From Phoronis australis (lineage: Eukaryota; Animalia; Phoronida): a DNA stretch of 64,000 nucleotides. Each line of letters begins with the position of its first letter. The first letter of the stretch is position 1. A program made the position numbers and the translations under genes. The DNA lies in the NCBI GenBank assembly GCA_002633005.1, contig NMRA01000047.1:188913-252912 (forward strand), in the 5' to 3' direction. Below the pieces are notes generated by a model, which saw nothing but the letters and a program-made list of their open reading frames with translations, had not been told where the DNA came from and made no database searches. Of the stretch, positions 1 to 64,000 are shown in pieces.

Positions 1-1760
1 GGCATACATGTAGGTACATTTCACAGAAAGCAGAGGCCTAATTCTAAGAAATAGAATTAACAAAAACGGTAATTACGAGTAATTTACGTAAGCACATCAG
101 CTTTTAGGGCCTAAACTCTCCATTTAGGTCTAATGTAACTTCGTTCCGTAAAATACTGTAACATGACTTTAACACCCAAACACGTATTATAAAAAAACTT
201 TCTAGCATCATAGAATATAGTACATGGATCTGTTGTCTGTTATCTATGCTGGCATGTAGTACCATAGGTTGTCGAAGGTAGTTTTAGGACTGGGGTTGAA
301 AAAATATCAGAAGCCAAGCTACTTCCGGTATCCACCGTAATTGTCTTGTTTGTTGACTTAAATTTTGCGGAGACACCGCCAGTTGTATGGAACCGTATCT
401 AAAGTGCCCCGCTTGACGAACAAAAAAAATGAAAATGAAGCAATGAAATTATGCTTGATTTGATAACTACCTCTCGGTCAATTTTCAGTCGAGCAGGCAG
501 CCGGAAATTCTCAGTGCAAACTCCAGCGGCTAGTCTCGGGTTCGCAAGCTCAAATAATAGAATGTATAGTTCACTTCCCGATTCTTCAATCAGTTGTTCT
601 TCTCTACATGTCACAAAAAATTGTCGGAATTGCTTTCATTTCAATACAAGTTTCTAGTAATTTAATATCTGCAAACCGAATTTCAGAACAAATTTGGCTG
701 TTGCGAAGTTGTCATCAACTCCCGAGAGATGACGTAAATTTTTAGGAAATGGCGCGTGCGCGTGTCACGGGGGTACTGTTTTCAAACTGACGACCGACTT
801 TTCTTTGTTACAAAAAGCGCAAAAATATGCAAAAATGAGGTTTATTGGATTATTTTTCACTTAAACCGCTGCAGCTGGTAAAGTGAGTGTCGCTTGACTC
901 CTAGATTTTGCATGCACCCCTGCCGGTTGTTAGCTCTATATGTTGATCTAAGTTTAACGACGAGGTGACAAGCAAAACTACCTTTGCTGTGTGAAATTTC
1001 GGGATCAAACGGAGATCAACTCACAGTGGTACCTATCTATAGTTTGACGATAGTTTTCATACAGCTAGCTGGATGTCTAGGCCCCGGGATGCGTCAACGT
1101 AACAGGGAAGAAAAGCAAAAAGGTTGTGAGTATGCACAGGTTGATCCGAATGGAATATGTACCCGCACGGCCAATGAACTATATCTCACAAAAACAGCAC
1201 TAGCGGTGGGCTTTACGGAAATAATAAGCTTTTATTTTTCAAAAATAAAAAAGAATACTGAGCACTGTTTAAGAAGATATGAATGTCAGAAATCAACTTT
1301 TATACTTTCAAACATTATACCAAAATGCTGAAACTTGTACTTCAGGTCTCTTTTAAAATGAAATCCCGACGCTGTTACTGTTTTATTAACTATTATTTAG
1401 TGTTTCTATTTTCTTCTGCCTTTGTTTTCTTTTCCTGAAATTCATGCAAATGGAAAGTAGAACTTTGAATGTCCCCCATGGTCTTAAGAATGTTTAATAC
1501 TTATTCCTCTTCTCCTGGTACATTTGCATTACGTGATCAAGTCTTACCCTTGCCGAAACCGTCTATCCGACACCACTTCCGTAATTGAGTATTACATCAC
1601 GAAATGGAAGAAAATCATGCTATTGGTCAGAACAGACAGCGACGTGAGAGATGTAAATGTAAAATATGACTAATTGTCTCGTCGCGTCAAGGACGTGCAG
1701 TCTTATGAAGCAACATCGTTTTTTCGTCTTTATATTTCGTTATGATTACCAACGTCATGT

Positions 1761-1831
1761 CATGGGCGGTGCAGCACTGAAAGAAGTGGGGGCTTAAGTC
1801 CCCCCCAGCCCCCTGTGGCGCGCCGTCCATG
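1761..1831. mobile_element. ~75-bp MITE (TIR CATGGGCGG(C/T)GC), 5-bp TSD CATGT
   Basis: Terminal inverted repeats catgggcggtgc...gcgccgtccatg, flanked by catgt/catgt. Homologous copies lie at 4989-5065 and 46116-46190. Confidence 0.75.
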
Positions 1832-2949
1832 CATGTAGGCCTTAAGCCCTAGCCCATAGGAGGCTTATAAAAACATACAATTTTGTAACAGTTTTAGGAT
1901 GGGGTTGTTTTGATGTTTTTGATATCATAAACCATTGCCATTCATAAAATGTAACAAGTCTAGTGTTTAAACAATGTTCATTTCCATAATTTTGACTTAA
2001 ACTTTGCGGCTAATTCTCCAAATTGGACATGGACTAGAACTCATTTAAAATAACGACATTAGAGTCCATAAGGTATGATAATGCAAACAATATATATAGG
2101 TTGCAAGGTTGCATCAAGTCATTGAAATACGCTCGATTTCTAATTCTTTACACTGTGATACAAATTTATGAAGTCACCTGGTTCTCAGATTTGAAACCAC
2201 CATCGTTGAAGTTGAGAACAGAAATACGTTATCAAAATGACAATGACGTCAGTTTATTGGACAACACATTTACAAATCTTCATGCCCCAGGTTTTTCAGA
2301 AATTGCTGATTTTAAGCACTTCAAGCCCCACAAACAACCGTTGCTAACTGTCGTGAAACGTTTGAGCTGGTTTTACTGGGTAGGAGTACTTACCGCCGTC
2401 CAAGGAGTTTTCATTGTACTTCGTTGAAGTCTTCGAGTTAAGCTTTCTCGAACACTGTGCAAACTAGGCTAATAATGTCGAGAACGATTCTCTGTCTGCA
2501 GCTTGCTTCACTGGGACTTCCGAAACACGTTCTAAACTCACAAGCTTTCAATATTCTTTGAATGATTAATACAATAAGTAACACCAATCAATCACAGGTT
2601 TCAAAAGATTCCAAAATGCACGTCCTCTAGCAAAGGCTGTAAGAACAAAAGAGACTGAACACGCGGGCGCTTCGGAAATTTTAATATCGCCAAAAGGTCC
2701 TGATTGGTCGAAACGATAGACCAATTAGCCATAAGTGGAATTCACGTAACAGCTAGTTAGGCAACCATGTCAATCCTGACCTGAAAGTCAGAGGTCACAT
2801 ACGTGACAATTTCGTGTTAATGACATTACTAATGTAGTAAGTTTCGAAGAGTATGAGACACTTGCGTGTCACAACCGGGCTACGTGCCTAGAGCACTTGC
2901 ACGTCACACTAATGGTTTACGGAGAACGATTGCAAATGCCTTGCAGGAT

Positions 2950-3395
2950 TCTTTCTTCTTCCTCTTCGTTCCCATGATGGACAGAACGCGTTCATGTCTT
3001 GTTCTCTTCAACAAGATGAGTGATACAGACACAGAGACTCTGCCTACTCTCCTAAGTCAACATGCTTCATCTTCGTGGCAGCTCATGCTTTTGTTTGGAC
3101 TGTCTCTTCCATAGACGGCCTTGCTCTCCTTGGCTGATGAGCCCAGATTGCTCAGGTTGAGTTGTTCTTCTTGTATGTGACAAAAAACAAATTTTAGTTG
3201 TTTTACAATGTAAGGGTGTTGGCCTTACGCCCAACCCTAATATGGGAATGCTGGGGGTATAGTTCGTCTGATATGTACCATTCGACCTGTCCGGCATGGG
3301 TAGCCCTACTTGGGATTTTAAACTACCACCAGTGAAGCTGTAGAGGTAACGGAGTTACCCTAGGTGTTCCACAACGCCAAGGCATATACCCCAGG
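2950..3395 (-). mobile_element. RTE-clade LINE-derived non-autonomous/internally deleted element
   Basis: The minus strand reads ...gtagggctacccatgccggacaggtcgaa...gggttgggcgtaaggccaacacccttac..., which resembles RTE 5'UTRs, and ends in ...ggaacgaagaggaagaagaa, which resembles an RTE-type 3' tail. No RT ORF is present. Recognised from family knowledge only. Confidence 0.5.
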
Positions 3396-4642
3396 AACAA
3401 CGTGCGATATTAAACATCATGTGGTAGATCTCACGATCAGTTGAATAGACGCCTGGCAAGACGTCACAACAGACAAAGCAAATCTGAAACAATTTCACCT
3501 CCGTAACGGTTATGTATTTATTTCTTTTCTAGTGCCTGACGTGAATAGTCAACAGTCAAATAAGTGGAAGTGGGTGACACCACACGGGGCTTGCGAAAAC
3601 CTTACCTAGTCGACAACCAATGTATTCATATTTTCAACACCAGTCTGGGAATGGGTGATTTTAATCTTGGGCTCGTTGTTTAGTAAAGAATATCTGACTT
3701 CAAGCGGCAAAACAAATAAACCTCAAATACGATATGTTCTTTTTAATTGAAAAAAATAAAAAGTCGCATCACTTTCAGCAAAAATTTACAAACGAAAATA
3801 CTCAAGCATTTCGAAACAAAGAGACAAGATTGAATAAACATGCGTGGACACACGTGGTAAATAAACAGAAAACAACACGTTGGGAAGACAATTAGCAAAC
3901 CACGAAGCGTTATGTTGAATTGCGAAGCACACAAGAAACCAAAAAGTACACTCAATGTGTTTATTTTTAACCAGCTCAATAGCAGATCACTTTACTTCTG
4001 CCTGTATTTCCATTGGTGCCCTTCCTTACAGAGCTTCCCCATGAATTGCAGCATGCACCCTGTTTCTGTTTCAAAACATATTTAAACCATTTTCCTCTTA
4101 TACACTTGTCAAGAGTGCAGTTTCAATTTCCAAAATTGTTAAAATGAAAATTTTATAGCATTTCATTTTCTTTCCGTCCAAAAGACACAAATTACTGGCT
4201 ATTATGTGCAACAATGAGCCAATGAGTTGGCCGTCTATAGTGAAATGGTGTCCGCCTCAGCCAGGACAATTTCCATTTGAATAATCTGTTGCATTTATAT
4301 ATTGACAAACAGGAAATAATCGGCAACCATCCACCGAGGAAACGGTTAGGTCACCATCGATAACAATCAATGGTAACCACCGGAAAAAAGAACGTGTTAC
4401 AACATGGCTAAACAACTCTGATTCCCAAAATGTTCATCAGTGTTTAATTTCTGGTTTATAGGGGACTGATTTGAGTTTACTCTGAGAAACTGTCCTAAAA
4501 CAATAGAGCCGCCATCTAAGCTCTGTACTCGAGTACTCAAATAAAGTAATCTAACTGGTTAAGCTGCGAGTCTTGACTAACAGTCAAGTCTGAGCTCAGA
4601 CATTAAATCCAAGGGCCATCACCTTCATTAGCTGTATTGACG

Positions 4643-4895
4643 TCAGTCAGCCACTTCAGGTTCTTGCGTTAATGTTTCCTTCAACATTTCCCAGAATGCC
4701 TCTTGTCCCACTGCATCGTTTGCTGGCCACTTCAAATACGTGCGGGTTCGCAGCATATTGACAAGAGTGAGAGGTGCGTCTTGAACAGGTATGTCTTCAA
4801 GGAGGATCAAGACAAGAACGTCTTTTCGCTGTTGGCGTAAAACATTCCGGGCCACGTGCATTTCAAATATACACCACTCACTTTTAAGGAAATGT
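4643..4895 (-). CDS. Toll-like receptor, coding exon 2 (C-terminal part of TIR)
   Basis: Acceptor ttttacttgtAG| at 4896/4895. The phase-2 join reads ...MLVVSR-HFLKSEWCIFEMHVARN...LILLEDIP...RTRTYLKWP...FWEMLKETL*, with the canonical TIR motifs SxWCxxE, YLxWP and FW. Total CDS is 2769 nt (922 aa + stop). Confidence 0.93.
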
Positions 4896-4988
4896 CTACA
4901 AGTAAAAAGCTAAAGCTGAAATTTGCTAAATCACACCGCGATTACGAAACTTTTATGTATTTTTACGATATTCATTGCGAGTGTACAT

Positions 4989-5065
4989 CATGGGCGGCGC
5001 AGCACTGAAAAAAGTGGCGGCTACAGCCACCCCCACCCCCTGCCCCATATGGTGCGCCGCCCATG
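4989..5065. mobile_element. ~75-bp MITE (same family as 1761-1831) in the TLR intron
   Basis: Perfect TIR catgggcggcgca...tgcgccgcccatg; flanks tacat/tacaa (5-bp TSD with one mismatch). Confidence 0.75.
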
Positions 5066-6201
5066 TACAATCGATTGCCATGAAAGTTCGCTATTCCAAA
5101 ACAGTCCCAAAACTGGCTTTTAGAAACACCAGCTACACGACATCAGATTTTTTAAGCAAAACATTCATTTGAAACATCTAGTATTGAATAGGTAACTAAC
5201 ATGTGAAAATACAACTCACAGTTCTTTGTTAGTTCACAAGGGCAGAAAGAATGTACGAAAGTAGACATGTCACATATAAAATTCTGCTAGCACACAATAT
5301 GTCCGATAGGTGAAAAGCTATCTTGTCAAATTTATAGAGAAAAATAAAGATTTAAGAAGAAATTAAGCTATTAATAGCACGGTTGGTACAGTGTAGATGT
5401 TACAAAGCAACATATAGTGAAGTTTTCGGCAAAGTAATATCTGACTTTAAAAAAATCTAAAAATGACAAATTCGACAATTATTTTTTTGTGAAATAAGTG
5501 AAATAGTACCGTGAACAACTCAACATGTTGATCTGATAATTCGCACTTTCTGTAGTTACAAATTTTTCTTATGGGGTGTTTGTCCAAGGCAGTCCGTGAA
5601 TGCTTCCATTCAGCAAAGCCCCAACTCTCCCACAGTACATAAAGCCGTAGACGACTAATTGGAGTGTAGGCAGTGGTAAACGCATCGCATACGCATCGTG
5701 GTAAAAAAATCGGAGTGTGTGTAGACATGAATTAGAAAAAATCATTGCTGCCAAACGACAGACCGGCAATCTGAGCCAGTATGAAACTTTCGATTGCATG
5801 GAGATTAAACCGGCTAGACAGTACCCAATAGAAGAGAAAAATTCGAAATTCGGTTGGCGAAAGGGAGATTGACATTAATGGTCAAAGGAGGGCACGTTGC
5901 AATGAATGGGAGCAAATATAATAAAACGATGTGTTTTGACCAGGAGAGAGCTACAGTAAGGCGACTCCGCAAGAAGACGCGAGAACAGATACGGTTTAAC
6001 ATTTAGGAAGCTCAGGGACGAATTTGCCCTGCAAGCTCCCACTCCGTTGCCACTCGTTTAATTTCCTTCCCTGTTTCACTCCCACCCTGTTTTCCTCCTC
6101 TTTCTTTTCCGACTTATTAGCTTCAAAACCCACTTGCCCTCTTCCGCGTAAGATTTGGACGGCATAATTGCTTCATCAATACTATATAGCAAGTACTTTA
6201 C

Positions 6202-8717
6202 CTGGAAACGACAAGCATGGAATGCCGACTGTTTTCAATGGCATTCAAGACGTTCTCTTCAATATCTCGACCAGGCAGGAAGTTTCTGTAGTGAATACAC
6301 AGTCCAATATCACTTTCATCTTCCAGTCTTGTTACCAAAACGTCGTGCACCCAGTGACGATCTTCGGAGCTGTAGATCACAAAAGCGTCGTACTGGAATC
6401 TTTGCCGCATATGGGGAGAATAACTATGAGACTTCCTGGCAGCAAAGTTAATCCAGAAACTAATAGTCCATCTATGTCGGTACAAAACACTGCCCAGAGT
6501 AATACAAAGGGCTACACATATTGACATGGCAATAGAAATTATCATCCAGGCAAAACTGGTGCATTTCTGAGTCAGAGCGTCCAGACTTATTTTCCGTACA
6601 TAAGTTTTCTTTTCATCACCGCAGCGGTAGTGATCTGAGTTCAAGAGTGTGACAGTTCTTGACTCCGACGACACATTGTTGAACCATCGCAGAAATGGGA
6701 GAAACAAACAAGATGAGCAGTTGAATGGATTCTGAGAGAAATCAACTGAGATATTTTTACCATGCCATAGGTGCAAGACGTTTTCTGAGACAAATCTAAC
6801 GTTGTTTTTTGCAAAACTGATGTTTTTCAGCGACGGCATTCCTGTTATGTTCATATAGGGGTTTTCGATGAAATTATTAGAAAAATCTATGTATTCAACC
6901 GAATCCTGCTTGAAACTCGTAACAGATATTAGCCTGTTACCACGCAGAAGGACTTCCTTAATTGCAGGCAAATCGTTGAAGGTTTCCGGATATAGCTCAT
7001 TCACTATACTATTGTAGGCCAAATCTAGATGCGTCAAGTTGTTAAGGTATCTAAAATGCTTCGTTTTTCTATCCCTCAGCATGATATAGAGTTTATTTCC
7101 GGCAAGTATCAATTTCTTTAACGCTGGAAATGCTTTGTAGCGGTCCGCCGTTATTGCTGTGAAATCGTTATAACCCGCATTGAGAACCTGTAGTGAGTTG
7201 AGGCATGGGTATGGGTAACCGTGAACAGGCCAATTTTTAAAGTTGCTGTGGCTAAAATCTACGCAGTTTACTTTGTTAGGAAAGCAATCCAAGTAAAAAA
7301 TGTAATTACCAGGTCGAAACGTACCCCGTAATATTATACATTCGAGATTTTTTGGAAAGCTAATCTTGCGGTGCCCTTTTTCGCCTCCGGCTACCTTAAA
7401 TGAATCTACGTCATGTACGTCATTAATGAGACCATCGGTAATCTCCTGAAGTGGTTCTTTAATATGAGACGGTCCATAACATGTTACACCTTCCGTAGTA
7501 GCATCGTGAGTGTCGCTTACGCTATTGACCTGCCAATAACTAATATCTAACAGTGTTAAATTTCTCATTCTTCCGAAATTTAAGGCAAGCTTGTGCAGAT
7601 TCGTCTCTTCACCTGAAGACACGAGATCGTTTTTGCCTATGTATAATGTCCTAAGATGACTCCAGTTAACACTTAGGTTATTAGCCTCGATCGACGTTAT
7701 ATGATCTTCGGCAAGAGATAAATTTTGTACTGGAAGATGTTTAAACACAGACGTCATTTCCTTGGTCAATTTCACTGGATTCAAGAAATGATTGACGAAC
7801 TCCAAATCAATATGTGTCACAGGTGACTTCAGAAGGCGCAACAAGTTGATGGAGGCGTTGAGACTAAGTTTTTTGTTACGACCAAGATCGAGACTTTGGA
7901 GTCTTGTAAATCGTGAAAGCACAGTGTTTTCCATTTCACTAATGCGACACGATCGTAAGGATAGCTCGGTTATATTGGATACGTGCTGAAACATGTCTCC
8001 TGGCACAAATAATTGATTTTCGCCTGGCGCAAATAGAACCAGCTTTGATAGGGATTTTGCAGCCTCAAACTCTTCGTCAAATTTAGTTACCCTTGTACTC
8101 TCTTCACTCAACCCACGAGCTATACTTTCGTTGTAAACAAAGTCAATAGAAAGTTTTTTCAAGTTGCCCAAAGCACGTAAAATCTGGCTTGGATACTTCA
8201 TATTCCTCCATTGAAGCACTTGGTTTTCTATAAACAACGTCTCCAGGCTTGTCAGAGGCTTGAACATTTCAATCACCAATGTATCGTAGGACAAAGAATT
8301 GTTATTCAACCGAAGTAATTTTAGAGAATCCAGTCCATCAAAAGCTCTTCGAGAAATAGTTGTGAGATTGTTTAAAGACAAGTCTATTATCTCGATACGG
8401 GGCCAGTCTCGGAATGCATGATCAGCAATAACTGCAATGCGATTTCCACTAAGATCCACTTTGATACATTTCCCGTCCTTACACTTAAACGGGATAGTCT
8501 TTGGTATGGACGAAAGTCCTCTCTTAGAGCAGTTAATGGTTACATTGTTGCTGAGTAGTTCACACCTGTTCCCTGACTTTGGTGCCAATGGCATTTCGAA
8601 CACGTTATCACGATCCCCGTATTGGCTGTCAAGCGTTTGGAACTTCATTGCACCAACCAATAAAAATAAACAACAAGCAACTGTAGCTATTTGGGTTGAC
8701 TTGACAGGGCCTCCCAT
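6202..8717 (-). CDS. Toll-like receptor, coding exon 1 (signal peptide, LRRNT, LRRs, LRRCT, TM, N-terminal part of TIR)
   Basis: ORF 6198..8861. Likely start is ATG 8717 (MGGPVKSTQIATVACCLFLLVGA, signal-peptide-like). LRRNT CELLSNNVTINCSKRGLSSIP; many LxxLxLxxNxL repeats; one juxtamembrane LRRCT NPFNCSSC..FLRW..YRC..C; TM WMIISIAMSICVALCITLGSVLY; TIR box1 YDAFVIYSSED and BB loop LCIHYRNFLPG. Donor AG|GTAAAGT at 6202/6201 (phase 2). Confidence 0.95.
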
Positions 8718-10307
8718 GCTTTCGAGTAGCAGAGTTTCGATATATCCCCTCTGTAGTAGACTGAAGCAATAACAAATAAATGAGTCGTAATCGTTTAGCA
8801 CCTTATATCTGAAAGCTTCATGCCATGCATAAAAGTGTATGGCAGTAATGCCAAAAAGCATAGTTGGTTCTGGTCTGAGGCCTTTTTGAAAGTCGAGACG
8901 GCGATGTGGTTCTTTTCAGTTGCACACTTTCCAAAAAAAAAGAAAATTGAGAAAAAAATAATGCGGTATTCATATGTTTTACTCATCTCAGAGAAAATCA
9001 CAGAACCTTGCTTATCTTTACTCTTGTGCCTTGGTAAAGCATTTCAAAAAAACACGCGATCTTGGCTGAAATTGGTGCGTGCGGGCGTCGTTTTAGTCGG
9101 TGAGCGCCAGTCTCAAAACCAGTACAGACCAGAAACTACCATTCCTTTTTACGGCGAAATAACATTTAGACAATCTATCAAATAAAACGTTCTGGCAACT
9201 GAGGCAAGTTCTCTAGTAGCTCTTTCCATCTATCTTGGCATATGCTTATGTAGATCCTTAGCACAGTGTCTAAAGTGTCGAAACTTGGTTCAGTTCAGAA
9301 CATCGTACTTTGAAAGTGGCTGAGCTGATGATATAGAGCACTCAGATACTATGCTTTACGCACTAATCTCGGGAGCCATGTTAGGCATTGTTTTCCAAAA
9401 TGCTTCATTTTTGCTTGAGGGCTATCAAAAATAAGATTTTTGTGATATGATTTTTCATAAAAAATTCAAAGTTGAATAATATAACGGAAACAAAATAATA
9501 ATTTAGAAAACTAGAATGGCGTTTTTCGATGTTTTATACTAAAGTTATTTTTTACCTAAAAATATCAGACAAAACTTGGTCATGTTATTAATGATGTTGT
9601 TTGGGAATGATTGCAGATTTCTGTTTGTCTGAACCTCACTATAAAGACGTGATCACGTGACCCACTTAATGGGGGATAAGTACAAAACATTTACTTTCAG
9701 AAAATATAAACTTTTACTGAGGTAAAATCTGGAGGTAAAATATGCAGTCTTTGTCCTACATAACATAATGCTGCATTTCGCCATTTAAGTGGCTAAACAA
9801 ATTCGTCCATTCATTCTCATGAAATGGGTTTCTAATATTCCTTACCGTGACTGTCCGTTCCCAGCGTGTCCGCTACGGGTTTCCTCGGGAATATTTTTTA
9901 CACCGGTGTTTCTGATTGGCTGATCGAATTGTCAACAGATAGCTATGTAAACAAACTGCCATGACTGATGGGGAAAGTGTAAATGTGGATATAGTTTGTG
10001 GTCTGTTGTACAGACAAATCGGTGCTTAATTGGGATATATTCAAGAAAAGTGAATCGGAATGTTGTGCCTTTTTGATGTGCATTTTTCTGCTGTCGCTGA
10101 CTTTTGTTTATATTGCTGCCCAGTATTCAGACAGTATGAATAACACGCCGGTTAAATCAACCACGCAGCTATTAACCGTGTATTACTGCAGAAACGTAAT
10201 AGTTCGCAAAGATGTTGACAAGGCTAAAAACTCGTTCACAGTCCACTATATTTTCTTTCTTTGTTATAAAGCTAAGCAATGACTGCCGAGGTTATATCAA
10301 CCAGTGA

Positions 10308-10682
10308 TAAAACTTAGTTTTCAAAAACTTAAGTTTTGATGACTTATGTTTGTTACTAAAAACTTGTTCCAAAACTTAAGTTTTTCAAAAACTTAAGTTT
10401 CTGAAACTTAAGTTTTCTAAAAACTTAACTATTTTGGAACACGTTTTTTGGAACGAACTTAAGTTTTTAAAACTTAAGTTTTTGAAAAACTTAAGTTTTC
10501 AGAACTTGAGTTTTTGGAAAACTTAAGTTTTCAGAACTTAAGTTCTTGAAAAATTTAAGTTTTTGAAAACTTAAGTTATGAAAACTTAAGTTCGTTCCAA
10601 AAAACTTGTTCCAAATACTTCGCCAAAAACTTAAGTTTTCGTGAATGAAAACTTAAGTTTTTCAGACCAAAAACTTAAGTTC
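10308..10682. repeat. Array of the palindrome AAAACTTAAGTTTT with an internal long inverted repeat (foldback-like)
   Basis: Roughly 15-20 copies of aaacttaagttt variants. 10430-10467 (tattttggaacacgttttttggaacgaacttaagtttt) is the near-exact reverse complement of 10581-10618. Confidence 0.85.
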
Positions 10683-12709
10683 ATTTTTGTATGGGGTGCT
10701 ACCGAATGATACCTGCGTGTGGACACGCTGGGAGCCAGCGAGCCTGTTGAGTGTTGAGTTCTTGGTACTGCGAATCAAGGTACCCTTCTGACAAGTGGAA
10801 ATTGTCAAAAATCTAGTTGGTAATGACATTTTTTAACCTGAATTTCTGGAATCTAGAGTGAGAGAGCATTTTTTATTGTGGTCTCCTCTCTTGGACCTGG
10901 CAGTCGTGGATTTGCGATGTACAAAAGGCCAAAATCGCACTCAATTTTCCAGTGGACGTATTAAGGAAGAAAGCCATTGCTTTTTTAAAATCTTCATCTT
11001 TGAAAAAAACCCATGGACAGTACTTTCTACCCTTTATGGCTGTCTTAAGGTGCCTTGAGATAAGGTGCAAACAAGGGCTTCCGTTGACCCAGACGAGTGA
11101 AAATGTCAAAATCAGGCACTCTAACTGTGGCCGTTGCCCCAAGCTGTCACTTCATGTGGCAGCAATTCAAGACTGGTTTGAGCACGGAAATGTTTTGAAA
11201 ACCAAAGCGATTCGATTAAGATTCCAATTAAATTGGAACGTTAACTTAGCTACATGTTCTCCAAAGCCTGGTATTTCATCATTTTATGTGATGGTCACAG
11301 TAAAGGCCTCCGTTTAGAATTCTGCTTTAACGAAAACCAATTAGTTAAAAAAGTCCTTGGCCTCTACCTGGCAAAATGGAAAAGTACGTATTTTACTGAT
11401 CTAATGACTCTAATACTACCCACCTTCCCTCTCATGCAACGGGTTTTGCTAGCGCGGCTGACATGTCTCGTCTACCGGGCTTGCCTTCCATAGTCGTGCG
11501 GGTTCTTTTATCTTCATTATTTCAAGCGAAGCTCGTTATCACGCAAGCTCCCTTGGAGAGATTCTTACGTCTACGAAATTTTAAGCAGTCCTAACCGTAA
11601 ATGACCTTAGTTTGTTATTAGTCTGAAGCTAATTTAAAAGGAAACACTCGACCTGTTATCTTGAACGAAGCACATTTTATTGAAAGATAACATGACCTAG
11701 AAAATAAGGTATTAATTCGAAGTCTGGCGCTCGGGTGACCATAAACTGAAATTTCCTGGAACGTAAAAAACTATAACAACAGATATTTTAAAACACATAT
11801 GCATAGGCAGAGTAGGCCTAACCTAATTTAACATCCTTTAGAGCTTCTGTAAACAAAATAATAAAACAAAAATTACATGTTGTTGTTGTTCTCCCCAATA
11901 AAAAAGCCAGCCTTGGTAAAATGAGCGAGAATTATGTGGATCTATCGCAAAATAAGACCGTTTCTCGGAACATGAGCCCCGCCATTTTGAACACCTTTAT
12001 CATCTACCTACCGTTTGTTATACTTCCTAAGCAATCTCGAATTTAGCTGAAAACGAACGTGTGCTTTTGAACATGCGTACCGTTTTTATGACTAGTTTGG
12101 TGTTCACAAATGTAGATTGAACTACATGGACTTTTTACATGTATAAAATTTCTATGTGGGTACCAATTCTTTTTATCGTTTTTATGGTCGTTCCTTTGGT
12201 ACTTCTTCGATTTAAAGCTATGAGAAGTGTTTGATATTAACTCCCCACATATACTGTATAATAAAAATATGTAAAATCCTGTGAGGATACTCGCTAGGAG
12301 GAAACGCAACTGCTTCCACGTTGTGTGGAAATGCGACCTCGAAGTGAAAACGCTCAATTCAAGTGTCCGGTTCGGAAATTTGGAGAATAGAGGATGTTCT
12401 GCATGGCGAAAACATTTCATAGAGCGCGATTACGGATCACGTAACCGGTCTGCAAATAGGCATTTATAGAAACGCTGGTGCAAGTAAAAACTTAGTGAAA
12501 CACAATTTATGCTTTCGTAAATCAAAACTTCAGCTTTTTTTAAATCATATAATAACACGAGTGCTTTTCACAATAAAAATGGATCGATTTGCGTTTTCCG
12601 TCCGCAGTATCTGGAGAAGTTGTGTATTTTGGCAATTTCTACATTTCTGGAAGCACCACTTTTAATTGATAAGCTTACTGCAAATCAGCCTCGTCCCCAA
12701 ACCTCGAAA

Positions 12710-13203
12710 ATTTCCCGAGGAAAATTAAGTGAGAGCTGCGTGCTGGCTACCGACCACCTAGCAGCACTCAGGGAACCAGCGAGCGTTCAGATTTGCTGTA
12801 ACCTCGCTGGTTCCCTACGTGCCTAGCCAGCACGCAGGTATTACGTATCTGCCCGATTTAACCCGGCGGTGTGTTATTCATTCTGTATGAATACAGGACA
12901 GTATCGCAAACAAATGTCATCGACAGTAGAAAGATGCGCTCAGAAAAGGCGCAATCACAATTTCTAGGATTCACATTTCCTGAACATAAATTTTCAGCAC
13001 CGATTTGTCTGTACAGCAGACCACATTTACACTTCAATCCATCAGTCGTACCAGTTTGTTTGCGTAAAACGCTGCCTGTTGAAAATACGACTAGCCAATC
13101 AGAAACGCAGGTGTAAAAAAATCTCCCGAGGAAACTTAAGTGATACCTGCGTGCTGGCTACTGACCACCTAGCGGCACGCAGGGAACCAGCGAGTGCTGT
13201 AAC
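12710..13203. repeat. Modular GC-rich palindromic repeat (ctgcgtgctggcta...gggaaccagcgag), direct and inverted copies
   Basis: 12710-12785 is repeated at 13123-13195; an inverted copy at 12803-12844 forms a hairpin; a shorter related copy is at 10707-10745. 13071-13135 is an inverted copy of 9879-9943. Confidence 0.65.
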
Positions 13204-14206
13204 AAGCTCTCCAGGGGTGGCTTGAACCAGAGACCGTAGAGAGGGAGACGTTTCACCTAGCGAAATCCTATTGGACGGCCACTGGCGGCCATTGTTGTTC
13301 CATGGACCGTAGAGACGTCTAGCGGGTGTGTGTGGGAAAAAAGGAATATGGCTGATACTCGTGGTCAGCGGTCACAGAGACAAGATATTTTATCTGATCA
13401 TGTAGTTCATATAGATTTCCCATAGTTAATACCTCTGAGGGTAGTGCTGTGTCAAGTAACTACAAAACAAGATATGCAGGCTGCAGTCCCTAAAAAGAGG
13501 ATCAGAGGAGCTTTTTGCGCTGCAGAAAAACCAGGACTTGCACTCCCACTACAGGTGAGATATACGAGTGATACAAAGAATTCTTTTTGTGAAAATGCTG
13601 CCTGTCAACCATTGATGCTGGCAGAGTGATTTGAACTTGTCTTACCTTTAAGTTTCCGATGGTTTTATTTGATTACTCAAAGCAAAATTGTGGTAATCCG
13701 TTACATATGGCCGGGATGATGGGTACTAGTACTTGATTTAGAGCCAGTTACTGAGTTACTCCCAATGAATTACGCCCGTTACTATGATTCAGTAGTAGTA
13801 ACTGGTTCTCAAATGAATTTTGAGTGTGGGACCCACCTATCAAACTATAACCGAAATTGTCCTGCATGTGTTTCATTACTTAGGGCCTACTGATAACTTG
13901 TGTTTCTATTCTATGATTGGCTCTAAACTGTAATTTCTTTCACTTCTTCAATTCACTTCAGTGTTTATACATTCAGATCCAAGAGATAGGTGATAAACAG
14001 CAAGTGTGAGGACCTGCTAAGGAGAAATGCTGTGATGTTAACTTGTTCCAGTACAGTGCTGTAGAGGTAAAATTAGAGGTAAGTAGGTGCCTAAAGCCCA
14101 CCGTATCACATTGAGCACTGAACGTAACTTACGGTGCGTAGGCGCTACTTTCAAATGCCAAAAGGTGGTTGGCTGCACCTACGCCCCACTACAGCACTGG
14201 TCCAGT

Positions 14207-15154
14207 NNNNNNNNNNNNNNNNNNNNNNNNNNNNNNNNNNNNNNNNNNNNNNNNNNNNNNNNNNNNNNNNNNNNNNNNNNNNNNNNNNNNNNNNNNNNNN
14301 NNNNNNNNNNNNNNNNNNNNNNNNNNNNNNNNNNNNNNNNNNNNNNNNNNNNNNNNNNNNNNNNNNNNNNNNNNNNNNNNNNNNNNNNNNNNNNNNNNNN
14401 NNNNNNNNNNNNNNNNNNNNNNNNNNNNNNNNNNNNNNNNNNNNNNNNNNNNNNNNNNNNNNNNNNNNNNNNNNNNNNNNNNNNNNNNNNNNNNNNNNNN
14501 NNNNNNNNNNNNNNNNNNNNNNNNNNNNNNNNNNNNNNNNNNNNNNNNNNNNNNNNNNNNNNNNNNNNNNNNNNNNNNNNNNNNNNNNNNNNNNNNNNNN
14601 NNNNNNNNNNNNNNNNNNNNNNNNNNNNNNNNNNNNNNNNNNNNNNNNNNNNNNNNNNNNNNNNNNNNNNNNNNNNNNNNNNNNNNNNNNNNNNNNNNNN
14701 NNNNNNNNNNNNNNNNNNNNNNNNNNNNNNNNNNNNNNNNNNNNNNNNNNNNNNNNNNNNNNNNNNNNNNNNNNNNNNNNNNNNNNNNNNNNNNNNNNNN
14801 NNNNNNNNNNNNNNNNNNNNNNNNNNNNNNNNNNNNNNNNNNNNNNNNNNNNNNNNNNNNNNNNNNNNNNNNNNNNNNNNNNNNNNNNNNNNNNNNNNNN
14901 NNNNNNNNNNNNNNNNNNNNNNNNNNNNNNNNNNNNNNNNNNNNNNNNNNNNNNNNNNNNNNNNNNNNNNNNNNNNNNNNNNNNNNNNNNNNNNNNNNNN
15001 NNNNNNNNNNNNNNNNNNNNNNNNNNNNNNNNNNNNNNNNNNNNNNNNNNNNNNNNNNNNNNNNNNNNNNNNNNNNNNNNNNNNNNNNNNNNNNNNNNNN
15101 NNNNNNNNNNNNNNNNNNNNNNNNNNNNNNNNNNNNNNNNNNNNNNNNNNNNNN
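14207..15154. other. Assembly gap (948 N)
   Basis: Run of N. Confidence 1.
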
Positions 15155-15344
15155 CCCATACCCCTCTTGCCTCCAGTTTCATTCACCACAACCCACCCCA
15201 ATGCGCTACCCATTTCAGATACCATCGGGCACGGATGCTTGGGGTCCAGTGAATCAGTCCCAAGTAGCGACTCCACTGTTGCCTAAAACTACTACGTTTT
15301 TGGGAGTTTTCTACGTTGAATTCTCATTGATTGAAAATAAGTAG

Positions 15345-15758
15345 GGTGGGATCTTTTCATGCAATGCACCTAATTTAAGGACTAAGTCCCTAAATGTTTT
15401 GACTGAATTAAGAGCTCAGATTTTAGTTATATTATTATAAAACAACATAAGTCAAAAGAGGAGTTCATAATAAAGATAAAATGATAGAAAAATATAAAAA
15501 CTGTGAGTAAAGAACAAAAAAATGCCTAAAAGATTTACCAACTCAGTTGAGTACAGGCAGATCCAAGGTGGCAGGTTAAAGGGGTCTGGACCCCCCATTT
15601 TCCTTGATTGTAGTGATATCAATGCTAGAATTTTCAAATTGTTGACTTGGGCCACCTTTCTTAAAAAATCATTATCCGACCCCCCTCCCCCTTTAAAAAA
15701 TCCTGGATATGACCCTGTTGGGTCGATATTTGGGACAGTTTTATGTAAATGGGCACAG
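15345..15758. mobile_element. Diverged partial copy of the 20899-21323 MITE, interrupted by a CAGG...CCTG TIR MITE (~15553-15717)
   Basis: gggatcttttcatgcaatgcacctaatttaaggactaagtccct... matches 21086-21130, and the 3' end atttgggacagttttatgtaaa matches 21296-21317. The insert has TIR caggcagatccaagg / cctggatatgaccctg. Confidence 0.55.
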
Positions 15759-18153
15759 ACACAACTGCTTGAATCTAGAACGTCTTTAAGATGTGAATTT
15801 TCGAAAGAAAGATCTACTAATTTCTCCATTTCATTTTAAAACAAAGTTTGTGTGCTAAAAGCTTACATAATTAATTGTTAATTAATTGATATTAACACCT
15901 GGAATATTGGGGGAAGAAAGCTATCTCTGCCCCCAACCTTTCAATTGGTTGAGGGGCAGCCCCCACTCCTATCTCTTCTTCAGCAGATCCATTTGATGTT
16001 TATTACATTCCTGACCCCCCTGGACAAAATCCTACAGGTTCGGTACCTGCACATTCTCCAATAACCTACTTTCATCAGCTCAGCTCTTATTACTGAGTCT
16101 CCCTCTTGCTTATTATTTATTTCTCGTAATTTATATTACCTTTGCTGCCCAAATTTTTTCTTGGTTTACTCTATATTTTGCTTATGTGTATTTTTCCATT
16201 ACAGTGCTCGTGTTTTTTGTTTTCAATATTTTAAACAAAGACACTTCACTGACAATTTTGAATTTGGCAAACTACGATCGGCTATAGTGAATGCCTTGCG
16301 TACTTCGTTGGCCCACACACACCCGCTAGGTGTCGCCACGGTCCATGACACAATAATGGCGGCGGCCTTGGTGAATAGTCTTGTTAGCGTCTTTGCTTGA
16401 ACAATGTATCAAAATGTCCGAGGGTCGATCAAGGCCAAAGCAATAAAATACAGAAAGATAACTGATGCTGGGTTCTTAGCATTTTGCGTAAAGAACCCCA
16501 TTAACAACGTCTGTGCACATCGAAGTCATGGGTGCAAAAGACATAACAATTTATTTCAATTGAAACTGAATTAATAAACAATGCAATGCGTTTTATGTCA
16601 TCTAGAGTAACTGTAAGCACAATAGTTGACTTGCGTGATCATACTTCGTGCATTTCCGTCGGTGACCGTTTCAAAATTCTGCTTACGGAGACAAACAAGG
16701 GTTAAGATTGGCAAAACACGTATATTTGTGAAGGCTGATATATGTCCATGACATCACATGAGCAGTTGCTAACGGACATAGTGTAGCATGGCAATCACTG
16801 CTTTTTTTGCTTATATTCACGACTTCAGGTCACTGGAGTACCATTAGTATGCATAATCACTTCAATTCCAAAAACCATAATCTAAAAGACCTTTCTGTAC
16901 AAATAAAATGAAAACTCCAATACTCCAATAACCCACACAAACTCAAAAGAAAACAATTGTGGCCGAATAGATAAGGTTAACACACTTGAACCCAATGGAA
17001 TGAACATAAAGACTTGTTAAATTACATCTTCCTTTACTTATTTCCGCTACAATCTGACATGTTCGTTATGACACATATCAGATGTCATTTGTCATATGGT
17101 GCTTGTCAGAAATTGACTGTGGATTTGTTTAAAAGGTAGTTATGCTTTGAGATTGTGCCTAGAGAGAGAGAATGATTAAATCCAGTAACTAATTTATTAT
17201 ATGATAACCACTAGTTAGACAAATGAAACCTGTTGTTAATTAAGTAATCAACTACAAAGAAGAATAAGTACGCTAGCGCCCTCTTTAAAGATTACTTCAA
17301 TCAATCAACCAAAATAATCAAATGTCTTATTAGCCAGCCACCTAGCTGTATCGAGACTGTCGTCAAAATACAGCTAGGTACCACTGTGTGTATTTCTTCC
17401 GTAGACCCCGAAATTACACACGGCCAGGGTAGTTCTGCTCGTCACCTCGCCGTGAAACTTGTATCAACATGTACGGGGTGCATGCAAAATCTGGGAATCA
17501 ACCGACACTTACCTTGCCCGTTACAGCCGTTTAAGTGAAAAACAATGCTAATGTCATTTTCTTGCGTAACTTTCCTCCTTTTCTAACAATGAAAAGTATG
17601 TCGTCGTTTTGAAAACAGTACGCTCGTGTCATTAGTACGCGCCATTTCCTAAATTTTTGCGACAACTTCACAGCAGCAAAATTTGTTCTGAAATTCGGTT
17701 CTTCGGTATTGAAATTCTAAAAACTTATAATGAAGTGAAACCAGTTCCAATAATTTGTTGTGACGTGAACGCAACCTCGATTGAAGAATCGGCGAAAAAA
17801 GAAACTGGCCAATGGGTGACGCAATATTTCATGACGCCAAAGCCGACGCAGAAGATCGCTCCACTAAGTTAGCAGCAGAATAACGGTAGAACGCCACAAT
17901 TTTTTCCAAAACCGTTAAATAATTTAGTTTACTCAAGGAAGACAGTCGTTTTTAATGACATTAATTTTGTGTCAGATTTTATCTTACCACTTTTTTACCC
18001 CCATCGGTGCAAAGCTGTATATTTAGTATGTACAGCTTTGTACCAAGGCTAATGTCTTATCTGCTATCCAAGCTGTCGAGGACTCTCCAGTTGTTGAATG
18101 ACAGTCCTGTTGGTGAATCTTCGAACTACACACACTGTATTTCGACAGTTTAC

Positions 18154-18276
18154 TTGCTGGTCACAGTCTCTGGTGGCGCAACACTTGCAGGCAGTTTCTT
18201 CTACCCGACGATTCTTCTTGCTGGTCACAGTCTCTGGTGAAGCAACACTTCAGGCAGTATCTTACTGCCCACGATG
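18154..18276. repeat. Two-copy tandem repeat (~64 bp)
   Basis: ttgctggtcacagtctctggtg..caacactt..aggcagt occurs twice in tandem. Confidence 0.7.
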
Positions 18277-18756
18277 CAAGTGACAAGCTCTTAAATAATT
18301 TCCTGGTAATAACCCTTGCCCTTGCCAAGATCCTCTCTAGAATCTTCCACGAGATGGCTCTGTTGTACAGTTTCCTCTGTACACTGTAGCAAGTCTTTAT
18401 GCTTCAACTACTATAGCTCAACTGAATATCTTCTTGATTTCAGCCCATTTTATTATATTATACTTATTTAGCGATTGGCTAATAAAAAATACATGATCTT
18501 ATCTAATTGTATCATTGGCTGTTACAATTTGCTCTCAGAAATTTCTTGAATCTCTAGAGTGCTTTGACCCCAGAACCAAAAGTAAACACCATCTTAAAAT
18601 AGATTTTGACGTTAAAATACATGTCAACAATTTTGACCCCATGATTTAAAAGTACATATGCACAATTTTGGGCAACTTAAAATGGATCTATTCTTACTAA
18701 TTACTTAATCAATGATTATTCTGATAGTGCTTAACTTTACTTTATTTCTGTTTTTG

Positions 18757-18791
18757 TTGACAAAGGATGTGATTATATCCGAAACTTTCAG
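18757..18791 (+). ncRNA. Degenerate hammerhead-like motif of Penelope pLTR type
   Basis: TTGACAAA - stem GGATGT/gatt/ATATCC - GAAA. The core box deviates from CUGANGA. It lies just before a (TA)n(TG)n tract and a Penelope fragment. Confidence 0.35.
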
Positions 18792-18815
18792 TTGTTCCAT
18801 TATTGTTGTTTTACT

Positions 18816-18866
<51 letters not shown>
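18816..18866. repeat. Compound microsatellite (TA)n(TG)n
   Basis: Seen directly. Confidence 0.95.
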
Positions 18867-18870
<4 letters not shown>

Positions 18871-19224
18871 GAAGACACGACTTTGATCTGTTTTTACTGG
18901 TTTAATTTCATTAGTGAAGTCCAACATGTAAAACAACTTCTAATAAGTAATGGTTACACAAATTCATTTGTGGATAAGCATATTAATCGGTTTGTCTCAA
19001 AAGTTGAACAACATCATCATGTACAAACATTTACTGTTAATGTTAAAAAACTGTTCTACCAAAGCTGCATATCCAAAACTTATGTACAAGATGAACAAGT
19101 CCTAAAGAACATAATATAAAACAATGTAAAAGTTGTTAGTCCTAATGACAAACTAGATGTAATTATTTATTACAAGAATATGAAGACCTCTAATTTAGTG
19201 ATGAGAAACAAACATACTAAAGGA

Positions 19225-20538
19225 CCTCTCAGACAGCTCTCAAATATATTTATCAAGAAACAACAACCAATTTACGGAATGGCAACTCTGCAGCCTGTCT
19301 AAGCCAGTGATTGAAACACAAAGATCAAGAAGTGAAACTATTCACAATCATGACTCAACAGAGAACCCTATAGAATCAGCTACTTCGTCATCCCGATATT
19401 AAGGAAGAAAAACGAAAAACCAACAAAGGATAAAAGATTTGGTCTTCGCAATGTTGGAAACACGTGTTTTGTGAACTCTACACTCCAAGCTATCTTTTCA
19501 TGTAACCTCAACTGGCACAAATACAATATCAACAAGAAAACCAAAATGAAAACCATCCTTGTGAACACATATGAAGCAACCAAAAGGTATACATCAACTC
19601 CGTCTGAAATTTTGAATAAACTAAGATTATAGAACAACTCTCTTGGCAACGGAAGTCAACAGGATGCCCATGAGTTTTTACTATGGTTACTGAACCAATG
19701 GCAAGAAGACACACTCGCTCACAACGCTGATAGTGTGTCGTCTGAGGTTACCAATACCTTCGAACACGTAAAAAAGAAAATTAGGAGTTGCAATAACTGC
19801 TCAATAACAAAGGTAAAAACACAAACTGGGAGTTGACTGTCTACCCCCCAACACTGAGGAGAGAAATATCTATGCAGGAGTTGTGGCAAAGCTTGTGGAC
19901 GTCGTTGGACATCGAAGACTTTAGAGTTGCCCACACTGTAATTGTCTCAGTGGCCAGCTCACTTAGTCATTATTTAAACCGCCAAAATACCTTTGTATTC
20001 ACGTCTTACGAACCGCCATTAATGGTCAAAAAATCAACACACAGATTTCCTCGTATGACCTCTTTGGCTATAAAATAATAGCAGTCATTGAACACCATGG
20101 AAGAAACACGACAGGTGGTCATTACACATGCTGTGTTAAATCGTCATCATGGGAATGGATAAATTTTGACGACTCTACAGTCACAAGTACATTCAAGCCT
20201 ACCCTGGATGCCTACATTGCAATAATTATACGAATTATCTTCTGAACTCCATAAAAGGAAATCAACGTAAAAATAAAGCGCACTTTCAACATAGACGTCA
20301 CAAATCACATCTGACGAAAACAAGTCAAGGTATTTTTGAAATTCATCCTGGTAAGGGAATTGGGGATAGGCCTATAAAAGATCCTAAACCCAGCCGCAGA
20401 GTGTGGAAAGCCGCGCACCGTACCAGTGACTGCTGGAAACTCATCGGAGACACAACTTTAACATCATTCGTCGGAGAGATAACTCTTGGGCTGGCTCCGG
20501 TAAGTCCATTCATTCTTGAATGATGTTTAGGTAAATTA
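19225..20538 (+). mobile_element. HERO-like RLE non-LTR retrotransposon, 5'-truncated copy 1 (post-RLE tail, USP domain, 3'UTR), inserted in Penelope copy A
   Basis: 19225-19401 matches 23082-23270 and 20270-20538 matches 23271-23545 of copy 2. Both copies end at ...tgaatgatgtttaggtaaatt. Penelope sequence resumes contiguously on either side (gagaaacaa | attagtcgtgagaagg). Confidence 0.88.
19435..20245 (+). pseudogene. Intronless ubiquitin-specific protease (peptidase C19/USP) domain carried inside the retrotransposon, disrupted
   Basis: Cys box GLRNVGNTCFVNSTLQAI (catalytic TGT 19465-19467); QQDAHEFLLWLL (19657 onward); fingers CNNC; His box YKIIAVIEHHGRNTTGGHYTCCVK (CAT 20120-20122); WINFDDSTV (20168-20173); DAYIA. 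There is an in-frame TAG at 19630 and frameshifts in 19830-20070. The catalytic boxes are absent from the ORF track. Confidence 0.92.
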
Positions 20539-20898
20539 GTCGTGAGAAGGTCGGCACTGTTGTTAGGTGTAATGTTGTTTATGAGTTTACTTTTCCCGCG
20601 GTCGAATATTTTCGTCCTCATCAGAAACAAAATTACATTGGACACACAGTGTGTTCCTTGTCACGACGACTTTCAATGTATTTACAAAACGGCTCCATAA
20701 AAGACCATTTTCAAAACCTTTATGGTCGCCAGATAACTCGTCCGGAGATTGTCGACAATACAGTCATTAGATACATTGAAAATGATGTACACAGGTTACG
20801 AACATTAGAGTGACCGCTTCTAATAATATCTGAAAACCCCAGTTTGAATGAACAGCTAACTGGAACTCGAAGGACTCTATCATTATTTAGGTGATCTG

Positions 20899-21323
20899 TG
20901 CTCGGTTGCGTGAAACAGTACCAAATAGGGATTCAACCAAGCTCCCTAAATTTACTGCGTATTTGTGAAAAAACCGATTGTCCTTCCTTATGATGTTTTA
21001 GTTTCATAACTAAGTCACCTTTTGGGTTTGATACAAATCGAGAGTGAACTCGACGTTGAATTCTCAATATTATCGAAAGTAAATAGGGATCATTTCATGC
21101 AACGCCCCTAATTTAGGGACCAAGTCCCTATTCATTTTCATTGAATTCAGGGCTCAGTTCTTTGTTATATTGTTAAAAATATCAATTAGTTAAACAGGAA
21201 CTCATAATAAAGTTGAATTGCCATAAAAAGTTTACATCTGTCAATGAGGAAAGACACAAATAGGCAAAAGATTTAGGGAACTTAGTTGAGTCCCTATTTG
21301 GGACTGTTTCGTGCAACCCGACA
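20899..21323. mobile_element. 425-bp MITE with ~52-bp imperfect TIRs and 3-bp TSD CTG (PIF/Harbinger-like)
   Basis: TIRs tgctcggttgcgtgaaacagtaccaaataggga..ccctaaat / atttaggg..tccctatttgggactgtttcgtgcaacccgaca. The empty site in Penelope copy B reads gtgatCTGtaga; the filled site has CTG on both sides. Confidence 0.85.
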
Positions 21324-21450
21324 CTGTAGACAGCAACGTATGTATATTTACATATTTGTGTTTTATCGTCATGGTTGTGAATGCCAACTTCACGTGTTAT
21401 ATTGCATTTGTCATTTCTGAAGTGCGTTTCACTGTGAACTAGTTGTAAAT

Positions 21451-21490
21451 AGTAACCTGAAGATGAGATATGTGTCTCGAAATATCGTTT
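21451..21490 (+). ncRNA. Minimal hammerhead ribozyme in the Penelope 3' pLTR
   Basis: aac-CTGAAGA-tGAGAtatgtgTCTC-GAAA-taTC-gtt: CUGANGA and GAAA cores, stem II, a tiny palindromic stem III and a 3-bp stem I. This is the known minimal HHR form of PLEs. Confidence 0.7.
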
Positions 21491-21648
21491 TTTAAATTCT
21501 GTTACCTACTGATATCGTTTGGATTTTTATTGCACTGGTGTGATGTAAAAACAAGATCTCTATTTAGAGAGTTGGAAAGAACTGAAATTAAACTAGTAAA
21601 AACATATCAAAGTCGGGTTTTCAATGAAATGAAATAAATATAAATGAA

Positions 21649-21673
21649 ATATATATATATATATATATATATA
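21649..21673. repeat. (TA)n microsatellite at the junction of the Penelope tail and HERO copy 2
   Basis: Seen directly. Confidence 0.9.
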
Positions 21674-23545
21674 AATCTGAAACACACGGAAAAAATATGG
21701 AATAAACTTGAGACAAAATTAAAAACAATGCTGGAAATTCTCGACAAAGACAGCACTAACGGTCCAACTAAAGCATGGATCTACAACAATGGTGTGGTTC
21801 CAAGGATTACGTGGGAATTCACAGTGTATGACTTCCCAGTGAGTTTCTCTAAAAAAACTTGAACATATATGCACAAAATATCTGAAACAATGGCTTGGAA
21901 TCAGTAAAATGTTAAGTAACACAGTTCTCTACAGATCTAAAGAGCATCTTGGTTTAGGCATGACTAGCCTAACAACCCATCTAAAGAAGATGCAAGTGGT
22001 CAAGTTTCACATCAACAAATACGCGAACGACCCTGAAACAAGGAAACTTTATATGGGTAAAGTTAAACAATTTTTCACGTCAAAACGGTGGAATGACATA
22101 AAAGAACTCGAAGAGAGAGAAAGGGATATAGTTCTGAATGAAATTTGTAATTCGAGAAGTCATAATGACAGGACTGGTTTGGGCTATAACACCAATAATA
22201 GAAAATTCATCAAGAACATGACAACTAAAGAACATAGAGCATCTATGACGGAACGTATACAGGAAGTCGACGAAAGTAAAGCACTCTTATATCTGTATAG
22301 CTGCGCCAAACAAGGGTTATGGCTCAGATGGGATGCAGTTATGTCACTTGATGTATCTTGGAGCAAGAGTCTCTATGCATGGAATCCGTCTCTCTTGGCA
22401 TTTAGGTTAAATGCCATACACGATATACTTCCAACATCACCAAATTTACATTTATGGAAACAATCGCCTTCTGAACGTTGCAACCTCTGCAGAACAGCTA
22501 AACGCACACTTCACCACATCCTCAGCAATTGCACAGTAGCATTAAATAATGGTCGCTACACTTGGCGACATGACCAAGTACTAGCAATAATATTTGATGC
22601 TATCAATGAAGTAGTTCAAAACCCTCCGAAGCCTGTAACTGAAACAGCAATCAGATTTATGTCAAAGAACGGTTTGAACTTCGGCAATAACAGAACAGAG
22701 CCGAAATTCAGTGAACAGGGCCACTTCCTGGCCAAGCCCAATGATTGGAAACTAATTAAAGATTGTACAGAAACGCCTCTTATATTCCCATCTGAAATAA
22801 CAGATTCTGCATTAAGACCTGACATTGTGCTATGGTCAATTCAGGAAAAAGAGCAGTTTTAATAGAACTTACAATACCAGCAGAAGACAATATGGAATCA
22901 GCACACCTGAGAAAAAGAATGAAATACACAAATCTCGTCGGTGAATGTGAAAATGCAGGATGGCAAACAGTCCTGTTCCCTGTTGAAGTCGGCAGTAGAG
23001 GCTTCATCTATAAATCATTAAAGAAGCTAAGGAATTTCCTCGAGGTCCCCAAAGAAATCAAAAAACAAACATACCAAACTGCCTCTCAGACAGCTCTCAG
23101 ATGTAGCTATACGATATATTTATCAAGAAACAACATCCAAGTTACAGAATGGCAACACTGCAACCTTTCTGAGCCTGTGATTGGAACGCAAAGAAGAGGT
23201 GAAACTATTCACAATCATGACTCAACAGAGAACCCTATATAAACAGCTACTTCGTCATCCCCGATATTAAAAAATATGGCGCACTTTCAACATAGACGTC
23301 GCAAATCACATCTGACGCAATTAAGTCAAGATATTTTTGAAATTCCTCGTGGTACGGGAATTGGGGATAGTTAGACCTATAAAATATCTTAAACCCAGCC
23401 GCAGAGCGTCTAAAGCCGCGCCCCGTACCAGTGACTGCTGGCAACTCATCGGAGACGCAACTTTAACATCCTTCGCCGCAGAGATAATAACTCTTGGCTG
23501 TCTCCGGTGAGTCCAATTATTCTTGAATGATGTTTAGGTAAATTT
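21674..23545 (+). mobile_element. HERO-like RLE non-LTR retrotransposon, 5'-truncated copy 2 (RT thumb, CCHC knuckle, PD-(D/E)xK endonuclease, 3'UTR; lacks the USP)
   Basis: ORFs 21644-21862, 21909-22862 and 22832-23242 are joined by frameshifts. Motifs: KAWIYNNGVVPRITW, QGLWLRW, LPTSPNLHLW, CNLC..TLHHILSNC, GRYTWRHDQVL, LRPDIVLWS, LIELTIPAE, RKRMKY, PVEVGSRG. This set is characteristic of HERO-clade elements. Confidence 0.92.
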
Positions 23546-25005
23546 TTGACAAATGCAATATAACACGTGAAGTTGGCATGCACAACTATGACGATAAAAA
23601 CACATATAAATATACATATGTTGCTGTGCAACATACTCTACAGATCACTTAAATAACGATAGAGTCCTTCGAGTTCCAGTTAGCTGCTCGTTCAAACTGG
23701 GTTTTTCAAGCATTATTAGAAGCGACTGTAATGTTCGTAACCTGTGTACATCCTTTTCAGTGTATCTAATGACTGTATTGTCGACAATCTCCTGACGAGT
23801 TATCTTGCGACCATGAACATTTTGTAAATGGTCTTTTATTGAACCGTATTGTAAATGCATTGAAGGTCGCCGTGACAAGGAACACACTGTGTGCCCAATG
23901 TAATTTTGTTTCCGATGAGGACGAAAACATTCGACCGCGGGACAAGTAAAATCATAAACAACATTACATCTACCAACGGTGCGGACCTTCTCACGACTAA
24001 TATTGTTTCTCACCACTAAATTAGAGGTCTTCATATTCTTGTAATAAATAATTACATCTAGTTTGTCATTAGGACTAACAACTTTTACATTATTATATAT
24101 TATGTTCTTTAGGATTTTTTTATCTTGTACAAAACTTTTGGACATGCAGTTTTATAGGACAGTTTTTTAACATTACCAGTAAATGTTTGTACACGATAAT
24201 GTTGTTCAACTTTTGAGACAAACCGATCAATGTGCTTATCCACAAATGAACTTGTGTAACCATTATTTATTGGAAGTTGTTTTACATGTTGAACTTTACT
24301 AATGAACAGTTTCTAGTCTGATGTAATAGTGTGAGCTGTCTTTAAGAGATTGACTAAAACAGCTATCTTATAACGCTCAGGACAGTCACTATCAGCATGG
24401 AGACAAATACCTTTGTCAATAGGCTTGTGATAAACTGATGTGATGAATCTTGTGTCTGAGTTACATATAAGTACATCTAGAAATGGTATCTTATGAATTT
24501 CAATACTGAATGGTCCTCAAGCACAGTTTTAAGCGATACCATTTCATCAAAATTACAATATACGAAAATATCATCAACATATCGATCATATATAGGAATG
24601 TGGTCAATGTTAGTTTTAATTCGTTTTTCAACTTCTGACATATAAAATTCAGCGAACGTTGGGTCTAATGGGGAACCCATACTTACACCGTCTTTCCGCA
24701 AAAATAGTTTACCATTTACATGTCGAAATGGTGCCTTCGTAGTTCAAGTTAATAGCATTTCTTTAAGTATGTCCTTAGGAATTTCAGGGGGTTTCAAATT
24801 TGGATGATTATAGACATTGTTAATAATAATGTCTTGGTTTCAAGTACTGGGACATTGGTGAATAACGACTCTGCATCCAGTGACATTGGTTGGCAGCCAG
24901 TAATAGGTACAGTGGTACGCAAAATCTCAAGGAAGACATCCCGTGACTTGATACTACACTGACTTTGAATATACGGCTTTATAATCTGATCAATACATAT
25001 TTTTG
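23546..25005 (-). mobile_element. Penelope-like retroelement copy B (partial RT and C-terminal GIY-YIG endonuclease), degraded
   Basis: RT motifs SLDAESLFTNVP (~24850-24885), GVSMGSPLDPTFAEFYM and RYVDDIF. GIY-YIG motifs VVYDFTCP..C..NYIGHT..LSRR..H, LLIMLEKPSLN. Contains stops and frameshifts. Confidence 0.93.
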
Positions 25006-25051
25006 CAACCTACAGTCTGTGGATGAATGTCTGCGTGAACACTAAATGCCT

Positions 25052-25231
25052 TATTCACGCGGTCGCCATGTTAGTAGTGAGCCTCATTTTAGGCTTAAAA
25101 ACAATGCATTTGAGACATGAATATAACGAGGCACGCGAAAAAATCCCTTGTTGCGTTATATTTAAGCGCAATATGCATTATTTTCAAAACCTAAAATGAA
25201 GCTCACTTTTGAAATGGCGAATGTGTGAATA
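25052..25231. mobile_element. ~180-bp MITE with ~42-bp TIRs
   Basis: tattcacgcggtcgccatgttagtagtgagcctcattttagg versus cctaaaatgaagctcacttttgaaatggcgaatgtgtgaata (reverse complements). Confidence 0.7.
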
Positions 25232-28176
25232 CAGTGTATATCAAAGTCACAAAGGGAAAACTTTAAGTTCTTTATTTAAGATAACGGTTCGTAATTCCGG
25301 TGTATTTAAAGATTATTTCGAAACATTTACGTGTAATTAATGATAATATGTCGAAATACTCTTTAAAACAAATCTTACCGTTACATCGCCGCGGCATCAA
25401 TACTGGTGGCTAATTTCGACGACTGTACAACTCTCGAGGCTTTAAATGAAAAACGGAAAAATCTTTTCAAAGTACTGAAGACGAGCAACTTAAAAACTCT
25501 ACACTTCCTATTCGTTTCAACAAATCGTAAGGGTTGCTTTGAATTTTTATCAAATATATTTCCAGGCATCTATGTACCTGTATTGACTCTATTGACGAAG
25601 TCATGGGTACATGTACGCCGTGGTTCTTCTCTTGGGAGGAAGGTTGCTGATGGTCGAAACGTCCCCGTTGTTACAGCCAGCAACAACTGTTGAACAATCA
25701 GACGCACTGTAGTCTTCCAAAGCGACCAAGATATCAGACTAAGATAGGTACCGACATTTCAAAACGGTTGTGGTAAAAACAACTTCGTGGAACGAGGGAG
25801 CCCCATTTACTTCAAGATTTCTCAGTGAACATTTCTCAGACTATCCAAAATCAGCTCTTCTCACATGACCTGGAATGTGTTACGACACAACTGGTTAATA
25901 ACACCGGTTACATATTTTTTTGATATTACATTGGCGAATCACATAGTAGTGCAAAGTAGACATCCATACGTTTTACATTTTATCGTCTGCAAAACAACCA
26001 AGATGCGCGCCAACCAAACAATGCCGGAATTCCGAGAAAGGGACAAGGTTATGATTGACAAATCGGGTGCCCCAACTGAACGTACTCCCAGTCGGAAGGA
26101 CATGCAAACAACTTCTTAAACAGACTCATCTTCGGCTACGAATTTTATATCCACTTTCATTCAAACGGGAGATGACCCCCAACAAAAGAAACGCGGCGAG
26201 ACCAAGGAGTGTAGTAGAGTTCCTACTCTACTACACTCCTTGGCGAGACTGTCTAGCTGTGCAGTCTCAAGGTCAATTCAGTGCTCACGCGCGGGGAAGT
26301 CTTGCTGACTTATTTATAAACATTGTTTAACTTTTAATATTACAACTTCGAAGACTATTAGATTCTAATTTGAATATTTGCTGTGAAAGCTGAATGTAAT
26401 TTACATTTGTAAAGCTTAAAATAAAACTATTAACAAAAATAACTAAGTAACTTTAGATTACGCAAGCGAGTTTTTACAAAAGTTGCGTCATGTGGTTGGA
26501 AGTTTTAGACACGTCGAGTTCTTCGGCAAAAAAGCTCGTTTTTACGGTTTATGTGAGACAGCAAATCCTACACTCGTCTCAGATTGATGACATGGGGAAA
26601 ACCTCTCTCGGCAAGCCTCGGGATTTTGACGAAATTTCCAAGAAGTTTTGCACATGTCATCAACCTGAGACTCGTGTAGGATTCTCTATCTGTGACTTAT
26701 TTAATCCAACGTGATTAAACACCCATGCTCGTAAATTGTACGCGCGTTTTTACCTTTTTCAGACATCAGATTCTTCATTCTGGTTACTGCAGTCATCAGT
26801 TCGCCACTGCAGCATGTTTTCTTAGGCTCATGACTGCCTTTTCCCTTGCTGAATGATGCTGCAGTACCACATGGTATAAAGTGCTGCAACAGTGCAGGAG
26901 ACCGTCGATGGACTATTTGAAAATATAGAAGAATACGTATTCAAAGATATTACTACTTTATACGATCCTGTTTCACCGTGACGTTTCATTCCCATTTTCC
27001 AAGCAAACCATTTCTGGCTTCAGCTGAACACATCTTTGCCTGGTCACCCAATGGCCTTCTCGCGTGCAGTGTACACCGGGCTATGTGTCGTTTGCTTTGC
27101 ATAGCAAAGATGATATCAGGCGACACGTTTACAACTAGCGTCACCTCCTTTGTTTACTAAATTGGGAACTGCAGAAAAATTAGTGCAAATGTTGGGTTTG
27201 TCGTATTAAAATTTAACTAAACTCTGTGCACGTGCCTTGACAACTAGTCGTTATCCTGTGATTCATTTGCTTCTTTTGTGTATCATAAGTTCATTAAAAT
27301 TTTATTTTTGATTTTTTGCGCACCGTAAGTACTTTGCTGTTTTGGTTACTTTCAGCTAAAAGTTCGTTGTGTTTTTGGCTATTGTATATTCCAGTCCATT
27401 TCTGTTGTAATAGTAGTACGCTCTGAACAGTTTTCACGAGTTCGATCTGTAAATATTATTATTGTTGTTTTTGAAGCGATTCTTAACAATTCATCCACTT
27501 GTATCTACGTTTAGTTGAAGAAGCGCCCATTGTGTGGACATTTTGCAACCGTGCTTTGAACGAACTGTAAACAGCAAACAGGAACTTGACAACAGATAAA
27601 CGTATTGCTAAATACACAAAATTAACCCACAAGACAATACTAACGAAATGAAAACTATGCCACCTATGCTTTGGAAAATACTTGGAAAACGACTAGGGAG
27701 AGAACCTCAAGCCATTGGCCCATAATTTTTCTTGGCGCACTGTGATGGACAGTTTTTTATGGTTATGCTTCCTCATCCAGTTGTTTCAGTAATGAAAAGT
27801 AGACGGAGCAAAATTAATACGAGTGCGTGCCTCTTTTAAGAGAATAGCCGCAAGAGTTTCCGCTAGGGGTGACTAATGTTGTTCGAAGAAAATGAAAATA
27901 AGTGTGAATTCCACGCACATATCCACGTGTATACTAAATCGTCATGTTTTTTACTCAGAGACAAGTACTGTGTGGTTAATTAAAAAAGTAAGGAAAGGGT
28001 GTCTTTCATGGAGTCACCCCGCTATGTTAAGGCAATTCTTGTTTTCACGCGACCTACAGCAAAGCGAGATGCGTCGTCGTTGCGGACTGTTACTCGGTCG
28101 ATATTCGTCCGACAAGGCTTCGTTTTCTCATAACTCGTCTCACCTGCCTATTTTGAATCGTTTAGCTTTTTATTGT

Positions 28177-30115
28177 TCATGCTTGTAGCTGGTTCCATGG
28201 TAACACCCTCGGACTTGACCGATGTTGTTGGGACCGTGGCAGGAACAGGTAAACCAAATGACTCAGTTCCGGTTTCGTTTCGTCCGCCCTATCGATGTCA
28301 CCCTCTGCCAAATAGATTACATTTAACTGCTTCTCAATGCTTGTTACGTTTTGTCCGGGGTTTTGTGCTCTCATATTGATAACCGTATATTGTTCAGCGT
28401 CTCTGCATTGTGCTCAAGGCCACCGTTCAACTTTTCTTTTGCGACTTTCTTCGTTGTCCCCAAGTTCTTTCTCGGACGTTTCACCGTCTTTACTTGTGAA
28501 CTGCACTTGATACGTCTCGTTGGACGTCACCACCTGCACTAGTGTTTGCAAAATGCTGTTCACATCGCGTTCGTCCTTGCCTGATAGGTTTGCTGACTCA
28601 TCAAAGTCACGTTTCATCTCAGTATGAATGTCGCGCGCTCAATACACCTCCTCAGCTATTGCTGCTCTCAACAAAAAGACGATGAATTTGTTGACATCGC
28701 CGTCAGACCACATTTCTTCTCTTTACAAATGTCCTTCTTTTTGTATTTATTGAGTTTCTTGCACCTCCTTAGCTACTATTGCTCTCAATAGAGAAACCAA
28801 GAATTCATCGACGTTTCGCTCATCCTTCTTAGAACGAAAAATCGTTTCTCTCTCTTCATCTCAACCGTTCACAGTGCGCAACTCTCCCTAACCAGCTTCA
28901 CACTTCTCTACGTGAACTTCAGTACTTTTAATTTCTTCTTTAGTGGCAATGTTTTTCTCTATTTCCACGTCCTTTCCTTGAAGGCCTTGAACAATTACCC
29001 AATGGGTTATCAGTCCTTCAAACACGATGGAAGTTACTATCAAGATCCTAGCCATTTCCAAGCTAGTCTCGTCATAGAACGAAACCATAATCTCGGAGAG
29101 GTCCAACAACCGAGACACACTGCGAACAGTATACAGGTCCGTTTTGTACAAGAGACAACAAATGACTTGTTTCAAGACGCTCTGATAGGACATGTTCTTA
29201 TATACCTTCATGGTGAAACTCGAGTTTCCATTTCTTTCTTCTTTGGTGCTCGTTTTTTCGGCCGTCGTTGCCTCCATACCAGTTGCATTTTTTCGTATAT
29301 TTTGAAAACATTCCTGCTTACGAGACATTTAAGGTTATAAAAAGTGACGAGCCTTTATTTAAGTTTCTGCCATTCAATAATGTACTCAAACACACAATAA
29401 TGTGACAATTTTCTTGAATTCGCATTGGGGACACTTGCAGTGCAGATCCACAATGTACAGAGAACGAAAGTTGAAAAATTTCTGTCGTTGATAAAAGCAT
29501 GTTTAGTAGACCTCACGGTTTGGTGAATAAAAGCTTGCATAAAGCACATAGTGCTGTCACGTATTTGTGGATAAACAAGCCCCAATTGAACGAAAACCAA
29601 CTTCTTAATGTTTCACAAACATCTTCAAACTATTTGCTTCAGTAGCGTCTCATGTGAATTAACAACTAGCTGTGCAATATTGTGAATGTCCATGGCTTCG
29701 TGTCTAACAGTGACGTCACTAATCCATGCTTACCCGGGATCCGTTTTGATAATGATACACTTTATAACAGCTATTTCAGTGAAATATGGTCATAATACAT
29801 CGTAGAGAATCTGTTGCATGTAGTAACGTAGCAAAAGATCTCTGTCATAGTGGCTTTGCTCTTGTAGGACTTCACCACGGTAACTATGGTAAGAGTGACC
29901 TATATGCTGTTGTCAGAACTATACATTGTTAAAAACGAAAATAATGTAATATTTTTGAGTAAAGGATTGATTAGATTGAAACTGCTACATACCTCTCCGT
30001 TTTCTGCCAAATACATCGAGCCTATGGTCTCAAGCAGTATCGAGCAGCATCCGACCTTCACGACCCCAGCTTTAACATTTTGGGAGATATTATTTCCTTT
30101 ACCGTTTAAACGCAT
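28177..30115 (-). pseudogene. Decayed intronless coding region of unknown family with three ~40-aa repeats
   Basis: Chain of minus-strand ORFs (29900-30115, 29355-29600, 28888-29328, 28414-28617, 28177-28374) broken by stops. Repeats: DERNVDEFLVSLLRAIVAKEV / DGDVNKFIVFLLRAAIAEEV / DERDVNSILQTLVQVVTSNET. Confidence 0.45.
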
Positions 30116-30299
30116 AAATTTTTAATCAATTTCAGTCCAAAACTAAAAAGACATTTCTGCCTAACATTGTGTTTTATGCTGTATACAAAATGACGGGGTG
30201 CTTGTAGTTCAGTTATAAATTATGCCTGTCTTATATGAGGTGATCTGGACTTCAGTCGTGTTAATGCAGTTTGTTACAGAGCTCAGAGGTTTTCCTTTA

Positions 30300-31120
30300 G
30301 AATTACTAAGACAGCACCAAATGCCGCAGTGATAGGGTCCACAAGTTGAGAAAACTCCAGGTCATTGACCGTGGTTTAGTGTAATTCGGCTTTGGCGGAG
30401 GTTCATTAACATGTCTAGGTTCAGACTGATAAGCAATGTTTTTTGAGTTTTACTATAAATTCTTAATGAGTGTTAAAAACTGGTAGTTTATGGATATTTA
30501 TTTTAAAGGAAACCCACATGAGAGGTTTATTGAGCCTCCGTGTAGGGTTATCAAAGGTGATGTCATTTTTGACAATGAACATTTACAAGTTTAGAAAAGA
30601 ACGGGCTGTTATTTCGGGGTTGGGAAAGAAACTTTAGTTGTGCAGAAATTTCAAGTCTACTCAAGGTCATGAACGACATATTTGTAGTAATGTAAGTCGA
30701 ATGGGGCGAAGGTATCTGGCAGCTGTGGAGGTACGAAGATAAAATATGTAATCACTGCCAATACGGGTTTGTTTAAGACGAAGTTCATGAAGTACAATGC
30801 CCAGCTTACCTTGACTTTATATCAGGTTTGTTTTCGTCGACTGAATGCCAACTTTATATCTTTTAATGATGAAGAAAGGTTTCTCTCCTTGATGTCATTT
30901 GGAATTGTAAGAGATTTGCGATTGACTGTCAGGACATGGTTTTATCGAAAATGGGGTAACAGTGTTCTATATATATGTCATTGAATCCACAGTTACTGTG
31001 ATTATTAAGTAGATGTTTGGTTTCTAACGTGTGTTCTAACTCTGTTACTTTCTGTGTACGTTTTAGATGTATGTACGTTATTGAAAAGAGAAATAAATGA
31101 ACTGTGTTATTGTTATTCTT
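30300..31120 (+). mobile_element. Old LINE 3' fragment (APE-type, L2/Daphne/RTE-X-like C-terminal zinc knuckle)
   Basis: 30740-30820 reads KICNHCQYGFV*DEVHEVQCPAY (C-x2-C..EDExH..CPxY motif), followed by a T-rich 3'UTR, AATAAA at ~31092 and a short (tgttat) tail. Confidence 0.55.
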
Positions 31121-33677
31121 TATTAATTATAAGGGAAGTAGTTTTGCGCGAAATCATCAAAGCATGGTTCATTTAATTTATAATCATTTTCAAAATCTCA
31201 ACTCAGTTACCATACATACTGCTCAACTCAAGAGAATAATGCAGCTTTATCAAGGATTCCACCTGATACCTGACAGTTTGGTGAAAATGAGGTTTATACC
31301 TTAAAGGAGTGAGAGTAGAGCAAGGGTACACAAAGATACCTTAACGACTGTCCGTTAGAATGGATGTCAAACTCGTTGAGTCTGCGTGGGAGAGCGCCCG
31401 TCGTACTTGCCTGTACCGCTTCAAACAGACTAGTCGTCTTCTTACTCGGGGAAATTTCACGAAAAAATATCCGTTAGATTTGATACACTGTTGGTTGCTC
31501 CATCGGTGTAGGGAAGGAGTAAAATTTAGATTTTTGGGGTCTCATGACTGGAGTGACGACCAAAAGCAGTGCACCCTCTCCTGTCCGCTACGGTTCCCCA
31601 GGCCCGCGTTCCTAGCGTGGACGTAGCCTCCACCATGCCGCCAGAATTAGGAAGGAGGTGATGTGTTTACCTCCAGTCGCTAACAGAGGTGTGGCACCGA
31701 ATCACCGTCAAACCCCTAGCAAATGTAAAACGTGGACCTTGAATACGGCTCGAAATAACAAGTAATCCATGCGTGCACATGGTGCGTTCAGGTGAGGTAC
31801 AGTTAAGATGCGTCGTTCGATCGGTAAAACTACGACACTGAAGAATATTGGATGCGCAGTACATTTAGACTGGCGTACTTAAAGGGGATAGGTAATTTAA
31901 CAAGTTCGTGAATTATTTTGAGTCAAAATTAGTGTCGATATTAAATTTAATCACTGCCGATGCGTCCTTTTCCTGGTTTCAAGGACAATAAAAATGTGTC
32001 GATTCCTTTTCTTTACATATGATTTATTAGCCATCAACGTACATGTTGGTCAAAGAACACTAACTAACTACATTGAAAATACGCCACAAATAACACTCTA
32101 CATGTATATACATGTACACATTTTTACTATGGTATTCGTGGCTCCGCGCAGATATATTTTTGTTTGCGCACTTCATCTAAGTGTTAGTTATCAGATTAGA
32201 GTTTGGGGACCAAAAACTACCTACGACGCCACTGTCTGTTATGGAAACGAGCTCATGAAAGCGCACGCGATTCTTTTTTTCATAAAAAACCCATCTCCTT
32301 AAATAAAGCTGCATTCCCGCTTTCTGTAAAAACGAAAATGTAAATAGATTTTTTACTCTCATAATAACGAGCTCATAATATCCCTTATCGTATTAGGAGG
32401 TGTCCATTTCCCTTGCGAAAAGAACAGTTAGCGAAACAGCGGCTCGAGAAAATGTTTCAGGTCATGGCGAACACGGAAATTGCTCTTGTATTCATAGCAT
32501 GTGACTCTAAGTTGCTGGCTCATTCGGAAACAAAACGCTGACAGAGGTGCGCGGTTTTTTTTAGTCCGCCGGCTATTTTGTTACCAAAGAGGTCCACAAT
32601 GTTAGGAATTCCATATTGAAGGCTGGGTGCGCGCATGTTTTTGACAGACAATAGCCTGATCCGAGGACGTCTTGTCCCTAGTTCTAAATTTCACCCATAG
32701 ATGTCAATAAAGAGCCGACCTTGAAAACGAGCAGACGATTGGAACAATTAAGCAACGTACTAAGAATGATAACCAAGAGGTGCCAGTATTTGTTCGTATG
32801 TTGTGGAAAATGTCTCTGTTATTCACTCTTTAATTGGCCTGATGCCCGGAAACGGCAGAGGGCAAGCGGAGCTCGGGGCGGAACGAATTGCCGGCTGCTG
32901 TTAGGAAATATTCTTTAATGATTCTCAGTGAACCATGGATTGCTCTCTTCACTGAACCCAACCCCCAGCATTGGGGCCCCCGTCATCAATATTATAGGCC
33001 TGCCGATATTGCTCTGTGTTCATTATATATGTGTACGCCTATTCTACGATGAAAAGTCCCTCCCGGCGGTACGTAAATCACTAAAATTAATGAGCGCAAC
33101 TCCTTAAGTCTTGCCCTGAACGGCAATTCAATCCAATTGCCATAATTGTATTGACTCGGAGCCATTCAGTAAAATGCACGTGACTGGCAAGTTTTTATGT
33201 TACTCTAGGCACACATCTTTAATCTAAAGAACTGTCTCTAATTTAGTAATTAGTGTGATTATCAGAGAGTCGTATGTGTCGTGTGTTGTCACCTCTGTTA
33301 AACTGGTTAGAGGCTGATCAGTCTATAGCCTAGCTAGAGACAGAGGGACCTCGGGGACATGAGCAAAATCAGTGATGCACATGGAGCATACCAAAGCATC
33401 ACCACCAAAACGAGTATTCCGCCACATCAGCAAATCGTCAACCTGCCACTAATAAGCATTATACTGCTTTCTTTTTCATTGATCATGACTGCCTGCACTC
33501 TGAGATTGTTTTATATTAGCCTACTGCAACAAAGTTGCCTCATAAAATCAATGCATTGTTTGCTCAAGACACTAGCACCCTCCAACATTAAAGCCATTTG
33601 ATTGTTTCTTCATGCCATGGTTGATTATTGCCATGTGCCTGAGTCTGTGACAGTTACACATCATGAGATTAAGGTCT

Positions 33678-33691
33678 GTTGCTATGGAAAC
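33678..33691. promoter_or_regulatory. RFX X-box (GTTGCTATGGAAAC) in the probable promoter/first non-coding exon of the NSUN7-like gene
   Basis: Strong match to the X-box consensus GTTNCCATGGNAAC, ending 9 nt before a strong donor CAG|GTAAGA at 33700/33701. Confidence 0.6.
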
Positions 33692-34198
33692 AAGAAGCAG
33701 GTAAGAGTGTGTTTGACATTGTTTACTTTTTTCATTGATTTGATAAATTGTTTGCTAATAAGGACATGAATGTTTTTAACGTAAAAACTAAACAGTGAAA
33801 ATAACAAAATGATGTTAAACTTGAGACTTTTTGTAACTGAAAAAATATCTATAAAAACCTGATTTACAATCAGATAATTCTTTGCGTAAACATTCAGTGA
33901 ATTGCTTTAAATAGACAACTTAGACTCCAATTATTAGTAGAAGTTCAAGTTGTGTTCAGGTTCGGTCACTGTTGTCTGCATTTCAAAACATATGCCATTG
34001 ATCAATGATTTCAAGTGGATTATGTTGTTGTGGTCAGTTAAGCATTCTTGATCAAACACAAGGGGTCTATTCATACTTTGAGATTCAAAAGTTGTAACCA
34101 GTCTTTATATCAGATTGATCAATACTTTAGTGACATTCTACAACAAGTGAGAGCTGTATGTGATCTTGTTTTAAATTATGTTGCCAGTGCTGATTCGA

Positions 34199-34237
34199 AT
34201 GGGTATTCCCCGGAGGAGCATCCTGATTCACAGATTG
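34199..34237 (+). CDS. NSUN7: Probable first coding exon of the NSUN7-like gene (MGIPRRSILIHRL); exon 34188-34237
   Basis: Acceptor ttgccAG| at 34187, ATG 34199, 13 codons, donor TTG|GTGAGT (phase 0), compatible with the phase-0 acceptor at 54021. No homology support for this peptide. Confidence 0.45.
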
Positions 34238-34493
34238 GTGAGTGTCCATTGTTTTGATTTAACTGCGCAACGTGTCACACACAATCTTAAGTTGCATGCG
34301 AATTGTTAAGTTATGCCTTCTTGTTTTCAATATTAATTGTGTCGGAATAGAGTTCACATGTGTTCAGGTGTTAGTAATTGAAATAATTCCATTCATTCTT
34401 GTTGTGTCTTACTAATTGAAGTTGGTCAATTTTGACCTTCCAAACGTGCGTTCAGTGCAACTTTAAATAACATGCTTTAAATGATTGTGACTG

Positions 34494-34721
34494 CATGTGC
34501 GCACCCAGCCTTTCGGGGGGGGCTCAAATTTCTGGCGATATGGACCTTTTGCTGACAAAAAAGCGGGAGGACTACAAAAAAAGGGGTACCACTTTCACTG
34601 TGCGTCTGCCAGTGTGCCTTTTCAGTGGACTTTTTGTTTCTCTGAGGCGAACCTTTTTGCCCACTTCGCCAAATCATGGGGGCTCATTCAAGCCTCCCAA
34701 GCCCCCCTGGGTGCACGCATG
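34494..34721. mobile_element. 228-bp MITE, TIR CATG(T/C)G(C/T)GCACCCAG, 5-bp TSD GACTG
   Basis: catgtgcgcacccag ... ctgggtgcacgcatg, flanked by gactg on both sides. Confidence 0.8.
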
Positions 34722-36479
34722 GACTGCTTTTGAAGAACTTTTTCGACTAAAAAACTTTAGGAATTTCGGTCTTAAGGTGCAAACTATAAAATAATAAGGT
34801 TGTTCAAACACTGATGCTCAGCAGACACGGCTGAACCATTTGAAATATGTCTCAAATTTGCCAATATCATGAACCATTCCATCATATCTCCATGAGCCTT
34901 TTTTAGAACAATAAGGTAAATCCATTGTTTATACACGCATAACTGTTCCAAAATTGGCCCACTCTTCATATCAGTCAATTTTACGGTAAATGAGCTTTTA
35001 CCTTTTTTTGACAGCAGATCCTATATAAGTAGACATGGGAAGGTCCTTTTTGAGAACAAAACTAGGAAACATCCTGGGCCCTCATTCATCTGAGGGGAAA
35101 GGTGCCTGTGCTTTCTGTTAGGGGAATTATTTGGTACGAGGAGAAAATTCTACCTCCCGATCACTATCAATAGTACCCCGTCCCTCCACAAATCCTATAG
35201 TCCCTGCACCCATGTTTTCATTTAGAGCTCTGATATCATCAATGAATGTATGCCTTGCATTCTCAGTGAGTGGTTTATTTTTACTAAAATCACTATTGTA
35301 GAAAATTTTCGTGACTACATGCAGATAACGTTATTTGAAAGGACATCCTGCACATGCAGGGGTCATTTTAGAAAAACGTGGGTATGATTGAATTGACCCA
35401 CACGGCCTCAAGCTGGAGATCAATTTAGATCTGTGGACCATGTTTTAATTTTTATGTCCTGTTTCGCTTTCAATTTTAATCATGGGCCTGCAGGTCCAAG
35501 CTTTAAGCAAAGAAAATTTGGCAATGAAATTTTTGTACGTTGATGCGAGACATGCTTCTAAAATTATTCCTTGCATTATGGCAGCATATTTAATGCAAAT
35601 ATTGATGTTATGTACGTAGGGAATTATCGACAAGTTTGTGTTTTTATCCAAATATCTTATATAGATTTTAACTCATGATATAATTCAAAATATTCTGAAA
35701 GTTGAAAGCCTGTAGAATTTGATTTTTTACTTTGTACCAATCCACCATTAATTGAAACATGTGGTCATGTGTTTTCAGTAAAATTTACTGGAGCAAAGAA
35801 GAAAGGTAAATTCATAAGAAAATGATGGTATCAAGAACATGGGTAAATTTTGTTGGATAAATGTTCAAGGTAAACTTTCAAAAATGCTGAAACAGTTTTG
35901 AAATCATTTTGTTTTCATTTTATGTAAACTTTGCCCTGCTCGCAGAAAGGAATATTTTAAAAACAAACCCTAATAGCATTTTTGAAAACAATTCACTAAG
36001 TATAGTGTATGAAAGTTTCATATGGACAAATCAGTCATTTCTGAGATATAATGTTTCAAAGTTAGTCAAAATTAGACATTTTTCTAATGTCCTGCATGTA
36101 CATACACTGTAATCTTGAAATGTGCTGGTTCGTCATTTCCTCATACCACTTAATGTTTATGGTCTAGAGAATTAGTGTTATCTCAATACTGAAGTGTGAT
36201 TTGACTTCATCTAAGTACCATTTCATCAACCAGAATTTATGATATTTTAAGTGTTTATCTTTCTCTCGACCTGCTCAGTGTACAAGAGCTTATTGTGTAA
36301 AATTAGATAATGTCCAAATCTGGCTGTGTCTGTAATACTTTGACTTAGAAATGGCTGATCAGATCCAAGTGAAGATTTCAGATACTGCTCTTTATGCATT
36401 GTTCTCCAAAATGCTGGCTGGAATATTGTTCTTAAAAGGTCATGATCTGCTTAAATACTGCTATTGTTGGGTGGATAGA

Positions 36480-37403
36480 CATAGGCGGATTTAGGGGGGC
36501 CCGGGCCCCCTCCCTTTGCTTGCCGAAAAAAAAAAATGTTGAGTTAATTAAAATTATATGGCCAAAACAAGATTTAAATGTGTGCAGTTTTAGTGTTTGG
36601 GGGTGGCTCATTAGTGACAAATTCGGAACACGGCGCAATCGTAACGGAACTCATGGCTAAGTATAGGCTCTCCCGCGATATCCCAGGCGACCGGCAGTGG
36701 CGCTGGGTACGACTCCGTTTCCGTTGTGTGCTCCACTGTACAATGAAGAAAATTACGTCATTTTTTAAAGAAAATGGAATCTGAGTAATGAAAAAAACAG
36801 AAGCTGCTGGTAAGATGTCAATTTTATGAATTGAAGCCTTAGTGAATCACTCAGAAACTCATAATTCTCTCTGTCAAACCTTAACTTAAGACGATTTCCA
36901 AAGCAATCGCATCATTATTGCCAACACAAAAAACGGATTTGGTCTTTTGGGCAATTGAACATTATTTTAACTACAACAAATTTGTTTCGAACTGATTGCA
37001 CGAAATATAAAACATGTAATAAGCATTACAAAAAGAAGGAGGTTTCGCGCGCAAACGCTGTGGACCATAAACAAGTAGGTCTCTAATTAGGAGTTACTAA
37101 ATCGTGGTGGTGCAGTGGTAAGGCACGCGCGCTCTATCCTCCATGTCATGCATGCAGTTCTTCCCGTTTGACACTTTCTCCATGTTTTTTTTGCCTTTTT
37201 TCTTGGATTAAATAGTTCGGAAATCAAGGAAAATGCTTGATTTTTAGAGGAAAAAACAGAAAAATTTCCTGGGCAGGAGGGGGGCAAACCCCCCTCCCGA
37301 CCTCCCCCTATTCAGTGCTATGCGGATCTACAATCGTGCTTTGAGCAAATCTTTACAGACAAAACGTTGGGCTCTCCCTTGTGATATCCTAGATGTGCCA
37401 CTG
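36480..37403. mobile_element. 924-bp non-autonomous TIR element, 5-bp TSD ATAGA, possibly with a nested insert (~36611-37100)
   Basis: cataggcggatttagg ... cctagatgtgccactg, flanked by ataga/ataga, with GC-rich subterminal tracts like the other CA..TG MITEs. Confidence 0.7.
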
Positions 37404-37457
37404 ATAGAGTTCTGTAGTTACTACCTTTGACCAGAGATATAAAAACCCAAAGCTGTT

Positions 37458-38705
37458 GTTTTTAGGCGCCCACATATTTATGTGCGGACACATTTAATGC
37501 CGTCATCTCCGTCCGTCGGGGCGGCGTCCAAAACCCTTTGACATACTTTCATGAAATTTGGCACATGTGTTCCATTCATGAATGGGATGGCATGAGCGAA
37601 CTTTCGGACAGATTTGACTACCGGTGTGCCCCCTAGTGGCAATTTTAATTTTTTACGCTTACGTTTGTATCTTCAAAAGTCCTTAACGGATTTTCAGGAA
37701 ATTTAATGTGTAGGCACCTATTAGTGGGGTGACGCTTTCTTTCCATTTTTGGATGGATTCGATGTAGTTTGCGCCACCTAGTGGCCAATTTTACTGTTAT
37801 CGAGTCTTTTTTTGCGTCCACCCCTCTATCAACCAAACCGCTCAACTAGGATGATTGTGAAAATTGGCATTATGTGCTTACTATAAAGAGGACAGTTGAC
37901 GATGATTTTCCGACGATTTCGACTTCTGCGGTGCCTCCTTGTGGCAATTTTGTTTTTGTTGCGCCTATGGCCGTATCTCCTAAACCATTCGCAGGATCTT
38001 TACTTGTGTATTCATATGATGTTGACTATAGATGATGACGACTTTCCCACAGATCTGACTACTGCTGTGCCCCCTAGTGGCAATTTTAGTTTTTTACGTT
38101 TAACTCAGTGTCTTCAAAGATCCTCAACAGATTTTCATAAAATTTTAAATATAGGCATCTATTGGTGTGATGACGCTATCTTTCTGTTTTCGGATGGAAT
38201 TGGGGTATTTTGCACCACCTAGTGGCCATTTTTGCTGTTTTCAAATCTTGTTTTTGCCGTCCACCCCTGTATCAACCAAATCATTTTGAAAATTGGCATA
38301 TATGTTCTCAGTGTGAAGACGACCTTTGATGGTGACTGACTCCTGTGGCGCCTCCTAGTGGTAGTTTTATTTTGCGCCCATAGTTGTATCTCCCAAACCC
38401 ACTGCAGGATCTTTACTAAATTTACTAAGTGTACTTATATAAAGATAACAACAGACGACGACGACTTTAACGCAGATCCAACGGATACTCGACAGTGGCA
38501 ATATCATTTTATTCTGTTTTCCTTTGTTTCTCTGAAGTTCCTTGACAGATTTTTATGAAATATGGCATGTTCCTGTTTTTGGATGGATTTTATGTTTTTG
38601 CGCCATCTTAAGTGGCCATTTTTGTGATAGAAATAAATAACCCTAAAAGCACACCATTTGCAATGCAATCGTGGGTGCATTTCAACACTCCGTGTTGCTC
38701 TTGTT
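37458..38705 (+). mobile_element. Helentron/HINE-like (DINE-1-type) non-autonomous element with internal ~440-bp tandem units, copy A
   Basis: Begins tttttaggcgcccacat, has a gtccgtc tract and ends tcgtgggtgcatttcaacactccgtgttgctcttgtt (subterminal IR plus 3' hairpin). Homologous to 56625-58111. Confidence 0.7.
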
Positions 38706-41071
38706 TGTTATTTTATTATAAATTACCAGTTCACGGGTTGTCTGCCAAACATTTTCTGGTATCAATTCTGGTGATTTTACCAGCTAAACATGAATACTCT
38801 GCCATTGTTTGACTGCGACGTCAAAGAAGCAGGCTTTATTTTGTGCTCTGAGGTTGATTTTGGAAAATCATTTTCAACGTCCTACTTCTGCATGTCGAAT
38901 GAGTGGCGTCCACAAATCAGACTATGCATTTTGATGAAAAATTGCAAATTTGCATTGACACAAAAATGAAATGACAATTTCAAGGTTTTGTGTACATGGC
39001 CTTGAATGTAACCAATTTGTTTTCACGAAAACCAACCAGCAAAGATTTCTGGAAAAGCCCTGTTGGAGCACCTTACTGAAGTCAGTTTGCATCCAAAAAG
39101 ATCACCCGGGGGATTCTTTCATAAAAAAGCGGTGCAGGTTTTTGGGAAAGCTCATTGCTGCCCAGAAGCTTCCTCATTCACCAGTGGCCTTTGTGTTGTA
39201 AGAGGAATGTGTTACATTGTCAGAAGCTTGCCAATGAAAAGGTGGCAGCGCTTCTGCAAATGATCAATTTGAAATATTTCAGCTGTTCTTTTAAAAATCA
39301 AAAATTAGGGAGACATTGATTATTATTTGCTTCATACTAGACTTATAAACCGATCAAGCCGTCATGGGACTGTTTCGAACCTTGTCTCTGAATGAGATCC
39401 AATGGGTAGCCCTAATTGAGGCACCACTTACCGGTATTTAGAAAAGATATTCATTGCAAAAGTTTTTCATAGCGATACATGTAATTAAAGTCTTCAGGTT
39501 TTAAGGTATATCCTTGCTTCAATTAATTTCAAAAAGTTTATTAATTGTTTGCTTTCATATTGACACACATTGTGCTTTCAAAGTAGTCTAACCCTATATT
39601 CAATATTTTCCCTGAACACTCCTGTTTTTAATTTATGAGTGAGCACCTTGGCAGCTTGTGTAGGCTGTAAGTGGCCAGGCTTTCAGTAAAATAATCCATT
39701 TGAGTACATTGTCATTGATTGCACTATGTAGATGTCTTATGTGATTTACTGATAGTCTGTCAGTAAAATTTCATATCTTTAGTCTTGTGTGTGCTGGAGA
39801 CTTGCATTAAGTTGTATTTTGAAATTCTTTCTTTTTAACATCAACATTCATGTTGTTGTTCACTTACGTAACTGTCAACTTTCATGAATTTTTTCAAAAA
39901 TGTGATGTATATACGTAGATTTGGTGATATTCTGCACACTTGTTTATAGTTTGGTTGCTAATTTACCTCCAAACAATGGAGAATGAGGACTTGGTACATA
40001 GTCTTAAAAACGACCCTAATGCTGATATCTCCACTGGTATTATGCATAGCAGACACATGCCATCTGATTGTAAGGCAGAGCGGATAACTGGTTTGCTGTC
40101 AAAAAGAATTCACATGATATTAAATTGTCACGGTGAAATATCATATATCTTACTCGCACTACATGTTTTTCAGTGTAAGATATATAATATTTCACAACCT
40201 AACATTGCTCATATGTGATTCATGCTTTCAAGCCATTATTTCTGTGGGGTCCACCGTGAACAACCAAACTTACCTGAGAATAAGAAATTCTTCAGGCTAG
40301 GAAAATTTCTCCTGTTTTGGAGACCACCAAAATGTATTCAACCTCAAGCACTGGACATTTTTATTAATTCTGTTTTCTGAGTACTGCTTAGGAAAAGATG
40401 ACAATCAAAAATTCTCACACAAGAACTTGTGCTTCGTATCGCACTTGAAAAATACTCAATACGCTCAATGTATTTGTAGTGATGACTTAATACTCAGTTG
40501 CGTTCACAATTTCATACCTTATTATACCGTGCGAGTAAATTGTTTGTGAAACCAGCAATCATATGTCTGAATAAATGAAATTTAATTTACTAAATGCACA
40601 TCGTGCAATTTATTATTGGAAAAATTTGCAGAGGACAATGACCTTTTTCACACCTTTATTGGAAAATTTCCGAAACGTTGACTGGTCCAGGACTGTAGAG
40701 AGTGATAAGTCTTAATTTTTTTTTCTTTTGTCACACTGAAAACTTACATGAACACTCAAGAATAGTTCTTGAGTTGGAAGACTTTTGAAGAGATGGTCAC
40801 CGTTTTTGAAGTACGTTTTGAAGAGACATTCATTATTTTTCGAGTATTTATCAAGTTGTTACTGTATGGAGTAAAAGTCTCTGCGTAACTGAAGTTTGGT
40901 GGTTCACCTTGGAAGATTATTTGACGTAATTGAAAAAATTACTTTCAGTGTATGGGTCTTTCAAATTTAATTGGTAAAAGAATTTCCATGTTCTTCTTGA
41001 ATACCCTGTTCACACCAAAGCAGTGATATCTTTCAAAGCCCATTTAAAGTTTATACTAATTAAAGCTTATA

Positions 41072-41307
41072 CAGTAAAAGCTCACCAATTTAGGACACAA
41101 TAATGGCAGACAAATTTTTTATTATTTTTTCATAGATAATGTATAGCACCATTTGCTGTGTCATATCCAGGTTCTGTACTACAACTATACCAACAGATAG
41201 CATTTTGAAAAATTGTGGGCAATCAAAACAATGTCAGAACCCTTTCAAAATCAAAAAATGCAGTTTTTGTCAATTAGTTTTGTCCGAAATTTCATGAGAT
41301 TTTACTG
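41072..41307. mobile_element. Tc1/mariner (Tigger-like) MITE, diverged
   Basis: ta|cagtaaaagctcaccaatttaggaca ... tgtccgaaatttcatgagattttactg (inverted repeats, CAGT terminus). Confidence 0.55.
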
Positions 41308-42413
41308 TCAATCTGAACATTTGCTAACCAGTTTTAAAATTTGCGAGTTTTAAAATCTGTAGGGTTACAACCATCTGTGAGGTTGGTTTACGAGAGGGCA
41401 TAAGAGTTGTTACTCACTATGAACAGAGCAGCTGCAATAGTTTCAACTCCGTAGGTGGCCTGACTGCTGTCAATCTAGGAGACAGTAGCACACGCTGGGA
41501 GGCACTAAGGGGTGAATCCGAAAGTGACCCATGTAGTGAACCATGAGCTAGGGATACAAGAGTTACAACTGTAGATGTGAAGGCTAACAATTACATAACA
41601 GTTACACCTATAGAAATAATTACAACTGGGTTGGTCTGAACACAGCTTTAGTTCAATCTCCTGAGTAGTGACCTACTGGGTGGTTCACACATAAATCAGA
41701 CATTACCTCTTATTATTATTTTAACAAACATGTTTACTTGAGACCTTAATACTTTTGAGGAAAGCTTTTGTAAACTAAACAAATAGGAAATCCACACAAA
41801 TGTTTTCTGACATTCCTAAGTTTACAATATAGGTTATAAATCATATTCATTACCTGGATAAACAACTTCCCAACTTGTCCTTTATGTATATAGTAAATCT
41901 CTCTCCTTTAACTTATAATATGCATACAATAGACTATTCCATCAAATGACCTATTATCCTTTTCACAATTTCTTGCTTCATTAGTTTTTTCACAAATCAA
42001 ATCCCATATTATAAAGGTCAAAGGTCAACTCCACAGTTGGCATGCACACTGATTCTATCCAGTGCATAGCCATCATTGATAAAGAGTTGAGGCCAAGGCT
42101 AATCTTGTCAAAGACATTGTTGTGAGAGAACACTGAGGCAACCAGGTACCCTACATGTATGACCATTTAAGTTTTTGATAGGGTCTTTGTGCAGCAGGCA
42201 GCAGAAGAGTTAGTCAGACCCAGGAGCATAATTGTTTGTGGGGTCTACTTCTGAAATACCATAGCAGTGAGGAATGTGCTTGGGCAGGTCTGTTTGTACA
42301 TCAGTTCAAACTCTCACTGATTCAAATCTTTGTTATAAAAGTTCGGCATTTATATCTGTTTAGATATCTTATAGAAGCCGAGTAAGGGGCATGTGTTCTG
42401 AAGTCTCAATTGC

Positions 42414-42512
42414 ATAACCCCAACCCCAACGCTAACTCTCCCTAACTGAAACTCAAGCCCAACCCTAACCCCAACCCATAACCCCAACATTAACCCAACT
42501 CTTACCCTAACC
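42414..42512. repeat. Degenerate (TAACCC)n tract
   Basis: About 16 imperfect hexamers in an interstitial position. Confidence 0.7.
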
Positions 42513-45500
42513 AGAGACCTCAAAAGGTACAATTGTGTGGTGAAATGTCTGTTGTTTTGAGTATCGTAACTTTGTAGCGGCAGGGGCAGTAGTCAGTTGC
42601 TGGTGATTGGAAGATTTTGTTACTTTTAGTTGACAACTATTCATTTCTCTCTTACAGAAATGTTTTTAAATTACTTTGCTTGCGGTCTGTAGCACCTATT
42701 ATTTTCGCTAGCACTTATGCCTGTAGCAGAGCTGTCTGGTGTAATGATGGGATTTTTCGGTGTACTGAAAAATTGCTTTCGCTTTGGCCACTTGCATGAA
42801 TTTTATGCCCTGTGTTTTCACCTATTTAGCACACAATGTAGCTGACCAATTTTGTTTCGCTAGAGGTTATAAAGCCTTGTAAAATAAATGACAATTTTGT
42901 TAATATTTTTTGTGTGAAATAAGTGAATTCAATGTAACTCTTGTAAATATTACCCCTAGTCATCCGGATATTCACCTAACCCTCATCACAGTTCTTCAGT
43001 CTTCTACCAGCTTTGCCAGTCGAGACTATTTTTTACTTCGCCATAATTTTTCCTCAAGAATGAGCAACAAGGGTGTCTCTGTGACCAGAAAGAGGGCTGG
43101 AGGGAGGGGCTCGATTTGTGTGGAGGCCCTGAGTACTGGGTCAGTTAGAGTAATGGATACGTAATTTTAAGCACTGGTGGTGTTACAGTAAAAAAATGAT
43201 TATTTTCTGGGAAGTCCAAGCTTGTCTCAAATTTTAAAATTAGGCAATATAAGTCATTCCAAATTCAAGAATCACTGGAAGGATGGCAAAATTATCCACT
43301 CTGTGGATTCAAAAAACATTATCCGAAATTTGAAAAATATGGTGAATGCCAAAAACATCCTTGTCTGAAATTGCAGAGTCGAGTGTATTCAATTTTTTGT
43401 GGTAGTTTCCTTGTCCCAATTCTAGAGACTGTCCCAAATTGGAGAACTTTTTCTGTAATATAGTTGTTTCATAGTTGCCTCCTATACCTGATTGGAAGAA
43501 AATTGTTAATTATATGTTATTGGTGAGTAATGATAGTATATTAGATGTCTGCTTCGTCCCATAAAGATATCTTGATTATCCTGCAGTTTACCTGTGGGCC
43601 TACCAGAGCTAAAAGGTTTATAAATCCTAAGGTATTAATAGGTATAGGGTAATTGTTAAAGACCACAGTCTCTTGGGTTTCAATAAATGCAGATAATAAG
43701 AGAATCCTTTTAGTAAGTGTAAGAAATTTGTTTACTGTACAAACAATTTGTTTTACAGTGACGCCATGAGGTGATTGGCCTTTTGACGGCTTGACGTAAA
43801 AAGTGTCAATATTTACCAGTCATCAAGAGTGTCTATAATTCATCAGACAATTCCGTAGTTCAGTTAGCCTGAGACAGCACGCGCTTCAGTGTTGCTTCAT
43901 AACCTTCAGGATAGATGACAGGATAGACGATAGACAACTGAATAGAAGAATAGCAACTTCAGCCAGGTAGGTGGTTTTAGTACGAGATAAATGAAGTTGT
44001 GGCACATTTTAATTCCCACCTGGCCCTGATAGGAGTTAATGATTTGTTAAAGTGTGCTATGTGATATTACCATTTTTATTTGTTGGTGAAAAAATTCAAA
44101 TAAATATCAACTGCATAAGAAATCAGTGCCATTAGTAACAGATTGTCAGTTCTGGTCTAATGAAAGTGACATGCGTGCATGTTTTTGGAGTACTGGCTTT
44201 TGTTTAGTTCTTTCTAGTACACCTTTAGTTCGCCTTAGTCTTCATTTGGTTTTTTGTTTTCACAAACTACCGTTTATGAACGACATGTTAACTAAGTAAT
44301 ATCTCCTTGGAAACGAATGAAAAATGATAAACATCATTTGAGGATATCAACATGGAGTTCTCTCGGGAGAGAAAAAACAGCTATTCAAGAAATGGAAAAA
44401 AATTCTCCAGTTTGGGACTGTGAAGCATCAAATGTTTTGCTGGAGATTGTGCCAAATTTTAGAAATAGGCAATATTGGTCATCCCAAACTGACAGGAATT
44501 ATAATCAACAACAAAGTATCATTCACCTTGATGTGGCACATTATGGAGAGGTGATACAAATGCTGCATTGGTGGCTTAATGTTCCACCGTTTTAGCTTCT
44601 GACAAGTTTATTATCAGACTCTGCTTATTCAAGGTGCAGTATTTGACCTTTGACAAATATGGTGAGCACCAAAATTCCCCATGTCCCAATCATCAGAATC
44701 AAGAAATCTTGGCTTGAATTTTGGTGTCCCTAATTTTAGAGGCTTGAGAACTTTACCATAAACTATTTGAAAAGTTGTCCCTTATATATATTCAAATTTA
44801 TAGAATGTCCAATATTTTGGAGGGGATGTAATAATTGTCTTGCTAATACATAATTAGGGAGGCTCAGAAAGCTCTTTGTGTTAGAGAACATTATTTAGAG
44901 ATATGCTGCAGTGATATGTAACTTCATCCAATATATTTAATAAGGAAATATTTCCATGAATTGAAATTTGAGTTTGTGAAATTGGAGGCTCACAATACTG
45001 TTAACGCTCTTCAGTATAGCACCCAAGAAGGACGTGTGGAGTTTTATCGGTTTTGAAAAGTTCTTGACATAATTAAACATTGAAAAACAGTTGACCTTGC
45101 CATTACCATGATTGCACCGAATAGCTGTCCTAAAACAACTTTACTTTTGTAAAATCTCACCCTTTGAAAAATGGAAATTGCACTTTTGGCTATTTTTCAA
45201 GGAAATTGTAGAAAGTAGCCGTACCATCAATGTATTCTACTCTATGACCGCCCTCTGGTGGCTTTCCTGTACTCCAAGTCTTTTGCTCAGACAATGCAGT
45301 TAAATCAGATTTTAGCTTCAAGGCATGTATGGTACTTCTCAAGCCAGCATCAGTATTTCCAGTTTCATTCCAAATCAGTATAGCGTGACTTGGGATTTGC
45401 ACATTTAACTCAGATTTGTTGTTCAGCATTAAAGATGTGTTATTTCATTTCAAGTTTTAATTCCATTTATTGTGCAGTTTTCTGAGTGAGTCACTGAAAC

Positions 45501-46115
45501 TGTCCACGGCAAAAATCTTTTCGATTTACCTAAAGCAAACCGAATGAAATTCTGTTTCAACATAATTTCTTCTGAACAGTTGTCTTGAATTTTTTTGTTA
45601 ATTGATCTTACTAGTGAGTGCACGCAAGGGAGTGAATGAGAACCTGGATATAATGCGAAAGCAATTTCTGGGGCTGTGCTCATATTTTGAAAAAATTGTA
45701 GCACCATCAAAAAGTGATGGTATTCACAATTACTTTTTGACAAACTGAAATTTTACTTATTGTTTTCAGAGCATTACAAATCCTCGTCAATTCTAGACGA
45801 CAGTGGTTTCCAAATTCAGATCAGTTTAGTCCATTGTTAAGAGTTCTACAGGTTTTTGGGTAGTGTCACTACTCGCATTTCAATTATCTACCAGCCTTCT
45901 AGCTTTCCTCAGCCAATGTTTTATTGCACTGAAGTTATATATAATATCTAATGTGGAAATTGCTCTGCTCATAAAAGTGGCTTAAAGCAGTGTTCATGAT
46001 ATCGAAGGTTGATAATGCTTGCTGTTCTTGTATTAATCTCTTGGCAAAGTATACGGTGCGGTGAGATGGGATGAGGTTCTAATGACTTCATAGCCTTTTT
46101 GCCACATTTCATATA

Positions 46116-46190
46116 CATGGGCGGCGCACCATAGGGGGGGCTGGGGGGGCATAATAGCCCCCCAATTACTTCAGTGCTGCACCGCCCATA
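46116..46190. mobile_element. ~75-bp MITE (family of 1761-1831, opposite orientation), 5-bp TSD ATATA
   Basis: catgggcggcgca ... tgcaccgcccata, flanked by atata/atata. Confidence 0.75.
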
Positions 46191-49100
46191 ATATAGCTGC
46201 AGTTGATCCCATTTATTGACACCAGCCATCTTTTATGCAATCTATGCTTGAACCTTTGGACAGGCTTGTTAATAACTTGTTTACAACCTGGTGAATGGTT
46301 AATCATGGTTATAAGAGTGACTGGTGTGTTATCATCCCAGAAATTATTTTCCTAAACAGAAATGCTTATCTGGTGAAGTGACAACAGTTGGGCTTTCAGG
46401 CATCCTTTGGTCCTCGTGTCCACTCTGCAAGGTTTGTGCCCTAGACCAATTAAACTTGCCCTAACAGCAACTTGTTCTCAGTCGAGGAAGCATCCACGCT
46501 ACACATCTGCCACCTTTTGACAACAGAAAATGTCACCGTGCGCATGAGAAACTTGGCCCGTTTCATATCAACTTGCACTTGGACTTGCAGTGCAAAATCA
46601 CTGGCTGAACTGATCGTAACGTTCTACTCTGAAATTAGTGGTTTTCAGAACACGTTGACTAGAATCTGAAATTGAATTCCTCGTGGAAGTTAGGATTGTT
46701 TTTTCTCTCAGAATTGGAGTAAAAGTTAATATCCAAAACAAGATGTAATTTGATTCAGTTTCTTGACCTAAGTATTTCAATTGGCATGCAAGTGGTGATG
46801 CGGTACAAATGAATGCATTATAGTTTAGCAATGGATTAGTGGAAGGCTCTTAATTGTCTCAGAGTTGAAACTCAATGCGAGATATTTTTGTAATGGATAA
46901 TGGTAGCTTGTTAGCCAGTATGTGATTAAGGAATGGATGGATATTATGTGGTGAGTTGGGTTTTTGTATTAGTGAAAAGAAACTCTTATTTTCAGCAACA
47001 GCACACGGCAAGTGAGCTAAGAATATTTATCACTAATCTGGAGACATTTGAAATCGAGCTTGAATTATCAGCTGACATTTTTGTATCTCCCTGTTTGCAT
47101 TTTACCTTTTCATATGTTTACATAGGCCACCTGAAAGTTTATCATTTCATAAGCCCATGTGAATGTAAATATAGACACAAAAAAGGAAGGGTGTCATTCT
47201 CAGACTATAGAAAAGATGAAACAGCGGAGTGCAACTCTTCACACTCTAGCATTATGCAGTGTTTAATTGATTTTCAATCTTGTCTATGGATTATGGACGG
47301 TGTCTTTGACATTAAGTGGTTGTATTCAAACATCCATTGGCTCATTGAGGTGTCCTGTTTCATCTAAATCCATTTTGACAGTTTGTTCTGTATGAAATAA
47401 TGGAAGTGAACAATTTTTTCACTCTTTCAACTGCTGTCACCGTTTTCATACCCATTTAACTCAAACTTATGATACCACCTAGTACCTCTGAGTCAAATTA
47501 CGTTTAGTGAAGGTAGCATTTTTTATTAAAGGTTATTATTTGGATTACAGTGCCACATCTCATGTGCGTGACATCCTCGTAATGTCCCTTGAACCATAAA
47601 ATCTCACTATCTAGTACTATGTAACATACGGTAAGCGAACAAATGTTTTCTCCATTTCTCCTCGAAAGATAACTAACACAAAGGTGTTGGTTCTGCATTT
47701 ATCAGGTTAATTTGTGCACCGTTGGTGACCATCAAACATTATTTTGAAGAAACGTCTGAGCATTCCTGACAAAGCTTTTGAGATATGTAGAAGAATGGTT
47801 CTGGCAATTATTTTCGTCCAAAATTGGTGACGTTTTACAAAACATAATCCAAAACTTACAAAACGGACATTCTCGTGTGACATCACTTTGAGATCTGAGG
47901 TAACTATAAAATATCCAGGCAACTGTTTGATTAGCAGACAATGGTATTGCATTCACTCTCCATAAAAACTGTTTAAGCACTGTATTCAAGATTTATTTTC
48001 ATAATCTCCCTAACCTGTCATGGTTCAGTGTAACTTAAGGACTTGTAACATTCATTTGACTGTGCATGTTGTTCACTTGCCATATGTATACTGCGCTTTT
48101 TTCATATCAGACTGGCACTTTAAAATGAGTATAGAATTACTGTATGTATGTCTGGAAAATTTAAGGTTCTACGCTGGTACCGCGCTAACTAAACGTAATT
48201 CAAGACTTAACATGATAATTGACCAATAGCATTCTATGCTTTGGGGAAATTTTCGTGTGCCGAATGGTTGAGTCTGCAGCTGAAATAAGGTTTGGTGGTC
48301 TTAGGCTATGGTCATTTACGTCACATTTAGCTTCAATAAAATTAAAATGGTGTGTGTAAATTTTGTGTCAACATGACGGAAAATGTAACCCGTTTAACGG
48401 TTATAACACAAGTATGATAGACCATCAGAAGTGCAGCATGGAACAAGTCAATAAAAGAACAATCATCTGAACAAATTGAATCTTGAATATCTTGAGAACA
48501 GTAAGTCGAAACGAGAAGCGAATCACATAATGCAGACAGTAGTGCTTAGTAACAAAATCTATCTGCAAAATTAGACAGATCCATATCTATTATCTACAAA
48601 CCAAAGCTAAAATAAGAAATGGTACCATCTTGCTTCAGATTTCAACGAAAAGCGCTAGACCTCAAGCTATTAACAAGACATGTTGTATAAAAATTTCATG
48701 AAGATCCAATAAGTAATGCGATGGAGTGGCGTTCAACTAGCGAAAAAAGCAAACGAGCAAACTAAATTCTATGATTGAGTATGGACCAAACCTTTTGTAT
48801 ATCAATACCTATGGTCCAAGGGAGAACACTGTTGCTCTCCTTTGGTCCATATGACCTGATTACCTCCCTTGGGATTGGTCCATATTTCTTGGGTTGTCTA
48901 CACAAAGTGAAAATATTTTCATGAAATTTCCAACAAGAAAAATGCAATGGAATCATGAGCATTTTAGACAATGCAGTGACCTTTTGAGAAATGGAAGTTA
49001 GTTTTGCTCGGTTATCAGAAAACTTTAACGTAGCTGTTGGTTAGCCAACAAAAGTTCAACAATTCTTGTACAAATATTTGTTAACAAACTGACCCTGTGC

Positions 49101-50452
49101 TCTCGTTGTGTGCTGAATGTGATTATACACGTACATGTTATGTCACCATTGCTTGAACTGCTCATTACTTTTACATCAGTGTGTTTTATCATGCAATTGG
49201 TACATTCATTATTGAGTGAATGTTGCCACAATAGGTATGATAGTATTGTTAAATATTTAAGCCTTGATCTTGCTTCTAGGCAATAGCAGGCAATGGTTTG
49301 CTCCTTCCAATGTCGATAATTTCTGTTCACAATGTGCGGTTCCATTCCGCTCATGAGACCAAGTAAACAATTCCAAATTTGGTTCACTTTAGAATGTTAT
49401 TTCACATGTGGCTCAACGGATTCAAATGAAACTTTCTTTCTTCAGAAGTTATATAAAATGAAAATAACAGGGTATTTTATACAGATCAAACATGTAAAAG
49501 CAATGTTGGTGTTGGCATTGTTTCGCAACAAATGTACCTTTCTGTTTTGGCAATTTTCAGTGATAGGTCATGGTCATGTGACCCAATTAATGACAGATTC
49601 ATTGGTATAAAGTAAAAATATATAATTTGACAGGCTTTCGATTTTCAGAAAAAGACCAGGGCACAAGTGGATGATTGATGTTTTCTTTTTCTTTTCTTTT
49701 CATCAACACTAATAACTAGTAGACCTAGTAAGGAACATTTTGGTTTTTTAAGTTTCGTACCATGGCTATTAACAGACATTGATTTGAAACTTGTCAGCAG
49801 TCACACTGAAGCTTGTAACAATGAAAACATAATTTTGACAGTTCTTTTGTTCAAAATAGATGAGTCTTTTGCATGAGTGCAGGCTTTTGTGTGAGAAGTT
49901 AATTGGGTGCAAATTATGAAAATTAAATCCTGGAAAACTCGTGAAAATAAAAATTGCGGCAATAATGTATGAATTTGGATTCTGTTCTCATTCAAAGCCA
50001 AAAGCATCTGTTTTCAATGCAAACCTATAGCTGTGAGTGTTTCACACAGGCTTGGTAAATGGTGAAACCAAATTCTTGTATTGTACATGTGTGCATGCAG
50101 GTGCAAAGCCTATTACACAACAAGGAAATAAACTTCTATCAAAAACCTACCTCTGAGTTCTTCACTTATATAGCACATGCCAGTGTGTACAAGTGGAATG
50201 TAATTTTGTCTCACTAAGAAAGTATTCATTCTTGGAATTGTTCATGTAGAACAGAATACGCCTTAAGATTATGTAGGACCCTAGAACAATATCCAATTTT
50301 AGCAAAGTTTTGAAATCACATCTCACAAATGGCTGTTCATATTCACATGAAACTCTCAGATACTATGTTTTATGCACTTTTTCTAAAATGCTGTTAAGGA
50401 TTGTTTTGAAAATCTTCCACTTTTGCATAAGAGGCTGTCAAAAAAGGACTTA

Positions 50453-50600
50453 TTATAAACTCGCGGGTTAATGCCAATGCCCATCCCCGACTTTTTGTCA
50501 ATTTTCGGTTTAAGCATGCCTTGCTTGGGTAATCACCCACCCCCTGTCTCAGGGTTTCCCAATTTAAGTGCCCATGGCGTTAACCTGCGAGTTTACGGTA
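50453..50600. mobile_element. ~150-bp Tc1/mariner-type MITE
   Basis: taaactcgcgggttaatgcca ... tggcgttaacctgcgagtttacggta (inverted repeats, CCGTA terminus followed by TA). Confidence 0.6.
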
Positions 50601-51871
50601 TATCATTTTTGTGTAAAAAGTTTAAAGTTGCACAAAACAAAAACCAAACAAATATAAAACTGTAACCGTGCTTTTGAGATTGTATCTTGAGCATTTAATT
50701 TGTACGAAACTTACTCATGTTATTGATCCTGTTGTTTAGCTGTGAATGTGCCTTTATTTTTTAATAAATTTTACTAAAAAAACACGGTCACATGACCTAA
50801 TTAATGGCAGATTGGAATATAGTAAAAAATCAAAACTTCTTCAAAATTTATGCTTTCAGAAAATTAAAAGTTGAATTGTGTAATTTTGTAGATATTTGGC
50901 TCATAGACAGTCTTGTCGTTCATAAAGGTCTTATGACATCAAAACACTGATTTGGAGCATTTTTGGTTAATACTGGTTTAGAAAAGAAGAAAATGACAGT
51001 TTTATTTAATTTTTGTGCAAAATGACTGAAAATTTACTGTAGCTGGTAAAGTACCCAGTAGACCTGTCTAGATCATTTGTTTACTATTGTTTTGATTTTG
51101 TTGATTGTAGCATAGTATACACTTTCCTCAGGAAATCAATCTCCATGTTTTCTAAGGAAGTTGTGATTTGCAAATGTTTGTCAATACAAAATATACGTTC
51201 TTCCTTGAATTTGCAGTGGCTATAGAGATGTGACTGGAAGTGAACTTCTGTGTACTTTTGAAACTATTGAGCGGTCTCCATAGTTAATCAAGGTCATTGT
51301 GCTCTGTGAATAGATCATTAATGATTTCTTAAGAATGTCAATAGTGCGGTGTTTCAAAGCTTCAATGTTTTAGAACACAGTATGGTGAATAAGTGGAATT
51401 TTGTTTTTTTAAATAAAAGTTTCCCTAAATATGGATAAAATGTTGCTCCATAACCAGCAATTTACTTATACTGTCTATTCAATTAAAACTTGATGAAATT
51501 CAAAGTATTTTGAAAAAATGAACATTTTGACCATTTGTTAAATTTTTAAGATGCATCACCCTTAAAGTAATGGCCTATTTCAGAACAGCAGATTTTCGCT
51601 ATCGACTGAGAATGACAATTACAATGCCAGGTGCTTCCTTCCCCTTCCCAGGTATTGGTACATTGGTGTTAAGCCGTATCCGTAATACAGCCTACCTTAA
51701 AACAACTTGTCCTGACAGCAACTTGCCCGTTCAGCCAAGCATCCACAGTGCACACCCTTCACCTTGCGACAAGTATGACAAAATGATAATTAGACACTCC
51801 CGTGAGAGTAACTGAGCAAGCACAGCCTTCTCTGCAAGCTTGCGTCTACAATTTGTCTACAACTTGCGCTG

Positions 51872-52077
51872 GAACAAGTTACCCTAGAACAAGTTCTTAC
51901 CCTAGAACAAGTTATTATCCTAGAACATGAGTTATTACCGTAGAAGAAGTTATTACCCTAGTACAAGTTAGTTGTTATCCTAGAACAAGTTGTTACCCTA
52001 GAACAAGTTATTACCCTAGAACAAGTTGTTACTCTAGAACTAGTTGTTATCCTCGAACAAGTTATTACTCTAGAACA
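51872..52077. repeat. Minisatellite, ~18-bp unit GAACAAGTTATTACCCTA, ~11 copies
   Basis: Tandem array seen directly. Confidence 0.9.
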
Positions 52078-52674
52078 TTTAGTTCTCTTCCTTCATGTGA
52101 CATCAGCATGGTTCCTGACCTACATTACGAATGGACATTTGTTGACAACTGCCCTGAGTTGGAGTTGTTGATGGAAGGATAAAGAGAGCATTTTGATACA
52201 AGCAGCCATCATGTCATACAACAAAAACAAACCCAAAATAGGAGTAGGGTTCCCCTTTATTTTATCGAATGGACTTTTTGTGAGTGTCATGATTTTCCTT
52301 TACCAAGAAATGAGGGTGCCGAACAAAGAGCTGAATAAATATAAATGGCAGCGTTTACGTGACAGACAATCTATTTTGTTTTAAATCTTTTATTTGCTCA
52401 GTCTAAAGCTTCCTGCGTGATCGATATTTCAATCATGTCACAGTAATAATAGCATGTACCAAGCCAAGCATGAGTTCTTCTCAAATGTCTTGTAGTGTAT
52501 TCCTCAGTGTTGTGATATTGGCTTTTTAAGTCTATTTGCTTATCTTGTAAAAATGTGATTATGAAGTCTTATTCATTGATTCGCCAAAGGCCAAATTCTG
52601 TTTTATCCGAAAGTGCTTTATAATTGCTCTGATATTTTGCACTTTTTGTATTCCTACCGTAAACTCATTTTCGT

Positions 52675-53429
52675 ATTTGTGGAACTGCCCAAAACAAAAA
52701 TTAATAATTCAGAGTCTTAATTGATTGATGGTTGTCATTTTAATGCTAAAATTTTAAAACATCTTATGCACAATACTTGTTAAGTTTGTAGCATCACTTT
52801 GTTACACAGATCATTTAGTTGAAATGTATTCTACTTCTTTCCGCCTGGTTTTCATCAAATACACTTTAGACATATGATTAGTTAACCTAGGGTATAACTT
52901 GGCTGAGTTATGAAGTGCTTAATCAGTTCCAGTCTTTCCCATTTCCACAGGGTGGGTAACTCCATGCAGTTTGTCTGATGGTGAATTTCTCTAACTTGTA
53001 CTCACCTGTGATACTTGGCACTTGGTTAGCTGTCATTCATTGCAGAGAATCTAGGCTCCAACTAAATTGACATCTGATGTCGACTTTACACACTTTGTGT
53101 TAAGTTGTTAAATTTTCATTTTTTTGGTTTTCAAAAACTTCTAAAAAGGCAATGCCCCTGAAATACGCTTGAGTTCTTCTATTTGAGTTAATGCTTTTGT
53201 GTTTGTTTTAAAGGAGATGTCGTCTCTTGTGTATGGCGGGCCTGTCAACTCATATCGCCAATCCAACAACAACAATAACAAGACCAGCTTGCAGTCACAT
53301 GACCTTGAACAGCCAATGGATGTAGATGATGAAGCCCCAAACATCAATGGCAACAACCTAGAGAACGACTCTCAGTTATGGCAGTTTCTTCGTCCAGTTG
53401 CCAGTGTTTACCCGCAAGCTGTGTTCAAA
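52675..53429 (+). other. Near-identical duplicate of ~53474-54237 (includes a truncated copy of the NSUN7 exon at 53214-53429); probable uncollapsed haplotype at a contig join
   Basis: The tandem copy stops exactly at the single N (53430). The exon portions appear identical, with small indels in the intron portion. Confidence 0.8.
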
Positions 53430-54020
53430 NGTGCAATTGTGGGCGCATTTCAACGCTCCGCGTTGCTCTTGTCTTATTTGTGGAACTGCCCAAAAACAAA
53501 AATTAATAATTCAGAGTCTTAATTGATTGATGGTTGTCATTTTAATGCTAAAATTTTAAAACATCTTATGCACAATACTTGTTAATCCTGACAATAATAT
53601 TTGTAGCATCACTTAGGTACACAGATCATTTAGTTGAAATGTATTCTACTACTTTCCGCCTGGTTTTCATCAAATACACTTTAGACATAAGTTAACCTAG
53701 GGTATAACTTGGCTGAGTTATGAAGCGCTTAATCAGTTCCAGTCTTTCCCATTTCCACAGGGTGGGTAACTCCTTGCAGTTTGTCTGATGGTGAATTTCT
53801 CTAACTTGTACTCACCTGTGATACTTGGCACTTGGTTATAGCTGTCATTCATTGCAGAGAATCTAGGCTCCAACTAAATTGACATCTGATGTCGACTTTT
53901 CACACTTTGTGTTAAGTTGTTAAATTTTCCTTTTTTTGGTTTTCAAAACCTTCTAGAAAGGCAATGCCCCTGAAATACAGTTCTTCTATTTGAGTTAATG
54001 CTTTTGTGTTTGTTTTAAAG

Positions 54021-54420
54021 GAGATGTCGTCTCTTGTGTATGGCGGGCCTGTCAACTCATATCGCCAATCCAACAACAACAATAACAAGACCAGCTTGCA
54101 GTCACATGACCTTGAACAGCCAATGGATGTAGATGATGAAGCCCCAAACATCAATGGCAACAACCTAGAGAACGACTCTCAGTTATGGCAGTTTCTTCGT
54201 CCAGTTGCCAGTGTTTACCCGCAAGCTGTGTTCAAACATGCGGGTACGCTGTATTCAGCATTAAAACATGACATTGAGAGGCCCGAGGATGAGCATGACT
54301 TCGTGCGACAGAAGCAGAAAAAGAAAATGGCCGCTCAACATGTGATTGTTCCCCACATTGACTTCAGTAGTGGTCAGGAGAAACGACTGACCTATCAGCT
54401 GGCGTTTAACACACTCAAAT
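54021..54420 (+). CDS. NSUN7: NSUN7-like putative RNA m5C methyltransferase family protein, exon (in-frame ATG at 54024)
   Basis: Acceptor ttttaaAG|, donor |GTAAGC (phase 1). YPQAVFKHAGTLYSAL...RLTYQLAFNTLKY resembles the NSUN7 N-terminus (human YPDSVYVMAANIF...RLSYELAFSALKY, recalled from memory). Confidence 0.88.
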
Positions 54421-55306
54421 GTAAGCGGTTCTCTTAAAGCGGCACTAAATGTATTTTTATCATATTGGAAATATTTGCCACGGCTTGAAAACTTTGAGAA
54501 TGGTTTTAATGGTGTTATTGGCAACTAAGACAGATGTTATGAGAGTAATAGGCCTAATTCGATTTTAATTTTTTTAACCAGCTAAAGAGACTCAAGTTAT
54601 GCAGCTTAAAATGATTCGAAGCTTACACTTCGTTGTGTCTTGTGTAATATTATTGATAGTTTATTTTGGATGCAAGTTATTTGTTATTATTACTTATTAC
54701 TTCTTCGTAGTAAGAATAAAGAATAAAGACTTACTCATCTTTTACTGCCAACTTTTTAGAACTGTATTTTCCAGTGGCAAATATATTTTGAGTATACTTA
54801 TAGTGTAATCATTAAAAGGCTCTAAAATTTGTTAGTGCGTTAAGACTATCAGAGGGATTTCCCCGCACACTTTGGTCTACATTCTAAAATTACGACACCA
54901 TATGTTGAGCTAGGTAGAGTGTTCAAGATTTCAGGTGAAAAAGGAATACCAACATCCAATGAGTCATCCCTAATGTCTAGCATCTAACATTTCAAACTCA
55001 AATCCTGAATAAAAATCAGTTTAAATTGAGTGAATTAAACCTCGTCAATGGACTGTTTAGAGGGCTTTGTATCAATTGCTATTCAACTGGTAAGCAATCA
55101 ACAGAAAGTTGAAAAATTGAGAAAAATCAAAAAAATGTCTTTCATTCAGGATGTCGTCTGATAAATATAGTCTGCTGTTATCTCGTCATAAAATTTATAA
55201 TTAAGTGAACGATTCAAGAATGGGCAAGTAGCCAACTCTTTGTTTGCTGCAATTTGGCCAGCCAGTAATAGAAGAAAAAGAATTAATATTTCCATTTATT
55301 TGCCAG

Positions 55307-55365
55307 ATCAACAGTTGCTTGAGGACATATTAGAGGATGTCGCCTTTTTCTCTGCATACCCAGAG
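55307..55365 (+). CDS. NSUN7: NSUN7-like exon (YQQLLEDILEDVAFFSAYPE)
   Basis: tgccAG| ... |GTGAGT; 59 nt, phases 1->0 consistent. Confidence 0.85.
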
Positions 55366-56185
55366 GTGAGTTGTGTGAATCTTGTAAAGTTACCGTAGCA
55401 ACCAAGTGTTACAAAAATTCCTACACTGAGATTCTATAAATTACTGTAATGGCATCAATTATCAATGACCAGGAAAGTATTAAGGATAAATTTGTTAAGA
55501 ACTTTTTTCTTTTCGTTTCAGAAAAGTTAGGCAATCAAATGATGTATGGCGTTGTTAAGTAGATGTAACCATGACGATGGCTTGAATTCTTTTACATTTA
55601 TTTTTCAGAGAAGTGTCTTCATGTTATCTATTTTGATAGATAAGGCTTTAGGAGAGCATGAAGTTTTAGCTAATTTTAGTTTGATTTTTTTACCAGTCTT
55701 ATTCTAGTTTTCAGATAAACTAAGCATTACGTGTTCATAATGTCACGCAATGCTCAACAATTTTCCTCTGAATTGCATAATGAGTTGCCATAATCTTGAA
55801 TAAACTAGTTGATTTTAAGTTACAAAATAGTCCCCAGTCATACACTTGCGTGCTTTGGTGGTGATACTGATAAGGCAGTTGCACCCACAAGCTCAGTAAA
55901 CCAACCTATTGTGTGGCAACACTACAAGGATCTGCTACTTTAGCAGCTAGTACTCTCATCTGTGTTCTCCACTTCTAAACAAAGGAAGCTACCCTGTTGC
56001 TATAAAATTAACCGTGTTAAGTTTCTCATTTATAATATTGCCATTCAGAGCCCAATTACTGTGATCTTCAGAGTTTCAATTTTGTTGGTAAATGGACTGT
56101 ACCCACAGAGCTGGCAATCATTCACTACGTTAAGTCCCAAAACTGTCCATGCATAATTCTCCATGTTTTACTGTGCTCTCTACAG

Positions 56186-56472
56186 TACCGTGAAGAAGAG
56201 GGAGCCATAATGACAATGCTGTATGATCTGCAGCAAAGAAAATTCCCCCGTCAGACCAGAATATCGTGTACCATCCCTGGTGATCCTCATCTAGACGAGA
56301 TGGAGGAGGCCTTGAGTAGCTTTAGTGTGAAACTGAATGCAGCCCTCGCCCGCTGTAGGATAAAGGCACACGCTAGGACTATTGAGCATTTATTGCCTGA
56401 GAGAGTAAGAGAGAAGGGGTCCCAGACTGACAGGCTTCCTGTTTATGCATGGGTTAACCAAGCCAAGGCTAG
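56186..56472 (+). CDS. NSUN7: NSUN7-like exon (MLYDLQQRKF...KLNAALARCRIK...LPVYAWVN)
   Basis: ctacAG| ... AG|GTAAGA; 287 nt, phases 0->2; NSUN7-typical motifs MLYDxQxRKF, ALARCRIK and LPxYAWxN. Confidence 0.92.
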
Positions 56473-56624
56473 GTAAGACTTTCAGTGGGTGACGGTAAGA
56501 ACCCATTGTATACTGACCTGATAAAACAAATATGGAGACTTACACCTAGGTTTATTGATGTGAACTTGTTGTTTAATGATAAAAATCGTTTCAGTATTGG
56601 TCTCTCAGCTAGTCAAAAGTTGAT

Positions 56625-58111
56625 GTTTATGCGCCCACATATTTATATATTATATGGACGCATTATGCCGTCATCTCCGTCCGTCCGTCCGGGCGGGCGG
56701 CGTCCAGCGTCCGCTGCTGTATCTCCAAAACCCTTTGACATTATGAGGTTCATGAAATTTGGCACATATGTTCCATTCATGATTGGGACGGCATGTGTGA
56801 ACTTTCGGACGGATCCGAATACCGGTGTGCCCCCTAGTGGCAATTTTAGTTTTTTACACTTACCTTTGTATCTTCTTTCATGAAATTTGGTATGTAGTGA
56901 GATGACGTTTTATCCTCCCGTTTTCGGATGGATTCGACATAGTTTGCGCCACCTAGTGGTCATTTTTAGTGTTTTCGAGTCTGTTTTTGTGCGTCCACCC
57001 CTCTATCAACCAAACCGCTCAAAGGATGATTGTGAAAATTGGTGTGTATATGCTTACTATGTAGAGGACGGTTGACAATGATTTTCAGACGATGTGGACT
57101 ACTGTGGGGCCTCCTAGTGGCAGTTTGTTTTTTTGCGCCTATGGCTGTATCTCCTAAACCGTTCGCAGGATCTTTACGAAATTTAATAAGTGTATTGATA
57201 TGATGTTAACAACAGACGATGACGACTTTTGGACGGATCCGCCTACCAGTGTGCCCCCTAGTGGCAATTTTATTTTTTCACGTTTACCTCTGTATCTTCA
57301 CAAGTCCTTAACGGATTTTCATGAAATTTGGTATGTAGGCACCTATTAGTGCGTTGACGCTATCCTCCCGTTTTCGGATGGATTCGACCTAGTTTGCGAC
57401 ACCCAGTGGCCATTTTTACTGTTTTTGAGTCTGTTTTTTGGCGTCCACCCCTCTATCAACCAAACCGCTATAAGTATGATTGTGAAAATTGGCATGTATG
57501 TTCTTACTATGAAGAGGACGGTTGACGCTGAATTTCCCATGACTTTGATTACTGTGGCGCCTCCTAGTGGCAGTTTTTTTTTGCGCCCATGGCTGTATCT
57601 CCCAAACCGTTTGCAGGATCTTTACTAAATTTAGCAAGTGTATTTATGTGATGTTGACAACGGACGATGACGACTTTAGGATGATTCTGACTACCGGTAT
57701 GCCTCTAGTGGCAATTTTAGTATTTTACATTGACCTCTGTATTTTCATAGGTCTTCAGGTGTATACTTTGTGTTACTTCGTGACTATGAAGGAAAAGTTC
57801 CAAGTAGAAATTTGTTTCTGGCATTCTAATGCTGTGCTAATCTCGTATGTTGGTAAATTTGTTTTTAATTCTATGTTTCTGTGGTGCTTTAAGCAACTGA
57901 TGTATAGGATGTGCTTGTATTATGAAGATCACTCACATTTTGCCTCTAGCCTATTGAGGAGACAATGACCATGCCTTTCCATTTTGCAAAGTACAACATA
58001 CTACATATATGCCCTCTACTGGCCACTTTATGGTACCAGTAAACAACCCTAGAAGGATACCGTATAAGGTGCAATTGTGGGCGCATTTCAACGCTCTGCG
58101 TTGCTCTTGTT
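56625..58111 (+). mobile_element. Helentron/HINE-like element copy B (in an NSUN7 intron)
   Basis: tttatgcgcccacat ... (gtcc)n ... tandem ~430-bp units ... attgtgggcgcatttcaacgctctgcgttgctcttgtt. Subterminal IR atgcgcccaca/tgtgggcgcat plus 3' hairpin caacgc-tct-gcgttg. Confidence 0.75.
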
Positions 58112-58890
58112 ACAAATAAAGCCATGTTTGGTTCTTAATTGTTCTCGACTCATTTGGCACACAGTGTGACTAACATGTGAAATTCGATTTTTTCACATTT
58201 CTTAATAAATATGATTGCCAAGAAAATTAATGTCATTATCAACATAAAGCAGTTTTCAAAAAAGTAGACAATTTCTACTGAAATTCGTTTAGCTTTGCTG
58301 AAGTTGTGGAAAAACATCTAGAAGAAAATTAACCAGGATGAAAATTAACACTAACATTTGAAGATTAGTGTGGAAACTTGCTTCGCAATTTTTACTGTAT
58401 AACTGTAAAAAACTCTTGGTATACTTTCATTATTTGTAACGTTATGAATGCAGCCTTGAAAATTTTAAAAATGTCTGTTTGGTGACTATTTTTGTGGGAA
58501 GTAACAGAAGAGTGCTGTTGTAATTGTAAAACTGTCTCCGATTGTCACCTAACTTTTTTGTCTGTTCTTGGAGTTCTTGCTATGTGTGACACTCATTTTG
58601 CATTGAACTGTTCCATGTTTCATAATAATTCAATACCTATTGTATTTTGGTCATCCAATTTTAGTTTTATTGTATTTCTCCAGTATTTTCAATGGTATAA
58701 TAAATGTATTGTATTGTATTGTATTGTCTCGTCCTCTGTGTTTGCTATGTACTCGTTTTCTTTCACAGACCGAAGTCTTTCACCATCCCGTTTGGAGACT
58801 CAGACATTAGGTTCATGGTTATGCATTTTAATAGATTTTTTAAATTGTAATTCACACCCAGCTTTGCAAATGCACCGTTCACTGGCATTT

Positions 58891-58990
58891 TAGCCAATTT
58901 ACGGGGTTCCCAAATTTTGAGAACCAGTTTGATATGGTTATTGAATGGAGAAAACTGGTTCTCAAAAAGTGGGACCCCCGTAAGTGACTA
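58891..58990. mobile_element. ~100-bp hairpin MITE
   Basis: ttacggggttccca..ttttgagaaccagttt / aaactggttctcaaaa..tgggacccccgtaa inverted repeats. Confidence 0.6.
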
Positions 58991-61847
58991 TTACTGTGTT
59001 TTGTTTAAAATCAGGTGTCCAAAATGTTCTTCATTTCAAGATTTCATTGAAGAAATTGCTGAGTAGTAGATATTTTTCATTAAAAAGCCACAGTTACAAT
59101 TTTAGCACTCATGATTTTGCAAAACGGAAATGCCAAATCCTTAATTTTGCATGAGAATTGTTTTTTCAACAGACATCTTGTCTCTGAAAACATAAACTGC
59201 TAAAATTATTTATTTTTAAATGTATCTAAATGTTAAACTGACTGAATTAGTCATGTTTAAGAAATCGAATCAAGATAACTGAAAAATGCACAGATTGACG
59301 CATTAACAGATTTGGTATCTGAACCTTGGTTCTAATCTCTGTACTTCAATTTGGACTCGAAATTATTTCTGTACATTTTCTGTTCTATTGTACTCTTTTG
59401 TGAACTCAAGATATCGTATTCTGTGCTTGAATACAACATGGGTTTTGCAGATGAAATTCTGATCCAAGTTCATACTTGATAATCCCCTGATTCGAGCTTC
59501 AAACTTGAGTAAAAAATTTAAATTTTGAGTAAAACCTTTTGATTTCGAATTGCTTTAATCCTGGTGTCATCCAGTAAAAATTGTGGCTGTCTTCCATGTT
59601 GACCATGATGTGCTTGAGCAGTGAATAGTATACACATTAACTGGAAGGAAATAATCTTGAGTTTGATCCTTGAGTACAAATATTAGACCTGGGTACTTGA
59701 TGTCTGAAAACCACACATTGCTTTTGTGTGTTTGCTGGACTGTTCTTTTCAGGGGCCACTTTTCCTTTGTTTCTGATGCACAAACATTGCTTTGTGGTGA
59801 TAATGTGGGTTATTTAACTGGGCAACTGTCATAAAAGCTTCATTCATGTTTGTAAGTATGGTAAAATTTCAACAATTTCGGACATAAATTATCACCAGAA
59901 TTGATATTTGTTCATTGAGTAGAGACTCCTTTCTGACATGGTTGTGAGGGTCTACGCATACTAAAAAGAGTCTCCAGTGGTATTTTTAGCTATTTGTCTG
60001 AAAACCTTTTGAATATACCGGTAAATTCCACTTGTCTCCATGATGTGTCCTAAATTAATGGAATTTTATCAACATTAATTCAATACACAAAGCATTTGTT
60101 TTGTAGTCAGTAGACCTTTGCAAAATAATTTATATTTTTTCGCATTTGAATTTCTCCCCCATTTCAGAGGAGGCAGTTTACATGGTAGACTGGAATAATA
60201 CACTCTGTCTTAAGTTAGTTTTATGACCTACAATTGAGGTGGCCATTTTGCATGGTAGATCTGCAAAGTACACTGACTTGTTTTTCTCTTAACTGAGGTG
60301 GCAGTTAGCAAAGTAAATCATAAAAGTACACTGTCTTGTTGATCAATAATTTTCAAGTTCAGCAACTAAAACGGTAAAGCTATTGTTATTGAATTGTAAT
60401 TCGGATCAATACTTTTCTTTATTTTTGATCTGTGTTTAGCGTTGAAAATCTGATTTTAGAAGGAAGGAAATGTTTGAACAAGATACTACTATGGGTAGCT
60501 TTGAATGATTCATATCAGTTAGGATTTGGATACCTTAGGTTATGGAGGACCCTAGAAAAATGGCCTAATTTAGTTATCTTTGAAACATCATATCTCAGAA
60601 GTGGCTGCATGATCAGATTAATGTGAAATTTTGAAATTCAGTACGCTTTATGTGCTGTTCTTCAAAACCATGTTAGATATTGGTTTTGAAACTGTGTGAC
60701 ATGACTTTTGTATGAGGGCTATGAAAAACTGGCACTTTTATGAAAATAATCATTTAGTAAACGCATTCATATCCAACAAAATTTAATATCATAGTTTGGC
60801 TATGAAATAGTACCTTTCTTTTTGTGCTTAATTTTATTGGAATGACACATGGTCACATGACCCAAGTTGTTTTATTGGAATCACATGGTCACATGACCCA
60901 AGTTGCTGCTGATTGGAATGAAGTCAAAACTCAGTTTTTTACAATTTTGCTTTCTATATAGTTAAGAAAATGTGTACCTTACTGAGTTAAACTCTATGGT
61001 TTGGTAGATAGTTGGTTAAGGGAACAATCCTCTGGATAAGGTCCTGTGATAAACCTTGTGTCTAGTTTTGTAACCAGTTTCTTTTGTCAGATACTGGAGA
61101 TCAGAGACTGTTAGTGATAGCTATATATCTTCACAATTTAATACACCTGAGGGTAGCTCAGCTCCTGCACATAATAGGCCAATTAGAGTTTTTATCTTAA
61201 TCGTCTAAATACCTCTAAAGAATGGGTGGATATTTAAATAGAGGAGCGCCTATTGTTGAAATTTAGATGCTTGAAAACTGTGAAGGCCATAAGTAAGATA
61301 TATGCTGAGAGTGTATGATTAAGGCTGTTTGCCCCCTTATTAGCAAACTAAATTAGAAAATGTTCAAAGTATTTATTGCATAGTTGCATAGAGGATGTGC
61401 CAGGTTAAGCTAAAAACATGCATGCGTAAAACCATACAATCTTTCAATGTGTTTTCATTCAGTTAAGGAATTATACCATATGCATGTGTCTTGAACAAGG
61501 ATATTCTATACAGACTTTGTGTGGGGCATAATGATGTGTTAACTGAGCTATAACACAATCCATAATGCATTGCAACGCATGCAAGTGTCATGAACAATGC
61601 GTTTCTATTGACTTCCTATCTGGCGTAAGCTACATTATCGGAGTGAAAATGCATTTTCAAATCACATGATTTTTCCCGACTGTACGTTTTAGGTTCTCTT
61701 TGAAATCAAATTTTTGTCTTTGACATCACATAAGTTATGAGAGATTTCAAAGCATAGGAAAGCAAGCATTTCTGTTGTCAGGACTAATTTCATTGGTCTT
61801 GTAACATGCTTTTGATTCATTTGTTTTTAATTTCTATTTTTTCGTAG

Positions 61848-62040
61848 CATTGTCTCTGTGACCGAAGAATTGAACAACTCTGGCTACCGACTCCTCACTC
61901 CGGAGTGTGACTCGCAGTCACCCCCTGAGAGGGCGTACTGTGTTGATCATCACTGCAGTGATCTGTTGATCTTTCACGCAGACGAGAGGCAGCGGCTGTC
62001 GCAGCACCATCTGGTGGAGGATGGACACATCGTGATCCAG
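61848..62040 (+). CDS. NSUN7: NSUN7-like exon (…YCVDHHCSDLLIF…HLVEDGHIVIQ)
   Basis: ttcgtAG| ... CAG|GTATGA; 193 nt, phases 2->0; DxHCxDxLIF motif of NSUN5/7. Confidence 0.92.
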
Positions 62041-63002
62041 GTATGACGCGCACATGATTGATCAGGCTTCATTATTGTAGAAATTCTTCAATTTAGAGCA
62101 GCCTTGTGACCTAAAACTTGTGGAAGAAGTGAAATTTTCGCATGTTTTGATTAAATCAAAGACATTGAGTTTTTCTTAATGTAATAATTTCTTCCGTAAT
62201 AAGTTACACTTAAGATCAGAAATTTCCATTTTATTGAAACTCATGGATATCATACAGATGTTAAAGAAACGAGGTAAGCAATAGTCGTGAGTCAAATGAG
62301 ACACTTCACAATCCAGCTGATTCTGTCTCCATTTTAACCACAGAAAACTGATTAGTTCAGATGTACACCAACACTGAGGGACGTGGACAATTACTGCATG
62401 GATTGATTTTCAAATTTACCATACTTACCTAATGATTTTTATTGGGGAATAAGAGAAAATGTGTGTTATATATGTAAATAATTACCCACAGAACAGTGAA
62501 ATCTCCCCATTATACAAAAATAATTGCTAAAATTGGCCTTTTTATTTTTCAAAGGCTTCTATGGTGATTGTTGTTAAAGTGCTCAATTTCTCAGACTGAT
62601 TGCCTGATGGCCACTATGGTATAGTTCTTTAAAAATTACATAGCATTTATACACTACTTACACTCTGGTGCTGTTGCAAAAAGTGATCGTTGTGCACTGT
62701 TGTTTAGGAAACAAGGTCTTGTTTTAGCAACACAAACATGAAAGTGCGCATGTTCCAAACGTACATGCAGATCCATCGTAATTTGGACATAACACCTTGT
62801 TTTCAAGCATAGTGGCAGATTTGTGCAAGTAGCGAATTTGGTGCTTTTTACCTTCTCAGAAAAATTAAAAAATAGTCTTTCACTTGTCAGCCATATTTTG
62901 TTCTAATTTTGTTATGTTTTACCATGCTGGTCTGATATAGAGCCCAGTGGTATGCTATTGAAAACCACTCTCCATACGCAGTGTCATGAAATATGTTTGT
63001 AG

Positions 63003-63213
63003 GACAAGTCAGGATCACTGGGGCCGCACTCTGTGAAAGCTCTTTTGAATGAGGGTGATGACTGTGTCCATGTTAATGTGGGTTCAGGGGCCACAACTGC
63101 CCACCTAGCGAGTCTTGTACAGGCATCGGGTAGTCAGGTCTTTGCATTTGGAGTTCAGTCGCCAGAGCACCAACAGAGTCTTGTGGACATGTTTGCCAAA
63201 CTTGATATTAAAA
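63003..63213 (+). CDS. NSUN7: NSUN7-like exon (DKSGSLGPHSVKALL…HVNVGSGATTAHLASL)
   Basis: ttgtAG| ... |GTGAGT; 211 nt, phases 0->1; QDKS motif across the junction and a degenerate motif I. Confidence 0.92.
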
Positions 63214-63577
63214 GTGAGTAGTCATCAAATTGCGTGTACCTGCAGCCACAATGTTTTATCAAAAGTCGTACGCCCAGTCGCCGCTAATGTGGTTATAGGC
63301 TGTGTTTGTCTTCTAAGAGCTCATAAATTTTCATCAATAACTTCCTTCATGGGCTGCTGGGTGCAGATTAAAATCTGCTACAGGGAGAATTTTATGTTGC
63401 TCCATTTGTAGAAATACAGGGTGGATGAGCTGGGGGTCCAGATTTTCTTCGTTCGCTCCAGTCACGACATTGTTTTTACTTGTTTAAATATTTCAAGTGA
63501 CACGTCTGCAATAAAATGTATGTCAATGGATGATACGACGCTATAAAACGAATAACGTTTCTCTATGTTGATTACAG

Positions 63578-63721
63578 ATGTGAAGTTGATTGCGGAAGAT
63601 TTCAATAGCCTGGAACCTGATGACGTCAGGTTCAAGAATACAAAAGTAATTCTAGTCACAGCTGACTGCAGCAAGTCTGGTGTCAGGAACCCAGTCGATT
63701 TTATAGTTAATGAGGGAGAAG
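63578..63721 (+). CDS. NSUN7: NSUN7-like exon (…KVILVTADCSKSGVRNPVDFIVNEGE); gene continues beyond the window
   Basis: ttacAG| ... G|GTACAT; 144 nt, phases 1->1; motif IV region followed by the NSUN7-typical NPVxFIxNE. Confidence 0.9.
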
Positions 63722-64000
63722 GTACATATCTTTTTCTGTTTTCTATTGTTTTACTTGAATAGGGTATTAACTGCAAATTGTGTTCTTTTTACAATTAATT
63801 TATACTGCTTCTTTATATTACTGATTTACTAAATATCACTCCTATGAAGACATTTCTAATTTGTTGTTACCGACTATTATTACTGAGGGCTTGGAATTTT
63901 CCTTGAAGAGGCTTTCCTATTTTGGTTTCGATTTCCTCTCATTTTAATTCCAGTTTCCTCTTTTTTTCTTCTCGTTTTTTATCATTAGTTTGACTTTATT

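Follow-up and report, generated by a model that had tools for sequence, protein, structure and literature searches.

Two truncated retrotransposon copies in the window

The window, i.e., the whole analyzed stretch of 64,000 nucleotides from Phoronis australis, harbors two decayed copies of a multi-copy RLE-type LINE family (Table 1). Both end at the identical 3' base, start at different internal points, and possess no LTRs. Alignment of copy 1 with copy 2 revealed similarity of 19206-19402 to 23063-23270 (83%) and of 20269-20537 to 23270-23544 (88%), which places the start of copy 1 at about 19206 and not at 19225, as given in an earlier note on this DNA. Copy 1 was inserted inside a Penelope-like fragment; its 5' junction showed about 6 nt of microhomology, and neither poly(A) nor a clear target duplication was detected at its ends. 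Both insertion sites in the window adjoin or fall within a Penelope-like repeat, the position in it differing between the two. Searching 18800-24400 with Rfam, 3'UTR and insertion sites included, resulted in nothing above chance.

Table 1. Coordinates of the two element copies, their domains, and the adjoining repeat
Feature	Position	Strand	Remarks
Penelope-like host fragment, left half	18907..19211	+	outside element, split by copy 1; 92% to 24306-24003
Copy 1, 5'-truncated retrotransposon	19206..20537	+	RLE end, linker, USP, 3'UTR
Last RLE helix and linker, copy 1	19206..19437	+	
USP/C19 domain, copy 1	19438..20224	+	intronless, about 260 codons
3'UTR common to both copies, copy 1 side	20269..20537	+	88%
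Penelope-like host fragment, right half	20535..20899	+	outside element, split by copy 1; 90% to 24001-23640
Copy 2, 5'-truncated, start in RT thumb region	21692..23545	+	CCHC knuckle, RLE, linker, 3'UTR; USP deleted
CCHC zinc knuckle, copy 2	22479..22532	+	C-x2-C-x8-H-x4-C
Restriction-like endonuclease (RLE), copy 2	22740..23146	+	PD at 22818-23, ELT, RKRMKY
USP-loss junction, copy 2	23262..23270	+	corresponds to 19394 to 20269 of copy 1

The domain in copy 1 was identified as a USP (peptidase C19) based on Pfam UCH matches to both of its halves (5.6e-19 and 1.7e-12, above the curated cut-off) together with the Cys, QQD, and His boxes and the Asp. All catalytic boxes claimed before were found in their place, namely FGLRNVGNTCF from 19438 (Cys at 19465-67), QQDAHEF, two CxxC, HHG..GGHY (His at 20120-22), and FDD at 20165-73 (Asp-Asp at 20168-73). 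While its description as intronless holds, the reading frame is not uninterrupted: stop codons at 19630 and 19964, along with frameshifts at about 19823 and 19923, had not been listed earlier, nor had a 13-nt loss near 19242 at the RLE end. In addition, copy 1 alone is thrown out of frame by a missing base behind 19391. Copy 2 has frameshifts near 21851 and near 22845, and lost its USP via an 874-nt deletion with short TAA microhomology at the junction. There, copy 1 reads GAA with three C and copy 2 TAA with four C, exactly as described. The CCHC knuckle of copy 2 matched zf-RVT with 1.3e-05, under the curated cut-off; knuckle and RLE of this copy, together with the RT of intact relatives, assign the family to the RLE-type non-LTR elements.

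The USP domain within the family

In contigs and RNA reads of this organism, the breaks seen in the copy 1 frame, stops as well as frameshifts, are largely missing. The extra C behind 19391 was present at an X3 contig depth of 49.3 of 58.1 and in 17/35 (X5) and 4/4 (X7) RNA reads, and stop 23240 of copy 2 was missing in three and four contigs and in 12/12 and 8/8 plus-mate RNA reads, which bears out the read-through from RLE to USP postulated for the consensus. Position 19630 revealed T>C in 65/66 and 64/64 plus-mate RNA reads and in contigs with 1552 of 1552 depth, 19965 revealed A>G in 45/45 and 24/24 RNA reads, and two bases at 19923 were omitted in 23/36 and 19/27. Some copies among the RNA reads are broken as well, e.g., 19/41 X5 reads lack one base at 20160. 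These reads, from a library of unspecified type, stem from mixed copies and are concentrated on RLE tail and USP with little coverage farther upstream, their strand relative to the element not being fixed.

Since the USP is found in just one window copy, a one-off retrocopy of a host USP inserted into copy 1 could be considered, an explanation to which we give practically no weight. In a contig joint with a depth of 3038, the USP end (20224) is joined to the 3'UTR (23268), and high-depth family contigs hold the USP between RLE tail and 3'UTR, whereas a USP-less joint was found in one contig with a depth of 8.8. Moreover, the nearest relatives in the tree, P0005 and P0059, display the identical layout (97 SH-aLRT). 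As family contigs, RNA reads, and database relatives all carry the USP in the same place, a retrocopy insertion was rejected. The breaks being mostly absent and the USP being joined to both RLE tail and 3'UTR, the domain is a feature of the family and not a one-off insert; it is present in the majority of copies, with no stop before it. A family consistently without USP, a retrocopy, and a stop before the USP, which the earlier note had named as grounds against its reading, were thus not encountered.

Relatives with a deubiquitinase domain behind the endonuclease

Database searches for a USP downstream of the RLE in other elements, as the earlier note had proposed, were successful: at least 26 RLE-type retrotransposon proteins carry one, including the best match of copy 2. 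The latter, P0005 (best of 13 matches, 47% identity), is an intact single ORF of 1523 aa with the order RT-CCHC-RLE-USP, and such ORFs in public assemblies agree with the architecture predicted for the ancestor. Intact relatives carry the RT core missing in the window, with R2 as best PDB match (1e-33). A USP followed the RLE in 15 of 39 matches to a USP-bearing query, which favors intact USPs, and in two of seven in another search. With an RLE-only query, this applied to 9 of the best 150 matches; the remaining 141 had no USP, many being fragments or ending at the RLE. Whole clades, fish elements included, end directly after the RLE, so that the deubiquitinase (DUB) domain is dispensable. In the carriers, the linker between RLE and DUB comprises 45-230 residues (the boundary was not definable for P0021). 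An ESM Atlas search with residues 960-1523 of P0005 yielded one lead at 0.93, a 72-member UCH cluster with Cnidaria as the commonest phylum (phylum known for 6), and nothing usable for P0268; single-sequence AlphaFold gave no confident model for P0059 (pLDDT 33).

Two relatives, P0268 and P0269, harbor a C-terminal JAB domain with intact HTH..SxxD in the slot held by a USP elsewhere. Its best solved match was STAM-binding protein/AMSH (3.7e-55), to which residues 1226-1399 align with matching HTH, SSVD, and C/HPH second zinc site. By sequence, the domain is an AMSH-like JAMM with putative deubiquitinase activity. AMSH is K63-preferring; a literature search for residues determining its specificity resulted in no hits. 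In regard to the USPs, one clade of elements clusters with USP8 (95/93; PDB match 1.9e-70), so that the comparison with host USPs suggested in the earlier note identified a candidate donor in this case, but not for the window USP, which sits on a long branch without a supported neighbor or host relative and revealed at most 29% identity to any USP in the compared set. Compared to host USP8 and AMSH/STAMBP, whose catalytic domains match the element DUBs, the latter consist of the catalytic domain only, are intronless, and are fused to a retrotransposon.

On the RT-RLE tree, the placement of all DUB carriers in one clade was rejected (p-AU 8e-13), and their scattering points to repeated gain, exchange, or loss of a domain in this slot. 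As for the USPs, the sequences are suggestive of several independent captures, with a single origin of all element USP domains not being rejected (p-AU 0.275); a quick tree method was used for the 55-row tree. The window element and the fish elements among its homologs, which we take to be of HERO type, fell on different branches (100 SH-aLRT) of an unrooted tree holding no named HERO, R2, R4, or NeSL sequences, and 'HERO' is accordingly a candidate label for the window family.

That many clades do without a DUB, that copy 2 lost it, and that there were several donors would also be in line with neutral cargo, i.e., USP sequence that hitchhikes without function after its acquisition by template switching or 3' transduction. 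We consider this improbable and rejected it, given that the Cys, His, and following Asp are kept in each of the 19 element USPs that are complete among the 20 aligned, despite identities below 30% among distant ones. Further, the fusion is in frame, only catalytic domains were captured, and two unrelated folds with the same predicted activity occur in the slot. In all four pairs compared, identity was higher in the DUB than in the linker (50/35, 61/44, 78/40, and 43/33%); USP conservation lay below that of RT and RLE in 3/3 USP pairs.

Possible role of the domain and comparison with known systems

In the prevailing view, LINEs encode hardly more than their insertion machinery. For the DUB encoded here, predicted to be active, we give roughly an even chance to a role in which it would free the element's protein/RNP from ubiquitin chains attached by the host. 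The single ORF, with RT, zinc knuckle, endonuclease, linker, and C-terminal USP, would move via target-primed reverse transcription, as in other RLE elements. Its protein would bind its own RNA, so that the fused DUB could travel with the RNP and act mainly in cis through the flexible linker. Host E3 ligases may tag the RT-RLE protein, and the DUB would reverse this tagging, which could let the protein/RNP survive until insertion. Because an AMSH-like domain can fill the slot, K63 tags, serving autophagy or signalling, are probably removed in addition to K48 tags for the proteasome. In L1, ORF2p receives K48 chains by TRIM41/cGAS and is then degraded (PMC10716122, available part). L1 is an APE-type element of mammals; only for ORF2p of human L1 has E3 tagging been demonstrated, and restriction of LINE proteins via ubiquitin is likewise documented mainly for human L1.

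In every carrier the DUB follows immediately after the nuclease, which would also suit an action at the insertion site: there, it might strip chromatin and repair factors near the nick of ubiquitin placed in response to damage or for silencing, so that reverse transcription completes before repair aborts it. K63 chains are damage signals, in line with the AMSH-like replacement, and the PDB matches of the window USP are led by USP46/USP12, which act on histones and repair. This match is, however, weak (1.6e-12), no host relative of the window USP is supported, and the best donors seen in other clades, USP8 and AMSH, are endosomal enzymes, so that we consider this explanation rather unlikely. 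Somewhat more doubtful still appears an action in trans, in which the DUB would damp ubiquitin-dependent innate or germline surveillance triggered by element RNA or cDNA, as viral and bacterial DUBs oppose ubiquitin-based defence (PMC9741609, available part). RNA reads are densest over the USP part, as short USP-only transcripts would produce, but their unfixed strand weakens this point. Fusion to a low-abundance, RNA-bound protein would rather suit action in cis; in trans, USP-less copies could cheat, and the fixed position would not be needed.

Processing of the element's own polyprotein, one of four functions offered in the earlier note, has parallels in viral DUBs, which often process polyproteins (PMC9741609), and in the Ulp1-like protease of NeSL/Utopia (PMC4640811; both as far as available). 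A self-cleavage motif sought in the linkers was not found: any GG occurred in 5 of 25, one of them in an aligned-looking context in two close kin only. With no shared Gly-Gly site, an AMSH-type JAMM metalloenzyme able to occupy the slot, and a single ORF from which no structural proteins would have to be freed, this function was rejected as highly improbable.

Returning to ubiquitin removal from the element's own protein, a broader reading, to which we would assign about equal odds for and against, is that of a modular C-terminal counter-defence slot in a broad undescribed RLE group, filled several times independently by host DUB domains, namely a number of USPs, one of them derived from USP8, and an AMSH-type JAMM, the USP and JAMM folds being unrelated to each other. 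Ubiquitin tagging of retrotransposon proteins would then be an ancient general restriction to which LINEs encode the antidote. If true, a retrotransposon DUB kept intact across divergent families, with two folds swapped, would be direct evolutionary evidence of a ubiquitin arms race between host and retrotransposon, and a single point mutation introduced into an intact element would make it testable. Compact new putative DUBs would also become available, together with a design idea for stabilizing R2-type gene-insertion proteins.

As far as the sources were available, HERO-clade elements have one ORF in which RT and CCHC knuckle precede a C-terminal RLE, are mostly not site-specific, and leave 5' truncated copies (PMC4640811, PMC9004415). 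The window family shares the RT-CCHC-RLE order and 5' truncation but differs by the DUB domain after the RLE. NeSL and Utopia-1_TSP are likewise RLE elements with a protease of the ubiquitin/SUMO system; their Ulp1-like protease (C48) lies N-terminal to the RT (PMC4640811), whereas the window family and its DUB-bearing relatives possess USP (C19) or JAMM C-terminal to the RLE. A U2 or spliced-leader target, looked for with regard to NeSL/Utopia, was not seen at the insertion sites using Rfam. In the literature searched (Repbase, Dfam, subscription papers, and supplements being outside its scope), we found no description of an RLE retrotransposon with a C-terminal DUB, and the word 'ubiquitin' does not occur in PMC13188248 or PMC13708176. 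The closest parallel in function are the Helitrons/Helentrons, whose ORFs likewise carry a fused DUB (OTU or VTD) with intact catalytic residues and a proposed anti-restriction role; VTD domains are active on K48/K63 chains, their proposed role being to get past a limit imposed on the inheritance of transposons (PMC9741609, the available part of which contains no mention of retrotransposons; Helinoto appears as a reference title in the available part of PMC7599744). In contrast to the elements studied here, these are DNA rolling-circle transposons with VTD/OTU folds. Carriage of a DUB by transposons is thus already known from Helitrons, and the RLE retrotransposons may add a case apparently not yet described.

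Copies, junctions and surrounding repeats

Self-comparison of the window, which is AT-rich eukaryotic DNA, revealed two blocks common to both copies, between which copy 1 holds a USP-coding segment of about 870 nt. Both halves of this segment matched Pfam UCH above the cut-off (5.6e-19 and 1.7e-12), so that the USP domain claimed in the earlier note was confirmed, and the first half matched solved USP46/USP12 (1.6e-12). The described differences between the junctions of copies 1 and 2 were likewise found in the sequence. The proposed start of copy 1 at 19225 had to be moved to about 19206, where a short microhomology was seen, and the further stops and frameshifts in the USP and the loss of 13 nt at the RLE end had not been listed. 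Copy 1 splits a Penelope-like fragment, of which an unbroken sister is present, and neither poly(A) nor a clear target duplication was found at copy 1. Copy 2, which comprises the CCHC knuckle and the RLE, has its start in the RT thumb region. Both copies lie in or beside the same Penelope-like repeat family, at differing positions.

Features of the two copies and of neighboring repeats (window positions)
Feature	Position	Strand	Remark
Copy 1	19206-20537	+	
Copy 2	21692-23545	+	
Common block, copy 1/copy 2	19206-19402/23063-23270		83%
Common block, copy 1/copy 2	20269-20537/23270-23544		88%
Stops, copy 1 USP	19630; 19964		
Frameshifts, copy 1 USP	near 19823; near 19923		
Penelope-like fragment	23547-25009	-	
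Penelope-like fragments	18868-19211; 20535-20899; 21330-21625		
Penelope-like RT piece	24480-24743		matches RVT_1, 7.3e-06
Unbroken sister fragment	24306-23640		
Presumably GIY-YIG-like segment	23645-24151		no Pfam match there
MITE-like repeat	20904-21320; 15310-15552		inverted ends, very high copy; contig depth 20000-94000 in sequencing run X1
Tandem duplication	52668-54241		770 nt, 95%; joined at single N (53430); probably assembly overlap
Repeat of ~430 nt, two arrays	37449-38570; 56616-57757		70-81% alike

The USP segment in Phoronis reads and contigs

Contigs and RNA reads of runs with the same species label were compared with the locus; the contig runs X1-X3 represent one sample, which may be the source of the window itself. 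Stop 19630 was absent from 65/66 and 64/64 plus-mate RNA reads and from contigs at a depth of 1552/1552, stop 19964 was absent from 45/45 and 24/24 RNA reads, and the two bases at 19923 were omitted in 23/36 and 19/27. The postulated read-through consensus was supported as well, with the copy 2 stop 23240 absent from 12/12 and 8/8 plus-mate RNA reads and an extra C behind 19391 present at a contig depth of 49.3/58.1 and in RNA reads of runs X5 (17/35) and X7 (4/4), which are the better bridge, since the contig extends no more than about 10 letters to the left of this C. The joint from the USP end to the 3'UTR reached a contig depth of 3038, whereas the USP-less joint (19394 to 20269, 874 nt) had a depth of 8.8 in X3, plus two RNA reads. 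Because the breaks are mostly absent, the joint of USP and 3'UTR deep, and the USP-less joint rare, copy 2 is a deletion derivative and copy 1 displays the family layout with USP, making the domain a family feature, as supposed, rather than a one-off of copy 1. Collapsed contigs showed depths of about 1300-1500 versus 23-47 for single contigs, a ratio suggesting tens of copies, bearing in mind that depth is not copy number.

RNA depth was 25-80 across the RLE tail and USP and 0-5 upstream of these, with almost all reads on one strand (library type unspecified). The family is transcribed over the RLE tail and USP, a full-length sense transcript being putative, and breaks occur in part of the expressed copies (at 20160 in 19/41 X5 reads). 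The distal 3'UTR (23288-23500, 20483-20540) displayed contigs more than 10x as deep as those of the coding part, an opposite RNA strand bias, and differing loose ends at 23497; a high-copy non-autonomous element or SINE with the same tail is the likely source of the excess. A variant of the linker from which about 50 nt are missing (19321-19392; seen in an X2 contig at a depth of 114 as well as in a few RNA reads) represents another subfamily or a deletion derivative.

Relatives with a C-terminal DUB and history of the slot

Comparison of the copy 2 ORF with longer proteins resulted in 13 matches, the best being the retrotransposon protein P0005 (1523 aa, 47%), in which the order proposed for the active ancestor was found intact (RT 350-612, knuckle, RLE, UCH 1226-1513). 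P0011 is arranged in this order too; P0007 has a partial JAB domain at its C-terminal end. Residues 960-1523 of P0005 yielded 39 matches, of which 19 were retrotransposon proteins (15 ending in a UCH, query included, and four lacking it) and 20 were host USPs. An RLE-only query, which cannot favor USP-bearing proteins, matched 2026 representatives; UCH followed the RLE in nine of the best 150, among which one kinesin chimera was the only case of another C-terminal family. Residues 900-1258 of P0007 gave seven matches, including P0268 and P0269 (intact RT-RLE-JAB), P0271 and P0272 (both with UCH; 593 members belong to the P0272 cluster, and part of them lie on megabase contigs), and P0273, with Ulp1 N-terminal to the RT. 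Altogether, 26 USP-bearing and three JAMM-bearing entries were obtained, a few being close kin across the two libraries, and several clusters contained repeated full-length members. For the carriers, the Atlas gave a lead to cnidarians (six records); one USP-less neighbor came from Mnemiopsis.

In an unrooted quick tree of the thumb-to-RLE region (LG+G4; 40 rows, 21 others having been removed as redundant, short, or long-branched, and three more before that), in which cut proteins may be present among the 'no DUB' rows, USP carriers appeared in four places, and the window element grouped with P0005 and P0059 (support 97) near the JAMM pair. Since a single clade was rejected both for USP carriers (p-AU 8e-13) and for all DUB carriers (2e-81), the slot's history is one of repeated gain, loss, or swap, which an unrooted tree does not separate. 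On the USP tree, with hosts sampled as USP8-like and plant UBP23-like only, one element clade fell with host USP8 (95/93), one common origin for the element USPs as a whole was not rejected (p-AU 0.275), and the window USP had no placement. At least two captures, of a USP and of a JAMM, are certain.

Conservation, possible role and known elements

Cys, His, and the conserved Asp were retained in 19/19 complete element USPs (20 aligned), with identities below 30% between clades. The DUB was more conserved than the linker in four related pairs (50/35, 61/44, 78/40, and 43/33%), and the USP less than RT and RLE in all three USP pairs. Processing of the element's polyprotein by the DUB, an option of the earlier note, is unlikely, given that the linkers revealed no shared Gly-Gly site (any GG in 5/25). 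The JAMM of P0268 aligned with AMSH/STAMBP over 174 residues (3.7e-55) with zinc ligands matched, the P0019 USP was nearest to USP8 (1.9e-70), and the USPs of P0005 and P0272 gave only weak matches to solved structures. AMSH and USP8 are STAM/ESCRT-0-associated endosomal DUBs, and as donors (AMSH for P0007, P0268, and P0269; USP8 for the P0019 clade) they may be a sign that clearance takes place by a lysosomal or autophagic route. AMSH prefers K63 chains; if this holds for the AMSH-like domain filling the slot, the relevant tag would not be only proteasomal.

Layout, family-wide presence, conserved catalytic residues, and interchange of two DUB folds were observed directly, and the element DUB is a predicted active enzyme. 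Because it is tethered to a protein binding its own RNA, it would act mostly in cis. Damping of signalling in trans seems quite improbable and editing of ubiquitin at the nick unlikely, while chances are about even that the DUB protects the element's own protein or RNP from ubiquitin. L1 ORF2p, K48-ubiquitinated and degraded via TRIM41 with cGAS, is a direct precedent for the threat (PMC10716122), and active Helitron DUBs for the answer (PMC9741609).

No RLE retrotransposon in which a USP or JAMM follows the endonuclease turned up in listings of the open literature, a scope outside which Repbase, Dfam, subscription journals, and supplements may hold an entry, or in the parts covered of PMC3417536 and recent R2/RLE papers. 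HERO, of which the element is a candidate member, is known from sea urchin, lancelet, and fish, with no protease mentioned in the portion covered (PMC9004415). P0273, an RLE element of a fish HERO-like clade (23 cluster members) with an N-terminal Ulp1 (C48), represents a Ulp1 capture outside nematode NeSL/Utopia. According to PMC4640811, a Ulp1-like protease is present at the N-terminal side in NeSL, as the earlier note had stated, and in Utopia-1_TSP, whereas the window family carries its USP C-terminal to the RLE.
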